The notes under the pieces are model-generated. The model was not told where the DNA came from, made no database searches, and saw only the letters and a program-made list of their open reading frames with translations. Source: Acidobacteriota bacterium (GTDB lineage: Bacteria; Acidobacteriota; UBA6911). From it: DNA of 64,000 nt. Location of the stretch: the NCBI GenBank assembly GCA_963664705.1, contig OY761556.1, forward strand, positions 3,008,001 through 3,072,000. Reading direction: 5' to 3'. This document shows positions 1-64,000 of the stretch, one piece after another. The position numbers were made by a program, and so were the translations under genes. Position 1 is the first letter of the stretch. Every line of letters begins with the position of its first letter.

Positions 1-2331
1 ACTTCCATTTCATTCTCCGGGCGCCCCAGCCGGCTTTGCTCGATGACCGATATCACGGAACGGGAAAGGGATCGGGCCGCGCTCAGGGAAAGCGAAGAAA
101 GATTTGCCATCGCGTTTCATGCCGGCCCGATGGCCATCGTCATTGGTCGCCTCGCAGACGCACGCTTTCTGGACGTGAATGAGGCTTTTGTACGCACGCT
201 GGGATATTCGAGAGAGGAGGTCATTGGCCATACGGCCGCTGAATTGAACATCAATACGGAGCCCGCCCATCGGGAGGAAATCCTGCAGTTGCTCCGAATA
301 GGAGGCACAGCGCGCGGACGCGAAGCAACCTTTCGAACCAGAGACGGCCAACTTCGAAGAGTCCTTTTCTCCAGTGCATCCATCAAGATCAACAACGAGG
401 ATTGTTTCCTCTCGGTTTTTCTGGACATTACCGAGCGCAAAGCAGCCGAGCAGGCGGTCGCAGAACAGGCACGGCTGCTCGATTTGAGCAGTGACGCCAT
501 CATTGTACGTGATGACGACGACAGGATTACCTATTGGAACAAGGGCGCGCAAGGCCTGTATGGCTATGCGCCGGAGGAGGCATTGGGCAGCGTCTCCCAT
601 GCATTGCTCCGAACGGATTTCCCTTCATCGCTGAGCGCTATCAAGGAGAAGTTATATCGCGAGGGACGATGGGGGGGCGAACTGGTTCATTCCCGAAAGG
701 ACGGCTCCAAGGTATCCACAATGAGCCGATGGGTACTGGATCGCAATGCCAAAGGAAATCATGCTTCCATCCTGGAAACCAATACGGATGTTACCGAACG
801 CAAACAGGCAGAGCAGGAGAGAACCCGCCTAGCCTCTTTCCCAATCCTGAACCCGAATCCGATCATCGAATCGAGCCTCGATGGAACCATCCTTTTTGCA
901 AACCCTGCCGCACTCCGTCTTTTTCCCGATCTATACCAGCGCGGAGTGAGCCACCCCTATGTTGCAGACTGGGAGCTTTTGAAGGACGCCTGCACTCTTG
1001 GAAAAACCGTCCACCGAGACGTCTCTCTGGCGCAACGATGGTATCAGCAGATTTTTCACTATCTGGAGGATTTCCAGAGGATCCGGATCTATGGAACAGA
1101 CATTACGGAGCGCAAGCTGGCAGAGGATGCCCTCAATAGAGCTAACTCGGACCTGGAACAAAAGGTTGCGGAACGAACACACGAGCTGGCGCAGAGAGCG
1201 GCCCAGCTTCGTGCATTGGCCGGCGAACTGACCATTGCCGAACATCGAGAGCGGACACGGCTGGCAACCGTTTTGCACGATCACCTCCAGCAGTTGCTCG
1301 TTGGGGCAAAGTTCCGTCTTTCCGTGCTTGGTAGAACGGGAGAAGAAGCAGCCAATGAAGCCAGGGAGATCGAGGATTTGATTGATGAATCCATCCGGTC
1401 GTCCAGATCCCTCACCGCGGAATTGAGCCCTCCAATCCTTCACAATGCCGGGCTGAATGCCGGCCTTGAATGGCTGGGAAGACGAATGGCCGATACCCAG
1501 GGACTTTTCGTGGATCTGAAAGCCGAGAAGCTTGTCTCTCTGCCCGACGATATAACCATTCTACTTTTTCAGTCCATCCGTGAACTCCTGTTTAACGTGG
1601 CCAAACACGCCAAAGCCCATTCTGCGCGCGTTGAACTGCGGTATATGGGAGGAACCATCCAAGCCACTATATTAGACCAGGGGGTCGGGTTTGATCCCAA
1701 TTCATTGCCTCCCGCAGGCGAAGGAGGCAGAGGATTCGGGTTGTTCAGCGTGCGCGAACGCGTCGAACTCTTCGGAGGAAAGCTGGAAGTCAAGAGTTCT
1801 CCCGGTAAAGGAACAAGGCTAATCATCTCCGTACCCATTTCGCGAACCGCACAACCGATGCGCGCAGCAGCGCAGGCCGTCCGGAAATCCGCAACTCGAG
1901 ACGGAACAGTTCACCCGCCGGAAGACCGCAAAATACGCGTATTGCTCGCCGACGATCACGCTGTTGTGCGACAGGGCATTGCCAGCCTTCTTGGCGACGA
2001 ACCGGATATCGAAATTATCGGCACGGTCTCGGACGGGCAGGAAGCAGTGGACACAACCCCGAATCTATTGCCGGACGTGATCCTTATGGACTTGAGCATG
2101 CCCAGGCTGAATGGAATCGAAGCAACACGCCTTATTCACGCGAGATTCCCGGAAATCCGCATAATCGGATTATCCATGTTTGAGGAAGCCGAAAGTGCAC
2201 AAACTATGCGCGACGCGGGTGCAGTCGACTATCTTTCCAAAAGCGGCCCGGCTGCGGACTTGATTCATGCGATCAAATCCGGTCGTAGAACGCCCACCTC
2301 CCGCAAACGTGGACGCAGGAGTAAAGCATAA
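1..2331 (+). CDS. Multi-PAS hybrid sensor histidine kinase (HisKA_3/HATPase + C-terminal receiver), 5'-partial
   Basis: The frame is open from base 1 through the ATG at 43. Repeated PAS/PAC ends (DITERK), H-box LHDHLQQ, N-box ELLFNVAKHA, DQGVGFD, GFGLFSVRER, and a NarL-like REC domain (LLADDH...MDLSMP) with no HTH. Confidence 0.92.
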   Translation, partial: TSISFSGRPSRLCSMTDITERERDRAALRESEERFAIAFHAGPMAIVIGRLADARFLDVNEAFVRTLGYSREEVIGHTAAELNINTEPAHREEILQLLRIGGTARGREATFRTRDGQLRRVLFSSASIKINNEDCFLSVFLDITERKAAEQAVAEQARLLDLSSDAIIVRDDDDRITYWNKGAQGLYGYAPEEALGSVSHALLRTDFPSSLSAIKEKLYREGRWGGELVHSRKDGSKVSTMSRWVLDRNAKGNHASILETNTDVTERKQAEQERTRLASFPILNPNPIIESSLDGTILFANPAALRLFPDLYQRGVSHPYVADWELLKDACTLGKTVHRDVSLAQRWYQQIFHYLEDFQRIRIYGTDITERKLAEDALNRANSDLEQKVAERTHELAQRAAQLRALAGELTIAEHRERTRLATVLHDHLQQLLVGAKFRLSVLGRTGEEAANEAREIEDLIDESIRSSRSLTAELSPPILHNAGLNAGLEWLGRRMADTQGLFVDLKAEKLVSLPDDITILLFQSIRELLFNVAKHAKAHSARVELRYMGGTIQATILDQGVGFDPNSLPPAGEGGRGFGLFSVRERVELFGGKLEVKSSPGKGTRLIISVPISRTAQPMRAAAQAVRKSATRDGTVHPPEDRKIRVLLADDHAVVRQGIASLLGDEPDIEIIGTVSDGQEAVDTTPNLLPDVILMDLSMPRLNGIEATRLIHARFPEIRIIGLSMFEEAESAQTMRDAGAVDYLSKSGPAADLIHAIKSGRRTPTSRKRGRRSKA

Positions 2332-2385
2332 CTTCCGCCTTTAGCAGGCCGACGCCAATCGATTCCCGGTTATTATTATCCTTGA

Positions 2386-2413
2386 TTGAACCTTACACTG
2401 GTTTTAGTATAAT
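2386..2413 (+). promoter_or_regulatory. Candidate sigma70 promoter for the AOR gene
   Basis: TTGAAC-16 nt-TATAAT in an AT-rich intergenic region about 150 nt upstream of the ATG at 2561. Confidence 0.5.
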
Positions 2414-2560
2414 CTCCCAATAGATACGTTGGTTATTAGGAGAAACCTGCAAAGCAGAACAAGCTGATTTCTTTGCCGTGTCCGTCCTGTGAAGAAAAGC
2501 GAACTGCGCCGCTTCGCCCGGCGCGGGTGGCGAACCGGCAGAGAGATTCGAGGTATTGCC

Positions 2561-4615
2561 ATGGCTGGAGGATATTCGGGAAAAATCCTAAGGGTTCATC
2601 TGTCTGAAGGAAAAACCGACACCATCCCAACTTCCAAATACGAGGAATTCGGCGGAGGTTTGGGCATAGGAGCGGCAATTTTCTGGGACCTGTGCGTGGC
2701 GCCAGGGCATTGGGATCTGATGGATGCCTTTGATCCGAACAATGTCATTACTCTGATGACCGGCCCTCTGGCCGGAACGGGGATCTATTCCGCCAGCCGC
2801 ACGAGTGTTTCGGGCCTGGCTCCGCAGTCCTGGCCGGTCAATTGGTTCTCCCACAGCAATTTTGGCGGCACTTTTGCAGCCTTCCTGAAATTTGCCGGAT
2901 GGGATGGCATTGTGCTTGAAGGAAAATCAGCAGCGCCGGTTTATCTCAATATTATCGATGAGAAGGTAACAATCGAAGACGCGAAGGATCTGTGGGGACT
3001 GGATACCTGGAATACACAGGAAGAAATATGGAAAGCGCATAGTCAGAAAAGCAACATCCGCTACGGGGAAGATTGGCAGAATCTGGAGGGCCGCTACACC
3101 ATTCAAAGGCCGTCCATCATCGCCATCGGCCCTGCCGGTGAAAATAAATCGCGCATTGCGTCCCTGATTCATGGCGGTGGCTCCGGCGCCGGCCAGGGCG
3201 GCTTCGGAGGCGTCTTTGGAGCCAAAAATCTGAAGGCCATCGCCGTATTAGGCACCGGCTCCGTCAAACCGGCAAATCCCAAAGATGTTATGAAGGCCCG
3301 TGACTGGATTGAAACCAACTGGCCTTCGCCGCGCAGACAGGGTGCGGGCAGCATCTCTTCATGCTGCTACGGGTGCAATCGAGGCTGCCATTCCAGGGAG
3401 CCTGTCTATGGCCAGGATTCGGACGCCTGTGCCGAATCGACGTGGTTCAATCCTCCCCCGCCGTTTAAACCTCCCGCGGCAAAAGACCGGTGGAAAGCCA
3501 CCGATCTGATTCAACAGCTCGGCATCAACGGCTCGGAACTGTCCTATATTGGTTCCAGGAGTTTCCCGAGTCCTCCCGGCCATCCAATCCAGCCGGTGAT
3601 CCCCTCCAAAACCGGCACGGCCTGGTACCTGAAAAAGGCTTACGACCTTGGCGTCATCGGGCCGGGCAAAAAGATAGACACTTATCCGCTTCCCATGGAG
3701 CTTTGGGATCAGGTGGAATTTGCCGAGATCTTTGCCAAAGCGATTGCCAGGCGCATCGGCATTGGGGATCTGCTGGCTGAAGGAACGGTGCGTTTCGCGG
3801 AGAAAATCGGTCGGATACAGGATACCGAAAGCATTCTCCGATACCCCGCCTGGGGATATGTGGACCATTGGACAATGCCGAATGTGGAATGGGCCTATGG
3901 CACGCTGGTGGATTCCAGAGATATCAACAATCATGATTTATCGCTCGCACCTGTCAAAACGATGTCCTGCGAGGAGTATGTGAAACTGCTCGCGTCGGCT
4001 TGCCTTCCGCACAACGATGATCCTTTTATGTTTGATTATAGCTGGCAGGGCGAACAGGCCTACAAAACGGGCATCTACTCCGACCATAAAGCCAAATTTA
4101 TCGCATGGCGCCAGCACTATGCCATGTTCTACAAGGAATCGATGCTCTTCTGCGACTGGGTGTTCGCCAATGCCTACAGCGCAAACGCAAAAAACGGCCG
4201 CGGCCCGACACCGGAGGCGGAACCTGTCATGGTCAACGCGGTCACAGGGAAAAACCTGAGTTTTGTCGACGGGATAGAAACAGGACGAAAAACCTGGAAT
4301 GTGATCCGAGCGATATTCACCCTGCAGGGCAAAAATCGAGACACCGAAAAATTCTCCGGATACATGTATAAGCCGGGGGCGTCCAAGGCGCACTATTCAA
4401 CTTCCATTCCCGTTTTTGATGGAAGCAACTGGGCATGGATTGACTGCAGCGATCTTTACCTCGACCGTGAGGGGGTGGAGCGCTGGAAAACGGCATTCTA
4501 CAGCATTGAAGGCTGGGATCCGAAAACCGGTCATCCCAAACGCGATACTCTGCAAAAGCTGGGTCTGTCGCATGTGGCGGACGTGCTTGAAAAGAGAGGC
4601 AAACTGGGCGCCTGA
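2561..4615 (+). CDS. Aldehyde:ferredoxin oxidoreductase (AOR/WOR) family protein, divergent
   Basis: N-terminus GGYSGKILRVHLS, motifs TGPLAG, LKFAGWDGIVLEG, IGPAGE, GVFGAKNLKAI, Fe-S Cys motif CYGCNRGC plus distal FC, C-terminal GWD..TG.P...TL..LGL. Start moved to ATG 2561 (GAGGT RBS). Confidence 0.9.
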   Translation: MAGGYSGKILRVHLSEGKTDTIPTSKYEEFGGGLGIGAAIFWDLCVAPGHWDLMDAFDPNNVITLMTGPLAGTGIYSASRTSVSGLAPQSWPVNWFSHSNFGGTFAAFLKFAGWDGIVLEGKSAAPVYLNIIDEKVTIEDAKDLWGLDTWNTQEEIWKAHSQKSNIRYGEDWQNLEGRYTIQRPSIIAIGPAGENKSRIASLIHGGGSGAGQGGFGGVFGAKNLKAIAVLGTGSVKPANPKDVMKARDWIETNWPSPRRQGAGSISSCCYGCNRGCHSREPVYGQDSDACAESTWFNPPPPFKPPAAKDRWKATDLIQQLGINGSELSYIGSRSFPSPPGHPIQPVIPSKTGTAWYLKKAYDLGVIGPGKKIDTYPLPMELWDQVEFAEIFAKAIARRIGIGDLLAEGTVRFAEKIGRIQDTESILRYPAWGYVDHWTMPNVEWAYGTLVDSRDINNHDLSLAPVKTMSCEEYVKLLASACLPHNDDPFMFDYSWQGEQAYKTGIYSDHKAKFIAWRQHYAMFYKESMLFCDWVFANAYSANAKNGRGPTPEAEPVMVNAVTGKNLSFVDGIETGRKTWNVIRAIFTLQGKNRDTEKFSGYMYKPGASKAHYSTSIPVFDGSNWAWIDCSDLYLDREGVERWKTAFYSIEGWDPKTGHPKRDTLQKLGLSHVADVLEKRGKLGA

Positions 4616-4623
4616 TATGTGGG

Positions 4624-4657
4624 ACCAGCGGCCGATACGGGCTATTTGGCCGCTGGT
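4624..4657 (+). terminator. Hairpin after the AOR stop
   Basis: ACCAGCGGCC...GGCCGCTGGT inverted repeat just after the stop; weak U-tract. Confidence 0.45.
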
Positions 4658-4823
4658 TCAGCAAGCGCCGGAATAGGCGGTCCTCTCCTCTGGTGCGGCA
4701 CTTCGACTGCAGCTATCACCCCTCGCATATCTTGCTTTATTTCCAGCAGAAAACCGCTCTACAATGAGCCGGACTGAACCATCGACCCGCAATCCTTCCA
4801 GGAAACGAAAGGAAACGCATGTT

Positions 4824-7205
4824 ATGGCGGACTTAGCAGGAACCAACGGAACCAGAAAAGAATTCAAGGTGGTCGGAAAACCGAATCTCCCGGGCGTGTT
4901 GTCCTGGTCACAGGCAACCGGCGTCGCAAAATACGGCATCGATGTAGTCGTGGCCAACATGCTGCACGCCAAATTCCTCCGCAGCCCCTATGCAAACGCT
5001 CGCATCAAGAGCATGGACACGACGAAAGCCAAGGCCATTCCCGGCGTTGTCGACATCGTCACCTGGGAAGATGCGGATCTCAAGCACCTGTCCAGCGGTG
5101 GAGACGGCGGCTTCATGATGGGCCCGACGCAGGCGTTTCTGGATAACCAGGCCGATCAGGAAGGAGCGGAAGTGGGCGCCATCGTCGTCGCCGAAAGCGA
5201 AGACCTTTGCGAAGAGGCGCTGCGGGCTCTCGTCGTGGAATGGGAGGAATTGCCATTTGTCGTTGACCTGCGAAAAGGACGTGCTTCCGATGCGCCGGTC
5301 ATCAGGCCATCCTCCCCGGCAGGAAAAGCCGGCTCCGGCGGCGGCTTCGGAATGGGAGGAGGCAACAATCCCCCCAAAAAGGGCAATGTGAGCTATTCCA
5401 ACACCAACGACGGGGATATCGAAAAAGGGTTCAAGGAAGCGGATCACATCATCGAATATGACATGAATACCTCCGCTTTTTCCGGGCATATCCCCAATCC
5501 GTTGGGTACGGTCGCCTGGTGGTTTGACGACCCCCTGCGCGGTGAGGGAAAGAATCTGCAAATCGAAGGCGTTCCCTGGGGACACGACCAGGTTTCCAGC
5601 ATGAACCGTGTAGCTCCGGACAAGGTCTTCCAGAATTGCATGTTCGTAGGCGGGCGGTACTGTGACTGGGGCATCCGTAAATCCCAACAGGTCACGCCTA
5701 TGCTGGCCAAAAGAACCGGAAGACCGGTGCGATGCGTCAACCGGCGCACGGACATGTATGATTTTAACCTGTGCCAGCGCTATGTGCATATGAAGGTCGG
5801 ATTCAAAAGCAACGGTCTGATTACGGCTATCGATGACTTTTCCATTGCGGATGGCGGAATCCGGGGCAGTTCCATTTTCGGCAACACGATGGACCAGACC
5901 TACGGGCCCTATTTCACCACCCGCTGCCTGAACATCAAGCAGAGCATGGAGGTTGTCGACAGCAATACCGGAATGATGTATGTCAGCGGCCAGCATAACC
6001 CAATGGGCTGGGACACGCTGATGGTAGGGTTTTACCTGATTGCGGATAAGCTGGGCAAGGACCCGATAGAAATCGCAACGCTGAATCTCCATGGACCGGA
6101 ATCCCAAACCGATCCGAATCCGGTCCCCAGCTATGAGGCCTGTGTTGCATCCGTAAAAAAGATGATGAACTGGAACTGGCACAAAGCTGGCGCCAAAAAG
6201 ATGTCGGACGGCCGCATGCACGGGGCAAGCTTCCGGTACAACCAGTGCCCTCGCCATTCAGGAGCATCGTTCAATCCGAAACTCGAGCTTCGAAACGGCA
6301 TAGTGCATCTCGCATCCAAGGGGCCCATCATCGGCCACTATGGATTGGAAGCCAATGCGATGACGGCGGCGGAAGAACTTGGACTCGAATACAAGGACAT
6401 CCGCATTGATCTGGATCACCACGAGATTTACCGGCCGTTTGGCGGCGGTAGTGACGGATCCACCGCTTCTTCATGGGCTGTGAAGGAATGCGCGAATAAG
6501 CTCAGAAAGCTGATTCTGGAAACGGCAATCGAGGAGGCAAACACGCCTCCCGCGACCGGTGGCATCATGATGGGGGGCCCCGCGAAACAGGCTCCAAATC
6601 CTTTCAAGGGCCTGAAGCCGGAAGACCTCGACATGCAGGGCGGCAAAGTTATTGTCAAAGCCGATCCGAGCAAGGGACTTCCCCTGGCTCAAGCCGTCCG
6701 ATCCAATCTGTTCGCGACATTTTCGGGCAGACCGCCGCTGTCCCTCTGGAACCAGCGGGGCAAGGCGCTGGACACGATGAATGCAGCCACATGCGAGGTA
6801 GCCGTAGATACGGAAACCGGAGAGGTGGAGATTCTTCGTTATGGCGTTGCCGCGGATCCCGGAAAAATCATGCGACGGACATCCCTGGAAAGCCAGATCG
6901 ACCAGGCGATGGACTTTACTACCGGATGCCAGCTTCAGGAGGAGTTTGTCTACGACCCCAAAACCGGAGTAAGACTCAGCACGAATATGTTTGAGTACAA
7001 GAAGGTCAGCATGCTCGACATGCCCCGGGTAGACCTGGAACTTCTGGAAACGCGCGTAGGCAATGCCTGCTACGGCGCCAACGGCATCAGCCACTCCCTG
7101 ACCAACACCCATCTCGTCATCATGGCAATTCACAATGCGATCGGCAAATGGGTAGAATCGCCGGCCACGCCGGAGAAAGTTCTCAAAGCTTTGGGTAAGG
7201 CCTAG
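4824..7205 (+). CDS. Xanthine dehydrogenase family molybdopterin-binding subunit, copy A
   Basis: ATGVAKY, MLHAKFLRSPYANARIKS, AAEELG, EVAVDTETGEVEIL, C-terminal PATPEKVLKALG. Start MADLAG at 4824 is shared with copy B. Confidence 0.9.
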   Translation: MADLAGTNGTRKEFKVVGKPNLPGVLSWSQATGVAKYGIDVVVANMLHAKFLRSPYANARIKSMDTTKAKAIPGVVDIVTWEDADLKHLSSGGDGGFMMGPTQAFLDNQADQEGAEVGAIVVAESEDLCEEALRALVVEWEELPFVVDLRKGRASDAPVIRPSSPAGKAGSGGGFGMGGGNNPPKKGNVSYSNTNDGDIEKGFKEADHIIEYDMNTSAFSGHIPNPLGTVAWWFDDPLRGEGKNLQIEGVPWGHDQVSSMNRVAPDKVFQNCMFVGGRYCDWGIRKSQQVTPMLAKRTGRPVRCVNRRTDMYDFNLCQRYVHMKVGFKSNGLITAIDDFSIADGGIRGSSIFGNTMDQTYGPYFTTRCLNIKQSMEVVDSNTGMMYVSGQHNPMGWDTLMVGFYLIADKLGKDPIEIATLNLHGPESQTDPNPVPSYEACVASVKKMMNWNWHKAGAKKMSDGRMHGASFRYNQCPRHSGASFNPKLELRNGIVHLASKGPIIGHYGLEANAMTAAEELGLEYKDIRIDLDHHEIYRPFGGGSDGSTASSWAVKECANKLRKLILETAIEEANTPPATGGIMMGGPAKQAPNPFKGLKPEDLDMQGGKVIVKADPSKGLPLAQAVRSNLFATFSGRPPLSLWNQRGKALDTMNAATCEVAVDTETGEVEILRYGVAADPGKIMRRTSLESQIDQAMDFTTGCQLQEEFVYDPKTGVRLSTNMFEYKKVSMLDMPRVDLELLETRVGNACYGANGISHSLTNTHLVIMAIHNAIGKWVESPATPEKVLKALGKA

Positions 7206-7215
7206 CGGATTGCGG

Positions 7216-7250
7216 AGTCCAGATTCCAGACCAGGTCTGGAATCTGGACT
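7216..7250. terminator. Perfect 17-bp-arm palindrome between convergent genes; probable bidirectional terminator or mRNA-end hairpin
   Basis: AGTCCAGATTCCAGACC-A-GGTCTGGAATCTGGACT lies between the stops at 7205 (+) and 7265 (-). Confidence 0.6.
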
Positions 7251-7264
7251 TGCTGTCGGAGGGC

Positions 7265-8980
7265 TTAATACTTTTCGTAATTCGGTTTGAGATTTTTGTA
7301 CTTCGCCACCAGCTTGTCCCAGGTCTTCGGTAATTCAATCTTTTTTGTGATGAGGGAATTTTCGAAGAACGCGGGGCCAACACTCCTAAGCAGGCCAATA
7401 AACGAACCCGGCCCACCGGCAACCACGATCATGAGGTTATCGGTGTCCAGCTTTGTGGGGGCGGCAGTGTTCGTAAAACCGGCAATGCTCTGAGCGGGAG
7501 CGGCATGATCCGCGATGTACTCTTTGACTTTCTGCTTCGTGTATCCTTCACTCGACAATACCTTTGCCCATGAAGGGATGAGAATGACGCTGGACATGCT
7601 GGTGGTTCCCATGCTCACGAGCGTATCCAGAATCCCCTTAGCATTGGTTCCGCTCGGAACCGTCTGAATGAAAGTATTGGGAAAAAACACCGTAAGCGTG
7701 CTGTCTTCTTTTTTGAAGCCGCGCTCAACGCTGAGCGGTTCCCAGGGACTTTCTTCTTCATCCTCGCCAATGACAAGGCTGTACTTGCCCGGATTGCCGA
7801 TGACGCCCATGTCCTCGACAGCTTTTCTTGCCCCGCCGATATTCTTGACAATCAGCCCGATGGACCGACCGATGGCAGCATTGGCAATATTTCCCGGACT
7901 CAAAGAACCTGAACTGCAATTGACGTTGATATCTCTTCTGATCCTGCCGCTGATAGTAAGAGAGGGCGCCCACGAACCGGTGCTCACCTCAAACGTATCA
8001 AACCTGGATTTGGGCTCGGCGAAAGACTGCACTGCGGCAATCAGAACCGGCATATAGGTAGGAAGCGCACCGGCCATCACCGCGTTTATCGCGATTTTTT
8101 CAACCGTAGCCTTTCCCTTCCTCGGAATGATCGTTGCCACGATGTGGTCGGGAGGCAGATCCGTCCCGGTCAGCATCTCGGCAACCGCTTCCTCGGTCGG
8201 AGGAATGATCGGCAGTCCGTCGGTCCATCCTTTGCTGTAATAGAACCGGTTGACATCCTGAAGACTTCCTTTGAACGCGACTCTCGGCGTCTTGCCTGTT
8301 TGCAGCTTTGGAGATTTCTCTTCGGCCGTCAGCGGGCTGGTCAGGCCTTCAACCACATTCTTCATCGCCGCCGCTATTCCCTCTTCTATATCTGGAATAA
8401 CAGTGGATTCACAAGCCACGGATTCTCCTACAACTCTGATTCCGGGCATTCCTTTGCTGGACGCAGCAGAGTGGGCATCGGTAACAAACCCATTATTTGC
8501 CAGTAACACGACTGGCTTGCCAAAGTCCTCGATCGCGATGCCGTTGTAGACGAGGAACTTTGTGCAGGACCCTCAATCACCTACGACGCCGATGACGGCA
8601 TCTACCCCTTTCGCCCATGCTGTGAATTTCTCTTTGTTCTTTGTTTCGATCTCGTTGACATTCGGTTCCGTGGAATTGAACACGATTATTTGAATGTCCG
8701 GATACATGGACTTCAGTCTTTTTTGGAGCGACTCCGCGATCGGCGCAGCCGCCCGCTTTGGATTGACGAATAATCCTATCTTCTTTCCCGCGAGGGTTGG
8801 AATCCTGGGGGAAATTCCCCGTAGCGGGATGGGATCAACATCCGCCCAGGGACTGAGAACTTCAAACTGAGTATTCGGCGCCTTGGATTTGGAGCTTTCA
8901 GTCCCTTGAGCCCTGGATGGTTCCTGGGCTGCCAGAACGGCAAAAAGTCCAATGGAAAGCGCCGCCAAAAATTTACGCAT
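7265..8980 (-). CDS. UGSC-type selenoprotein (Sec at in-frame TGA 8573-8575) with signal peptide, fused to a GWTDGLP domain; about 571 aa
   Basis: ORFs 8573..9001 and 7265..8509 are in the same frame and separated by one TGA in VVGD-U-GSCTKFLVYNGIAIEDFGKPVVLLANN (UxxC). A hairpin follows the UGA. ATG 8980 has an AAGGAG RBS and starts MRKFLAALSIGLFAVLAA. Confidence 0.88.
8521..8562 (-). promoter_or_regulatory. Candidate bacterial SECIS element
   Basis: Starts 10 nt after the UGA. CAAAG(U)UCCUCG pairs with CGAGGACUUUG (11 bp with a bulged U), closing UCUACAACGGCAUCGCGAU. Confidence 0.6.
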
Positions 8981-9115
8981 GGCAGGCTCTTCTCCTTTCA
9001 AAACAGCTCGATGTTCGCGCGATTTTACCCGCGCGTTTCAATAGAAACACAAAACAATAAACTTGATACGTCATGCGGAGCAGGGGAAACCCTGGAAACC
9101 GTCGACTCCAGGCAT

Positions 9116-10672
9116 CTATTGCCCGCCGCTACTCTTCGTCTGTTCACGAAGCCGCGAGATGTAAGAGTCAAATACTTTCACGTTATCCAGGTTCGGCAAG
9201 GGTCTCGCGCTGGGGGATGCGTCGAACAGCATCACCTTTTGACCACCCTCCGCAAAGGCCGGCCACGCAGGCAGTCCCGGACCATTCGGATCCCCTTTCC
9301 TGGCAAAGTTGACCCAGTAGGTACTGATCAGATCGGATAGCTTCAAATCCTCCGGTTTGGGGGAACTCTGACGTCCGTCCAGAGTCTGGAATGCATACGG
9401 GACATCGCTGCCGTGGCCGGAGCCAACATCTGTAGAACCGGGATGATAGTCGAAGAGATATTCGAATGCCTTGCCCTTTCCCTTCTGAGACTGCAGCCGA
9501 GCCCATGTCCAGGTATTCCAGGCGGACGAGCTTTGCCGGACTGCTCTCGACGCCTTTGCGGCTTCGGCATCGGTTGAATGAGGATAGGCGCTCAGGATGG
9601 CATCGGCATGCTGGCCATATTGCGACCGGATCTGTTTTTCGAATTCGGCCATCGTCACATTCGACCGAGTCATGGATGCGGCTTCTTCTGAGGTGTTGCC
9701 GAGCAATATGGGCGTATCATTAAAGCGTCCCGCCAGATATAGGGATGCAAGGTCACCCGGGATCACATACCCGTCTGCCGCCGGCCGGAATCCGCCGCCG
9801 AACCCCTCCATGCCTTTCTGAACCGCTTCTGCGCTCAATGCCCGCGCCGCTTTAAGATCCGCCGCTCCCAGTTTTTTCAGAAAATCCTCGCCTCTCGATT
9901 CCGCCACCTTAAGCGCGGGGATGCCGCCCATTCCGGCCTGAGTCGAAGTCTGCAGCGGGGTAAACGTCCCGCCGCTCATACAGATGACGCGGTGGAACAG
10001 TCCCTTCGAAACCGGGGATGCGGCCAGCATGCTGACCGCAGCGCCGCCGGCTGAATGGCCGAAGATCGTCACATTGGCAGGATCGCCTCCGAATCGGGCA
10101 ATGTTCGCTTTTACCCATTTCAGTCCGGCAATCATATCCTCGAGTCCGTAGGCGCCGGATCCTTTGCCGCTCTCACGACTGAGTTCGGGATGGGCTAGAA
10201 AACCAAATGGGCCGACTCGATAGGCAACACTGACCAGCACTACACCCTTCTTGGCAAAGCCCTTCCCGTCATACATGGAGACACTGGTCGATCCGCCGCT
10301 GAAGCCGCCTCCATAAATCCAGACAATCACGGGAATTTTTTCACCAGACCTTTTGGCGGGCGTCCATACATTCAGGTACAGGCAATCTTCGCCGACCGGA
10401 GATGTATTCCCCTGCGAGTTGGCGGGTTGCATGCAGGCGAGTCCAAAAGCATCCGCCTTTTTAATGCCGGTCCAGGGTTGCAGAGGTGCAGGAGCTTTCC
10501 AGCGCAGATCGCCCACCGGCGGCGCTGCAAATGGAATCCCTTTGAAAATGGAAAGGCCTTCCGAGACGACACCCTGCACTTCCCCGCCCGTCACTTTGGC
10601 CGTTTGAATTTGAGAAGCCGCGAATTGCGCAAATACGCCGGATAAAAAAATGGCGACCAGGACTTTCTTCAT
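9116..10672 (-). CDS. Secreted type-B carboxylesterase (p-nitrobenzyl esterase-like)
   Basis: FKGIPFAAPPVGDLRW, EDCLYLNVW, WIYGGGF, nucleophile GHSAG, HGSDVPY. Signal peptide MKKVLVAIFL; GGAGG RBS. Confidence 0.93.
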   Translation of the reverse strand: MKKVLVAIFLSGVFAQFAASQIQTAKVTGGEVQGVVSEGLSIFKGIPFAAPPVGDLRWKAPAPLQPWTGIKKADAFGLACMQPANSQGNTSPVGEDCLYLNVWTPAKRSGEKIPVIVWIYGGGFSGGSTSVSMYDGKGFAKKGVVLVSVAYRVGPFGFLAHPELSRESGKGSGAYGLEDMIAGLKWVKANIARFGGDPANVTIFGHSAGGAAVSMLAASPVSKGLFHRVICMSGGTFTPLQTSTQAGMGGIPALKVAESRGEDFLKKLGAADLKAARALSAEAVQKGMEGFGGGFRPAADGYVIPGDLASLYLAGRFNDTPILLGNTSEEAASMTRSNVTMAEFEKQIRSQYGQHADAILSAYPHSTDAEAAKASRAVRQSSSAWNTWTWARLQSQKGKGKAFEYLFDYHPGSTDVGSGHGSDVPYAFQTLDGRQSSPKPEDLKLSDLISTYWVNFARKGDPNGPGLPAWPAFAEGGQKVMLFDASPSARPLPNLDNVKVFDSYISRLREQTKSSGGQ

Positions 10673-10958
10673 TGCTGCCTCCATTGAGAGCCCGATAATC
10701 GTAACCAAAAACCTACTTCATCCTAAATTTGATTGGGATGCAAATGATTATATAGGACTTCGTTCATTTCATTTGAATCGCCGGTGAAAAAATCGGTTGT
10801 ATATCTGCCGCGAGATCCGCCAATCTCACAAATGTGTTGCTTTTGCGCAAAAATCGGGAAATATGGACATGCATGGGACGTATGCTCTATAAGGAGCGAA
10901 GCTCTTTGGTGCAAACAGTCCCGCAATCATTCCAGGCATATAAAAGGGAGTGCATGCT

Positions 10959-13343
10959 ATGGCAGACCTAGCAGGAGTAAACGGAACCAGAAAAGATTTC
11001 AGGGTCGTCGGAAAACCCAACCTTCCGGGCGTATTGTCCTGGTCACAGGCAACCGGCGTGGCAAAATTCGGCATCGACTATGCCGTTTCAGGCATGCTTC
11101 ATGCCAAGTTTCTCCGAAGCCCCCATGCGAACGCTCGCATCAAGAGCCTCGATGCTACAAAGGCCAAAGCCATTCCCGGAGTCGTCGACATTGTCACCTG
11201 GGAAGACGAGGATCTTAAAAACCTGGGTGGCGGCGGCCGGATGGGCGCATCTCAGGGATTTCTGAGCAACCTGGCCGACCAGGAAGGGGCTGAAGTCGGC
11301 GCCATTGTTGTCGCTGAAAATGAAGACCTCTGCGAAGAAGCATTGCGCGCGCTTGTTATCGAATGGGAGGAACTGCCTTTTGTGGTAGATCTGCGCAAAG
11401 GAAGAGAGACCGATGCGCCCGTCATTCGACCTGCCCCGCCGGCAGCCAAAGCCGGAAGCCCCGGTGGCGGCATGGGCGGAGCAAGAGGTGCCAGCAACAA
11501 TCCTCCTAAAAAAGGAAATGTCAACTATTCCAACATTAGTGATGGCGACATTGAGAAGGGATTTAAGGAAGCAGATCACATTCTTGAATATGATGTGAAC
11601 ACCGCCGCTTTTGCCGGGCATATCCCCAATCCTTTGGGCACGGTTGCCTGGTGGTTTGACAATCCGCTTCATGGAGAAGGAAAAAACCTGCAAATTGAAG
11701 GAGTCCCCTGGGGGCATGACCAGGTATCCGGCATGAACCGCGTCGCTTCAGACAAAGTTTTCCAGGAGTGCATGTTTGTAGGCGGCCGATACTGTGACTG
11801 GGGCATCCGCAAATCGCAGCAGATCACTCCATTCCTCGCCAAGAGAACCGGCAGACCTGTGCGATGTGTCAACAGCCGAGCGGATATGTATGACTTCAAT
11901 CTGAACCAGCGCTATGTCCATTTGAAGATTGGGTTCAAAAGCAACGGTCTGATCACTGCCATCGACGACTTTTCCATTGCCGACGGAGGCGTTCAGGGAA
12001 GCTCCAATTTCGGGAATACCATGGACCAGACCTATGGCCCCTATTTCACGACGAAGTGTCAGAACGTCAAACAGAATATGGAGGTCGTGGACAGCAACCG
12101 CGGGAAGATGTACGTCAGCGGCCAGCACAATCCAATGAGCTGGGATTCCCTGATGGTGGGACTTTATCTGATCGCGGAAAAGCTGGGCAAGGATCCGATA
12201 GAAATCGCAACGCTGAATCTTCATGGCCCGGAATCCCAGACCGATCCCAACCCCGTTCCCAGCTACGAAGCCTGCGTGGCAGCGGTAAAAAAGATGATGA
12301 ATTGGAACTGGCACCCGACAGCCTCGAAAAAGCTGCCGGACGGACGTTTGCACGGGGCGAGCTTCCGCTATAACCAGTGCCCGCGTCACTCGGTTTCAGG
12401 CTACAACCCCAAACTCGAGCTTCGAGGCGGCATCGTGCACCTGCCCTCCAAGGGGCCCATCATTGGCCACTATGGCCTGGAAGCCAATGCGATGACTGTA
12501 GCGGAGGAGTTGGGTCTTGAATACAAGGATATCCGCATAGATCTGGATCACCATGAAGTCTACAGGCCTTTTGGAGGAGGAAGTGACGGATCGACCGCCT
12601 CTTCCTGGGCAGTGAAGGAGTGCGCCAATATTCTGAAAAAGCGCATCCTGGAAACTGCCATTGAGGAAGCCAATAATCCCCCGGCGGCCGGAGGAATGGG
12701 CATGATGGGAGGGCCGGGAGCCAAACAGGCGCCCAATCCCTTCAAGGGGCTGAAGCCTGAAGACCTGGACATGCAGGGTGGCAAGGTTATTGTCAAAGCC
12801 GATCCAAGCAAGGGGCTTCCGCTGGCACAGGCTGTTCGGGCCAATCTGTTTGCAACCTATTCCGGCAGACCCCCGCAAGCCGTCTGGGCTCAAAGGGGCA
12901 AAGTGCTGGACGCCATGAACGTGGCCACCTGCGAGGTTGCAGTCGACACCGAAACCGGAGAAGTAGAAGTCCTTAGGTTCGGAGTCGTTGCGGATCCCGG
13001 TAAGATCATGCGGCAGACATCACTGGAAAGTCAGATTCACCAGGTAATGGATTTCACCAAAGGATGCCAGCTTCAGGAGGAATTCATTTTCGATCCGAAG
13101 ACCGGAGTGAGACTCAGCACAAACATGTTCGAGTACAAAAAGGTCAGCATGCTGGATATGCCCCAGGTGGATCTGCAGCTATTGGAAACACGGGCCAGCA
13201 ATGCCTGCTACGGAGGCAGCGGCATCAGTCACTCCCTGGCAAACACGCATCTCGTCATCATGGCCATCCACAATGCCATTGGGAAGTGGGTTGAATCGCC
13301 GGCCACTCCCGAAAAGGTTCTTAAAGCTCTGGGGAAAGCTTAG
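10959..13343 (+). CDS. Xanthine dehydrogenase family molybdopterin-binding subunit, copy B
   Basis: Colinear and largely identical by eye to 4824..7205. AAGGGAG RBS before ATG 10959. Confidence 0.9.
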   Translation: MADLAGVNGTRKDFRVVGKPNLPGVLSWSQATGVAKFGIDYAVSGMLHAKFLRSPHANARIKSLDATKAKAIPGVVDIVTWEDEDLKNLGGGGRMGASQGFLSNLADQEGAEVGAIVVAENEDLCEEALRALVIEWEELPFVVDLRKGRETDAPVIRPAPPAAKAGSPGGGMGGARGASNNPPKKGNVNYSNISDGDIEKGFKEADHILEYDVNTAAFAGHIPNPLGTVAWWFDNPLHGEGKNLQIEGVPWGHDQVSGMNRVASDKVFQECMFVGGRYCDWGIRKSQQITPFLAKRTGRPVRCVNSRADMYDFNLNQRYVHLKIGFKSNGLITAIDDFSIADGGVQGSSNFGNTMDQTYGPYFTTKCQNVKQNMEVVDSNRGKMYVSGQHNPMSWDSLMVGLYLIAEKLGKDPIEIATLNLHGPESQTDPNPVPSYEACVAAVKKMMNWNWHPTASKKLPDGRLHGASFRYNQCPRHSVSGYNPKLELRGGIVHLPSKGPIIGHYGLEANAMTVAEELGLEYKDIRIDLDHHEVYRPFGGGSDGSTASSWAVKECANILKKRILETAIEEANNPPAAGGMGMMGGPGAKQAPNPFKGLKPEDLDMQGGKVIVKADPSKGLPLAQAVRANLFATYSGRPPQAVWAQRGKVLDAMNVATCEVAVDTETGEVEVLRFGVVADPGKIMRQTSLESQIHQVMDFTKGCQLQEEFIFDPKTGVRLSTNMFEYKKVSMLDMPQVDLQLLETRASNACYGGSGISHSLANTHLVIMAIHNAIGKWVESPATPEKVLKALGKA

Positions 13344-13357
13344 TTGTTTCTCCCTGC

Positions 13358-13405
13358 GGCCTCGATCAAAGCAATGGCGTCTGCGCAACTGCATTGATCG
13401 AGGCC
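13358..13405. terminator. Hairpin between convergent XDH-B and RND genes
   Basis: GGCCTCGATCAA...TTGATCGAGGCC, 12-bp arms that can be extended. Confidence 0.55.
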
Positions 13406-13440
13406 TTCCCGCAATTTCGCTCTTCATCTGACTTTCGCGT

Positions 13441-16400
13441 TCATCGTTTTCTAAATTCGCCAAGGCGCTGCATCGCGACATAAAATACCGGGACAAAAGG
13501 AATAGCCAGAAGTGTGGAGGAGATCATGCCCCCAAACACCACGGTTCCAAGAGCTCTCTGGCTTGCCGCACCCGGCCCGGTGGCGAAGAGAAGCGGCGCA
13601 ACACCCAGGATGAATGCAAAGGACGTCATCACGATGGGCCGGAATCTGCGGCGCGTCGCCTCAACGGCAGCCTCGGTCGCAGGGATTTCCCTGTGCAATT
13701 CCCGCGCGAACTCAACAATGAGGATTGCATTCTTGCTTGCGAGCGCGATCATCAGAACCAATCCCACCTGCGTGTAGAGATCCGTTCCATAGCCGCGAAT
13801 CATCAGTGCAAGCAGGACGCCAACGAGCGCCACCGGGACAACCAGGATAACCGATGCGGGAGAAGTCCAGCTTTCGTAAAGTGCAGCCAGCACCAGATAG
13901 ACCAAAATGATCGAAAATGCATAAATAAAGTATGCCTGGTTTCCTACCTGCTTTTCCTGGTAGCTCGTTGAGGTCCATTCGGGTGCCAGGCCTTCCGGCA
14001 AAGTGCCGGCCGACAGTTGCTCCATTTTGGCGATCGCCTGGCCCGAACTGAATCCCGGCGCGGATGAGCCGAAGATGGCCGCTGCGGGATAGAGGTTATA
14101 GCGGGTTATCACTTCCGCACCTTGAGTTCTTCGGACTTCCAGGAGTGAACCCAGCGAAACCATTTCCCCCTGCTGGTTCTGAACGTACAGTTTTTTGATA
14201 TCCTGCGGCTGCAGCCGAAAGGGAGTATCCGCCTGGATGTAGACCTGGAAAACCTGGTTAAATTTGTTGAACAGGTTAACGAATGAAGACCCCAGATAGG
14301 ACTGCAGAGTATTGAAAACGCTGGAAAGAGGAACCTGGAGCGATTCTGCCTTGGTTCTGTCGATATCAAGGAAGAGCTGGGGGCTGCTGACGCTGAAAGT
14401 CGTTTGAAGGCCGCGAAGGTCCATTTGGGCGTTTCCCTTCTCAATGAGCGCTGTTACTCCCTGCTGAAGCCGCGTCAGCCCCAAACTGCGCCGATCCTCC
14501 ACCATCATCTGGAAGCCGCCCGTCTGGCCGAGGCCCCGGATCGGCGGCGGAATTACCACAAAGACGAGCGCTTCCTGAATGCCGGCAAGATCCCGATTGA
14601 GATTGGCTACAATCTTTTCCTGGGTTAAAGCAGAACCTCGTTCCTTCCAGTCCCGGTATACGATGAACGTGGTGGAGAAATTCGGGACGTTGGCATTGTC
14701 CAGGACATTGAATCCACCAAGCACGACCCAGAATCCTATTCCGGGAGTCTTCTTGAGAATGGCATCCACCTTTTCTGTTACCGCCTGAACTCGAGGTTGC
14801 GAAACCCCCTCCGGCAGTCTTGCCACCAGAATGGCATAACCCTGGTCCTCGGTCGGGAGAAAGCCTGTCGGACGGTTGATGAAGATCAGAAAGGCAGGCG
14901 TGATGATCATGCCAAAAACAATGATCATCAGGAATGGCCGTTTCACCATCCATGCGACGGTGCGGACATATCCATCGGTGATCATTTGGAAGCCCCGGTT
15001 AAACGTTCGGTAGAAAATATTCGGACGCTTTTGTTTCCGGGCTTTAAGCCACAGTGCACATTGCACAGGCTTTAGTGTCAGCGCATTGATGGCGCTGATA
15101 ACGGTTGTGGATGCAATAACGAGAGCGAACTGGCGAAAAATCTGTCCCGTAATTCCCGGCAGAAAGGCGGCAGGAAGAAAGACGGAGACGAGAGCCAACG
15201 TGATACCCATAACAGGTCCCGTCAGCTCCGCCATCGCCTTGATTGCAGCCTCTTTGGGCGGCATTCCCTTTTCAATAAAGTAAGCACTCCCTTCCACAAT
15301 CACAATGGCATCGTCGACAACAATCCCAATTGCCAGGATCAGGGCAAAAAGCGTCATCAGGTTGATCGTAAAACCCAGGGCCGCTATCGCGATGAAGGCG
15401 CCGATGATTGTGACCGGAACGGTAGTGGCAGGAACGAGCATCGCCCTGAAATCCTGCAGAAATACAAGAATCACCACGAGCACCAGAATAGCGGCAATGA
15501 TCAAGGTTTCGTAAACATGGGAGATCGCGGCCCGGACAAATCTGGTTGTGTCATATCGGATTTCGTATTTCAACCCTGGCGGAAATTGTGTACGCATTTC
15601 CGTCATTGCCCCGTAGACCTGGTCCGCGGCCGCGATGGCATTCGCGTTCGGCAAAGCAAAAACGATGACCAGGGCAGCTCTGTGCCCGGTGAATCTCGAA
15701 AAGTTGCTGAAGCTTTGCTGGCTTAAAACGATACGTCCTATGTCCTTCAGTCGCACGATCTGGGCGGCCTGGCCTGTGGCTGAGCGAATGATAATGTCTT
15801 CGAACTGACTCGCATCGGACAACCGTCCTATGGCACTCAGGGTAAACTGGTGGGGTTGATCCGCAGGCACCGGTGGCGCCCCCAACTGCCCGGCAACAAC
15901 CTGAATATTCTGGCTTTGGATGGCACCAATCACATCTTGTGTAGTGAGGCCGAAGGCCTGCATCCTGGCTGGATCCAGCCAGATTCTCATGCTGTACGCG
16001 CCGGCACCTCTGACAAGCACCTGACCAACGCCGGGCAGTCGGGCCAGCGGGTTCTGCAGGTTGATTACCGCATAATTCGACAGAAAGACCTCGTCAAATT
16101 TTTCATCATCGGAGTAAAGGCTGACGACAAGCAGAATATTGGGAGAAACCTTGCGTACCGTAATCCCCTGCTGCTGGACTCCGCCCGGGAGTTGGGCCAG
16201 CGATCCATTCACAAGATTCTGCACCAGAGCCAGCGATGCATTGAGGTCCGTCCCGATATCAAACGTTATGGTCAGGTTATAGGAACCGTCACTGCTGCTT
16301 GTGGATGAAAGATACATCGAACCTTCAACGCCATTCACGGCCTGCTCAATCGGCACTCCGATCGTCTGGGCCACAACCTCGGCACTCGCACCGGGATATC

Positions 16401-16545
16401 TTGCGCTCACTTGAATTGTCGGAGGCACAATTTGTGGATACTGGGCAACAGGCAACTTCCGGAGGAAAACCAGTCCGACCATGATCGTGACCAGCGCGAT
16501 CACATTGGCGAATATAGGTCTTTCAATGAAGAACCGGGAGATCAT
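13441..16545 (-). CDS. RND efflux permease (HAE1, AcrB/MexF-like)
   Basis: MISRFFIERPIFA, LPVAQYPQIVPP, GIVVDDAIVIVE, ASKNAILIVEFA, RFRPIVMTS. ATGA overlap with the MFP stop. Confidence 0.95.
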   Translation of the reverse strand: MISRFFIERPIFANVIALVTIMVGLVFLRKLPVAQYPQIVPPTIQVSARYPGASAEVVAQTIGVPIEQAVNGVEGSMYLSSTSSSDGSYNLTITFDIGTDLNASLALVQNLVNGSLAQLPGGVQQQGITVRKVSPNILLVVSLYSDDEKFDEVFLSNYAVINLQNPLARLPGVGQVLVRGAGAYSMRIWLDPARMQAFGLTTQDVIGAIQSQNIQVVAGQLGAPPVPADQPHQFTLSAIGRLSDASQFEDIIIRSATGQAAQIVRLKDIGRIVLSQQSFSNFSRFTGHRAALVIVFALPNANAIAAADQVYGAMTEMRTQFPPGLKYEIRYDTTRFVRAAISHVYETLIIAAILVLVVILVFLQDFRAMLVPATTVPVTIIGAFIAIAALGFTINLMTLFALILAIGIVVDDAIVIVEGSAYFIEKGMPPKEAAIKAMAELTGPVMGITLALVSVFLPAAFLPGITGQIFRQFALVIASTTVISAINALTLKPVQCALWLKARKQKRPNIFYRTFNRGFQMITDGYVRTVAWMVKRPFLMIIVFGMIITPAFLIFINRPTGFLPTEDQGYAILVARLPEGVSQPRVQAVTEKVDAILKKTPGIGFWVVLGGFNVLDNANVPNFSTTFIVYRDWKERGSALTQEKIVANLNRDLAGIQEALVFVVIPPPIRGLGQTGGFQMMVEDRRSLGLTRLQQGVTALIEKGNAQMDLRGLQTTFSVSSPQLFLDIDRTKAESLQVPLSSVFNTLQSYLGSSFVNLFNKFNQVFQVYIQADTPFRLQPQDIKKLYVQNQQGEMVSLGSLLEVRRTQGAEVITRYNLYPAAAIFGSSAPGFSSGQAIAKMEQLSAGTLPEGLAPEWTSTSYQEKQVGNQAYFIYAFSIILVYLVLAALYESWTSPASVILVVPVALVGVLLALMIRGYGTDLYTQVGLVLMIALASKNAILIVEFARELHREIPATEAAVEATRRRFRPIVMTSFAFILGVAPLLFATGPGAASQRALGTVVFGGMISSTLLAIPFVPVFYVAMQRLGEFRKR

Positions 16546-17753
16546 TGCCTTGAGCGCCTTTTCGGTGGCGCCGGGGTCGAGTCTTGCACCATCGCATCCT
16601 CCTGCCGGCGTTCCGGTATGATTTCGTGCCCTGGAATCGATCGTACCAGGCCGTTCACAATGACCCATTCTTCTTCATTCAAACCATCTTCGATGACCCT
16701 CAGATCATTTTTCAATGATCCGATCCGAACATTCCGGCGCTGAACGATATTTTTCTCTCCGTCAATCAGGAGATAGGATCCCTGCTGATCGTTGGATACC
16801 GCCATTTCAGGTACGAGCAGAGCCGATCTTTCGTGGAAAGGAATCTGGATTCGCGCATACAAGCCGGGCAGAATCCTTCCGGATGCATTGGGAAACAGTC
16901 CCCGCAGCAGCAATGTGCCGCTTGTGGCGGCCAGGTTTGTGGCGGCAAAATCAACATATCCCCGATGTGGATAATCTTTCTCTTCAAGGACACTCAGGAA
17001 TGCCGGCAGTTTGACGCCGCCGGCCCGCTCCGGGGTCCAGCGCGTCTGACTCATCAAGCGGGCAAGGTCTGCATCGCTTATGTTGAAATATGCATAGATG
17101 GGATCGATCTCACTGATCTGTGCAAGAACAGTATTGGCGCCCGCGCCTACCATATTCCCCGGATCGACCAGCCTGCGATCCATTCTGCCGTCGAAAGGAG
17201 CCCTGACTTCCGTATAAGATAGATTCAGGCTGGCAAGACTTCTTTGCGCTTCTGCCGCACTCAGGTTCGCCTGTGCCTCATTCCTTTGACTTACCCAATT
17301 ATCATAATCGCTCTTGGAAACTGCCGACTTCTGCACAAGGTCGGCATAGCGCCGCATCTGAATCTCGGCATATTCGAGTTGTGCCTTTTGCTGTAGAACG
17401 GCTGCCTCCGCCTGGCGCAGGTTCTCCTGGTACGTATTTTGCTGGATCAGAAAAAGCAATTGCCCCTTTTTGACAAATTGGCCATCCTTAAAATAAACGC
17501 CCTCCAGATATCCCGACACACGGGCAACAAGCTGAACCGTATTGATGGCCTGAGTGTTTCCCGTCAGATCAAGATAGTCCGTAATCTTTCTTCGGATTGG
17601 ATGCGCCACCGTAGCTTTAGGAAGAGACGGAGGGATTGAGGGACTCGCCTCCTGACAAGCAGTAAACAACAGCGGCAAAATTGCAGAATAAATAAGGAGT
17701 ACACAGGCTTGGCGGGAATAGCGAAGACGAAGATCCATTCTATGCAAAGTCAT
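16542..17753 (-). CDS. RND efflux membrane fusion protein (lipoprotein)
   Basis: ARVSGYL, VKKGQLLF, LSYTEVRAPFDG, VDPGNMV; lipobox-like LLFTAC. Start codon uncertain. Confidence 0.9.
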   Translation of the reverse strand: MTLHRMDLRLRYSRQACVLLIYSAILPLLFTACQEASPSIPPSLPKATVAHPIRRKITDYLDLTGNTQAINTVQLVARVSGYLEGVYFKDGQFVKKGQLLFLIQQNTYQENLRQAEAAVLQQKAQLEYAEIQMRRYADLVQKSAVSKSDYDNWVSQRNEAQANLSAAEAQRSLASLNLSYTEVRAPFDGRMDRRLVDPGNMVGAGANTVLAQISEIDPIYAYFNISDADLARLMSQTRWTPERAGGVKLPAFLSVLEEKDYPHRGYVDFAATNLAATSGTLLLRGLFPNASGRILPGLYARIQIPFHERSALLVPEMAVSNDQQGSYLLIDGEKNIVQRRNVRIGSLKNDLRVIEDGLNEEEWVIVNGLVRSIPGHEIIPERRQEDAMVQDSTPAPPKRRSRQ

Positions 17754-17959
17754 GCAGCCCGTTTGTAAAAGACTCAAAGTTTCTGTTGGGGGGAACGGGG
17801 GGAGGAACTACTTGAGTAAACCAGGGACCAAATTCGTATTAAATTCTAGCGTACAATCGGGCCTTTTCCAAGATCGGCCCTGCCAGCCTTGGGAGTACGG
17901 TACAACGAAAGATGACAATTCGGGGGGGAGGGGAGGGGGGAACGTCAATTGAAGGGACG

Positions 17960-18349
17960 CTAGCGCGGGGAATTTACGGTCCGATGCGTGTGCTGTTCCT
18001 TCGTCACATGCAACAGATAGCCATCTTCCCCGGGAAGCCATAGTTCGGATAGGTAATAGGCATCACCTACTTTGTCGAAGACTATATGCGAATCGTTGGG
18101 TGTCGTGTGGATTTCGGAGCCCAGCCTGGTAATGACGAGGATATCGGCAGCAGGTCCCTTCTTCATGGATTGTATCTGGATCAGGTCCTCTTTATCCCCT
18201 TTCACAATTTGATACTGCCCCGCTGGAAAAGTCTGCTTCCCGACAATGAACGGGAACGGGATATCGGCATGAACACGCTCTGCCGCTTGAGCGGAAACAA
18301 AAGCTACCAAGGCCACCAAACCGAGCGCCAATGCTATTTTTGTCCTCAT
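17960..18349 (-). CDS. Small secreted beta-rich hypothetical protein
   Basis: AAGGAGG RBS, signal peptide MRTKIALALGLVALVAFVSAQA, and the motif ADIPFPFIVG...PAGQY that I recognise as typical of acidobacterial hypotheticals. Confidence 0.75.
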   Translation of the reverse strand: MRTKIALALGLVALVAFVSAQAAERVHADIPFPFIVGKQTFPAGQYQIVKGDKEDLIQIQSMKKGPAADILVITRLGSEIHTTPNDSHIVFDKVGDAYYLSELWLPGEDGYLLHVTKEQHTHRTVNSPR

Positions 18350-18534
18350 TGCAACCTCCTTAATTCTCAATTGATTTGAGGGATTCTGTTTGAAAAATGA
18401 TCAGGTTTTTTCTATTTTCATTTTTCACTCCCTGTCAATTCGAAAATACGAGCTTGGGCCCCTTGCGTTTCAAGTGGGAAGGCTAATCGGTCCGGGGTGA
18501 TCCAACTCGTTCAGCGGTTCATTGCGGCGCTTGA

Positions 18535-20745
18535 TCACTTCGGGCTATCGATACGCTGGGAGGTTGCAACGTCAAAAAGCCTGAAATCCGAATAGGCATG
18601 CGTATTGCGAAGGACTCTTCCATTCCAATTGACACCGACCATCACCTGAACAGGAAGCCAGAACTTTTGCGTGATCTGCGGGAATCGAACCTCATCAAAA
18701 TCAATCTGAGTCTTCAGCTTTTCCAGCCCCAACTGGGGAAGAGGCTGCAAAAGGTCTGTGGTAATTCGAAGGATCTGATAATTTTCAGCATCAATCCACG
18801 CAATTCCCTGCTTGTATGTTTCCTGCCGATTCGTCCCGACCTGGAACTGGCCCGACAAGCGGCATTTGCCGGGTATCTGAGCGAAAGCGACCACGATCGT
18901 GTTCCGTCCCCTCAATTTCTGATATCCAAGCAGGCGAAAGACATTCCCGTCCTGATGCATGGGATGGAAAATCAGAGGTGCTGACATAAATCCTGAAGTC
19001 AGCATATAGCCCTCCTCCAAGCCCAACTGGCGGATCTCACGTCCCTGGGCATCCGATCGGTATTCATCAAAAAGAAGATCGTGTTTCTCAATAGCTCCCA
19101 GGCACAGATAAAGATACTCGTATTTTCTGCCGGCATCAGCGCTTGCTTTTCCGTCGATTTTTTCCAATTGAACCTTCTCGACGGCGGAGACATTCAGCAA
19201 ATCGGCAAAGAGCCTGGACACATTTGCTCCCACCGCTTCAAGGATGTCCTTCATTGGCGCTTGATCTGTTGCCTGTTCGAAGTCGGGTAAATCGCGCACG
19301 GGATCGTGCAGATAGTCGATTGGCTTTTCTTTTGGCAACGCAGCCTTTTCCCTCACAGCCACAGCGGCGGTCGCATCGATCTTTGTTCCATAAAGGCGTT
19401 GATACAGATTACGCACCCGTGTCGACATCTTCGAAATATCCCGGTTTTCAAGATAAGCCGAGAGCTCATCCCTGGCCTGATCATCCATCCCTGCGCCAAG
19501 AAAAACTTCTGCAAGAATTTGTCGGACATTCAAACCAGCGCGCAAAGCGATTTCTCTTCTCTCCGCTTCTCCTGCCTTCTCCCAGGCTGAACTCATATAG
19601 GGCTCGTCGCCATAATCCTGGAGCGCCTGCGCTCCACGCGGCCCGAACCGGAGGTATTTTCGCAACTCTTCGATGGAGCCGACCATGTCGCTTTTCCCGG
19701 CGAACATGCTTGCCAGAATCAGGTGCACTTTGGGATAGCGGTGTGTCGAATCAAGCCGTTCAGTCTGAAGAGCGCTCTTCTCTGCCCGGCCTGGGTTCTT
19801 CAGATTCAAGCCGGCCATTGCGCTCAAGTAATGCGCTTCCGGAAAAGAAATCGGATCCAATGCCAGCGCCTTGTCGGTCAACTCGGCCACATCCTGCCAT
19901 TTATGCTCTGCCGCTGAAATCCATGCCAGCCAGATATGGGGATATACATACAATCCATCAATTGCTATTGCCTTTGTGTAGGCATCGCGGGCTTCCGGGA
20001 TTCGCTGCTGATTTTGATAGAGTTTTCCCAGAAGAAACCAAGCCTCTCCATACTTCGGATAGAGCGCCGTAGCTGATTGGAGATACTTTTCCGCGTCACC
20101 CGGCTTGTCTTTTCGCAATGCCGCCTTGGCTTTCTCCATCGTCTTCCTGGCGGATTTCGGCGCCAGCAGACTGGTGGCGCTGGTCGTGGATCCCTTAATC
20201 TTCTCCGAGGGATACAGCACGAGAGTCCCGATATCCGTGAGCATTGACAGAGAAACGCCGGCCATTTCTATATAGCTGGATTTATACCCACTGAGCGCCG
20301 CCCGGAGCGTGCAGCCTGCGAGGCTGGAATCGCCTGGCATCTTCTGTACACGCGTCGTTACAAAGGAAGGACCAATATCAAAAGGGCTCGAGCCCCCATC
20401 TCGGCCGAATGGATCCGGCGTATCCTGGCTTACATCCTGGTACTGCTGCCCAAACCGGTTACTATCTCCAAGTCGAAAAGAAAAGCGTCCGTTTGCTCCA
20501 ACGGTGGATTCCCTGGTCACCGCACCTCTGCACTCAAGTTCTATATCCGCTCCAACGGGCGGCGTCCCATTGTCCTTTACGACAAAGCCGGAAATGAATA
20601 TTTCCTGCGGACGATAATCCTCATGGGACTTGGTAATCGCCGGACTTGGAACACCTTTCTGGGTTTCTTGAGCTTCAGCCTTTGTTGCCAGTAACAAGAG
20701 GACCAACACCAGGGGAAAAAAGCGAATGAAGGCACGAAAATTCAT
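18535..20745 (-). CDS. Secreted TPR-containing protein with N- and C-terminal beta domains
   Basis: Signal peptide MNFRAFIRFFPLVLVLLLLATKAEA. Central TPRs (YPKYGEAWFLLGKLYQ; AYTKAIAID). C-terminal G.AWID....ILR...WLP...H.YSDFRLF. Confidence 0.78.
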   Translation of the reverse strand: MNFRAFIRFFPLVLVLLLLATKAEAQETQKGVPSPAITKSHEDYRPQEIFISGFVVKDNGTPPVGADIELECRGAVTRESTVGANGRFSFRLGDSNRFGQQYQDVSQDTPDPFGRDGGSSPFDIGPSFVTTRVQKMPGDSSLAGCTLRAALSGYKSSYIEMAGVSLSMLTDIGTLVLYPSEKIKGSTTSATSLLAPKSARKTMEKAKAALRKDKPGDAEKYLQSATALYPKYGEAWFLLGKLYQNQQRIPEARDAYTKAIAIDGLYVYPHIWLAWISAAEHKWQDVAELTDKALALDPISFPEAHYLSAMAGLNLKNPGRAEKSALQTERLDSTHRYPKVHLILASMFAGKSDMVGSIEELRKYLRFGPRGAQALQDYGDEPYMSSAWEKAGEAERREIALRAGLNVRQILAEVFLGAGMDDQARDELSAYLENRDISKMSTRVRNLYQRLYGTKIDATAAVAVREKAALPKEKPIDYLHDPVRDLPDFEQATDQAPMKDILEAVGANVSRLFADLLNVSAVEKVQLEKIDGKASADAGRKYEYLYLCLGAIEKHDLLFDEYRSDAQGREIRQLGLEEGYMLTSGFMSAPLIFHPMHQDGNVFRLLGYQKLRGRNTIVVAFAQIPGKCRLSGQFQVGTNRQETYKQGIAWIDAENYQILRITTDLLQPLPQLGLEKLKTQIDFDEVRFPQITQKFWLPVQVMVGVNWNGRVLRNTHAYSDFRLFDVATSQRIDSPK

Positions 20746-21011
20746 TGAACATCTCCGGCATTGCAGGTATGGATACGATACTCTCTTCGCAGCGCTGACG
20801 CAAACGTTCCTCACTATAGTATTTGACATCGAGAATGCAATGGCTTTGCCGTGATTTATCTTAGGCTGTCGCGCTGCTGGCATTTTGCCCGCGGGATCAG
20901 CATCATGGAAGCGTCTTTGCCTGCCAGACGGCTAAGGCTGCATACTATTTGTAAGTCCGGCAACGAGGATGAAGCCGCGCAATGGTTTTGGCGATTTGCA
21001 GGATTATTACC

Positions 21012-21055
21012 AGGAGCGCCGCCACCCCGAAGGCAACGGAGACGCCGGCGCTCCT
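21012..21055. repeat. REP-like intergenic palindrome
   Basis: AGGAGCGCCG...CGGCGCTCCT core inside a longer imperfect inverted repeat, just 3' of the 21092 stop. Confidence 0.4.
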
Positions 21056-21091
21056 AGTGGTCCCCCGCATTCGCCATTAAGATGGAGGAAC

Positions 21092-21787
21092 CTATTTCTT
21101 GGATGGCGGCGGGCCAAAAGTCTTCAGGTTGGCAGGGCCTCCCCAGTTAAATTTCTGTAAATCAAAGTTCCGGACTGTGTCCTGCCGATCCAGATTGGGC
21201 CCCAGGTAAAGCGCATGGAAGAGGACGGGTTTCTTAATTACCCTGAAATTTAGCGGGCAGTGATTCAAGCCCTTGGGAATGAAAACGATGGTGGTAGATG
21301 TGATGGTGTGCTTCTCCATTTCGTCTCCCATCCACAGGTCGATTTCCGCATCGAAGCTTTTGCACAGGTCCGGCAGCTGTGCTCCGAGGAAGATGAGAAA
21401 CTCATCATATTTGTGTAAATGGGGCGTCTCCCAGCACACCGGAGCGGTAAAGACCTGCCAACCGATGGTGGCCGTCGCTCCAGGCAACGCCGATGCGCCG
21501 CGAAAGTAAGTCTGGGGACTGGCTATTTCCGGGAATGGAGGAAGGCTGTTCAGAGAAACAAAGTCATTTGCCTTCGGCGGTTGACGATTGTCGCTCAGGA
21601 AAAATTTCCCATATTTCGTCCCGTCAGCCGATTGTGTCGCCTCCGGGGCGGCAAATAACCCGTTCTGCTGGGGCGCCAATGATCCCATCAACGAGTTCGC
21701 GAGAGCAATGCCGCCGGCTCCTGCGGTGATATCTTTCACGAAGCCCCTGCGCGTCGTACTCTTCTTTCTGGTACCAGCAAGACTCAT
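21092..21787 (-). CDS. Tat-signal cupin-like protein
   Basis: TTRRGFVK Tat motif; cupin-type PHLHKYDEFLIF ... FIPKGLNHCPL. AAGGAG RBS. Confidence 0.75.
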   Translation of the reverse strand: MSLAGTRKKSTTRRGFVKDITAGAGGIALANSLMGSLAPQQNGLFAAPEATQSADGTKYGKFFLSDNRQPPKANDFVSLNSLPPFPEIASPQTYFRGASALPGATATIGWQVFTAPVCWETPHLHKYDEFLIFLGAQLPDLCKSFDAEIDLWMGDEMEKHTITSTTIVFIPKGLNHCPLNFRVIKKPVLFHALYLGPNLDRQDTVRNFDLQKFNWGGPANLKTFGPPPSKK

Positions 21788-21890
21788 GGCTGTCTCTCCT
21801 TTTTCATAGAATTTCTCGGTAAAATTGCCCGGACATTTGCTGCCCGGTGAGCATGGTGGGGCTCCGCCAATTGAGCGGAGTGCGCCAACG

Positions 21891-22433
21891 TTATTTCTTT
21901 TCAGGCTTGGGTGCCACGCGTTTTCCCTGATTCAGCAGGGCATGGTGCGTGCGCGATTTGAAGCGCCATCCTGCCGCCGTCTTCGCATAAACATCTGCGT
22001 AGTAGCCATCGTATTCGATTTTGTTGGGGTCTCCGCCCAATCCAATCATCAGCATATCGACGGTGCCAACAGCGCCTTCCGCGGTCGCGGTGATGATATG
22101 GTTTACATAGAGATGCCTGACGCCTTCCTTGATCCAGGGCACGTTTTTGCATCCTTGCGTCCCGCCGCCTGAAACCTCCGCCAGGCGCTCGCGCCCCTGA
22201 AATTTAAGCTCGACCTTTCCGTTCATGGAGGGAGCAAAGAACCCGTCCGCCGTGAAAAGATCGGCATAGTCGTATCCATTGTTGGAGCAGGTATCGATGG
22301 CGCGTGCATATTTTGCAACCAGCTGTTGGATCTGAAAGTAATCCAGTGCGGTAAGTTCCGCTGCCATGGTTTTCGGTGCAAATGCGGTGAGGGTCAAAAC
22401 AAACAGCAGGCAAAGCATCATGGGACGTTTCAT
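21891..22433 (-). CDS. Secreted SnoaL/NTF2-like family protein
   Basis: IQQLVAKYARAID, YADLFTADG, RHLYVN, YADVYAKTAAGWRFKSR; signal peptide; GAGGAG RBS. Confidence 0.85.
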   Translation of the reverse strand: MKRPMMLCLLFVLTLTAFAPKTMAAELTALDYFQIQQLVAKYARAIDTCSNNGYDYADLFTADGFFAPSMNGKVELKFQGRERLAEVSGGGTQGCKNVPWIKEGVRHLYVNHIITATAEGAVGTVDMLMIGLGGDPNKIEYDGYYADVYAKTAAGWRFKSRTHHALLNQGKRVAPKPEKK

Positions 22434-22593
22434 TGTGCTCCTCGGGAAACCGGGTGGATATGGCTTCAAGTGCGCGGGGGCAGCTTGACCGCATTATGAA
22501 TCGTTGCTGGAGTAATCCCGGAGGCGGACTCCCGTGTCAGTGCGGCTGACAGTGTCGGGAGTCTGCCCCGGGTCAGATCCGGCAGAATGACGC

Positions 22594-23160
22594 CTATTTT
22601 TTCTTTGGAGGCGGATCTTCGCCTATTCTGGCATCGATAAATACAATAGGTTTTCCAACGCGCTTCACGACCAGGGGGCAATGAGGCGTATTTTTGGGAA
22701 TGAAGAAATAGCAGGGATAGTTGATCTTTCTGACCTTGTCTCCCAGCAACATTTCACAATCCGCGTCGAATTCGAGGAAGTTCTTAGAATTGCCGCCAAT
22801 AAGGAATATCCACTGATCATGCTGGTGGGAATGGGTAGCGCCACCCAATGTTTCCGGCCTTTCAATGTAGGCGAAGCCGATCGCCAGTTTGGATCCGGGG
22901 ATATCTTTTTCACCCCACGCCGTGATCATCGGGGATGTGATGGAAGCGTGCATGGATTTCCACGGTTTGAACTCAACAACGTTGGGTTCTCTGACGGCAT
23001 TTGCCAGCTTGCTCATGTCAAACGATTCGTAAGTCGGCCGCTGCGGGCTCATCGCCGACGCACTCAATGTAGACAGGACACTGGCAAAAGCCATTCCTGC
23101 TGCTCCGGCGGATACTTCCTGAAAAAAATCGCGCCGGTTCGTCTGCTTCTTTTTTGCCAT
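22594..23160 (-). CDS. Tat-signal cupin-like protein (paralog of 21092..21787)
   Basis: TNRRDFF Tat motif; HSHQHDQWIF ... FIPKNTPHCPL; GGAGGAG RBS. Confidence 0.75.
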   Translation of the reverse strand: MAKKKQTNRRDFFQEVSAGAAGMAFASVLSTLSASAMSPQRPTYESFDMSKLANAVREPNVVEFKPWKSMHASITSPMITAWGEKDIPGSKLAIGFAYIERPETLGGATHSHQHDQWIFLIGGNSKNFLEFDADCEMLLGDKVRKINYPCYFFIPKNTPHCPLVVKRVGKPIVFIDARIGEDPPPKKK

Positions 23161-23259
23161 TAGCTTCTCCTCCGTAGAGTTAGTACACGATCGTTAAGCC
23201 TGGTACAAAAAAGCTAACTTCTGACTTCGTATTTGTTCAGTGAGGCTCAGGAAAGAATC

Positions 23260-23298
23260 CGGCAGCTCCTGCAATCTCCCGGATTGCAAGAACTGCCG
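23260..23298 (-). terminator. Stable hairpin 3' of the TonB receptor gene
   Basis: On the minus strand CGGCAGUUCUUGCAAUC pairs with GAUUGCAGGAGCUGCCG (17 bp, two G-U pairs that form only on this strand), followed by GAUUCUUUC. Confidence 0.65.
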
Positions 23299-23319
23299 AT
23301 CTCTTAATCTTCGGTTTCT

Positions 23320-26300
23320 CTAGAAAACATACTTGAAACCAAATTGGATAATACGCGGATTGACGGCTGTGTCATTAATCGTCCCGAAATTCGTATCTCT
23401 GGCAACGCTGGGATTGGCGAACTGGGGATGATTAAAGGCGTTGTAGAACTCGGTCCGGAACTGGAAGGTATGCCCTTCGCTGATCCTTACCAGCTTGAGG
23501 ATCGAGAGATCCCAGTTATGCTGGCCGGGACCCAAAAGGATACCCACTCCGGTATTGCCCCAGCCGGTACCATTGCCATAGACTCCGCCGGTTGGCGGCG
23601 CACAGAATGCGCTGCTGTTGACGTAGCCGGGGCCGCCGCTTTTCCCGCCCAACCGTTGACGGATATCGCCGGATGTCGGGATTGAAGCATAGGTCGCTCC
23701 GGAACAGAGCTGCGCTCTGCCGCCGCTGGCTCCATAGATGCTCCCTGCGGAACTATCCGTGAAGGTAAGTGGAATACCACTCTGGATTGTGGTGATTCCG
23801 GAAATGCTCCAGTCGTTAAATAGTTTTCCTTTCGCGCCCGCATGCTTGCCAAAAGGCAAGTCGTACTGGTAGTTCAGAATAAAGCGATGAGGCCGGTTCC
23901 AGCCGCTCGGCCCATATTGCTGATCCTGATCTAACGGGTTATTGGAATTCGTGCTGTCGCCTGCGCCCAGAGTCGTCAGGTTTTTGCTGAACGTGTAGGA
24001 CGCTTGCAGCGACAATCCATAGGAAAATGCTTTTCGCAGGCTGGTTTGAAGACTGTTGTAATTGGACTCGGCATCGAAATAGGTTCCTTGCAGTCCGGTT
24101 GCCTGATACCCAAGGTAAGGCACCCGCAATCCCACATTGCCGGTGGTATTGGCAGTCTGGCCGTTGATTGCAGTCGTGGAGCTTGCCAGTCGAGCCAGAT
24201 TGACATTTCGATACGAATTCATCAGTTTTCGTGCTGACGAACCAACATACGCTACATCCAGGACCCAGTTGTGGAAAAGCTCGTACTGAATGCTGAGGTT
24301 GTATTGGTAGGTTCTGGGAATCTCGACCTTGGGATTAAGAAACATGGTGCTCAAAGCCGAACCGCCTCCGGTGCAAGTTGTCCCCGTGGGATCGCACGCA
24401 AGAGAATTCCATCGGGACAAATAAGATCCCAACGAAACATTGGGGTAGGGATTCTGCAGTGTGTAGGGATTGAAAGGGCCATAGCTTAGGGAAGCTGCAT
24501 AAGGTGGGCTTTCCTGGTACGCCCGGATAAAGTAATACGCCTGCACGCGGTCGTAGAACATTCCAAAGCCTCCGCGCACAGCCATATTTCCTTTACTGGT
24601 TGGCTGCCAGGCGAATCCAATTCTTGGACCAAAGTTGGTGTACGGCGGATGACCATCAATTGCATTGTTATTGTCAGAGATGGTAACTCCCGCCGGCGGA
24701 GTCCCGTATTTGGGATTAGAATTTTTGGCAACCACGTATCCCACCAAACCCGAACCGGATGTAGTTGGTGCCGTGGGAGGCGTGGGAACGGTGGCCAACA
24801 GACTCGGCCAGATGCTGGTCATATTGCCGTTGGCATCGTTCAACATGCTGTTATATTCCCACCTGAGGCCAAGGTTGACCGTCAGCTTCGGGCCTATTTT
24901 CCAGTCATCCTGGATAAAAGCACTCGAGTTGTTCTGGCGATAGTTGTGGGATAGTTCTCCCTGGGGACTATCTCCTTTATTCGTCACAGACATGAAGATG
25001 TTGCCCGGACCTCCGACAAGAAAGTCGTTAAAGGTACCGAAATACAACCAGCCTCGATACGCGCCTGGCGTTGAGAAATAGTGAACTCTCTCGTACTCCA
25101 GTCCTGCGCGAAGAGTATGGCTGCCTTTTGACCAGGAGATCTGATCCGCGTACTGATAACTGCCGCTCAAACTCTGGGCAGGGCGGAAGGAGTTAAACAT
25201 ATAAGGCCCGCCGGCGACCCATATCCAGGGCGGCAATGTGATGTTCGGGTTAGGAGGGGTGATGCCCAGCTCTTTGTTGGAGCTTCCGTTTATCGGCGTA
25301 TCGAAAATGTCGCCCCAACTTCGTTGATAGGAATAGCGCCCCTCGTTGACCAGGTTGCTTCTAAGGGCCGACGTAAGCTTTACAACCACACTATGGTTGG
25401 AATAGAAATCCGTCATAGGATTCCCCGGGAGGTTGAGGTAATTCTCCCCCATGGGTGAGTATTTCGGATCTCTTGTATAGAAGAACCTGCCCGCCAAAGT
25501 GTTTTGGGGATTGATTATGTAATCGACATTGGTAAGAAACTGATCTCCCTTGTATTCCGCCGGGATGCTGAAGATTCTCCGGCCGTATGCTGCGGATCCT
25601 GATCCGGGGAAATAATAGCTGCCGTCGGGGAGCTTCAATTTGAGTATGTTGAGAGCGACTGGATTGATATTCGATCCATCGCACTTCACATTAGCTCCGC
25701 CGGTCCACCCCCAGTTCTGAAACCCGCAATTTGCGGCGCCAAGGGCAGCGGCAAAGGTAGATGCGCTGCGGTCGCCATCAGGAATTGGCGGCAACTGAGT
25801 GTCTACCTTTCCTCCGCCCGAAATCCCATTTCGCTGCCGCGATCCCTGCCAACTTCCAAACAGGAGAAGCTTGTCCTTGATTACCGGCCCGCCCAAGGTA
25901 AATCCGTATTGCTTCTGCGTGAGAATCGGTTTTTGGGCGTCCGTGGTCAACCTGTTTCGATTGAAGAAGAAAGGATTGGCGTTGAGTGATGTGTCCCTCA
26001 GGAAAAAGAAGGCCGTCCCGTGCAGATCATTGCTTCCGGATTTCGTAACGACATTGACACTCGCGCCCGGATTTCGTCCATAGCTGGCGTCGAATGTAGA
26101 TGTCTGCACCTTGAATTCCTGAAGCGCATCCGGATTTGGAACACCGATCCCTGCGCCGACATTCTGATCGTCGGCGTGGCCAAGGCTCGCAATACTATTG
26201 ATGGATACTCCATCCATCTGATAGTTGTTCTGAGCAGGCTTGGAACCGTTAACGCTGGTCTTTTGCGTGCCTTTCCCCAGCACCGTTGCATTGGCGACAT

Positions 26301-26826
26301 CGGCGCTGACTCCAGCAGAAAAATCGAGGATCTGGGTATAGTTACGGGTTGTCAGCGGCAGCGAACGCACCTCATCTCCACCCACCAGCGTTCCCAAGGT
26401 CGAAGTCGCCGTCTGAATGATCTCCGTGTCAGCGGCAACCTTTACCGTCTCGCTTGGCGCGCCCACGGCCATGGTGCAATTCAAAACCTCTGTCTCGGTA
26501 ACATTGATGGATATTGAGGGGATTTCGGCTGTCTGGAAGCCGCTCACACTGACCTTGACCCTATATTTGCCGGGCGGCAGAAGCACTATTTTATAGGTTC
26601 CGTTTTCGCTCGACAGCGTGGAACGAGTTTGTGCGGTCGCAATATTGGTTACGGAGATTTCAGCCTTTGCAATCACCGCGCCGGAGGGATCCTTAATGGT
26701 TCCCGTCAGTGCGCCGGTGTCGGCTGATTGTGCAAATGCGGAGGGGCTCGTCCATGGGGTCACAGCAAAAAGGCTCAGCAGAGAAAATGCCGTCAGCCAG
26801 GAAATAAGCAATTTCCTTTTATTCAT
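23320..26826 (-). CDS. TonB-dependent receptor with N-terminal carboxypeptidase-regulatory-like domain (acidobacterial type)
   Basis: Signal peptide, GALTGTIKDPSGAVI, LPLTTRNY, NNYQMDG, EFKVQTS, NVVTKSG, FIQDDWK, C-terminal PRIIQFGFKYVF. AGAGGAG RBS. Confidence 0.93.
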   Translation of the reverse strand: MNKRKLLISWLTAFSLLSLFAVTPWTSPSAFAQSADTGALTGTIKDPSGAVIAKAEISVTNIATAQTRSTLSSENGTYKIVLLPPGKYRVKVSVSGFQTAEIPSISINVTETEVLNCTMAVGAPSETVKVAADTEIIQTATSTLGTLVGGDEVRSLPLTTRNYTQILDFSAGVSADVANATVLGKGTQKTSVNGSKPAQNNYQMDGVSINSIASLGHADDQNVGAGIGVPNPDALQEFKVQTSTFDASYGRNPGASVNVVTKSGSNDLHGTAFFFLRDTSLNANPFFFNRNRLTTDAQKPILTQKQYGFTLGGPVIKDKLLLFGSWQGSRQRNGISGGGKVDTQLPPIPDGDRSASTFAAALGAANCGFQNWGWTGGANVKCDGSNINPVALNILKLKLPDGSYYFPGSGSAAYGRRIFSIPAEYKGDQFLTNVDYIINPQNTLAGRFFYTRDPKYSPMGENYLNLPGNPMTDFYSNHSVVVKLTSALRSNLVNEGRYSYQRSWGDIFDTPINGSSNKELGITPPNPNITLPPWIWVAGGPYMFNSFRPAQSLSGSYQYADQISWSKGSHTLRAGLEYERVHYFSTPGAYRGWLYFGTFNDFLVGGPGNIFMSVTNKGDSPQGELSHNYRQNNSSAFIQDDWKIGPKLTVNLGLRWEYNSMLNDANGNMTSIWPSLLATVPTPPTAPTTSGSGLVGYVVAKNSNPKYGTPPAGVTISDNNNAIDGHPPYTNFGPRIGFAWQPTSKGNMAVRGGFGMFYDRVQAYYFIRAYQESPPYAASLSYGPFNPYTLQNPYPNVSLGSYLSRWNSLACDPTGTTCTGGGSALSTMFLNPKVEIPRTYQYNLSIQYELFHNWVLDVAYVGSSARKLMNSYRNVNLARLASSTTAINGQTANTTGNVGLRVPYLGYQATGLQGTYFDAESNYNSLQTSLRKAFSYGLSLQASYTFSKNLTTLGAGDSTNSNNPLDQDQQYGPSGWNRPHRFILNYQYDLPFGKHAGAKGKLFNDWSISGITTIQSGIPLTFTDSSAGSIYGASGGRAQLCSGATYASIPTSGDIRQRLGGKSGGPGYVNSSAFCAPPTGGVYGNGTGWGNTGVGILLGPGQHNWDLSILKLVRISEGHTFQFRTEFYNAFNHPQFANPSVARDTNFGTINDTAVNPRIIQFGFKYVF

Positions 26827-26987
26827 GTGTTCTCCTCTGTCCGTAAATTGCCTTTGAGAAATGCACGCACAACAATGGTCGCCCCCTACAACGATGTCGA
26901 TCACAAACGGGGACACCAAATGCAGAAGCGGGCCTGGTAACTTTTCCGATTTTCTCGAATTTTTGGTTCTAACCTAATATGAGGTCC

Positions 26988-27015
26988 ATCATAATTTGGG
27001 ATCTTTCCATGTCAA
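26988..27015 (-). promoter_or_regulatory. Candidate sigma70 promoter of the TonB receptor operon
   Basis: Minus strand TTGACA-16 nt-TATGAT, about 160 nt upstream of the start. Confidence 0.6.
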
Positions 27016-27154
27016 GGAAAAACGGTCCCACGGAGAGCAACACCGCCGTCTCGCCTGGCGCCGCATATGATTTGTTCTAAGCCTGCGACGCGAGTGAGGC
27101 ACCACACCCGGAGGGCAGAAAGCGATTAGCCGGGGCAGTGGCGCCTCAGGCGGG

Positions 27155-27763
27155 CTACTCCTTTGCCGGCGCTTTTCCGTTATCCCCATGGATTGGAGTC
27201 GCTTTGGTCTTTTCCTTATCCCTTATCTTCAGCGCACTCGAGGTCAGAAGCGTATCGGCTTCACCTTTCTGTATAAAGACATGCTCCGGGCGCATGGATA
27301 AAATCGCTCTCTCATTCATAAGCGCCAGGATGGATTCATCAAGCATTGATCCCATAAGCCCAGCCGCGTTCTTGAACGCGATCGAAGCTCCTATTTCGCG
27401 AACAACAAGATCAAACCGCGGCACCCCATCCCGGCTGCATATCATTCCTTCCGGCCTGATTACCGTGGCGTACCTGCCCCCCAGGGAAAATTCCGAAGCG
27501 GCAATCGTGGCCTTTTCCGTCTCCCGCCCGGATTTAGCGCTAAAGGAAAGCGACTGCGGAGTAAGCTTCGCGCTTGCATCCCCGTCACTCAGTATTATTT
27601 CCCGGGCCTCTATTCGTTCGACTCTGCCTTCAGTCTTTTGCGGAAGAACATAACCCATGGTCATCAGTCCTGCCAGGCACAAGGACAAGCCCGAAATCAT
27701 CATCCGCATGCGTTTGTTCTGTCGTTCGAGGCTCTCGATTCTCCCAAGCAATTGATCAGTCAT
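27155..27763 (-). CDS. Hypothetical membrane-anchored protein
   Basis: CAGGAG RBS; coiled coil RIESLERQNKRMR, one TM helix, beta-rich C-terminus. Confidence 0.65.
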   Translation of the reverse strand: MTDQLLGRIESLERQNKRMRMMISGLSLCLAGLMTMGYVLPQKTEGRVERIEAREIILSDGDASAKLTPQSLSFSAKSGRETEKATIAASEFSLGGRYATVIRPEGMICSRDGVPRFDLVVREIGASIAFKNAAGLMGSMLDESILALMNERAILSMRPEHVFIQKGEADTLLTSSALKIRDKEKTKATPIHGDNGKAPAKE

Positions 27764-27816
27764 GATGCGCTCCTGCAGAACGGATTGAACTGCTGTTAGA
27801 TATGCCGGATCCGACT

Positions 27817-28962
27817 TTAGGCCAAAATGCCTTGCGCCCGGACCAGTCTGGAACGAACCTCGACTCCATTGGGACACTGGATCGAACAGGTGGAACAATC
27901 GCTGCACCGAATGGAACGGATCTCTCCCGGCAAACGCATAAAGCTATTGTGTGCCTGCCGGAGATCGCCGGCGAAATCGTGATAGGCCAGATACCGCAAT
28001 TCGTCAGTGACCGGAACCCCTTTGGGGCATTTGCCTTTGCATTCATAGCACATCCGGCAGTAGAGCGGTCGGATCTCCTCATTTCGCGCAAACAGTGCTT
28101 TCTCATCCCTGGGCGTATAGGTCTCTGTCATAGCCCGGAAATTCATTTCGAGCTGTTCAATATTATCGGGATGCGGCACGGTGGTCGAAATGTCCGGATT
28201 TTTCAATACCCATTTGACGGCCGAAAGCGGCCCTTCGTTTGTCAGCACCTTTTTGTCTTTTGGCGGAGGCCCGAATCCCACCATGGACATCGCAACGACT
28301 ACTTTCATCGCCACTACGCCGATTCCCGCCTCATGCAGCCTGTGTATCGCCGCATTGCGGTCTGGACCTAACGGGTAGCTGTAAGTGGTCTGCACAACGT
28401 CATGCTTCCCGAGCTTGATGATCTTATCCACGACAGCATTGATGTCATGTGTGCTGACTCCGATGAAACGCGTCTTCCCCTGCTTCTTCAGTATTTCCTG
28501 AGCTTCGACCGCCTCGTCCGTGATTGAATCGGGCGTATCTCTGCCATGCAGATGCCAGATATCAACGTGGTCCGTCCGCAGCGCCTTTAGACTTTCATCC
28601 ATTTCCTTCAAGACTTCCGCCTTGGTCATTCCGTCGGCTTTGCTGGCGAGGATGATTTTGTTTCTCCTGGGCTGCAGCGCCGCTCCGGTAATTTCTTCGC
28701 TTTTGCCTTTTTCATAGGTGCGGGCAGTATCGAAGTAGTTGACACCCAAATCCGCCGCACGAACGAGAACTGCGGGATCAGGAATAAGTCCGACGCCGCA
28801 GCCAACGCCGGATACTTTCAAGCCGGTTTTCCCAAGCATCCGATAGACGCCTCCGCTAATGGGCTGCGCGGAGAGTGCGGGCGAATGAGAACCAACGAGT
28901 CCTGCAACAGGCAAAGCCAATCCGGCTTGCAGAAACTTCCGGCGCGATGCATCGAACTCCAT
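27817..28962 (-). CDS. Tat-exported aldo/keto reductase with C-terminal Fe-S dicluster motif
   Basis: SRRKFL Tat motif; YRMLGKTGLKVS, YFDTARTY, SLKALRTDHVD, IGVSTH; CRMCYECKGKCP and CSDCSTCSIQCP. Confidence 0.9.
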   Translation of the reverse strand: MEFDASRRKFLQAGLALPVAGLVGSHSPALSAQPISGGVYRMLGKTGLKVSGVGCGVGLIPDPAVLVRAADLGVNYFDTARTYEKGKSEEITGAALQPRRNKIILASKADGMTKAEVLKEMDESLKALRTDHVDIWHLHGRDTPDSITDEAVEAQEILKKQGKTRFIGVSTHDINAVVDKIIKLGKHDVVQTTYSYPLGPDRNAAIHRLHEAGIGVVAMKVVVAMSMVGFGPPPKDKKVLTNEGPLSAVKWVLKNPDISTTVPHPDNIEQLEMNFRAMTETYTPRDEKALFARNEEIRPLYCRMCYECKGKCPKGVPVTDELRYLAYHDFAGDLRQAHNSFMRLPGEIRSIRCSDCSTCSIQCPNGVEVRSRLVRAQGILA

Positions 28963-29391
28963 AAAGCGCTCCTTTCGGGAAAAGCCTGCAATCCTTGGGC
29001 AATGGAACAACCACACAGCCCCAGGGCAATTCCGCGATATTTGAAATTATGGATAAATCCGTTTAATTGCTGCGCCAATGATTGAGCGGCGCAATGAACT
29101 AATGCACGATGGCGCCTTCATGACGCACTGGAAATCACCGATGAACCCAGCATATCACCGACGCAGATTCCACAGAATTACTATTTTGTGCGGGATCTTC
29201 TGCTGGGCATGGTCGTACCTGACGAGGCACTGTACATTACACGTCTTTGTATAAAAATAAGTTAAGATTAGGACTTTACCGAACTTCACAGGTTGAGTGG
29301 AACTTCCTTTGATGGAAGCATCTATCAAGGCAACCACCGAGGGTCCCTGTTCGCACGCGTTTCTAGGCGGCGCTTTCAAGAGGAGGATTCC

Positions 29392-30006
29392 GTGGATCTT
29401 TATGAAGCTGTAAGATGCCGACGAACTGTGCGCGAATTCAGGCCGGATCCGATCGCAGAGCAAATCCTTCGTCGGGTCCTGGATGCGGGGCTGAAGGCAC
29501 CATCCAATGCGCACATCAAACCTTGGCAGTTTATATTGTTACGCGATCCGGAGAAAAGGCGTCGGGCTATCATTCAGGGCCTCCAGGCGCGCGACATGCG
29601 TGACCGAGAAGAAATCGAACGCTTTCTTGAGGGATTTTCGGAAGATTCCCTTAAGGAAGTCTACCGACGGGCGCTGCCGGTTCAACTGAGCATGATGCTC
29701 GAGGCGCCTGAGGTACTGATTGTGTGCACCAAAATGAAACCACTGACCGATTGCCGCACGCTCTTCCACCTGAATCCGCTGGCTTCCATCTGGATGTGTA
29801 TTCAAAACATCATGCTGGCACTGGCTGCGGAGGGATTATTCGGATGCACCTATACGCCCTATGACGCATCCGGCCTTAAGTCGATTATCGGTGTTCCTCC
29901 AGATTGGGAGGTTGCCGCCGTCATTCCATTCGGCTATCCAAAGGCGCTGCCCGCGCCCAATGTGGACGAAGATCTCGACTCCAGGCTGCATATGAATGTC
30001 TGGTAA
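29392..30006 (+). CDS. Nitroreductase family protein
   Basis: RRTVREF, APSNAHIKPWQF, QNIMLALAAEGL, IPFGYP. GTG start with AGGAGG RBS. Confidence 0.9.
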   Translation: MDLYEAVRCRRTVREFRPDPIAEQILRRVLDAGLKAPSNAHIKPWQFILLRDPEKRRRAIIQGLQARDMRDREEIERFLEGFSEDSLKEVYRRALPVQLSMMLEAPEVLIVCTKMKPLTDCRTLFHLNPLASIWMCIQNIMLALAAEGLFGCTYTPYDASGLKSIIGVPPDWEVAAVIPFGYPKALPAPNVDEDLDSRLHMNVW

Positions 30007-30047
30007 AAACGTATTCGCGGGGGGGGGATTTTCCTTGTGTGCGGATT

Positions 30048-30467
30048 TCAGCTCCTGGCTGTAATTTTGCCGGTGAAGGATTGGACGACGATCTTTCCCT
30101 GCTGCACAACAAAGGTATCGGTACCGAGCTCATACACGTTATCGGATGTCTCTGCATTCCACAGAATGTAGCCGCAGTCTCCTTCGACCGCCTGCAGTTT
30201 CAGGCTGAAAGACGCGCCGGGTTTCCCAAACTCTGCAATCATCGCCTGGAATAACGGCTTGATTTCACCTACACCCTTGAGCGTTCCGTTTGCGGTAAAC
30301 ATGACGGCATCCGGTGCATAGTCAGAGAGGATGCCACCAAGATCGGACTCACTAAAAAATTTAAGGTGGCGGTCCATTATGTCTTTTGTCGAGGCTGTTG
30401 TTGCCCCCACCTGCTTTGTCTGTGGAGCGCTATTGTCTGCCCCGCTTCGTGGTAATTCAGAATTCAT
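30048..30467 (-). CDS. SnoaL/NTF2-like family protein
   Basis: DLGGILSDYAPDAV, GTDTFVVQQGKIVVQSF; AAGGAG RBS. Confidence 0.85.
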   Translation of the reverse strand: MNSELPRSGADNSAPQTKQVGATTASTKDIMDRHLKFFSESDLGGILSDYAPDAVMFTANGTLKGVGEIKPLFQAMIAEFGKPGASFSLKLQAVEGDCGYILWNAETSDNVYELGTDTFVVQQGKIVVQSFTGKITARS

Positions 30468-30502
30468 AACTTTCTCCTTTTTGTTAAGTGAAAAAAATGG
30501 AC

Positions 30503-30991
30503 CTATCCGGCTGAATGGCAGATAACCTTGCCAAAGAGGGCTCGCATGACAAAAGAGGGGACACAGATTCCCGAGCTCACATTAACGAAGGCAGTTGCCA
30601 CCAGTAACCAGCCGGTGCAATATCCAAGGGTCGAGAATCCCGCCTGGAAGCTATAAGCCGAGATGCTAATCATGGTGGTAGCCACGGCACAGGCGAGATG
30701 TCGACGGAATCCATACCGGGGCAACGCCGGCAACCCAAACAGATGGCGCAAGCCATAATCGTAAAACACATCAAATGGATGTTTGGGCAGGATGGCACCC
30801 AAAGCCGCAAAAGGCACCAGTGCCCATAGAATCGTCGCAGAACCCAGCGCGGCCCCGAGGCCAGTCCACGACATACATATGGCAGGAGACCATCGCAGCG
30901 GATAATTTATCTCGGCATAGGTCCCGTCATTTAAACCACAGAACCCCTGGGACTCAATTCTCTGTCTTATAGTTTTGATTGATGAATCCAT
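30503..30991 (-). CDS. Membrane protein, DUF4395-like
   Basis: Several hydrophobic segments, HPFD..Y, RRHLAC and C-terminal SGICVPS; GGAGG RBS. Confidence 0.65.
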   Translation of the reverse strand: MDSSIKTIRQRIESQGFCGLNDGTYAEINYPLRWSPAICMSWTGLGAALGSATILWALVPFAALGAILPKHPFDVFYDYGLRHLFGLPALPRYGFRRHLACAVATTMISISAYSFQAGFSTLGYCTGWLLVATAFVNVSSGICVPSFVMRALFGKVICHSAG

Positions 30992-31078
30992 GTCATTCCT
31001 CCGGATTTCCTTGCTTGATGAGAATCTCTTTCTTCCAACCCCGAGCTGCGTGAGGAGGGTGCACGCCGCTCCACACGC

Positions 31079-31294
31079 TTATCGCGCAGCCATTTCCATC
31101 ACCGCCTCCGTCGTCATGGATTTGCCTCCAAAACCCCAATCCCCGCTCCGAACCTCTTCGATGATCACCACGGTAGCCGGTCGCAGGTTTTCACCTTCGA
31201 TGGACACCATTGCATCCGTGAGTCCGACGACCATTTCTTTCTTCTGTGCGGGCGTGAATACGCCTTCGATCAGTTTAACGTTAATCAGTGGCAT
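31079..31294 (-). CDS. 4-oxalocrotonate tautomerase family protein
   Basis: N-terminal catalytic Pro (MPLINVKLIEG), IEEV...WGFGG; 71 aa. Confidence 0.92.
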   Translation of the reverse strand: MPLINVKLIEGVFTPAQKKEMVVGLTDAMVSIEGENLRPATVVIIEEVRSGDWGFGGKSMTTEAVMEMAAR

Positions 31295-31521
31295 GGTTTT
31301 TCTCCTTAATTTTCAAAATGTGATCTTTGGATTTGGCTGACATTCGCATCCAGCTGCATTAGCTTCCATCCAATCAATCCTTCTGCAATATGCAACATGG
31401 CCGGATCACCGGCCTTATCCGAGCGTCCGGGTTTCTTGATCGGGCTGACATAGCCCGTGGTATCCTTGATTCAGAGTCCGGTTGGATTTGCCCAGAATCC
31501 GCAAAAGGATGGAGAGGCCGG

Positions 31522-32520
31522 ATGGATGTTCTATCTGAGGTTTTGAAATCCGTTAAGCTCCGGGGAGCGCTCTACTACAACGGCGAGTTCTCCGAACCCT
31601 GGAGCATCAAAACTCCGGCTTCCAGCGCATTAGCTCCGTTCGTCTCTTCGGACGGCGGGCATGTCATCATTTATCACCTGCTGAGTGAAGGAAGTGCCTA
31701 TGCGCATTTGGAGGACGGCCCCCCGGTCTGCGTGGAGGCTGGCAACATAGTGGTCTTCCCGCATGGAGATTCGCATGTATTGGGCAACGGGCGAAATAGC
31801 CGGCCGGTAGATGCAGCAAAGGAACTGGAGCGCATATTCTCGCAAGGCTTAAACGTCTCAAGGATGGGTGGAGGCGGAGAGGTTTCAAAGTTTATCTGTG
31901 GCTACCTGGTTTGCGATCCGCAGCTTGCTCGGGTCTTCCTGAGCGGCCTTCCGAAGATACTCATCGTTAACATCAGAAACGACACTTCCGGCCGCTGGCT
32001 CGAAAACTCCATTCGGTTCTCTGTCGGAGAAGCCAATGCCGGCAGGGCCGGCGGCGATGCCGTGCTTGCGAAGCTTTCAGAGGTACTGCTTGTCGAAACG
32101 TTGCGCCGCTACATTGCGCAACTGCCTCAAGAACAGACCGGATGGCTTGCCGGGGTCCGAGACCCTCATGTGGGCAAAGCCCTCGCGCTGCTTCACCGCA
32201 ATCCTTCACATCCGTGGACCATTGCCACGCTCGCCCAGGCTGTTGGCGTTTCCCGATCCGTAATGGCAGAACGTTTCCGGCACTACCTGGACGATCCCCC
32301 AATGTCCTATCTTACACGCTGGCGTCTTCAGCTCGGCGCGCAGATGCTGGCGGCGACGAGCCACAGCGTGGCACAAATTGCCCTGGAGGTTGGTTACGAA
32401 TCCGAAGCCGCGTTCAATCGGGCTTTCAAACGGGAATATGGGTTGCCTCCTGCGCAATTTCGAACCACCGCGAAAGCTCCGGCATCCGCCAATTCAGTGG
32501 TTCCACGCTCGGCGAACTAA
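31522..32520 (+). CDS. AraC family regulator with cupin_6 sensor (RclR-like)
   Basis: MDVLSEVL, FPHGDSH, GWLAGVRDP, WTIATLA...SRS, VGYESEAAFNRAFKR. Divergent from the tautomerase/DUF4395/SnoaL genes. Confidence 0.93.
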   Translation: MDVLSEVLKSVKLRGALYYNGEFSEPWSIKTPASSALAPFVSSDGGHVIIYHLLSEGSAYAHLEDGPPVCVEAGNIVVFPHGDSHVLGNGRNSRPVDAAKELERIFSQGLNVSRMGGGGEVSKFICGYLVCDPQLARVFLSGLPKILIVNIRNDTSGRWLENSIRFSVGEANAGRAGGDAVLAKLSEVLLVETLRRYIAQLPQEQTGWLAGVRDPHVGKALALLHRNPSHPWTIATLAQAVGVSRSVMAERFRHYLDDPPMSYLTRWRLQLGAQMLAATSHSVAQIALEVGYESEAAFNRAFKREYGLPPAQFRTTAKAPASANSVVPRSAN

Positions 32521-32777
32521 TGAATGCCAATAATCGTCACTTGCTCGTCTTGAAGCGCCAATAGCCTTTCTCTATGTCACCATTTGGAACAGCCATCTTC
32601 CCGCCGCGTCCATAACTGACAGTAATACGGAGTTGCTTCTGCCGCTGGATCCCACGAAGCTGCATAATGACAAAATGCAACCAATCAATACTGCCTTCCC
32701 AGCCAATTGGGAATCACTCTCGGGTTAAAGCCGGATAATTCGCTTTATAATGCATGGACGGAAGCTAGAATTGCTGA

Positions 32778-33044
32778 TCATTGTGTCCCTTTTTTTGTCG
32801 CTTGGCGTGGAATCTTATGAAAAAGATAATCTCCAAAAGCGCAAAGACACACAACGAAACCCAATAATATAATTGCCAATTCCCCACTGGGTTCTTTTCT
32901 GAGGCCGCCAGTTTTGCTCCTCACATTTTCTATTAACGGAAATCCGGCGATGAACCATTGATAAGCGCCCCAGCAAAACATCAAGATCCCGACCAGGAAC
33001 TCTAGAACAACTCTCGTCCAATTGAAAAAACGAGTGAAGGTCAT
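32778..33044 (-). CDS. Small two-TM hypothetical protein
   Basis: 88-aa ORF with two hydrophobic segments; weak RBS. Confidence 0.45.
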   Translation of the reverse strand: MTFTRFFNWTRVVLEFLVGILMFCWGAYQWFIAGFPLIENVRSKTGGLRKEPSGELAIILLGFVVCLCAFGDYLFHKIPRQATKKGTQ

Positions 33045-33097
33045 GGTTCATTATCTTCCATTGAGAATTGTTCAGCGGACGCCCCAATAAACGAGGC

Positions 33098-33775
33098 TCA
33101 CCAAATACCCTTTATCAGCTTCCATGTCACTCGTTCCGCATATTCCCTGTACCCCGGCAACTCCTGTTGGAGGACCCGATCCTCCAATATCGTTCGGACA
33201 ATGAACATCGCCATGAATAGTCCTGCTACGATAAAAGCCCAATCTGATCCAAACAGAAGAGGAACCCCTAATGTCCGCAGGGCCCAAAATGCATAGCCGG
33301 GGTGGCGTACGAACTGGTAAGGCCCCGCATCGATAACCTGATGGCCGCGATCCTGCTGTATCCGGATGAATGAGGAAAAAAAACGGTTGGACTTCATGGC
33401 CCATATCAGGCCCAGTGTTCCGAGGAGTATGAGTCCAACGCCGAGCAGATGCTTCCAAACGGGCTGCGATGGCGTCCAATTCCAACGATGATCCAGACCG
33501 GGAACAATGAGTTCGGCTAGGGTGAACAGCCCCACCAGGGAAACAAAGTATCTATCCCATGGCTTCGCTCCCGGCTTCGGAGCCATGCGTTCCTCTATGA
33601 GTCCCTCATCGAGACGAAATGGGCCCCATAATGGTAAAAGCGTACTGAGGAAAAGTATCACCAGGTAGGCCCATCCTGGCCACCAGGACAAGTCTCCTGC
33701 CGAAGCAAAAAGCATGACGCCGATGATGGATTCCACTGCCAGTGATCGAGTTGTTGCACGCGCTAAAAGGGTCAA
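33098..33775 (-). CDS. Isoprenylcysteine carboxyl methyltransferase family membrane protein
   Basis: NRFFS..IRIQ..RGHQVI..GPY..VRHPGY, RTILED..L..ELPGY..Y. Probable TTG start with GAGG RBS. Confidence 0.88.
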   Translation of the reverse strand: MTLLARATTRSLAVESIIGVMLFASAGDLSWWPGWAYLVILFLSTLLPLWGPFRLDEGLIEERMAPKPGAKPWDRYFVSLVGLFTLAELIVPGLDHRWNWTPSQPVWKHLLGVGLILLGTLGLIWAMKSNRFFSSFIRIQQDRGHQVIDAGPYQFVRHPGYAFWALRTLGVPLLFGSDWAFIVAGLFMAMFIVRTILEDRVLQQELPGYREYAERVTWKLIKGIW

Positions 33776-34041
33776 AGCAGCCTCGCAGATTCTGATTATT
33801 CCGTTGCCGAACATCAGATTAGGCGCTATCACTCAGAGATCGCAAGGATAGAATTTGATTTCTTTAATGTCAGGTCGTACGGCCTGGTATTTCCAGGAAT
33901 GGCTGCAACCGGATGGATTCAACCCTGTTGTTCTGCGCCACTAAACTTCATAGAATAAAAAGACTTGTATACCTGGAACGGGAACTTACTGGATAGCTTG
34001 GCCAGGGTATTCCATTACGTGGCCCCAAAGGAGGAGATCCG

Positions 34042-35523
34042 TTGAGACGTCTCACAAAAATGCTAACGGGGATTGCAGTCCTGTGTATCGCACTCGGCTT
34101 TACGCCGTGTGAGTCCGAAGAGAATCGCGCGCAGACACCCGGTGATGAAACGGCAGACGTTGTCATCGTAGGCGCGGGCGTATCCGGTGAAACTGCGGCC
34201 CTCGAGCTGAAAGCACTGAATCCCAACCTTAAATTGGTGCTGCTGGAAAAACAGGCCACGACAGGTGGATCCCTCCGCTATTCCAGCGGCTATGTCGGTA
34301 CGAGTTCGAAGCTTTCCAGAAAATCATTCAACACGAATACGGTCGATGATGTGCTTGCCTTCCTGGACGATTACATTGGCAAAGACAACGTCAACCACCC
34401 CTTCGTACGCAAGCTCTATAATCTGGCGGAATATGTCACCGACAATTTCATCTCCTGGGGCGTCGATTTCGACGGAGCCAATGCAACGCGGGCACAGGAT
34501 CCACAGCAGGAAAGATGGACCCGCGAAGGAAGGCATCTGTGGTATTACATCCCCGCGGGAAGAACAAATTCCATAGCTAATGCACTGGAAGATCAGCTCC
34601 GGAAGCGGCAGGTGGATCTGCGACTCAACACTCAGGTGATGGAACTGCTCATTGCAGACGGAAAAGTCCTGGGAGTGAGGGTTCAGGCCAAAGACAAAAG
34701 CTACTCCATCGACGCGAAAGCAGTCCTTGTCGCTACCGGAGGGTTTTCCAGCAAGGGGGATCTCGTTAAGAAGATGACCGCAGGGATGTATAAGAACGTC
34801 CCGACCGGACCGAATCCCTACTCCTCGAACCCTGGCGCAACAGGCGATGTTTTTGGCTTTGTGGAAAAACTTGGCGTACCGACAATCGGGACCGGAGTCA
34901 TGGCTTACGCGGGATCGCCGGGCGGCGGGTCCATTCCATCGCGGTTCTATGTCAACCAGGATGGCAAACGCTACATGGATGAGTATTCCTGGGGCTATAA
35001 CATCACGTTCCAGACTCAAAAGAACACGACGAATTGTTACCGGCTACTTGATACCGCCGTGCTCAACGGGCAGTCTGACAGCACAAAGGCAAGCGTCGCC
35101 GCAAAGGTGAAAGCAGGAACCGCCTCTAAATATGACACGATCGATGAGCTTGCCAGCGGGCTCGGCATCAACGCAGCCCAATTGAAGCGAACCATCGCCG
35201 CCTACAATGCGGCCGTTGACGCGGGTCAGAGCCCGGAGTTCGGCTTACCGGTGAAAAATGCAACCCCGATCAAAAATGGGCCTTTTTATGCCGAACAGAT
35301 TGCCTACACAACGGCCGGCTCTCTTGTCTCCATCAGGACCGATAACGATGCCAGGGTCGTCAACCGCAATCTTCAGCCCATTCCCGGTCTCTATGCCAGC
35401 GGCGAGTGTGCCATCTCCAACCAGTTCTGGGGCGGACTCTACGCAGGCAGCGGCTTCGGCGTTGGCTCTTCGGCCTATAACGGTGTACTTGCAGCCCGCA
35501 CTATCGTGAGTGATTTGAAATAG
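34042..35523 (+). CDS. Exported FAD-dependent oxidoreductase (flavocytochrome c flavin subunit/FAD_binding_2 family)
   Basis: DVVIVGAGVSG, LLEKQ..TGG, VLVATGGF, YVNQDGKRYMDE, IPGLYASGE. N-terminal export signal; TTG start with GAGGAG RBS. Confidence 0.85.
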   Translation: MRRLTKMLTGIAVLCIALGFTPCESEENRAQTPGDETADVVIVGAGVSGETAALELKALNPNLKLVLLEKQATTGGSLRYSSGYVGTSSKLSRKSFNTNTVDDVLAFLDDYIGKDNVNHPFVRKLYNLAEYVTDNFISWGVDFDGANATRAQDPQQERWTREGRHLWYYIPAGRTNSIANALEDQLRKRQVDLRLNTQVMELLIADGKVLGVRVQAKDKSYSIDAKAVLVATGGFSSKGDLVKKMTAGMYKNVPTGPNPYSSNPGATGDVFGFVEKLGVPTIGTGVMAYAGSPGGGSIPSRFYVNQDGKRYMDEYSWGYNITFQTQKNTTNCYRLLDTAVLNGQSDSTKASVAAKVKAGTASKYDTIDELASGLGINAAQLKRTIAAYNAAVDAGQSPEFGLPVKNATPIKNGPFYAEQIAYTTAGSLVSIRTDNDARVVNRNLQPIPGLYASGECAISNQFWGGLYAGSGFGVGSSAYNGVLAARTIVSDLK

Positions 35524-35622
35524 GTTCCTCGCCACTGCGTTTGCTAACGGTTGGATTTCCGACGGGATGAACAGAGAAGAACCAAGGCGTTCTCCTGGAT
35601 TACGGAGGTCAGGAAGGTGGAA

Positions 35623-36999
35623 ATGATGGCGCCAACAACCGAGGTCCAGAAGGTCCCGAATGCGGCAGCTTTTTGTGATGAAATCAAATTCAATCGCTTT
35701 CACGGCCTTCTCACTGTTCTGGGGATACTTACGCTTTTCTTCGACGGATACGATTCACAGGTTCTTTCCTACATATTGCCTGAGGTTATCAAAGAGTGGA
35801 GACTTAGTCCGGTCGAGGCCGGGTCGCTGGCATCCTACGGACTGCTCGGTCTTATGATTGGAACGGCCGGGATCGGGATGCTTTCCGACAGAATCGGAAG
35901 AAAGATCCCGCTCATGATCGGCCTTGCCCTGTTCTCGTTCTTCTGCGGTGCGCTATACTGGGCGCCTGATTTCAAGACCTTCTGCGTATTGCGCTTCATG
36001 TCCGGCCTGGGCATCGGGGGAGTGCTGACCCTGATCATCACAATAGCCACCGAATTCTCGCCCGCTGCCATCCGTGCGCGAATGGTTGCAGGAATGATGG
36101 CGGGATTCATGATTGGACCTGCGATCGCGGGATGGCTTTCCATGGCAATGGTTCCCACCTACGGCTGGCGCAGTGTGCTGCTGGTTTCTTTCTTGCCACT
36201 ACTGCTGCTGCCTCTGATCTATTTTTTTATGCCGGAATCCATTCGCTTTCTCGCTCAAAAAGGAGAGACGGAAAAGGCCATCGAAGTGCTGCGGAGAATT
36301 GAGCGCGCGGCAGGTGCTCAGCCGGCCAACTGGTCCAGGGAAAGCTTTTCCCTGGGCGCATCCTCGAGCGCCGGCGTCCGGCAACTTTTTGCGTCAAGAT
36401 TGGCCATCATGACCATGCTTGTCTGGCTGGTGTACTTCGGGAATCTGCTGGTTATCTACGGCCTCACGACCTGGTTACCGACACTGCTGGTGAGTGCCGG
36501 GATTCCGCTGGTGCGGAGTTTTGGGTATACATCCCTGAACCATCTTGGCGGAGCCGTTGGTACCGTGGCTATCGGCATCACCATGGACCGCTTTGGCAGA
36601 AAACCGGGACTTGTACTTTCCTATGTGTTTGCTGCCGTCAGCATCTGGCTTTTCGCCCGGTTTATTGGGAATAATGCCGGCCTTTACATCATTGGAATGA
36701 CGGCCGGCTTTTTTGTAAATGGTGCGCTCTCCGCGCAACATGCCGTCACTGCAGAAATATATCCAACCGCCATCCGGTCCACCGGAGTTGGGTGGGCTTT
36801 GACCATCGGCAGATTCGGAGCAATTTGCGGTCCCTTGCTGGGAGGCTATTTTCAGGCGCGCGGTTTTTCTTTGCAGCAATATTTCGATATGTTTGCCCTT
36901 CCGTGCCTGGTCTGCGCAGCTCTTGTGTATTTCTATCGGGTGAACGTAAAGGGCGAGACTCTCGAGAGCGTTGCCCGGCATTTATCTGGTGCGCGCTAG
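35623..36999 (+). CDS. MFS transporter, aromatic acid:H+ symporter (AAHS) family
   Basis: FDGYD, LSDRIGRK, PESIRFL, EIYPTAIRSTGVGWA..IGRFGAI.GP. Confidence 0.9.
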   Translation: MMAPTTEVQKVPNAAAFCDEIKFNRFHGLLTVLGILTLFFDGYDSQVLSYILPEVIKEWRLSPVEAGSLASYGLLGLMIGTAGIGMLSDRIGRKIPLMIGLALFSFFCGALYWAPDFKTFCVLRFMSGLGIGGVLTLIITIATEFSPAAIRARMVAGMMAGFMIGPAIAGWLSMAMVPTYGWRSVLLVSFLPLLLLPLIYFFMPESIRFLAQKGETEKAIEVLRRIERAAGAQPANWSRESFSLGASSSAGVRQLFASRLAIMTMLVWLVYFGNLLVIYGLTTWLPTLLVSAGIPLVRSFGYTSLNHLGGAVGTVAIGITMDRFGRKPGLVLSYVFAAVSIWLFARFIGNNAGLYIIGMTAGFFVNGALSAQHAVTAEIYPTAIRSTGVGWALTIGRFGAICGPLLGGYFQARGFSLQQYFDMFALPCLVCAALVYFYRVNVKGETLESVARHLSGAR

Positions 37000-37147
37000 G
37001 ACCTCTTAACAACGGCGGCGTCTCATTAGCAGACGCCTTCCAGATTGTAAACGGATTCGCATACCATACTCCTTGCCTTTAGCCAGTGACGTATTTCATA
37101 TTCTTGGTTGTTATCGATTCCAGAACCAACCCGAGAAGGAGGAAATC

Positions 37148-37681
37148 GTGGACAGAAAAGAATTCCTCAAGGACATTTGCAGCTTTGGTATATGCGGATG
37201 CGTTTTAAGTCTCTCCGGGGATAAAGAGTCGCTGCATGCCGAGGATGCCGCCATGGATCAGAGACTCATTTTTGCCCGCTATCAGCTATCCAAGCTGGTA
37301 AGCTTCATGGCTGCAGATACGACATCGGCTTCCGCTGTTGGGCTCCTGCAAAAGACCGGTCGTGAATGTGCCAAGCTGGGCAAGCTTCACGCAAATTTCA
37401 TAAATAATCCCGAAGGCTACTTTGCTGCCGCCAGGAAAAACTGGGGCACAGACTTCGTGTGGGACAAAGACAAAAGCATGATCACAGTGATGGTGGCCGA
37501 GGGCCCATGCGGCTGTCCATTGGTTGACCCCAAGCGAACACCCGCATTTTGGTGCAACTGCTCGGCAGGGTATCAAAGGGAAACCTTCGAAACCATTTTC
37601 GGGAAACCGGTCCATGTTTCGCTCAAAGACTCCAAGCTCAACGGCAGCAAACGGTGCATTTTTGAAATCAGGTTGACCTAG
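37148..37681 (+). CDS. Cys-rich V4R/DUF6144-like protein with Tat-like N-terminus
   Basis: GTG with AAGGAGG RBS; DRKEFLK; GREC, CGCP, WCNCSAG, RCIFEI. Confidence 0.65.
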   Translation: MDRKEFLKDICSFGICGCVLSLSGDKESLHAEDAAMDQRLIFARYQLSKLVSFMAADTTSASAVGLLQKTGRECAKLGKLHANFINNPEGYFAAARKNWGTDFVWDKDKSMITVMVAEGPCGCPLVDPKRTPAFWCNCSAGYQRETFETIFGKPVHVSLKDSKLNGSKRCIFEIRLT

Positions 37682-37695
37682 TACGATGGCCAAGA

Positions 37696-37830
37696 GGAAA
37701 GGCTTTGCTTAATATAGGGCACGGGAGCGAGGCGATCCGTCTCCTGAAAGAGGTGTTACGCGATCACCCGGATCATCATGCTGCAAAAACAACCCTGACA
37801 ATTGCGTTGAAGCGCCAAGGTTCGAAGTAA
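37696..37830 (+). pseudogene. Start-less TPR C-terminal gene remnant
   Basis: Reads GKALLNIGHGSEAIRLLKEVLRDHPDHHAAKTTLTIALKRQGSK*, matching the TPR pattern. No in-frame start between the upstream stop and this fragment. Confidence 0.5.
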
Positions 37831-37873
37831 GGCGAGTTATCCTGCCGTTTCCAACGACTCAATTCGGCCACAA

Positions 37874-38662
37874 TCAACGGGCTGCATGTTTTGCGGAAGC
37901 GTTTCTCGAATCTGGGTGGATTTTCTCGAGGACGAACGCAAGCCGAACAGGCTTTCCCTCAAGCACCCACTGTTTCTGGACTGTAAGCACACGAAAACCT
38001 GACATACGCGCCATCAGCCGGATCTCCGCTTCTGTATAATGGCGTTCCCGCACTTGTACGAGGCGCTTTTTGTAAAGGCGTCCACTCGGGATAAACCAGA
38101 GTTGTTGGAACTCAACAATCCCGCTTTTCGGATCATAGCGATTGGAGGACTTCATGTAGTTCTTTCCAATGGTGTATAGCGTTTCCCGCTCGTGCAGCCA
38201 TCGGAACCAATGCGCGGTGCTGATGTCAAAGAGGAATAATCCGCCGGGACGCAAAATGCCGGCAACACGATGGAAAACCTCCTGCAATTCTCTCGGCGAC
38301 AGCACGTGATTGAGCGCATCAAAATGGCAGGTAGCAACATCCGCCCGCACATCGAGCCGCAATTTTCGTATATCCTGGCAGAACCAGCGTACTCGGTCAG
38401 ATTTCCTGCGGGCTTGCCGCAGCATGGCGGGAGAGGCATCGACTCCAAGGACAGACCATCCGGCTCTGCGAGTCCAGGGAATAGTAGCATTCCCGGTTCC
38501 ACACATCAGATCGACCAGCGTCCGAATTTTCAGTCTGCGTTCTGTAATGGTTTGCAGAAGCAGTTGTCTCCAATACCGATAGAATTTTTGGAGTTCGGGG
38601 TCCGCCGCCAGCTCATCATAGACCTCCGCAAGGTCTTTATACGGATCGTCCTCTGCATGCAT
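37874..38662 (-). CDS. Class I SAM-dependent methyltransferase
   Basis: Y..LA.VYD, VDLMCGTG, GVDASPAML, DALNH, LRPGGLFLFD. Confidence 0.92.
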   Translation of the reverse strand: MHAEDDPYKDLAEVYDELAADPELQKFYRYWRQLLLQTITERRLKIRTLVDLMCGTGNATIPWTRRAGWSVLGVDASPAMLRQARRKSDRVRWFCQDIRKLRLDVRADVATCHFDALNHVLSPRELQEVFHRVAGILRPGGLFLFDISTAHWFRWLHERETLYTIGKNYMKSSNRYDPKSGIVEFQQLWFIPSGRLYKKRLVQVRERHYTEAEIRLMARMSGFRVLTVQKQWVLEGKPVRLAFVLEKIHPDSRNASAKHAAR

Positions 38663-38935
38663 TTGATTGCTCCGTGAGGTTGCATCTCATGGGATTCCGC
38701 CGCACTCGAATGCTTGAAGCTGGAACGAATGGTAAACCAAAAGCAACCCATTATGGCAGGAAATATTCCGATCGGCACTATCGGCAGGATTGAGAAGGAT
38801 TGGCGCCTGGTATCTGTTGGTCGGCTTTGCCATCCTTCACGGCACGGGTGAAATCAATTTGTTCTTGCAAAATGAGAGTTGTGAGCTCAATGTATTGCGG
38901 TTTTTGATCAACAACCCCATTTATGGAGGTGTTCC

Positions 38936-39184
38936 ATGACAAAGCACATCGACTTCGACAACCTCCCCTCCTTTCGAAATCTCTAGCAAACGGAGGAAGG
39001 GGATATCCCTCCGAAACCAAAGTTCGTCGCGGCGAGAGAACTGTCCACCTCGAAAAAGAACTGCATGAAAAACTCGGTCGCAATGATCTATGCCCATGCG
39101 GATCCGGGCATCGGTTTCAAACAATGTTGTTTGCGATCGGGTCATTTCGACGGAAGCAATCGAAATCACTATTCAAGAGATTAG
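38936..39184 (+). CDS. Small SEC-C motif protein whose reading is interrupted by +1 frameshift(s); programmed recoding or pseudogene
   Basis: GGAGGT RBS before ATG 38936. KLGRNDLCPCGSGHRF is in one frame, and the completing KQCC appears only in the +1 frame after TTT-C (39115-39118). Two earlier +1 shifts (38972-38975, 39000-39003) are needed to join ATG 38936. Confidence 0.7.
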
Positions 39185-39226
39185 CGGCAAAATGCCAAGC
39201 GCCCTGATTCGTTTCGTGGATTGATA

Positions 39227-39257
39227 GGCTGCCGGTCGCTTATTGGCACCGGCAGCC
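39227..39257. terminator. Hairpin between convergent SEC-C and SDR genes
   Basis: GGCTGCCGGT...ACCGGCAGCC, 10-bp arms. Confidence 0.55.
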
Positions 39258-39295
39258 AGGACCAGAAGTATCTATAGAGTGCGGGAGACCTTAAC

Positions 39296-40054
39296 CTAAT
39301 GAAGCGAAACGCCTCCATCGTGCACGATTAACTGTCCGGTGATCATCCGGCTGTCATCGCTGGCGAGAAAAAGCGCCACTCCGACGAGATCCTCAGGATA
39401 GGCCGGCTTCTTCAGGCAGCGCACAGCCATCTGCAATTCGTCAAGAGGAGCAGGCGGGAACTTCTTATTCCGATCGAATTCATCCCCTCCCTCCGAGTGG
39501 GTGAAGCCGGGGGCGATTGCATTTACATTGATATTGTATTCGCCGAGTTCGCGGGCCATTCCGCGCGTAAAGGCCATAATGGCACCTTTGGAGGAAATGT
39601 AATGCGGCATGCCCGCGACTCCTTCGAAAATGGTTCCCGAGGAGATGTTGATGATCTTCCCACCCTTGTCTTTCATGTGGGGAAAGACTGCCTTCACGCA
39701 CTGAAAGGGGCCCAGAGTGTTGACTTCCATAACCCGCATCCATTCCTCGCGGGTTACTTCCATGAAAGGTTTTATGGTTACCAGCAATCCCGCATTGTTC
39801 ACAAGAATATCAACGGCGCCAAATCGATCCATGGCGGTCTTCACCATGGCGTCACATTGTTCCTGCTGGCTCACATCGGTTTTAATATAAAGGGCCTGGC
39901 TTCCAGCCTTCTCAATGGCGGAAACGGTATCTGTCCCATCTGCGATATCCGCGACAACGACTCTCGCCCCTTCTTTCGCAAATCCGACTGCAAATGCAGC
40001 GCCGATTCCACGGGCCGCCCCTGTTATGATCGCAACCTTATCTTTAAGTCTCAC
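39296..40054 (-). CDS. Short-chain dehydrogenase/reductase (classical, probably NAD-dependent)
   Basis: TGAARGIG, VVADI, NNAG, YISSK, VNAIAPG, GQLIVHDGG. GTG start with AAGGAG RBS. Confidence 0.95.
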   Translation of the reverse strand: MRLKDKVAIITGAARGIGAAFAVGFAKEGARVVVADIADGTDTVSAIEKAGSQALYIKTDVSQQEQCDAMVKTAMDRFGAVDILVNNAGLLVTIKPFMEVTREEWMRVMEVNTLGPFQCVKAVFPHMKDKGGKIINISSGTIFEGVAGMPHYISSKGAIMAFTRGMARELGEYNINVNAIAPGFTHSEGGDEFDRNKKFPPAPLDELQMAVRCLKKPAYPEDLVGVALFLASDDSRMITGQLIVHDGGVSLH

Positions 40055-40283
40055 CGCAGGCTCCTTTCGCAAGCACGAAAGGCTATCATACAGAATTTCT
40101 CAAATGCTCCCCAGGACTTATTCGACAGACAAATTCCGCGGCGGGCAGGAGGCAGTATTCGCCCCGGGGTGTCATGATTCCGCGATTGGTCATTGCCGCA
40201 ATTTGGCCGATAACAGCGCAGCAAACAGGAAACGGCACTCAGGACCCGTCTTCCTGCATCCGGCGCGCATGCCCACATTGCGG

Positions 40284-42380
40284 TCAAAGTCTCACATAAC
40301 CACCGGATGCATTGGTCCGCTGGAATGCGCCAACCATTGCCTTCATTTCCTCGGCCTGTCCGGAAAGTTTCTCTGCCGCATCGGCAGATTCCTCTGCGTT
40401 GCCAGCTACCTGCTGCGTCACCTGATTCATTTGTTCAACCGCCGTATTGACCTGTTCCACCCCCTGGCTCTGTTGCTCGGATGCGAGAGCGATCTCATTC
40501 ATTACAGCGCTGACCTTGTTCACCTGACGGTTGATCTCCGTCAGGTTATTCATTACCTCCTGGTTAATCGAAACTCCGCCTTCAGCGTTCCGGACGGATT
40601 CCGCAATCATGTTAGCTGTGTTTTTGGCGGCTTCAGCACTGCGCATGGCAAGGTTTCGCACTTCTTCGGCAACCACGGCAAATCCTTTTCCCGCATCGCC
40701 CGCACGCGCCGCTTCAACCGCAGCATTCAGCGCGAGCAGGTTGGTCTGGAATGCGATTTCGTCAATCGTCCGGACAATCCTGGCCGTCGAATCGGAAGAC
40801 GATTTGATCTTGTCAATCGAGTCGGAAAGTCGCTTCATGCTTTCCACACCCCTGCCCGCAGTGGACAGGGCGCCCTCCGCGAGATTGCGTGCTTCTTTTG
40901 CATTTTCCGCATTCCGCTTTGTCATTGAAGCCATTTCATGCAGGCTGCTCGACACCTCTTCCAGCGAACTTGCCTGTTCCGAAGCACCCTGCGAGAGGGA
41001 CTGACTGTCTGAAGAGATCTGGCTGGAGGCGGAGGCTACCTGTTCGGCCGCAAGCCCTGACTGGGTCAGCGCTTCATCCAGATTTGTGATCAGGGTGTTT
41101 ATGTTTTTCTTCATTGTCTCGAAATCACCCTGGTAATCGCGTTTGACCCGCGCAGTCAGGTCCTTGTTGGCAGCGGCGAGAAGGGCTGCGCCACCATCTT
41201 CTTCAATGAGGGAGCGCAGGGTATCGATGCACCGGTTCAGGCTATTCTTGATATTGTTGAAATCGCCATTATAGTCCTTAGTGATTTTCGGAGGGATGGC
41301 TCCTTTGCTGATGCGCGCGATGTAATCGGATGCCATCTGTAATGGCTCCACCACCGCATCCAGAGTCGCATTGAAGCCCGACACCATGGTGCGATATCCG
41401 CCTTCAAACTGTTCTGCTTTGCCGCGATGGGCCAGGTTGCCTTCCCGGGCGCTTCGGATCATTCCATTTATCTCATCCGTCACTTTGCGAAGATTAGCCA
41501 AGGCGGCTTCAAAGGAGGCGACAGTGCCTTGCGTCCTGAAGATGATGCCATCGACACTCCGAGCCAGGTCGCCGATTTCATCTTTGGTATCAATGTCGAG
41601 CGGTTCAGTGCCGGTGACAACCTTGATATCGAGATCGCCGCGGGCCATTGCCTCCGTCGCTTTTCCAAGGTTGGAAATGCAGATGTTTTGCAGCTTTTCG
41701 GCACGGGAGGCAACCTGTTTGATCGGGTTTGATATTTTGCGGGATGTCCAGAGTCCACATGCGACAGCAAGCCCAATGCCGATTCCAATAATTGCCACGG
41801 ACAGTTGTCTTCCATTGCCGGCGATAGCGGCATTATGTTCGGATGCAGCTTTGGCCTGGAAGGTGTTTTCATCAACAAGATTATCAATTGCCGCTACAAT
41901 TGTATCTGCGGATTGAAGGAATGGGCCTCGCATGAATGCCAGCGCTTCCTTTTTATTGCCGGCTTGCAGCATCTTTGCAAACTTCTCAAAATCCTCCGTA
42001 TACTTTTGCATGCCCAATGAGAGTCGGTCGAAGGTCTCTCTTTCGCTTTTTCTGACGACGACAGGGCGATGCTCCTTAATGAATGCGTTGATGCTGCTTA
42101 TCAGTTCCCGCACGCCTGCAAGTTTCAAATCTCTATCGCTGGAATCCTCAGCCAGAAGCGCATCCCGAACATTTACTCGCAGCAACTGCATCGTCTTGGC
42201 TGATTCTGCGGCTTTGCCCAACGGCAATACATTCGCTTGATACATGGCCATGTCGGCTTTGCTCAACGTTTCCAGCTGGAGTATGCCGAAACATCCAACC
42301 GCGCCCGCCGCCAGCGCCAATAAGGTTGCGAAGCAGATCAGTTTGGAGGTGATTTTCATGTCATAATACCACTTCAACAT
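40284..42380 (-). CDS. Methyl-accepting chemotaxis protein (4HB sensor, multiple HAMP domains)
   Basis: [40 protein letters not shown], two TM helices, DEIGDLA. CAGGAG RBS. Confidence 0.95.
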
Positions 42381-42556
42381 TGCTATCTCCTGTTGCCTGC
42401 TTGTTGCCAGGTTTCTGCTTTCGGCTTCCGCCGTAAACATGGCGCGGACCTTCTGCATTGATAACACGCAGTTCCTATCCAGAAGCATCCTGGCTTGCCC
42501 TGTAATTCAACTGATCCCGGGGTTTATGCCCTCCCCGCTGCAAATAATGCCGGCAT

Positions 42557-42604
42557 AAATAAAAATAGGCGCAGCAGGCAATCTCTGAATTGCCCACTGC
42601 GCCT
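42557..42604 (-). terminator. Intrinsic terminator upstream of the MCP gene
   Basis: Minus strand AGGCGCAGUGGGCAAU-UCAGAG-AUUGCCUGCUGCGCCU followed by AUUUUUAUUU. Confidence 0.7.
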
Positions 42605-42696
42605 TCAACTTGCAGACCTTATTGCCTACACGCCAAGACACTATAATTACAGTATTCTTAAATGCATACAGCAGGGAGTTTCGTCCCGAATGCTAC
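42557..42696 (-). ncRNA. Candidate structured sRNA or attenuator leader, about 140 nt
   Basis: Bounded by a sigma28-like promoter and an intrinsic terminator. Four successive hairpins with G-U pairs that form only on the minus strand. Confidence 0.45.
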
Positions 42697-42701
42697 ATTC
42701 A

Positions 42702-42730
42702 TTATCGGCGATAGGATATTGCCCCCTTAA
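42702..42730 (-). promoter_or_regulatory. Candidate sigma28 (FliA) promoter
   Basis: Minus strand TAAG-16 nt-GCCGATAA (perfect -10 box, imperfect -35), oriented towards an MCP gene. Confidence 0.55.
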
Positions 42731-42928
42731 TGAAGAAATGCATTTACATAGCATTTTGCCCAATTTAACCGCATGTCTCTTTGGAACTTGAGACAATAAT
42801 CGGAATCCTCGCAGCCAGCCTCATCCTCGGCGGGAATCGTGGTCATACGCCGTAAATCTTCTCGGCTGTTTTTCCCGGCAACCGATTTTCCTATTGGAAT
42901 GGAAAAATTGGGTAATGAATCCATCTTC

Positions 42929-42960
42929 TGGTGGTTTTTTGAAGGTTTTGTCGCGTTTAG
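42929..42960 (+). promoter_or_regulatory. Candidate ECF-sigma promoter, copy 1
   Basis: TGGTGGttTTTTgaaggttttgtCGCGTtTAG; same spacing as the motif at 50051-50082. Confidence 0.45.
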
Positions 42961-42997
42961 GAATGAACGGAATTCCAAAGCATCCAGGAGGTCAGTT

Positions 42998-44494
42998 ATG
43001 AAGGCTACAAACGCGGCCATTATGTTCGGATTCGTCCTCGTATTGTGTGCATCGATACGCTGCAGCTCCGCTCGCACATGGGAGGAGAAAGAGGTTCCTC
43101 TCAAACTGTATGTACCGGAGAGTAAACAATATACATTGCACAAGCCAGAACCGTGGAAAGTACAGGAAGAATCCAGGGACGATGCTTTCCGGATTCTGGT
43201 GTCTTCCGCTGACGGAAACTCCTTAGTTGACCTGTTTTGGGCCCGAAACGATCTGGGAAAACCGGATGCGCTCCGCCTTCTGTCAACCTACCAGGAATAT
43301 CTGGGCCGGAGGCACGCCGATGTAACGTTCAGCGAGGTATTTCTGTCTGCGGATTCATCCCGGGCCGTCGCGGCCGTCCGTTACCGGACCGGCCAATCCA
43401 TCATCAAAGGGCGCTATTTCTTTGAATCCAAACCCAAAGGATTATCCGTGCAAGGCTATTGTGCGCCGGAGAACCGCTTGACGGCGGAGCGATCATTGCT
43501 CCTCAATGTGATGGCAAGCATGGCTTTTTCCAAGACTCAGGCGAAAGGGAATCCTGCCCGCAGTTCCGCGGAATCTCAGCCTCAGTTCGTCCAACTGCCG
43601 TTGGTGCCGAAGCGGGCATCCGATGGCAGTCTTTCGATGAAAGTGCCGGCGGATTGGAAGTTCCTGGGAGGCGGCGGGAAGGTGGTCGCCAGTTCACCCG
43701 ACGGAGGAATGGGCGTCATGTTTACCACCTTCTCGGGCAATCCGTTTCTGAGGAATGCGCCGATCAGCCAAGGGGTGATTGGCTCCCAATACCTCCCACC
43801 GGCACAGACCTTGACCACAATATTCAATGGCTTTGGAAATAGGGGCGTTCGCATCCTTTCAGCACAAGCGGACCGCGCAACCGATCAACAGTTTTTGGCA
43901 ACCATCGGCCGGCGTTCCGAAACGCAGGATTTTATGGTCAGGTGGGATTCCCCCTCGGGGACTCCTTGTATCGGAGCCTTCAAGATGATAAATGCTCAGC
44001 CAAACGTGACGGGGCTTTGGTTCTGCATTGTGGCTGGGATATGGGGACCTGAAAAGGATTTTTACCGGTTCTATCCAATGCTTGAATCGATAGGATCGTC
44101 CTTTTCTATAAACGATCAGTTCGCCCGACAATATATCCAGGCAGGCCTGGAAAACCTGCGCCGTCTGCAGCAACAGACCATGGCTGCAATGCAAGATCTC
44201 AACCGGTCCCGGGAGCAAAATCAGAGTGCGTGGGAAGCCCGGCAGGAACGAAAGGAATTCATGGATTCCAATTGGGACGATTACTGGCGAGGCCATACTT
44301 ATTGGGTTTCGGCGCTGGAGGGCGGAAAAGTCTATAGTACCGACAACTGGGGTACGAGTGACAATGTTACAGGAGATTACCACGAAGGGGATGCCTACAA
44401 ATGGACCAATTTTGGCGGACAAAATCCGAACTACCCCTCTGAAAACATGCGGGAAGTAAGCGGTTATGAACTGAAGCAGCTTCAGATGAAATAA
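42998..44494 (+). CDS. Secreted hypothetical protein
   Basis: AGGAGG RBS, signal peptide, two PsbP-like segments (KPEPW, VPADW), Q-rich helix, aromatic C-terminus. Confidence 0.75.
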   Translation: MKATNAAIMFGFVLVLCASIRCSSARTWEEKEVPLKLYVPESKQYTLHKPEPWKVQEESRDDAFRILVSSADGNSLVDLFWARNDLGKPDALRLLSTYQEYLGRRHADVTFSEVFLSADSSRAVAAVRYRTGQSIIKGRYFFESKPKGLSVQGYCAPENRLTAERSLLLNVMASMAFSKTQAKGNPARSSAESQPQFVQLPLVPKRASDGSLSMKVPADWKFLGGGGKVVASSPDGGMGVMFTTFSGNPFLRNAPISQGVIGSQYLPPAQTLTTIFNGFGNRGVRILSAQADRATDQQFLATIGRRSETQDFMVRWDSPSGTPCIGAFKMINAQPNVTGLWFCIVAGIWGPEKDFYRFYPMLESIGSSFSINDQFARQYIQAGLENLRRLQQQTMAAMQDLNRSREQNQSAWEARQERKEFMDSNWDDYWRGHTYWVSALEGGKVYSTDNWGTSDNVTGDYHEGDAYKWTNFGGQNPNYPSENMREVSGYELKQLQMK

Positions 44495-44626
44495 TATCGG
44501 TATGTTGTGGCTGATTCGGTCAAGTCGGGAGAAGCAGTGCGGGAAGCCAGGAACCGGAAGCCATTGGACTTCGTCCAATGACACTTTGGAACCTGGCTTG
44601 ACCGATTCCAGAGAAAACCACAGACT

Positions 44627-47218
44627 TTATCTCTGTCGCGATTTGAACGCCGCCGCCTTTTCGCTTTCCTTCCCTGCCTCATAAAAAACAACGACGCGTT
44701 GCAGAGCCTCTCGCGTCCGCTCATGGTTTGAGCCCAGTGTTTTTTCCAACTGCTCATAGCTGGAAACCAGCACCGGTCCGGCTTCCGATCGGTTCCCTAA
44801 CTTGCCAAGGCATTCTGCCCAGATACTCTTCGAATTGACGACCAGCCAGTGTGTATCGGGCAGGACGCGGCGCCGCAATTGCAGGCTCTCCGCCAAATAG
44901 GGCAAGGCTTCGGAAGGACGATTCTCCGCCATCAGGCTTTTCCCGAGGATCTGAAGAGCCGCCGGAATCATGGGATGAATTTCCGGCAATGAAGTGCCTC
45001 TCATTGCCAGCACTTCCCGTGACAATCGACAGGCTTCGGGATAATCTCCCTTGTCGAACATCAGGTATGCATAATTCTGAAGAGTCCAGGCGACATCGGG
45101 ATGCCCCGCTCCCAGCAGTTTCCTGCGCAAATCGAGCACCTGCCTGAAAAGAGCTTCCGCCTCCGGATATTTTTTCAACGCCTCCTTGATGCTGGCCAGG
45201 TTGCTCATGGTGACGACAACCTCAAGATCTTCAATACCTCGGAGTGATTTGAGGATGGAAAGGGCCTCCTCATGCAAGCTTTCGGCTTCCGGGTACTTGC
45301 CGCGGGTACCCAGCACAATGGCCAGATTATTCAGGCTTTCAGCAACGTCCAGATGCCGGCTCCCCTCCAGTTTGCGGCGCAGGGCCAGGGAACGGCGGTG
45401 CAACTGCTCCGCCTGCTCGAAATCTCCCAGACGCAATCGCAAGGTCGCGAGCGTATCGGTCAGAGAAGCCGAGTCAAGGCTATCGGCTCCTGTCCTGGCT
45501 TCTACGAGGCGCAAGGCACGCCGGCATAAGGATTCCGCTGCCGCGGGATCCCCCCTCTCCATTGCAATAAGCGCAAGATGGTGAAGGTTCATTGCCACAT
45601 CGAGATTCTCGGGACCCAACAAGCGCTGCCGGATTTCGAGCGATCGCTGAATTTGCTGTTCCGCGAGGTCATACATTCCCAGACCCAGGTAAGCCAATCC
45701 CATGGTGGTACGGACTGCCGCCTCTGTAACGGGATCCGTTCGCAAATCCTGGCCGATGCGAAGGGATGCCTGATCGAGTAGAGAGGCTACGGTCACCTTC
45801 GGCCCACCGGTACGAGGATCCGCGGAACTGAGCATCTTCTGCAGAAAGCGAGTAACAGCCTCCGCCTTGGCGGCCTCCAACTGCGCATGATCCCGCTCCT
45901 GCCTGGCAATCCTCGCCTGACGCAAGGTGCCGATAATTCCTCCAGCCAGTGCCAGGATGACCATGGCGATAGCCAGAATCGGAATTGCGTTGCGATGAAA
46001 AAATTTGCCGGCACGATAGCCAAAGGTCGCAGCGCGCGCCTGAACGGGCAAACCCTCCAGGTGCCGCCTTATGTCCGAGGCGAATTGCTCTACCGACGAA
46101 TAACGTCGCCGGGACTCCTTGTGCATCGCCTTCAAGATGATATTGTCAAGATCGCCCCGCAGCTGCCGGCTCAACCGTCCTCCCGGCTCGCTTTTTGGCC
46201 CCTCAGCCTCCAGCATGTCTATAGCCCGATTTGAGTCGAGTGGCGCCTTGACCGCGAGGGAGCGCAAAACGGCGGTGCTGGGTTTTTCCGGCTCAACCTC
46301 CCCGATGATCCGAACGATTTCTGCCGGATTCCTGGTTTGCATCCGGTAAGGGGGACGGCCCGTAGCCAGTCTATAAAGCAAGATGCCCAGTGAATAAATG
46401 TCTGCGGTGGTATTAACCAATTCCCCGCGAGCCTGCTCCGGGCTCGAATAATCGGGTGTCATCATTAGCAGTCCAGGCTGGGTAGCCTGCGAATCGGCCG
46501 GACCAACTCCTGATGGAGTCACAAGTTTGGCAATTCCGAAATCCAGGAGTTTCGGTACTCCGCTGGGAGTCACCAAAATATTCCCGGGTTTCAAATCCCT
46601 ATGAATAACCAGATTCTGATGGGCAAACTGAACAGCGTCACAAACCTGCAAAAATAAATGCAGCTTTTCCGTCAGCGAAAGAACCTTTTCATCACAATAT
46701 TGGTTGATCGGAATCCCTTCCACGTATTCCATCACAAGGTAGGGAGAACCGTCACCAGTGCTGCCTCCATCCAACAGACGGGCGATATTGGGATGTTCCA
46801 GATTGGCCAGGATCTGCCGTTCGACCTGAAAACGCTCGAGGAGCATGTCATTGGCGCCACCGGGCCTCAACAGCTTGATGGCCACCTGTTTTTGATAGGC
46901 CTCATCGTCCCGTTCCGCAAGATAGACCATGCCCATTCCACCGCGGCCCAACTCGCGCACGATCCGGTACGGGCCAATCTGTCGGCCTACCCAGGCATTC
47001 CCTGACTTGTGTTCCAGAATCGCTACTCCATCGGGAGTGGCGGGATTTTCCAGGAATGAGCCCGATTTCCCCAGTGAAGCCAGCAAGGATTCCACCTCCA
47101 GGCGAAGCCGCGGATCACCATGGCAGGCCTGTTCAAGAAATGCGGCCTGCTGCGAAGGCGGAAGGAGCATGGCCTTCTGAAAAATGGCTTCAATCTCAGC
47201 CCAGGCGTCCATGTTCAT
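44627..47218 (-). CDS. Membrane Ser/Thr protein kinase with C-terminal TPR array
   Basis: LGRGGMGMVY, VAIK, HRDLKPGN, DFG, TPDYSSPE, TM helix, kinesin-light-chain-like TPRs. Confidence 0.95.
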   Translation of the reverse strand: MNMDAWAEIEAIFQKAMLLPPSQQAAFLEQACHGDPRLRLEVESLLASLGKSGSFLENPATPDGVAILEHKSGNAWVGRQIGPYRIVRELGRGGMGMVYLAERDDEAYQKQVAIKLLRPGGANDMLLERFQVERQILANLEHPNIARLLDGGSTGDGSPYLVMEYVEGIPINQYCDEKVLSLTEKLHLFLQVCDAVQFAHQNLVIHRDLKPGNILVTPSGVPKLLDFGIAKLVTPSGVGPADSQATQPGLLMMTPDYSSPEQARGELVNTTADIYSLGILLYRLATGRPPYRMQTRNPAEIVRIIGEVEPEKPSTAVLRSLAVKAPLDSNRAIDMLEAEGPKSEPGGRLSRQLRGDLDNIILKAMHKESRRRYSSVEQFASDIRRHLEGLPVQARAATFGYRAGKFFHRNAIPILAIAMVILALAGGIIGTLRQARIARQERDHAQLEAAKAEAVTRFLQKMLSSADPRTGGPKVTVASLLDQASLRIGQDLRTDPVTEAAVRTTMGLAYLGLGMYDLAEQQIQRSLEIRQRLLGPENLDVAMNLHHLALIAMERGDPAAAESLCRRALRLVEARTGADSLDSASLTDTLATLRLRLGDFEQAEQLHRRSLALRRKLEGSRHLDVAESLNNLAIVLGTRGKYPEAESLHEEALSILKSLRGIEDLEVVVTMSNLASIKEALKKYPEAEALFRQVLDLRRKLLGAGHPDVAWTLQNYAYLMFDKGDYPEACRLSREVLAMRGTSLPEIHPMIPAALQILGKSLMAENRPSEALPYLAESLQLRRRVLPDTHWLVVNSKSIWAECLGKLGNRSEAGPVLVSSYEQLEKTLGSNHERTREALQRVVVFYEAGKESEKAAAFKSRQR

Positions 47219-47241
47219 GCCGGATGATCCTCTTCTTTGAA

Positions 47242-47823
47242 TTAGGAAACCGAAGTATTGCCTGAACTCATTTCCCGGTATAGCCAGGCTTTTGCCATAT
47301 TCCAATCCCGCAAAACGGTATTCGGCGAGATTCCAAGGGTTTCAGCTGTTTCTTCCAGCGTTAGGCCCGCAAAATATCGGAGTTCGACGACCCGGCATTT
47401 CCGAGGATCGATTTTTTCGAAGGCGGCGAGCGCATCGTTCAGAGCCAGAAGATCCGGGGATCCTTCATCAACCGCGACCATGCATTCATCCAGAGAAACA
47501 GGGCTGACCGCCCCTCCCCGTTTCTGGCGGCGCTTCTCCCGGGCGTGATCCACCAGGATCCGGCGCATCAATCGTGCAGCAATGGCCATAAAGTGCCCCC
47601 GGTTTTCCCAGTGAATGTTTTTCTGGTTCACAAGTTTGAGATACGCCTCATTAATCAAGGCGCTGGTTTGCAGCGTGTGGCCCGGATTTTCGTGGCTCAT
47701 GCAACGGGAGGCGAGCTTGTGCAACTCCTGATACACGATTGGGATCAGTCGTTCCAAGGCGTCTTCATCGCCCATTTCCCAGCTTTGAAAGAGGAGCGTT
47801 AGATCTTGAGAAGGGATATCCAT
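47242..47823 (-). CDS. ECF sigma factor, kinase-associated (ECF43/TIGR02999-like)
   Basis: VYQELHKLA, HTLQTSALINEAY, MRRILVDHAR....KRGG, VELRYFAGLT, RDWNMAKAWL. Directly upstream of the kinase. Confidence 0.92.
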   Translation of the reverse strand: MDIPSQDLTLLFQSWEMGDEDALERLIPIVYQELHKLASRCMSHENPGHTLQTSALINEAYLKLVNQKNIHWENRGHFMAIAARLMRRILVDHAREKRRQKRGGAVSPVSLDECMVAVDEGSPDLLALNDALAAFEKIDPRKCRVVELRYFAGLTLEETAETLGISPNTVLRDWNMAKAWLYREMSSGNTSVS

Positions 47824-48233
47824 GCGTCAGCCCTCTGTCTAATTCTGCAATTGTGCGCGGCCGCTCAAGTCTAACAAAAAATAGCACCAAAATATATTGG
47901 CAAGGCTCTCCACGAAAACAGCTGGATGGCGCTGGGAAATCCGCGATCACACAGTCATAGTCTGCGGTCGGATAGGTTATAGGATCTTTGCCACAGACTC
48001 TTGATCGTCTTACGGGAATATCATGAGATGAGGTATTCGATGGTAGCTGAGGGTTTCCTGTTGGCTGGCGGCGCAGCGGTAAGGGCGCAGTAAAATGCAC
48101 TTCCAAACTGATTCATGATCGTTTGCGATTCGACCAACTCCGGGGTCGCACTGCCGCCAATGCCTGGCGGCAGTTGTTCCGATGCATTAACGGGCAGTTG
48201 GACAAACTCAATGCACGCCAATCTAACTACTTT

Positions 48234-49220
48234 TCACTGCAACCGGAAAGAGGCCACAATATCCTCAAAAACCGATTTCAGGTTCGAAAACTGGGAGGAC
48301 GGGCTTGTCAGCGTCAAAAAGCAAACCTGGTTTTTTACATAGGTAATATACATCCAGTCGACTTCCTTCTCCCGGGGTATCGGGGACTCTCCTTCCATAC
48401 TGATGAATTCGGCCGGCTGACCTCCCAGCGTCGTGGAACGACGATCAAGGATTCGCAATCCCGGATTCAACTCAACAAAGTTCTGGACCTGGTTATCAGC
48501 AGCCTTTTTCAGGTCGTTTGCGCCTTTATCTTCGTAACCCACTATCATTCCCAGCAGAATGGAGGTAACCCCTTCGGCGTTTCTTTGCCTTCCATCAGGG
48601 GCTGAAAAGTATGTGACGCGCCGGCTCGGAGACAGGGTGCTGGTCCAATTGGAAGGAATCGAAACGGCAAATCCATTGCCACGAAATGGAAGCATCGACC
48701 AGCCGGGCAATGTCACCGATGTCTTGGTCGGTTGAGAAACCGCGTTGACCGCCGGAGGTTTTTGGTTCGGAATAGCACCGGATGCTCCGGCCAGCCGGAC
48801 TTCAACCGTCTTGGGCCGCCCCGACTTAATAAGCATTATCGCAATGGTATCGCCCGGGGAAAACTTGCTCATGCGCTGAACCATTTCAGGGCTATTGCGG
48901 ATGGGAGTATTGTCAATGACCGCGATCACATCGCCGATCTGAATGCCAGCCTGCGCCGCGGGACCGCCCGGCTGCAACTGTATGACCATAACTCCCTGCA
49001 TATTGGTCAATCCATTTTGGCCCAAATCCATGGGAGTAATATCCCGAACCTGCACTCCAAGCACAGCCGGGTTTCCAGGAGCAGGGGTGTCTCCGGCCCA
49101 TGAGGCAAAGGGGCATGTACATAGCCAAAGTACGATCAAAGTCAAAAAACAGGTGAATCTTGTCAAGCCCGGAAGAGCCAGCGGATTCCCTTCTTGAGAT
49201 TGCCTGTGATCTCTTAACAT
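48234..49220 (-). CDS. Exported PDZ-domain protein with C-terminal PsbP/DcrB-like domain
   Basis: LGVQV, PGGPAAQAGIQIGDVI (PDZ); FAVSIPSNW, TTLGGQPA, FEDIVASFRL. Start uncertain. Confidence 0.75.
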   Translation of the reverse strand: MLRDHRQSQEGNPLALPGLTRFTCFLTLIVLWLCTCPFASWAGDTPAPGNPAVLGVQVRDITPMDLGQNGLTNMQGVMVIQLQPGGPAAQAGIQIGDVIAVIDNTPIRNSPEMVQRMSKFSPGDTIAIMLIKSGRPKTVEVRLAGASGAIPNQKPPAVNAVSQPTKTSVTLPGWSMLPFRGNGFAVSIPSNWTSTLSPSRRVTYFSAPDGRQRNAEGVTSILLGMIVGYEDKGANDLKKAADNQVQNFVELNPGLRILDRRSTTLGGQPAEFISMEGESPIPREKEVDWMYITYVKNQVCFLTLTSPSSQFSNLKSVFEDIVASFRLQ

Positions 49221-49369
49221 CGATGCCCCCGATCTTTCATTCTGAGAGTTGCATTTGAGGAAAAGGACTGTTCGGCCTGGCGCTTCAATATGATCTGACC
49301 GGCCATTATCCAATTTTTTACTTATCAACCATGAGGCCGCCGGGCCCCATGCAGGAACCGTAAATTGCT

Positions 49370-49933
49370 TCAAGGTTGATACTCGAGCAATTCGAATTTT
49401 GTAACTCCATTGTCGATGATCATTCCTGTCCATCCGGGGATGTCCCGACAGATATAAACACGGCGGGTGAACGAGGGCGCATCATCCTTCCCTTCCTCAG
49501 TGCGCTTGTGAACCTCATAATTCCAGGTACGCCCGGAAATCGTCAGCTGCACCGTCTTTTCCAGAGGGCCGATTTCTTCCATCATTTTCTTCCTTACGGC
49601 ATCCGCAATATAGCGCGGCCGGACAGCGGAGGAAGTGGAACTCGTCCCGTTCTCCAAAACGGTAACTTTGACGTTGGCCTGTTCATCCGTCAGAGAAACG
49701 ACCTCCTCGGTCACCTCCCGGGTTCGCTTGGGCGAATAGGGAGACAATTGCTCGGTTTGCCGAAAACGGACTTTAGTCCCAACTTTGGCAGTAAAATAGG
49801 GGCCGGGGACCTTTGGACCCTCACCCTGCCCGAATGCCAGAGAAACAACCAGGAAACACCAGAAGGTCAGGGCCGTTCTTTTCGAAAACCGGTTAAATAA
49901 TGAGCTGATTTGCACCGTCAGTTGGACGCACAT
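49370..49933 (-). CDS. Secreted hypothetical protein
   Basis: AAGGAG RBS, hydrophobic signal ending SLAFG, beta-rich body. Confidence 0.65.
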   Translation of the reverse strand: MCVQLTVQISSLFNRFSKRTALTFWCFLVVSLAFGQGEGPKVPGPYFTAKVGTKVRFRQTEQLSPYSPKRTREVTEEVVSLTDEQANVKVTVLENGTSSTSSAVRPRYIADAVRKKMMEEIGPLEKTVQLTISGRTWNYEVHKRTEEGKDDAPSFTRRVYICRDIPGWTGMIIDNGVTKFELLEYQP

Positions 49934-50050
49934 GAAATGCTCCTTTTTGCATAAATTTGAGAGTACCAAGTCCGCATGATTGGCATGGCCGAGCGATTCT
50001 CCGATTTCATTTCATTGGCTTCTGGAACCGGAAACAGCGGCGTTCAACCT

Positions 50051-50082
50051 CTATACGCGGCTTTCCTGGGAAAATCCCACCA
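50051..50082 (-). promoter_or_regulatory. Candidate ECF-sigma promoter, copy 2
   Basis: Minus strand TGGTGGgaTTTTcccaggaaagcCGCGTaTAG, about 118 nt upstream of ATG 49933. Confidence 0.45.
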
Positions 50083-50374
50083 TCCTTTACAAAGTTTTTT
50101 TACATTAATGGAGGGGCAAACCAATACAGCCTGGGGCTGGAACGCCCGAATCTCTGCGGGAGATTCAGGCACCCATTCCACAATCGAACTGCGGCCAAAT
50201 CAGCATTGGAAAGCGTAAAACAGGCCTTGGCAGGTTTGTTGCAGGGCAATGCGGGCATCAAAGGCTCAAAATCCTGAACAGATCTCAACCATTCGCTTCC
50301 GGCATCACCAAATACAGAACTACGCTGAGCTTATGGAACTTATGTGCCTCCTTAAAAAGCGTTCAATTCAGCCT

Positions 50375-51127
50375 TTATCTGAGTTTCATAGTGAAGGAAA
50401 AACTGCGATTGCGGTTGTCGCATCCTGTGCCCTCGATGGAACCGAAACCCATTCCGTGCCCGATGAAATTGGCGCGATATCCGGTATTGTCCGTCATCAA
50501 GGCTTCAAAAACGCTTCCGTTCATCTGACCTCTAAATTCAGGGCCTCCAGCGGGGTTCATGTTTCTGCCTGTAAAGATGCCATTGAGGGAAGGAATGCGA
50601 AATGTGTGATAGGACCGCGCCAGGTCGGCGCTGTTGATCACGACTATGTCCCACAGATCGCCCGATCCATTGAGATTATCATTCCCATTATTGATTCGCC
50701 CCGAATTGTCTCGCCCTGTGTCCCTGGGTATATCCGGTCGGCCCTTCTCTCCGCCGAATCCGCCCTGGTTGCCGCCATCATCCAGACCGGCAGTCTGGCC
50801 GGAACCTCCCGGACACTTTTTTAGATCATCTTCCATTAGCTTGATATTGGCATCGATGCTCGTACCCACAGAGTTCTTGCACCGGCCGTAATGCCAGGCT
50901 TTGTCGGTATCCATCAATTGAGGGGCATAATCTAACTTTTTTTGACATTGTCGATCCTGCCATTCCTTCGCTATCTTGACGGCTTTATCCGCATAGGTCT
51001 GGCAGGCATTTTCCAGTTCTGCGCCCGAAAGAATCCTCTGGGCAAAAAGATCCGCGCTATTGCAAAGCCCCAGCCAGACGGCAAACGCCAACAAACATAT
51101 GTGCGCTGTTTCTCGATTCATCTTCAT
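50375..51127 (-). CDS. Secreted hypothetical protein (Cys-containing helical domain, G/N/D-rich linker, beta domain)
   Basis: AGAGGA RBS, signal peptide, CQTYA..AV...C...H..RC...C. Confidence 0.7.
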   Translation of the reverse strand: MKMNRETAHICLLAFAVWLGLCNSADLFAQRILSGAELENACQTYADKAVKIAKEWQDRQCQKKLDYAPQLMDTDKAWHYGRCKNSVGTSIDANIKLMEDDLKKCPGGSGQTAGLDDGGNQGGFGGEKGRPDIPRDTGRDNSGRINNGNDNLNGSGDLWDIVVINSADLARSYHTFRIPSLNGIFTGRNMNPAGGPEFRGQMNGSVFEALMTDNTGYRANFIGHGMGFGSIEGTGCDNRNRSFSFTMKLR

Positions 51128-51605
51128 AGTTCCTCTTTAAATTCGGGCTATTTGGGGGACATCTTCGGTGTCCAGCTAGCCAGAATATCGGCCCTGTATG
51201 TCAGTCCATTAGCTAAATTCCTCCTATTCCGGATCAAGGTTAAGGAAGTCCGTTTAAAAACCGCTACTATTCACTACTTGCTGAGCCATAAACGTGCAGG
51301 ACTGGAGCAAGACAGTCTCCGCATGGTCTCACATACAGGCAAGGATTGCGGATCCTCATCAAGAAAGACCTCCTGAGACGGCACACAGAGAGTTCGTTGT
51401 GCGAATCTCTTAAAGCCGGCCAAGGCTGCATCCTTTTTTGGACTTGCTTGGCTAAGGTCAAAATAATAGGCTTCATTCATCGGAGTAATCAGGTGCTTCT
51501 GTCCGCGGTGGATCGGTGGGATCCTCCGTGAGCACGCAGAGATACTCCTGATACAGACGGCCGCCATAAAGAAGTCCGCGACAAAAGTACTGCAGAGGAA
51601 ATCGG

Positions 51606-53999
51606 ATGACCGATCAGGATATCAGCCAAAACTCAGGCAGGCGAAAATGGACATTTCTTGAATTTAACGTTCTCTCGTACTGGACGGGAAGATACGGGCT
51701 TACGGCTCTTGCCGTAGCGGCCTCCGCTGTGCTGCGATGGTTCATGCCGGACGTGCTCAGCCGCGCACCGTATCTCGGTTTTTACCCAGCGGTTGTTGTG
51801 GCCGCAATCCTGGGAGGAGTTGGTCCCGGCTTAGCCGCAACGTTCGGCTCAATGCTGCTGGTTAATTTTGTCTTTGTTCAATTCGATTTTCTTGATTACG
51901 GACTCCAGATGCGAAACGTGATCTGGATCCTCGGGGGCATCGGTGTCAGTGTCCTTGCCGGGAGGTTAAGACATGCGCACGAAGAGCTGCACCAGTTCAA
52001 CATGCAATTGGAGCAGCGCATGGCTGAGCAAAAGCTCGCGGAGGAAGCATTGCGTGCGAGCGAGGAGCGATTTAGAGTTGCGCAGGAATTATCGCCGGAC
52101 GGATTCACGATTTTCCGGCCATTTCGTGACGAGCAGGGTCGTGTCCTCGATTTCACTTGGATCTATGAAAATGAAGCGATCGCTCGTCTAAATGGTACAG
52201 AACCGAAAGCGGTAATCGGGCGTCGACTTCTGGAGATTATCCCCAGTCACGCCGGTTCACCTTTCCATAGAGCATACCAGCAGGTGGCGGAGACGCATCA
52301 GCCATGCGTTCTGGAAGCACCCTTCCATGGGGAGACGATGGCGGAGGAAAAATGGTTCCGGGTTGCAGTAGTGCCCAGCGGACAAGACATTGCTATTCTT
52401 GCGCAAGATGTTACCGCCCGCAAATCCGCGGAAGCGGCTCTGCATCAGAGTGAGCAGCGATTTCGCCTAGCTTTGCGCAATGCACCTGTCTCGGTAGGTG
52501 TGCAGGATCGCAATCTCCGCTACATCTGGGCTTATAACGTGCGCACGGCGCGGATAGAAGACGTTATAGGGCACACTGATGCGGACCTGTTCTCTCCGGA
52601 CGAAACCGCCCATCTCACGACGATGAAACGGCGTGTCATGGAGGAGGATATTGAGCTGCAGGAGCAGCTTTGGTTGACTCGGCCGAGCGGGCGCTTTTTT
52701 CTCGGCACGTACTGGGAACCCATCCATGATGCGGCCGGGCAGGTTGTCGGCGTCGGAAGCGCCACCGTCGACCTGACAGCTATCAAACTTGCTGAAGAAA
52801 AGCTGGCCAAAGCAAACGAAGAACTGGAGCAGCGCGTTACCGAGCGAACTGCTGAGCTGGCCCACCGAGCCACGCAGCTTCGGGCTCTTGCCGCAGAGCT
52901 TACTCTTTCCGAGCAGCGGGAGCGAAGCCGCCTGGCAAAGGTCCTGCATGATCATCTGCAGCAATTGCTTGTCGGAGCCAAGTTCCGTCTGGCAATCATT
53001 GAAAAAGCCTCAGAGGATCTGATCAGGAAGGCACTCAAAGAAGTCGAAGACCTGCTCGATGAATCCATCGCTGTTTCCCGTGATCTTACCGCTGAACTCA
53101 ATCCTCCCATATTGCAGGAGTCAGGACTCAACGCCGGACTCCAATGGCTGGTCCGTCGTATGGCGGATAAGCATGGCCTTTTTGTCGACCTCGAACTGGA
53201 GGAGGGCGGCCCAATTCCTGAGCAACTGAGAATCTTTCTATTCGACTCGATCCGCGAGCTTCTGTTCAATATCGTAAAGCATGCGCATACGAGTTCAGCC
53301 GCTCTCAGTTTGCGCCATGTTGACGATCATCTGCAGGTCACAATTTCGGATCCGGGGGTTGGCTTTGATCCAGCCACAATGCCGGCTGCAGGCGGCGGAG
53401 TGGGATACGGACTCTTCAGCATTCGTGAGCGGCTGGAGACCTTGGGGGGCCGCTTGCAGATTCAAAGCACCCCAGGCGAAGGAAGCCGGATGGTTTTGTC
53501 TGTTCCCGTCGCTCCCATCGGGAAGATAGAGCCGCAATTTCGGGAAATTCCGGAACGGCCGGGAGTTCAGCCTATCCTATCCGATGGTTCCATATCCGGG
53601 CGGAAGATCCGTGTATTGCTGGCTGACGATCACACGATCGTCCGGCAAGGATTTGCAAATATGCTCAGGTCTGAACCGGACCTTGATGTTATCGGTCAGG
53701 CCGCTGATGGCCAGGAAGCGGTTGAGATGGCTCTCAAACTCTTGCCCGACGTTATCCTCATGGACATAAGCATGCCCAAACTCAGCGGAATCGAGGCAAC
53801 ACGTGATATTTTTCGGGAACATCCCGAGATTGCTATATTGGGGCTATCCATGTTTGAAGAGCCCGATACCGCTCAAGCCATGCGTGACGCCGGCGCGGTG
53901 GATTACCTGACAAAAAGCGGACCTGCAGACGGGCTGATCAATGCCATAAGGAAGGCTATCCATTTTCCAGGCGCCAAACAGCGCGTGCCGATTAAGTGA
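51606..53999 (+). CDS. Membrane (DUF4118-like) PAS hybrid histidine kinase with receiver domain
   Basis: N-terminal TMs (FYPAVVVAAILGGVGPGLAAT), two PAS domains, LHDHLQQ, ELLFNIVKHA, REC domain. Paralog of the gene at 1..2331. Confidence 0.92.
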   Translation: MTDQDISQNSGRRKWTFLEFNVLSYWTGRYGLTALAVAASAVLRWFMPDVLSRAPYLGFYPAVVVAAILGGVGPGLAATFGSMLLVNFVFVQFDFLDYGLQMRNVIWILGGIGVSVLAGRLRHAHEELHQFNMQLEQRMAEQKLAEEALRASEERFRVAQELSPDGFTIFRPFRDEQGRVLDFTWIYENEAIARLNGTEPKAVIGRRLLEIIPSHAGSPFHRAYQQVAETHQPCVLEAPFHGETMAEEKWFRVAVVPSGQDIAILAQDVTARKSAEAALHQSEQRFRLALRNAPVSVGVQDRNLRYIWAYNVRTARIEDVIGHTDADLFSPDETAHLTTMKRRVMEEDIELQEQLWLTRPSGRFFLGTYWEPIHDAAGQVVGVGSATVDLTAIKLAEEKLAKANEELEQRVTERTAELAHRATQLRALAAELTLSEQRERSRLAKVLHDHLQQLLVGAKFRLAIIEKASEDLIRKALKEVEDLLDESIAVSRDLTAELNPPILQESGLNAGLQWLVRRMADKHGLFVDLELEEGGPIPEQLRIFLFDSIRELLFNIVKHAHTSSAALSLRHVDDHLQVTISDPGVGFDPATMPAAGGGVGYGLFSIRERLETLGGRLQIQSTPGEGSRMVLSVPVAPIGKIEPQFREIPERPGVQPILSDGSISGRKIRVLLADDHTIVRQGFANMLRSEPDLDVIGQAADGQEAVEMALKLLPDVILMDISMPKLSGIEATRDIFREHPEIAILGLSMFEEPDTAQAMRDAGAVDYLTKSGPADGLINAIRKAIHFPGAKQRVPIK

Positions 54000-54090
54000 T
54001 CGATGGAGGAAGCCTATCGCGCACGAACCTGCACGGATCCATCAATACTTGAGGTACATTTTGCCAGGCAGCGTGCCCTGCCAGGACTGC

Positions 54091-54264
54091 CTACCGCAAA
54101 TTGAACATCGGTTCTGACTGGCATAGTTTGTCCTCGCTTGTGGCAATCTTTCCACACTCGCGACAAAAGTAAGCCGGATAGTTTGCCAGGATTTTCAATT
54201 CTTCAAAATCCGAGGCGCGAGGGAACGGACAGACCTTTTCATCAGACTGTTTTCTTTCCGACAT
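54091..54264 (-). CDS. 57-aa four-Cys small protein (putative Zn/Fe finger), absent from the ORF track
   Basis: GAGGTG RBS then ATG. MSERKQSDEKVCPFPRASDFEELKILANYPAYFCRECGKIATSEDKLCQSEPMFNLR*. Confidence 0.72.
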   Translation of the reverse strand: MSERKQSDEKVCPFPRASDFEELKILANYPAYFCRECGKIATSEDKLCQSEPMFNLR

Positions 54265-54437
54265 CGATCACCTCAATTCCCGAAACCTTTCAGGAATATA
54301 AAATCGGATTTCACGTTGGTCAATTGCAGTACTGCTTGGCTGATGTATGTGCCTGAATTCCGGATACATTCGTCCAGGCAAAACTATATCTAGTCACCGG
54401 AGCAAGGCTCCAGAGCACAGCCCTCTCAATTCAATGG

Positions 54438-54776
54438 TCACTTAAAGCTTTCAACCGCGGCATTCTCGTTTTCGAAAACGTCAAAAACAGTTAAGAGCTT
54501 CGTGATTGTAAGCAGCTGATGCACTTTTTTGTTCAGGTTCAGGAGTTTCAATTTCCCACCCTGATTCGAAACGCTTGTGTATGCCGCGACCAATTCACCG
54601 ACACCCGAACTATCAATGTAGTTCACATCGGCAAGGTTCATTATGATTTTTTTGGAACCGCTATTTACGATATCCCGCACTTTGGTGCGAATAGCGGAAG
54701 TCCCTTCACCCAGGGTTATTTTCCCGCTCCAGTCGATGATGTTCACGTCACCCACAGTTCGCAGTGCCACGCTCAT
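54438..54776 (-). CDS. STAS-domain anti-sigma factor antagonist
   Basis: NLADVNYIDSSGVGELV, GGKLKL, LLTITKLLTVF; GAGGAG RBS. Confidence 0.93.
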   Translation of the reverse strand: MSVALRTVGDVNIIDWSGKITLGEGTSAIRTKVRDIVNSGSKKIIMNLADVNYIDSSGVGELVAAYTSVSNQGGKLKLLNLNKKVHQLLTITKLLTVFDVFENENAAVESFK

Positions 54777-55083
54777 ATGATCTCCTCAGATACTGAGTTC
54801 AAATCAGATCGGCTCCTTTGACAGGGGAGCACTGGACTATTTGTATATATATAGGATTGGATGCAGCCGTATGCAAAAACGGCTGCTAAAAATCTGGCGG
54901 GCTGCCCTGCTGGAATCTCTCCATAGCGGGAATCCGCATGCCCATATTCCTGTCCATCGAACAAATCCACCGATTGGTCAAAATCGCTAAACGATCTTCG
55001 TCCCTGGACAGGAATCTATGAACATCGATTGCAGGGGTAATCCCTAATCCCAAATGATTGGGGCAAAGCACCAAGACATTGGA

Positions 55084-56226
55084 TTACCCTGCTATTTTGT
55101 GAACAGCTTTGGCGATGACAGGGATCGCGCGGTCAATCTCTTGATGCGTGGTGTGCCTGCCAACTGAGAAACGAATGGTTCCCATTGCCCACTCCTTCGG
55201 TACCTGCATTGCAGTCAGCACGGCCGAAATTGTTACACCATCAGCATGGCATGCGGCGCCCGCGGACGCAGCGACCTGCTCGCCGATCTCCGAAAGCAAA
55301 GTGGTTGCTTCAATGTTGCGAAAACTCAGGCTGAGTGTGTTTGGCAACCGACGTTCTGGATGGCCATTCAATTGGACGAGGCCATCTCCAAGCTCACGCC
55401 GGAGACCTTCATGCAAACGGTCCCGCATGAACCTGAAATGAACTATATTCCCGTCTAAATCCCTTTGCGCTATTTTGCAGGCATGTCCAAGGCCGACAAT
55501 CTCCAAAACATTTTCCGTCCCAGGCCGCCTTCCGCTTTCATGGTTGGCTCCATGAAGCAATTTTTCCAAACGAACTCCATCCCTGATAAACAATGCACCA
55601 ATGCCCTTCGGCGCATAAACCTTGTGGCCTGCAACCGTCAACAGGTCAACTCCCAATTTATCGACCTCAACAGAAACCTTGCCGATCGATTGCGCAGCGT
55701 CGGTGTGAAATAGTGCTCGGTGCTGATGCGCAATGGTGCAAAGCTCTGCAATGGGCTGTATAGTCCCGACCTCATTGTTAGCGTGCATTACGCTCACCAA
55801 TGCAGTGTCCGCAGTAATCACTCTTTTCAGCTCGGCAGGATCCACCAGTCCGTGCCGATCCACGGGCAAAACAACCAGCCGGAACCCGTGCTGCTCCAAC
55901 CACCAGCAGACTTCCATAACCGCCGGGTGTTCGATCGACGAAGTGATGATCTGCCTCTTCTCATTCTGGTATGCCCACGCCACGCCCTTTATCGCGGCAT
56001 TATTGCTTTCTGTTCCTCCGCTGGTGAACACCAAATTATGCGCCTCACAAGCCAGGAGGTCCGCAACCTGGCTTCGCGCATTTTCGACCGCTTTTTTTGC
56101 AATAGAGCCGAAGGAATGAGCGCTGGAAGGATTTCCAAAATGCTCCAATAAATAAGGCGCCATTGCATCAGCTACTTCTCGGTCAATGGGCGTGGTTGCG
56201 TTGTAATCAAGATAGATAGGTTTCAT
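55084..56226 (-). CDS. Group I cysteine desulfurase / selenocysteine-lyase-like PLP enzyme
   Basis: YLDYNATTP, GNPSS, FTSGGTES, HTDAAQ, GHKVYAPKG; active-site loop SAGAACH. Confidence 0.9.
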   Translation of the reverse strand: MKPIYLDYNATTPIDREVADAMAPYLLEHFGNPSSAHSFGSIAKKAVENARSQVADLLACEAHNLVFTSGGTESNNAAIKGVAWAYQNEKRQIITSSIEHPAVMEVCWWLEQHGFRLVVLPVDRHGLVDPAELKRVITADTALVSVMHANNEVGTIQPIAELCTIAHQHRALFHTDAAQSIGKVSVEVDKLGVDLLTVAGHKVYAPKGIGALFIRDGVRLEKLLHGANHESGRRPGTENVLEIVGLGHACKIAQRDLDGNIVHFRFMRDRLHEGLRRELGDGLVQLNGHPERRLPNTLSLSFRNIEATTLLSEIGEQVAASAGAACHADGVTISAVLTAMQVPKEWAMGTIRFSVGRHTTHQEIDRAIPVIAKAVHKIAG

Positions 56227-56250
56227 TTCATCCTCATGCAGCCATTCTCA

Positions 56251-56883
56251 TTACTTAGGATCAGAACGCTTAGATGCAATCTCTGCGGCCATTTGCAGGT
56301 GGCGCTCCAAAATAGCAGTTGTCCCACCGGTTGTCTCGAGTGTCAAGTTGAAGATCCGGCAAAACTCACCGGCTCGTTCAAGAAACTGCTGATTCCCGTT
56401 CACACCTGTATCGATAAAGAGGCCTCGTCTGTAGTGCACAAAAAGTCTTTTTGCCATTTCCAGAGGATCTTTGCCATATTTTATCACGCGGTCAGCTTTG
56501 AGATTCTTGATTACGAGCTCCGGGCCGGCATCCGCCCAACCCGGAGTCATGAACCATGTTCCAACCTCCTTGCGGATTTCGCTTGTGTATTTTTCCGGGG
56601 TCATCAGGATCTGGATACAGTCATCCATCTGAGGCATCACAATGGGAATATCAAATTCGGCCTCAATTCCCTTGAGTGACTGGCAGTACCCATACCCCAG
56701 GAATATTACATCCACTCTGTCCTTTATAGAATCGATCTGCTCGCGAATGGCCTCTTTCATTCGTTTCGGATAGCAATGAAGGGCTACTTCAAGATAGATG
56801 ACCTCGCAGATTCCCTGCTTAGACTGCAGAATCCTGTCCAGCTCGAGTTTCATTATGTTGCAGGCAATGACACCGATTTTCAC
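56251..56883 (-). CDS. DUF1638-like protein
   Basis: VIAC, LH..P..M...I, FLGYGYC, DDCI..L, WFMTPGW, FIDTG. GTG start. Confidence 0.8.
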   Translation of the reverse strand: MKIGVIACNIMKLELDRILQSKQGICEVIYLEVALHCYPKRMKEAIREQIDSIKDRVDVIFLGYGYCQSLKGIEAEFDIPIVMPQMDDCIQILMTPEKYTSEIRKEVGTWFMTPGWADAGPELVIKNLKADRVIKYGKDPLEMAKRLFVHYRRGLFIDTGVNGNQQFLERAGEFCRIFNLTLETTGGTTAILERHLQMAAEIASKRSDPK

Positions 56884-56896
56884 TGCATCGTCCTTT

Positions 56897-58849
56897 CTAG
56901 ACACGGGGCTGACCAATTGCGAGGGCAACGACTTTTATTTCCATTAATACCGCTTTCCCCCATCCTCCACTGAGCGGTGCCGTCACCTCTTCCATTGTAA
57001 CCGTCAGATGAATGTCTCCTGCTCCAAGCTCCGCAGCCTGCGACTGCGCCATGGTTTGTGCCTTCGCCTTTGCAAAATCCGTAGCTTCCTTAACACTCTG
57101 GAATATTTTCTCCTCTTCGCACGGAACCACGGAATAACCAGATGGCCTGACAGGACGAACCAGGATCAGCGCAGAAGCCACAACTCTGCCGGTAACGGCC
57201 CCGATCGCATTGGCGACATCGGCATTTTCAGGAATTATCAGTTCTGCACCCAGGTGCTCGGCTACATGTGGGAAATAGGCCCTCACCGGTGCACCCACCG
57301 CGATAAGAGGCTTCTTCAACATAAAACGTGCTGATATTCGAGCCTGCGCATCAAGGCGCAGAATGCGTGCAAGCAATTCCTCGGCTTCCGGCGCATGCGC
57401 AGGAATTCCCTCATGGACCAAACAGGTGGAGGTAATCGTCAGCTCCAGCTTCTGCAAAATCTCTTCAAAGACGCGTTGCAGCAGCGCGGATCGATCCAGA
57501 CCTGTCTTCCTTTGGTAATAATTCGCGGCCATGCCGGCCGCATCCTTATCCCACAGGGCCAACGATCCCATGCAATGCAGCAGATCGGATGGCGTGAAAC
57601 ATATTTCTCCCACATACCCCAGATTAGACAAACGATCCAGATCCACCCATGGGCCTGCAATCTGGTCTATCTCATTGCGGTGCAGGACCGTCCCGCGGAG
57701 CGCGCCAAGGACTTGCCTCTCCTGCTTTTCCAGCCAGGGTGGAGGCTCCTTTGTCAGCGTGAAAAAACTCAAATCAAAATCAGTATGCCGAACCCCTTCG
57801 GTCTCGGTCAGCTTTCCGATCTTTTCCTCAAGACTTGAAAATAAGGTCGCTGCATGCGAAATCGGTTCTACCCGACGGGGCCCGATCTGAACGGATCCCT
57901 GAGAGTCGATCGAAATTTTGCTGTCGCCGCCGAGCCCGATTGTCCACATTTTTATGGATCGGATTCGCGTCTGCCAGCCTCCGACAATGGCTCCATCTTC
58001 AACAACGCTTGGCATAGATCCGGCGAGGACGCCAATGTCCGTGGTAGTGCCGCCCATATCGACAACCAGTGCATCATTCAATCCGGTCAGCCAACCTGCC
58101 CCGATCATACTCGCGGCAGGCCCGGACAAAATGGTTTCGACGGGCCTGCTTCTTGCAGCCTTTTCACTGATGAGCGATCCATCTCCCCGCACTACCATGA
58201 TTGGAGCACGAATGCCCTTTTCGACCAGTGATTGCGTCAGCGAATGAAGCAGGTCTCCGATAACAGGAAGAAGCCGCGCATTGAATGCCGCGGTAACGGC
58301 ACGTTCCAGCATTCCTACCGCGCCCGTAAGTTCATGCCCGCAGACGACCGGATGCCTGCAAATATGTTCAATACTCTCTTTGAGCACCAGTTCATGCTGA
58401 GGATTGTAGATGCTGAAATAGCCCGACAAGGCGAATGCATCTACCCGATCCTTCATTTCGAGGATGGTTTTCGTTCCCTCCCCGATATCGAGAGGTATGG
58501 TCTCATTGCCCGATCTGGCATGTGCCCCGCGAATCACTGCGATTTCATCCGCCGGGATACGATCTGGAATCCGGAATGTTGCCGGGTCAGGCACCGCCAT
58601 GATCAAACCAACGCGCTGTCCCTTTCCTTCTACAATGCTGTTGGTAGCCAACGTGGTCGAGAGAGCAACCAGCTGTATCTCGGGAAATAATCGCGCATCC
58701 AGTCCCGCCAAAGACTTCAGAATCCCTATCTTCAAGTCTTGCCTAGTTGTCAGGGCTTTGGATTTAGAAATGACCTGGTGCGCGTTAAAATCGACAATAA
58801 CGCTGTCGGTGAACGTTCCTCCAGTGTCGATGCCTATCCCGTATCTCAT
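56897..58849 (-). CDS. Hydantoinase A/oxoprolinase family ATPase
   Basis: GIDTGGTFTD, STTLATN, ETILSGPAAS, DMGGTTTD, GLGGDS, VANAIGA. Confidence 0.9.
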   Translation of the reverse strand: MRYGIGIDTGGTFTDSVIVDFNAHQVISKSKALTTRQDLKIGILKSLAGLDARLFPEIQLVALSTTLATNSIVEGKGQRVGLIMAVPDPATFRIPDRIPADEIAVIRGAHARSGNETIPLDIGEGTKTILEMKDRVDAFALSGYFSIYNPQHELVLKESIEHICRHPVVCGHELTGAVGMLERAVTAAFNARLLPVIGDLLHSLTQSLVEKGIRAPIMVVRGDGSLISEKAARSRPVETILSGPAASMIGAGWLTGLNDALVVDMGGTTTDIGVLAGSMPSVVEDGAIVGGWQTRIRSIKMWTIGLGGDSKISIDSQGSVQIGPRRVEPISHAATLFSSLEEKIGKLTETEGVRHTDFDLSFFTLTKEPPPWLEKQERQVLGALRGTVLHRNEIDQIAGPWVDLDRLSNLGYVGEICFTPSDLLHCMGSLALWDKDAAGMAANYYQRKTGLDRSALLQRVFEEILQKLELTITSTCLVHEGIPAHAPEAEELLARILRLDAQARISARFMLKKPLIAVGAPVRAYFPHVAEHLGAELIIPENADVANAIGAVTGRVVASALILVRPVRPSGYSVVPCEEEKIFQSVKEATDFAKAKAQTMAQSQAAELGAGDIHLTVTMEEVTAPLSGGWGKAVLMEIKVVALAIGQPRV

Positions 58850-60672
58850 TGTGTCGTACCTGGAAAAGAAAGCGATTGAGCAAAAAGTCGGTCAAAGCCC
58901 GGATAGCAAGAGAGCTCGATGTAGCGAACCCGGCGTGCTATCGCTTCCGCCTCCACGCGCTCCTCCTGAGACAGAAGACACAATGCAGCTCCTGATTTTG
59001 ATGTATTGCCGACAAACGCTAATCGATCGGTTAATGCGTGCGGCAGAATACCAATGCGGACAAAGTTGTCGGCCCGGATATGACACCCAAAAGCGCCCGC
59101 GATATATACGCGATCCACTTCGGAGAGATCGAGATTCAGGTATTTGATTAACGCCACAATTCCGGAAAGAACAGCCCCTTTGGCCAATTGTACCTGACGA
59201 ATATCTTTTTGTGTCAACCTAACGGTATCCATCCCATTGCGGCCAAAGCTCAAAACAAAACTGACCCGTCCATCATTCTCTTGGAACCGTTCCGCCAGGC
59301 CTTCGCCACCTATTTTCTCAAATCTACCTGATTGGTTGAGAATGCCGGCATTGAGCATCTCTGCAATCGCATCGATAATGCCGCTCCCGCAGATTCCACT
59401 CGCAGGCTTTGCGCCGATTGTCCTGATGCCTACATCGTCTGCAATCGAAACCTGGTCAATGGCTCCTTCCGCAGCTCTCATCCCGCAACTGATATTCATT
59501 CCTTCGAGTGCGGGACCGGCAGCGCAGGAGCACGCGACGAATTCGCGGCCCGAACAGAATACAATTTCACCATTCGTCCCGATATCGATCAGGAGCGCAC
59601 GCTCATTTTTTTTGGCCAGTTCCGTGGTAAGAATACCGGCCACAATGTCGGCACCGACATAAGCCGAAACAGAAGGCAAACAATACACCTCGCCGAGTGG
59701 AGAAATTTCCAGCCCCACATCGCAGGCACGGAGACTCTGCCCGCCAGTGAAAACCGGAACATAGGGCGAACAGCCAATTCCTGCGGGATCAATCCCGAGC
59801 AGAAGATGCATCATTGTTGAGTTTGCAGCGACGACTACTTCGTAGATGCTCTCCCGGCCGATGCCTGCTTCATCGCATCCTTCGGCAATCAATCCATTAA
59901 TTCCCTGAACGATTGCATGCTGAAGATCCTGAAGCCCTTGATCCGCGTTGCGCGCGTGCTGAATCCGGCTGAGAACGTCCAGCCCGAAAGACTTTTGCGG
60001 ATTGAGGCAAGATCGGATAGCCATTTCCCGGCCGGTGGAAAGATTAAAGAGAGATGCCACAACCGTTGTTGTCCCAATATCCACCGCAACCCCAAAGTTG
60101 GAATCAACTGTATTGCCCGGCTCAATGTCTAACAGAACTCCGTTCGACACTGCGAGGGTAATCTTGTATTCCGAATCACGCAAAATCGATGGCAGCTTAC
60201 GCATTAGCGAAAGCGCAATACGCTGAAGTTTTAACCCCGATGCCTGCTCGATTCGGAAGAGGTCATCTGACGCTTCTTCCAGAGAAGGCGGTGCCATCTC
60301 GACATATAATTTTTGAAGAGAAGGATTCAACATAAACTGCGGCATCAGGCCATCGGAAAGAATCCTGTTCTCCAGTTCCCCCTTTTTGACTATTTCGAAT
60401 GCCGAGTTTCCATGAGCGCTCACCCGGCAAGCAAGACGAATGCCTTGAGCAAGACTCTCTTGATTCAGCAAGCGTGCTTCATCGGGGTGCGGTTCCTCGA
60501 CAATGCCCTCCAGGTGGCGCACAAGGCACTTGCCACAGGTCCCCAAGCCATTGCAGTTTGAATCCATTTCGACAGCAGCTTCCCGTGCCACATCGAGAAT
60601 GCTAGCGCCTTTGGCGGCGCGTACAGTTATGTTATGCGGCAATAAACGCACTTCGATTTCATCTATATGCAT
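58846..60672 (-). CDS. ASKHA-domain ATP-dependent corrinoid reductive activator (RACE/RACo type) with N-terminal 2Fe-2S
   Basis: CNGLGTCGKC...RLAC, DIGTTT, DIGTNGE, AGPALEG, GICGSG, DIRQVQLAKGA, AGAFG. Confidence 0.92.
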   Translation of the reverse strand: MHIDEIEVRLLPHNITVRAAKGASILDVAREAAVEMDSNCNGLGTCGKCLVRHLEGIVEEPHPDEARLLNQESLAQGIRLACRVSAHGNSAFEIVKKGELENRILSDGLMPQFMLNPSLQKLYVEMAPPSLEEASDDLFRIEQASGLKLQRIALSLMRKLPSILRDSEYKITLAVSNGVLLDIEPGNTVDSNFGVAVDIGTTTVVASLFNLSTGREMAIRSCLNPQKSFGLDVLSRIQHARNADQGLQDLQHAIVQGINGLIAEGCDEAGIGRESIYEVVVAANSTMMHLLLGIDPAGIGCSPYVPVFTGGQSLRACDVGLEISPLGEVYCLPSVSAYVGADIVAGILTTELAKKNERALLIDIGTNGEIVFCSGREFVACSCAAGPALEGMNISCGMRAAEGAIDQVSIADDVGIRTIGAKPASGICGSGIIDAIAEMLNAGILNQSGRFEKIGGEGLAERFQENDGRVSFVLSFGRNGMDTVRLTQKDIRQVQLAKGAVLSGIVALIKYLNLDLSEVDRVYIAGAFGCHIRADNFVRIGILPHALTDRLAFVGNTSKSGAALCLLSQEERVEAEAIARRVRYIELSCYPGFDRLFAQSLSFPGTTQ

Positions 60673-61682
60673 CAGCCTGTCACTACCTTTGAAAGGCTTT
60701 TAATATTTGCAGCCGGCGTTTTTGTGCTCATGCCACAGGCCGGCGCAAGGATATCCGCACCTGATTTCATGCATCGCCGACCATTAACGTAAACTCGGTC
60801 TGGTTGACCATGGGACAGCAGATAGGTATTTATATTCCCAGTCACGACTTTTGAAGGAGCAAGATCTCGAAGGCGCCTCAGGTTCACGACCGCATCCACA
60901 CTTAAGGATTCCGTATCGATTTCTTCCAGTGCGGTACCCAGGCTATGCACCTTCCCGCAGATATGAACAATGGAGGGAATCCCATACTTTCTGCGAAAAT
61001 GCCCGAGCAGTTGGTTGATATACGGAAGGGCAAACTCCGAAAAGGATTTCTTCCCGATTAGTTCCCCTGAGGCGGAGGGATCGGCAATACATACAAGGTC
61101 CGCTCCGGCCTCTATCAGGGCATCTCCGAATATTTTCAAGTTATCCACGACTATTTTCATCAATGCATGCGCGGCTTCTTTGTTATTAACCAGCGATCTG
61201 TAAAATATAAGAGGCTCGATCAATGACGTTGCCAGGCTGATAGGCCCGGTCAAATTGGCAAACACTGGGAGGCCGGGAGTCTGCGCGTGGAGCAGCCTCA
61301 CCGCCTCAACGCAGACCTTGGCTCGCCCACTTAGCGGATCCAGGTTTTGCAAGCGACCAGTGTCCGCAACACTCTCCATTGGATAGACGGCAACACTTGG
61401 TTCATGCTCCAACGAACCAAGATCTATGCGGGCGCCCATCGCTTCCGCTTCCACGGTCATACAGAATGGCACTCCGACATTTTCAACTCCCGCCCGCCTG
61501 CTCGTCTCAAGTGTCAACAGAGCCATAGCTTGCGGATTAACATGTGCTTCCGGCCATCGACATTGGGAGTCTTCCATTATCTCGGTTACCGCCATGTTCA
61601 TCATGCCGCCAGGGCAAATAAACGGAGGACGATCATATTCCTTTTTTTGCAATACATTCAAAAGTCTGGCTTTGGGATCCAT
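60672..61682 (-). CDS. MtaA/CmuA-like methylcobamide methyltransferase (UROD fold)
   Basis: PFCMTVEAEAMG, GPISLA, IADPSAS, Zn motif HICG, APACG. Confidence 0.88.
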   Translation of the reverse strand: MDPKARLLNVLQKKEYDRPPFICPGGMMNMAVTEIMEDSQCRWPEAHVNPQAMALLTLETSRRAGVENVGVPFCMTVEAEAMGARIDLGSLEHEPSVAVYPMESVADTGRLQNLDPLSGRAKVCVEAVRLLHAQTPGLPVFANLTGPISLATSLIEPLIFYRSLVNNKEAAHALMKIVVDNLKIFGDALIEAGADLVCIADPSASGELIGKKSFSEFALPYINQLLGHFRRKYGIPSIVHICGKVHSLGTALEEIDTESLSVDAVVNLRRLRDLAPSKVVTGNINTYLLSHGQPDRVYVNGRRCMKSGADILAPACGMSTKTPAANIKSLSKVVTG

Positions 61683-61697
61683 GAATATCCTTCAACA

Positions 61698-61724
61698 GAG
61701 GAGCGCAAAAGCTTTGCGCTCCTC
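61698..61724 (-). other. Perfect intra-operon hairpin
   Basis: GAGGAGCGCAAA-AGC-TTTGCGCTCCTC (+ strand) between the outer-membrane gene and the MtaA-like gene. Confidence 0.55.
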
Positions 61725-61734
61725 CTGAAACACC

Positions 61735-62598
61735 TTAGAAGCCGTAGGAAATCTGCAGACCGATCCTGGAACGAGCCTGCAGATCAATTCCGGGTGCTAT
61801 CTTCCCGGCAATTTGCGCTACACCGAAATCGAGATTGAGTTTGGAATCTCCTATAGGGGTCAATCGCATGGCATAGGTGATTGTGGTCGGAATAACGGCA
61901 TTCGGGAGCAGATCCGCGTGCGCCGGTTGCTGAGCCAGTTCCATTCCAAAGATTGCGGATGCACCTTTCGGAAGCTTTACCACAAATCCAGCAGCACCGA
62001 ACGCTCTGGCGGTCCACTCCGAAGCATTCCCTCCCATGCCCCACAATTCGGAATTCGTGCTTCGCACTCCTCCGCTCAAAATAATCGGGATATGGGTTTG
62101 TGTGATGGTTTTACTGGCGACAAAGTAAATGTCGCCGTTCGTGGTGTCCTTCTTTTGCATTGCGCCACCCACATTTTGAACCTGGCTACGGGCAATGAAG
62201 CCCACGGACATGGCAGGAACCCATTTTGTGTTAACGGCGTTCTCAGAAACCAAATTCAACTTGCCATGCACAATGTTGAATCCATTGTTCCAGAGCGGAC
62301 TGAAGTTGGCATCTCCACCGGCGGTATGAAGTGCACGCGTGTATCCAAATTCTATGCGTGAAAACGCTCCAACTGTTCCTGAAACATTATAGAAGTCGCC
62401 AAGGACACCACCGCCGTTCAGATAGTGGTAGGCAACAAGCGGATGGCCCAGGCCGGTTTTAGGAGATTGGGCCGTATATGCCAGAGGCGTTACAAATATT
62501 CCAGTCTCTCCTTCCCACCCGATGTTCTGAGCCTTCGCACAAAAATTACATAGGAAGCTCATTGTGATGATCAGCAAGACCGGTATTTTTCTATTCAT
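61735..62598 (-). CDS. Probable outer-membrane beta-barrel protein (DUF3034-like)
   Basis: Signal peptide, EG.TG...P.A, alternating amphipathic strands, C-terminal GLQISYGF. Confidence 0.6.
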   Translation of the reverse strand: MNRKIPVLLIITMSFLCNFCAKAQNIGWEGETGIFVTPLAYTAQSPKTGLGHPLVAYHYLNGGGVLGDFYNVSGTVGAFSRIEFGYTRALHTAGGDANFSPLWNNGFNIVHGKLNLVSENAVNTKWVPAMSVGFIARSQVQNVGGAMQKKDTTNGDIYFVASKTITQTHIPIILSGGVRSTNSELWGMGGNASEWTARAFGAAGFVVKLPKGASAIFGMELAQQPAHADLLPNAVIPTTITYAMRLTPIGDSKLNLDFGVAQIAGKIAPGIDLQARSRIGLQISYGF

Positions 62599-62636
62599 AA
62601 GATACTTCTCCACATGAATTTAAGAACTCGAACCGT

Positions 62637-63695
62637 CTAGTTGTCGAATCTACCGTACTTGCGCGCCGCATTTACGAGAGCGTCGACGTTTTCGGGAGGT
62701 GTATTGAAAGGGATTTCGCAGCCGGACGCGAGAATAAAGCCGCGGCGATCTCCCATTTTTTCGCAGATGGTCTTTGCTTCGGCATCAATTTCCTCCGGCG
62801 TATTCTTCAACATATTTGCCGGAGTGACATTGCCGACAAGCACTACCCTATGGCCCGCTACCGCTTTTGCCTGTCCGAGATCGACATTATCGAGACTCCA
62901 CATATCAAACTCGGCTTCGAGCATTGCGTTCCAGTTAGCAGTGGTTTTGCCGCAGATGTGGAGGACCGCGGGCAAACCTCCACCGTTTTTATGCACATGA
63001 TCCGTAAGACGCTTGAGATAGGGAGCCACGAACTCCTTGAAGTGCACAGGGCTGATCAGGCTGGCCGAGGCAACCGGCTCGACGATGAGCGGCAGCGCTT
63101 TGCGCGCGAGAATCTCATCAATGAACTTGATGCCTGCCTGCGTGCAGATTTCCATAAGTTCATGAACCCATGCTTTGTTTTTAATCAAAGCCCGCGTAAG
63201 TTGGTCCACCGGATACAAAGCACCAGCGGTGGTCAGCGGGCCTGCGAATACAGTAGAAACGCACACCTCACTGCCAACTTCTTTGACCGCAAGTTCAGTC
63301 GCCTCGAGATACACCGGCAATCGCCCATCTTTATTGAAATCCGGAACCTTGACCCTTTTCAGATCCGATCTTTCTTTGATGAGCGGCTCGGAAATTTGCG
63401 GTGCATCCTCTTCAAAAAACTGCATCTTGGTTCCCATCGCCTCGCCGAGCGTAGAAGTCGTGGAGAAAATCAGGATCGCGTCGTTTCCGTATCGTCGGAA
63501 TGCAGCGACATGAGCCTTGGCCATTGTCTTTGCATCGCGGTTATATTTCCCGATCGGGACGCCCAGCACACGGGCCGCGTGGTTGAGCACCAGCGGAAAG
63601 CATGCAATCCGTTGCGGCTTTTCCCCCTTGAGGTAGCAGATGATTCTTTCCAATGAAGACTGGGTATCAGCCGGAATAGAACTGGTTGTGCTCAT
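62637..63695 (-). CDS. UROD-fold corrinoid methyltransferase (MtaA-like)
   Basis: GEAMG, KDGRLP, GPLTTA, EPVAS, LHICG, GNV.P, FILASGCE.P..TP.EN. Confidence 0.88.
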   Translation of the reverse strand: MSTTSSIPADTQSSLERIICYLKGEKPQRIACFPLVLNHAARVLGVPIGKYNRDAKTMAKAHVAAFRRYGNDAILIFSTTSTLGEAMGTKMQFFEEDAPQISEPLIKERSDLKRVKVPDFNKDGRLPVYLEATELAVKEVGSEVCVSTVFAGPLTTAGALYPVDQLTRALIKNKAWVHELMEICTQAGIKFIDEILARKALPLIVEPVASASLISPVHFKEFVAPYLKRLTDHVHKNGGGLPAVLHICGKTTANWNAMLEAEFDMWSLDNVDLGQAKAVAGHRVVLVGNVTPANMLKNTPEEIDAEAKTICEKMGDRRGFILASGCEIPFNTPPENVDALVNAARKYGRFDN

Positions 63696-64000
63696 TTAGC
63701 CCTCCCCAGGTTTGAACTGTTTTTCGCCACAAGCTTCTTTGCAAGTTCGACCGCATTGGTTGCATTATCCGCATAACCGTCAGCGCCTATCTTTTTTGCA
63801 AAGCCCTGGGAAATTGGTCCTCCGCCTACCATCACCTGAAATGAATTCCGGATCCCTTCTTCCTTGAGCATCTCGATGACGGTTGCCATGCCGTCCATGG
63901 TTGTGGTCATAAGAGTGGACATGCATATCAGTTCTGCGTTGATTTCCTTTGCTTTCTCGACAAAATCGGCCAGTGGGACATTTCTGCCGAGATCATGCAT
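63692..64000 (-). CDS. Corrinoid (B12-binding) methyltransferase protein, 5'-partial
   Basis: HDLGRNVP, MSTLMTTTM, VMVGGGP, IGADGYADNA. Runs off the window edge; ATGA overlap with the next gene. Confidence 0.9.
   Translation of the reverse strand: MHDLGRNVPLADFVEKAKEINAELICMSTLMTTTMDGMATVIEMLKEEGIRNSFQVMVGGGPISQGFAKKIGADGYADNATNAVELAKKLVAKNSSNLGRAK

Follow-up and report, generated by a model that had tools for sequence, protein, structure and literature searches.

In the window, as we call the whole stretch of 64,000 nucleotides of DNA analysed here, a mini-gene carries the code for an 81-residue SEC-C protein that would be readable only across three frame breaks. Comparison with its relatives identifies it as a real, conserved, multi-site recoded gene, not a pseudogene. 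Expression by three serial +1 slips of the ribosome is highly probable, and we propose, with a probability of roughly 0.55, that the slips form a multiplicative frameshift gate sensing translational stress.

A SEC-C Mini-Gene with Three Frame Breaks

Re-reading of the sequence gave a mini-gene of 249 nt, made up of 81 codons, a stop, and three extra bases. Its four joined segments contain 13, 9, 38, and 21 codons and end at the stop TAG (39182 to 39184). Read without slips, the ATG at 38936 yields 16 residues and meets a stop at codon 17; the SEC-C core lies in a frame other than that of the leader, and its last two Cys lie in a third. The original prediction had placed GGAGGT at 38925 to 38930, the ATG at 38936, and slips at TTT-C (38972 to 38975), GGG-A (39000 to 39003), and TTT-C (39115 to 39118), giving 81 residues with the final Cys-Cys ligands reached only past slip 3. 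Every coordinate matched, all four Cys were present after slip 3, the three extra bases proved real in the DNA, and a family of slipped genes stands behind the reading. A test code that decoded TTTC as a single step joined the segments as expected at slips 1 and 3, and homologues running continuously across each junction were found. The features of the region, with the evidence for each, are as follows.

37874 to 38662, minus strand: divergent upstream gene, a SAM methyltransferase, not part of the system (ORF and domain search)
38925 to 38930, plus strand: initiation Shine-Dalgarno (SD) GGAGGT (sequence; 5 to 6 nt SD ahead of the leader start in 137 of 147 homologues)
38936 to 39184, plus strand: whole mini-gene, basic SEC-C protein (sequence, junctions, continuous homologues)
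38936 to 38974, plus strand: segment 1, a 13-codon leader ending Ser-Phe (leader length, Ser/Cys-Phe counts)
38961 to 38974, plus strand: anti-SD-like pyrimidine tract (predicted pairing with the start SD or the slip-2 internal SD; suggestive only)
38972 to 38975, plus strand: slip site 1, TCC-TTT-C, A-site CGA (+1 shifted in 133 scored genes)
38976 to 39002, plus strand: segment 2, +1 frame, E-x-x-S-K-R-R-K-G (pN/pS 0.30, decoded frame stop-free)
38992 to 38996, plus strand: internal SD GGAGG, 3 nt ahead of slip 2 (74 of 88 slip-2 genes, 1 of 74 in-frame genes)
39000 to 39003, plus strand: slip site 2, GGG-A, A-site ATA (GGG-N in 90 of 93 open pattern matches)
39004 to 39117, plus strand: segment 3, +2 frame, with the YPSE motif, a predicted beta-hairpin, and the first half of SEC-C (pN/pS, Pfam, model)
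39076 to 39130, plus strand: SEC-C metal-binding motif CxC...CC (final Cys pair reached only past slip 3)
39115 to 39118, plus strand: slip site 3, TTT-C, A-site CAA (shifted in 124 scored genes, TTTC in 111)
39119 to 39184, plus strand: segment 4, frame 0 again, with K-x-C-C, G-x-F-D-G, and a conserved Arg near the C-terminus (pN/pS, tails)
39296 to 40072, minus strand: convergent downstream gene, an SDR oxidoreductase, not part of the system (ORF and domain search; no cis target here)

Since its neighbours are an intact divergent methyltransferase gene and an intact convergent SDR gene, the mini-gene stands alone in the window. A sigma-70 promoter scan at the mini-gene gave no match, and an Rfam scan returned nothing over threshold (one chance match, E 2.6).

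Authenticity and Distribution of the Family

The view that the breaks are no assembly error was borne out by contigs. Those from four runs of one sample, possibly the source of the assembly, carried positions 38700 to 39400 without substitution or gap. A contig from another study spanned 38925 to 39162 (slips 1 to 3) and differed by 21 substitutions, without gaps; a second, from a different study, spanned 38925 to 39092 (slips 1 and 2) with 15 substitutions and no gap. Being gap-free despite 15 and 21 substitutions, these contigs indicate that relatives have kept the same extra bases. A local pseudogene among continuous homologues had also been considered; most relatives were broken as well, mostly three times. 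Because the same frame changes recur in homologues of at least 11 phyla, they are not due to chance.

Species-representative genomes were searched with a 48-residue query, the native frame ending just ahead of slip 3. At least 310 relatives were found, and the best 80 of 310 genome loci, which we examined, account for the phyla counted above. The spread is patchy: clear copies occur in about 3 of 60 close relatives and in no fewer than 7 of the 400 genomes surveyed in the phylum, a minimum because just 14 candidates per genome were scored. Protein databases hold the family as fragments, with 82 of 120 matches to the window ORF continuing off-frame as R-F-Q after GSG, a count that the window-ORF query itself favours. 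Nine of 68 longer matches were read; all carried unrelated or off-frame extensions, and none was a real fusion. As to mobile elements, we found no phage record, two plasmid records, and one clear copy among five viral-contig matches.

Several copies among the metagenome matches are broken. Metagenome contigs bearing a tandem of two damaged slip-2-type copies account for three pairs of loci (L187/L188, L117/L118, and L185/L186), and several further slip-2-type metagenome copies adjoin integrase or transposase genes. The host itself has a degenerate second copy (G000:C1:6459328-6459465, minus strand, L024), in which the N-terminal part has decayed and the site-3 TTT-C is kept.

The tRNA-Phe of the host has a normal 7-nt GAA anticodon loop, the host 16S rRNA ends in CACCTCCTTT, a matching anti-SD, and the host's own prfB retains the standard shift motif. 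Genome-wide quadruplet reading or an odd tRNA-Phe was ruled out by this normal tRNA-Phe and by common in-frame TTT-Y, which numbers 9,671 sites (TTT-C 5,281, TTT-T 4,390) in 1,964 long intact host ORFs. Genes for tRNA-Arg(UCG) and miaB were found. Three tRNA calls in the host genome read TCA; a short tRNA-like gene of 72 nt called SeC(TCA) (G000:C1:1625651-1625722, minus strand) lies ~3 kb from rtcB (C1:1621815-1622888).

Five Slip Positions and a Near-Constant Count of Three

Scoring of the homologues disclosed five +1 positions: S1 after the leader, S2 between G and Y, S3 between F and KxCC, S4 between F and DG, and S5 between F and R near the end. In the window gene, sites 4 and 5 are in frame within segment 4. 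Frames were scored in 78 genome loci (the script could not parse L100 and L101), one relative, and the window, and S2 was shifted in only four of these 80 rows. For metagenomes we used a pattern for S2 in which the position of the extra base was fixed and both the Gly wobble base and the extra base were left free. It returned 124 loci; 93 of 126 matches were open to CxC, 90 of them with GGG-N. Deduplication left 85 metagenome loci, of which 54 were scorable at all five sites, as were 70 of the 80 genome rows, while 41 rows that were damaged, incomplete, or unparsed were left out.

Exactly three slips were needed in 102 of the 124 fully scored genes, two in 11, and four in 11, in a sample biased by its origin in the best 80 of 310 genome matches and in a metagenome set chosen for slip 2. 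Whether homologues keep the extra bases at the same three sites had been posed as a check; most do carry three breaks, at positions that vary among five sites. The three-slip patterns (S1 to S5) were 10101 (41 genes), 11100 (41), 11010 (9), 10011 (7), and 10110 (4); the four-slip patterns 20011 (7), 11110 (2), 11011, and 21100; and the two-slip patterns 00101 (4), 10100 (3), 11000 (2), and 01100 (2). With two or four slips in 22 of 124, a net shift of +3 was ruled out as a strict rule. When each site was shuffled independently, three-slip genes averaged 49, with a maximum of 67, compared to the 102 observed, a null that overstates significance because kin are not independent. Slips 2 and 5 occur together in only 1 of 58 slip-2 genes, and of the 26 genes unshifted at site 3, 24 are shifted at site 4. 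A weakly supported tree built from 156 columns of the decoded core requires 5, 7, 9, and 9 changes at sites 2 to 5, respectively; the trade-off between sites is not established phylogenetically, since an independent-pairs test found only one or two pairs on well-supported branches.

Reading by hand added further cases. Loci L073, L100, L101, L235, and L243 to L246 also need three slips, L073 by way of a TTT-C site after the SKRRKG motif that was seen nowhere else, and L242 needs two. Site 1 of six loci (L034, L067, L090, L098, L103, and L105) is a T7-C run needing +2, which could reflect two +1 slips, one -1 slip, or, in some assemblies, a homopolymer error; if it is a single -1 event, these six also need three events. 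Variant sites include a prfB-like CTT-TGA at site 1 of L108 and a CTT-C ahead of site 4 of L083. A cyanobacterial copy (L081:4834-4976) is continuous from site 1 to the end, and its extended, acidic leader appears to need a further TTT-TGA slip.

Signals at the Slip Sites

Four of the five sites consist of TTT and a pyrimidine, and S2 of GGG-N. Among the 133 scored genes shifted at S1, the site reads TTTC in 77, TTTT in 55, and CTTT in one, with TCC directly 5' of TTT in 71. S3 is shifted in 124 genes, 111 of them with TTTC. Genes in frame at a Phe site mostly have TTC there (32 of 37 at S3). Re-pairing with a synonymous codon, also part of the original prediction, was supported at all three window sites. 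GGG occupies the S2 position in only 6 of 74 in-frame genes, and the prfB-like GGAGG first seen 3 nt before slip 2 in the window is kept in 74 of 88 S2-shifted genes against 1 of 74 unshifted ones. This is the spacing described for SD-stimulated +1 shifts (PMC5009743, PMC12421855), and bacterial UUU_Ynn is considered prone to +1 shifts (PMC5009743).

The A-site codons are more variable. They are mainly CGA (67) and TGA (53) of 133 at S1, ATA (56) and TTA (23) of 88 at S2, CAA (110) and TAA (7) of 124 at S3, and TAG (41), CAG (12), and CCG (11) of 64 at S5. Of 125 cases with T as the fourth base, 122 have a stop as the following zero-frame codon. At S1, S3, and S4 the next residue leaves no alternative to this stop after TTT-T. 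S5 does allow others, yet all 41 genes with TTT-T there continue with AGR and so form TAG; AGR follows TTT-C in 12 of 23, the baseline being 9 of 74 in-frame genes at S5 and 67 of the 315 Arg codons that these genes contain elsewhere. What stays constant is the codon in the P site (TTT, or GGG accompanied by an SD) together with the number of slips, not the A-site codon. The idea that A-site tRNAs with modified wobble bases are sensed was not supported, as the residue that follows largely dictates the A-site codon, which also alternates with stops; since the host encodes tRNA-Arg(UCG), inosine is not necessarily required to read CGA. That Phe and Gly tRNAs, and sense and stop A-site codons, are interchangeable points to a general property of the ribosome.

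The four core segments gave pN/pS values of 0.19 to 0.49 in stop-free decoded frames and 0.85 to 2.15, with stops, elsewhere, although anchoring the segments on protein motifs biases these values to some extent. Segment 2 scored 0.30 when decoded and 1.1 to 1.3 with stops in the other frames, segment 3 scored 0.30 and 0.19, and segment 4 scored 0.49 and 0.48 and is stop-free. Judged by this per-segment comparison, which had been suggested as a check, the core segments are under purifying selection only in the slipped frames. Conserved re-pairing sites combined with coding selection in both frames, the general mark of programmed +1 frameshifting, were thus found.

Start Site, Leader, and RNA Folding

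A strong SD with a match of 5 to 6 nt lies ahead of the leader ATG in 137 of 147 genes. An SD-less ATG at 38923 had earlier made slips 1 and 2 seem the weaker ones. It was rejected as the true start, given that any ATG open into the middle frame occurs in only 6 of 77 slip-2 genes and in none with an SD; both slips are well supported, and this ATG is incidental. An SD-less ATG just 3' of S1 in 42 of 141 slip-1 genes could allow re-initiation to bypass slip 1 in those genes, which does not apply in the window. The leader is 13 codons long in 68 of 133 genes, and Ser or Cys precedes the Phe in 118 of 133. Leaders of the 133 genes are acidic just ahead of slip 1 (D+E 23%); acidic nascent chains can destabilise ribosomes.

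The pyrimidine tract of the leader is predicted to form duplexes with the start SD and the slip-2 SD of -11.3 and -16.5 kcal/mol, compared to -8.1 and -10.9 for synonymous shuffles, and it pairs with the two SDs better than synonymous shuffles do in 65 and 64 of 69 slip-2 genes, respectively. These predicted pairings suggest that the tract could be a switch or a guard against internal initiation. Folding of the whole gene was not special (z -0.03), and with Rfam also negative, a structured RNA stimulator was rejected. An upstream motif search of 141 leaders gave no shared regulatory motif evident among the matches listed, with a sigma54-like match in six.

The Encoded Protein

Over the first half of the SEC-C motif, the product matched the Pfam family PF02810 (E 2.4e-6, 27.7 bits vs a cut-off of 20.4). 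The CxC...C[C/H] ligands are present in their GRND-C-C-GSG context, the motif being GRNDxCxCGSGxxFKxCC, and the Cys are invariant or above 90% in 120 homologues. By homology, this SEC-C knuckle would bind a metal, zinc or iron; SecA-like metal domains can bind iron (bioRxiv 10.1101/613315). The conserved parts are SKRRKG-[YF]PSE, a predicted beta-hairpin, the SEC-C knuckle, and a C-terminal Arg, which is retained in both S5-shifted and unshifted tails.

The SEC-C stretch is the only part with known relatives or a known fold. NCBIfam scores were far below all cut-offs, and of the partner domains sought (UPF0149, the YchJ middle domain, and the SecA ATPase) none was present; only the SEC-C stretch matched. 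A natural continuous homologue, P0121, has a pI of 10.7 and 19 K/R in 73 residues, and an AlphaFold model of a natural continuous homologue is of low confidence (pLDDT 60). A Foldseek search with the model returned only SEC-C peptides, at E 0.26 or worse, the VIA structure search none at Z 2, and Atlas only SEC-C clusters. A match to bS21 at E 0.26 was treated as chance.

The SecA metal-binding domain is described as binding SecB and ribosomes. Together with the basic charge and the gene context, this suggests that the product binds RNA or the ribosome and probably acts on them in trans within a tRNA-array and RNA-repair response. Trans action is likelier than a leader role because the downstream gene is randomly oriented (same strand in 33 and opposite in 44 of 77 loci). 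ArfA is a small basic rescue factor made upon failure of trans-translation, and the logic of a small basic product made under stress would recall it.

tRNA Arrays and RNA-Repair Genes

Seven of the 80 genome loci are rich in tRNA genes (4 to 24 each), and repair genes (Hen1, RtcB, RNA ligase, Thg1, RlaP, and TROVE) adjoin 11, ten of which came to light when 217 of the 683 called ORFs were run against Pfam and the eleventh through clustering. With two loci overlapping, such a context was found in 16 of 80 and was not seen in 64. Planctomycetota account for 8 of the 11 repair loci, mostly in one clade. The mini-gene heads repair clusters within ~30 to 150 nt in L034, L041, L059, L070, L079, L090, L096, and L107. 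Among 124 short metagenome loci, 20 have tRNA genes, those placed on the tree belonging to the 11010 clade, and neighbours in the metagenome 11010 clade include RtcB, RlaP, TROVE, and Macro. L235 lies in an array of 19 tRNAs and L246 in an array of 16.

On the IMG/VR contig that holds it (L235:422-7627), the L235 copy uses slips 1, 4, and 5, and its 19 tRNA genes are all for Leu, Phe, Tyr, or Ser; an ORF at 5738 to 6934 is one that, from its motifs, we take to be EF-Tu-like. The region looks like a translation-stress island. Beside the mini-gene in the tRNA-rich loci L061, L079, and L095, an unannotated family of ~240-aa genes (cluster C6) recurs.

The originally proposed link to translation status was thus supported by the neighbourhoods of the family, in 16 of 80 loci, but not by the window copy, which stands alone: neither it nor the other genes with slips 1, 2, and 3 (11100) have a tRNA or RNA-repair neighbour within short flanks. 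Of the gene classes that had been suggested as neighbours, RNA repair appeared in the family, as did tRNA arrays, and tRNA modification did not, with no miaA, miaB, tilS, or tadA among 308 neighbouring ORFs scanned. In Anabaena, ribosome-targeting antibiotics raise the expression of such tRNA arrays 100-1000-fold and also induce rtcB (PMC8421152), and derepression of that regulon through loss of its repressor raises frameshifting (PMC10272220); the main text of neither paper refers to SEC-C. Chloramphenicol and oxazolidinones cause frameshifting (PMC10959953).

Comparison with Known Frameshifts

The nearest known design is that of prfB, which shares the short leader followed by a +1 P-site slip, the internal SD 3 nt upstream (as at slip 2), and, at family site 1, TTT-TGA and CTT-TGA (PMC12421855). 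The prfB gene has one site, where here there are three in series; its UGA is required in all genomes, where here stops alternate with sense codons; its SD works with CUU, here with GGG; and its product is RF2, here a SEC-C protein. The prfB-type CTT-TGA-C is absent in the window, where the A-site codons are CGA, ATA, and CAA.

Known UUU_Ynn sites, of which E. coli argI is a further example, are single, low-level or incidental, and give an extra product, whereas here several are obligatory for the sole conserved product. Window site 1, TCC-TTT-CGA, resembles the influenza PA-X site (UCC_UUU_CGU), and UUU_Ynn sites also occur in E. coli pheL and Yersinia yopN-tyeA (PMC5009743). The use of a frameshift rate as both sensor and effector is shared with ermCL and antizyme (PMC5009743, PMC10959953). 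Those systems have a single site and a specific ligand, and ermCL acts in cis; here there are three sites, and the product apparently acts in trans. In Euplotes and in Perkinsus mitochondria, genes also contain several frame breaks, often at stops, as part of genome-wide recoding, in contrast to our host with its many in-frame TTT-Y sites. SecA tails, YecA, and YchJ share the SEC-C motif, but here it belongs to a stand-alone 80-aa protein with its own SKRRKG-[YF]PSE N-terminal part. As for tRNA L-arrays with RtcB (the Anabaena trn operon and TrcR regulon), family members lie inside or beside such arrays, and the window copy does not.

To our knowledge, known bacterial regulatory frameshifts use one site per gene. 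A search of the open literature on SEC-C, conserved or multiple frameshifts, and RNA repair gave no description of the family among the matches listed; SEC-C is likewise absent from the available parts of Antonov 2013, comprising the main text and two of three supplements. Each site resembles a known +1 signal, but in this search we found no published account of three serial slips combined with mobile sites and an SD-driven GGG.

Proposed Mechanism and Alternatives

Under the proposed gate, ribosomes would cross the three breaks one after another. At TTT-Y, the P-site tRNA-Phe would re-pair one base on, aided by better UUC pairing or a slow A-site stop, and at GGG-N the internal SD would pair with 16S rRNA as it does in prfB. 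Output would be the product of the three slip rates and is thus likely to rise steeply under translational stress. The signal would be that ribosomes in general keep frame less well or that the A site fills slowly, caused by ribosome-targeting antibiotics or cleaved tRNA or rRNA, and not the state of one tRNA modification; it is the neighbourhoods of the family that point to such general stress. A stronger form, which we regard as doubtful, is a gauge of ribosomal frame-keeping: an AND gate with an approximately cubic response, its exponent kept at three while sites move and a Phe site is swapped for an SD-driven Gly site, whose product would bind the ribosome or the RNA-repair machinery and restore fidelity, in a feedback loop serving translational accuracy as a whole as that of prfB serves RF2.

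The same triple slip might instead serve, without any sensing, to keep a small protein that is potent or toxic constantly at a very low level, which we consider unlikely. Such a throttle would explain why three slips are preferred and why the sites are tuned (TAA in only 7 of 124 at site 3, TAG chosen at site 5), and most copies do stand alone with a randomly oriented downstream gene. The strong SD kept in 137 of 147 genes speaks against it, as a weak start would throttle more cheaply, and the recurrence of copies among tRNA arrays and RNA-repair genes would be left unexplained.

Sensing of one tRNA state also seems improbable, whether of a hypomodified P-site tRNA-Phe (ms2i6A37, made by MiaA/MiaB, reporting iron or sulfur status) or of wobble-modified A-site tRNAs. 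Loss of the A37 modification raises UUU-Y slipping, Phe stands at four of five sites, and the host has miaB; the iron binding of SecA-like metal domains and the prevalence of ATA and TTA after slip 2 (56 and 23 of 88) would suit such a sensor. Nevertheless, a Gly site with an SD substitutes for a Phe site, CTT sites occur (L108 and L083), stops take the place of sense codons in the A site, the host has a gene for tRNA-Arg(UCG), and none of miaA, miaB, tilS, and tadA was among the 308 neighbouring ORFs scanned.

A cis leader, in which only fully slipped ribosomes would couple translation or transcription of a downstream repair operon and re-initiation may replace slip 1, is harder still to credit. 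The downstream gene is convergent in the window and in 44 of 77 loci, and selection at the protein level is strong, with invariant Cys and a C-terminal Arg in slipped and unslipped tails alike; these outweigh the position at the head of repair clusters in several loci and a last slip that often adds just one or two residues. Removal of the extra bases from the RNA by transcriptional slippage or editing is very improbable. Some site-1 variants are T6-T7 runs, but TTT-C and GGG-A, which make up most sites, are short for polymerase slippage, and since the signals are codon-phased (TTT vs TTC, A-site TAG, SD spacing), they are apparently read by the ribosome. Finally, although damaged copies exist, including the host paralogue and several metagenome matches, a pseudogene or assembly error has a negligible chance in view of the four identical contig sets, relatives in other studies, the same sites across phyla, and purifying selection, and for the family as a whole this reading is already refuted.

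Implications

More than 1,000 database proteins of the family are probably mis-annotated fragments with off-frame ends (the 1,389 matches may include other SEC-C proteins). The family offers natural variants by the hundred for testing how UUU-Y slips are tuned, along with a natural +1 site in which GGG is combined with an SD; its cassette of 250 nt could report sensitively on antibiotics or ribosome damage. Our findings point to an undescribed member of the tRNA-array and RNA-repair stress response. A chromosomal gene with three serial slips, whose number is kept while their positions move, would be a new route to a steep switch built from translation errors.
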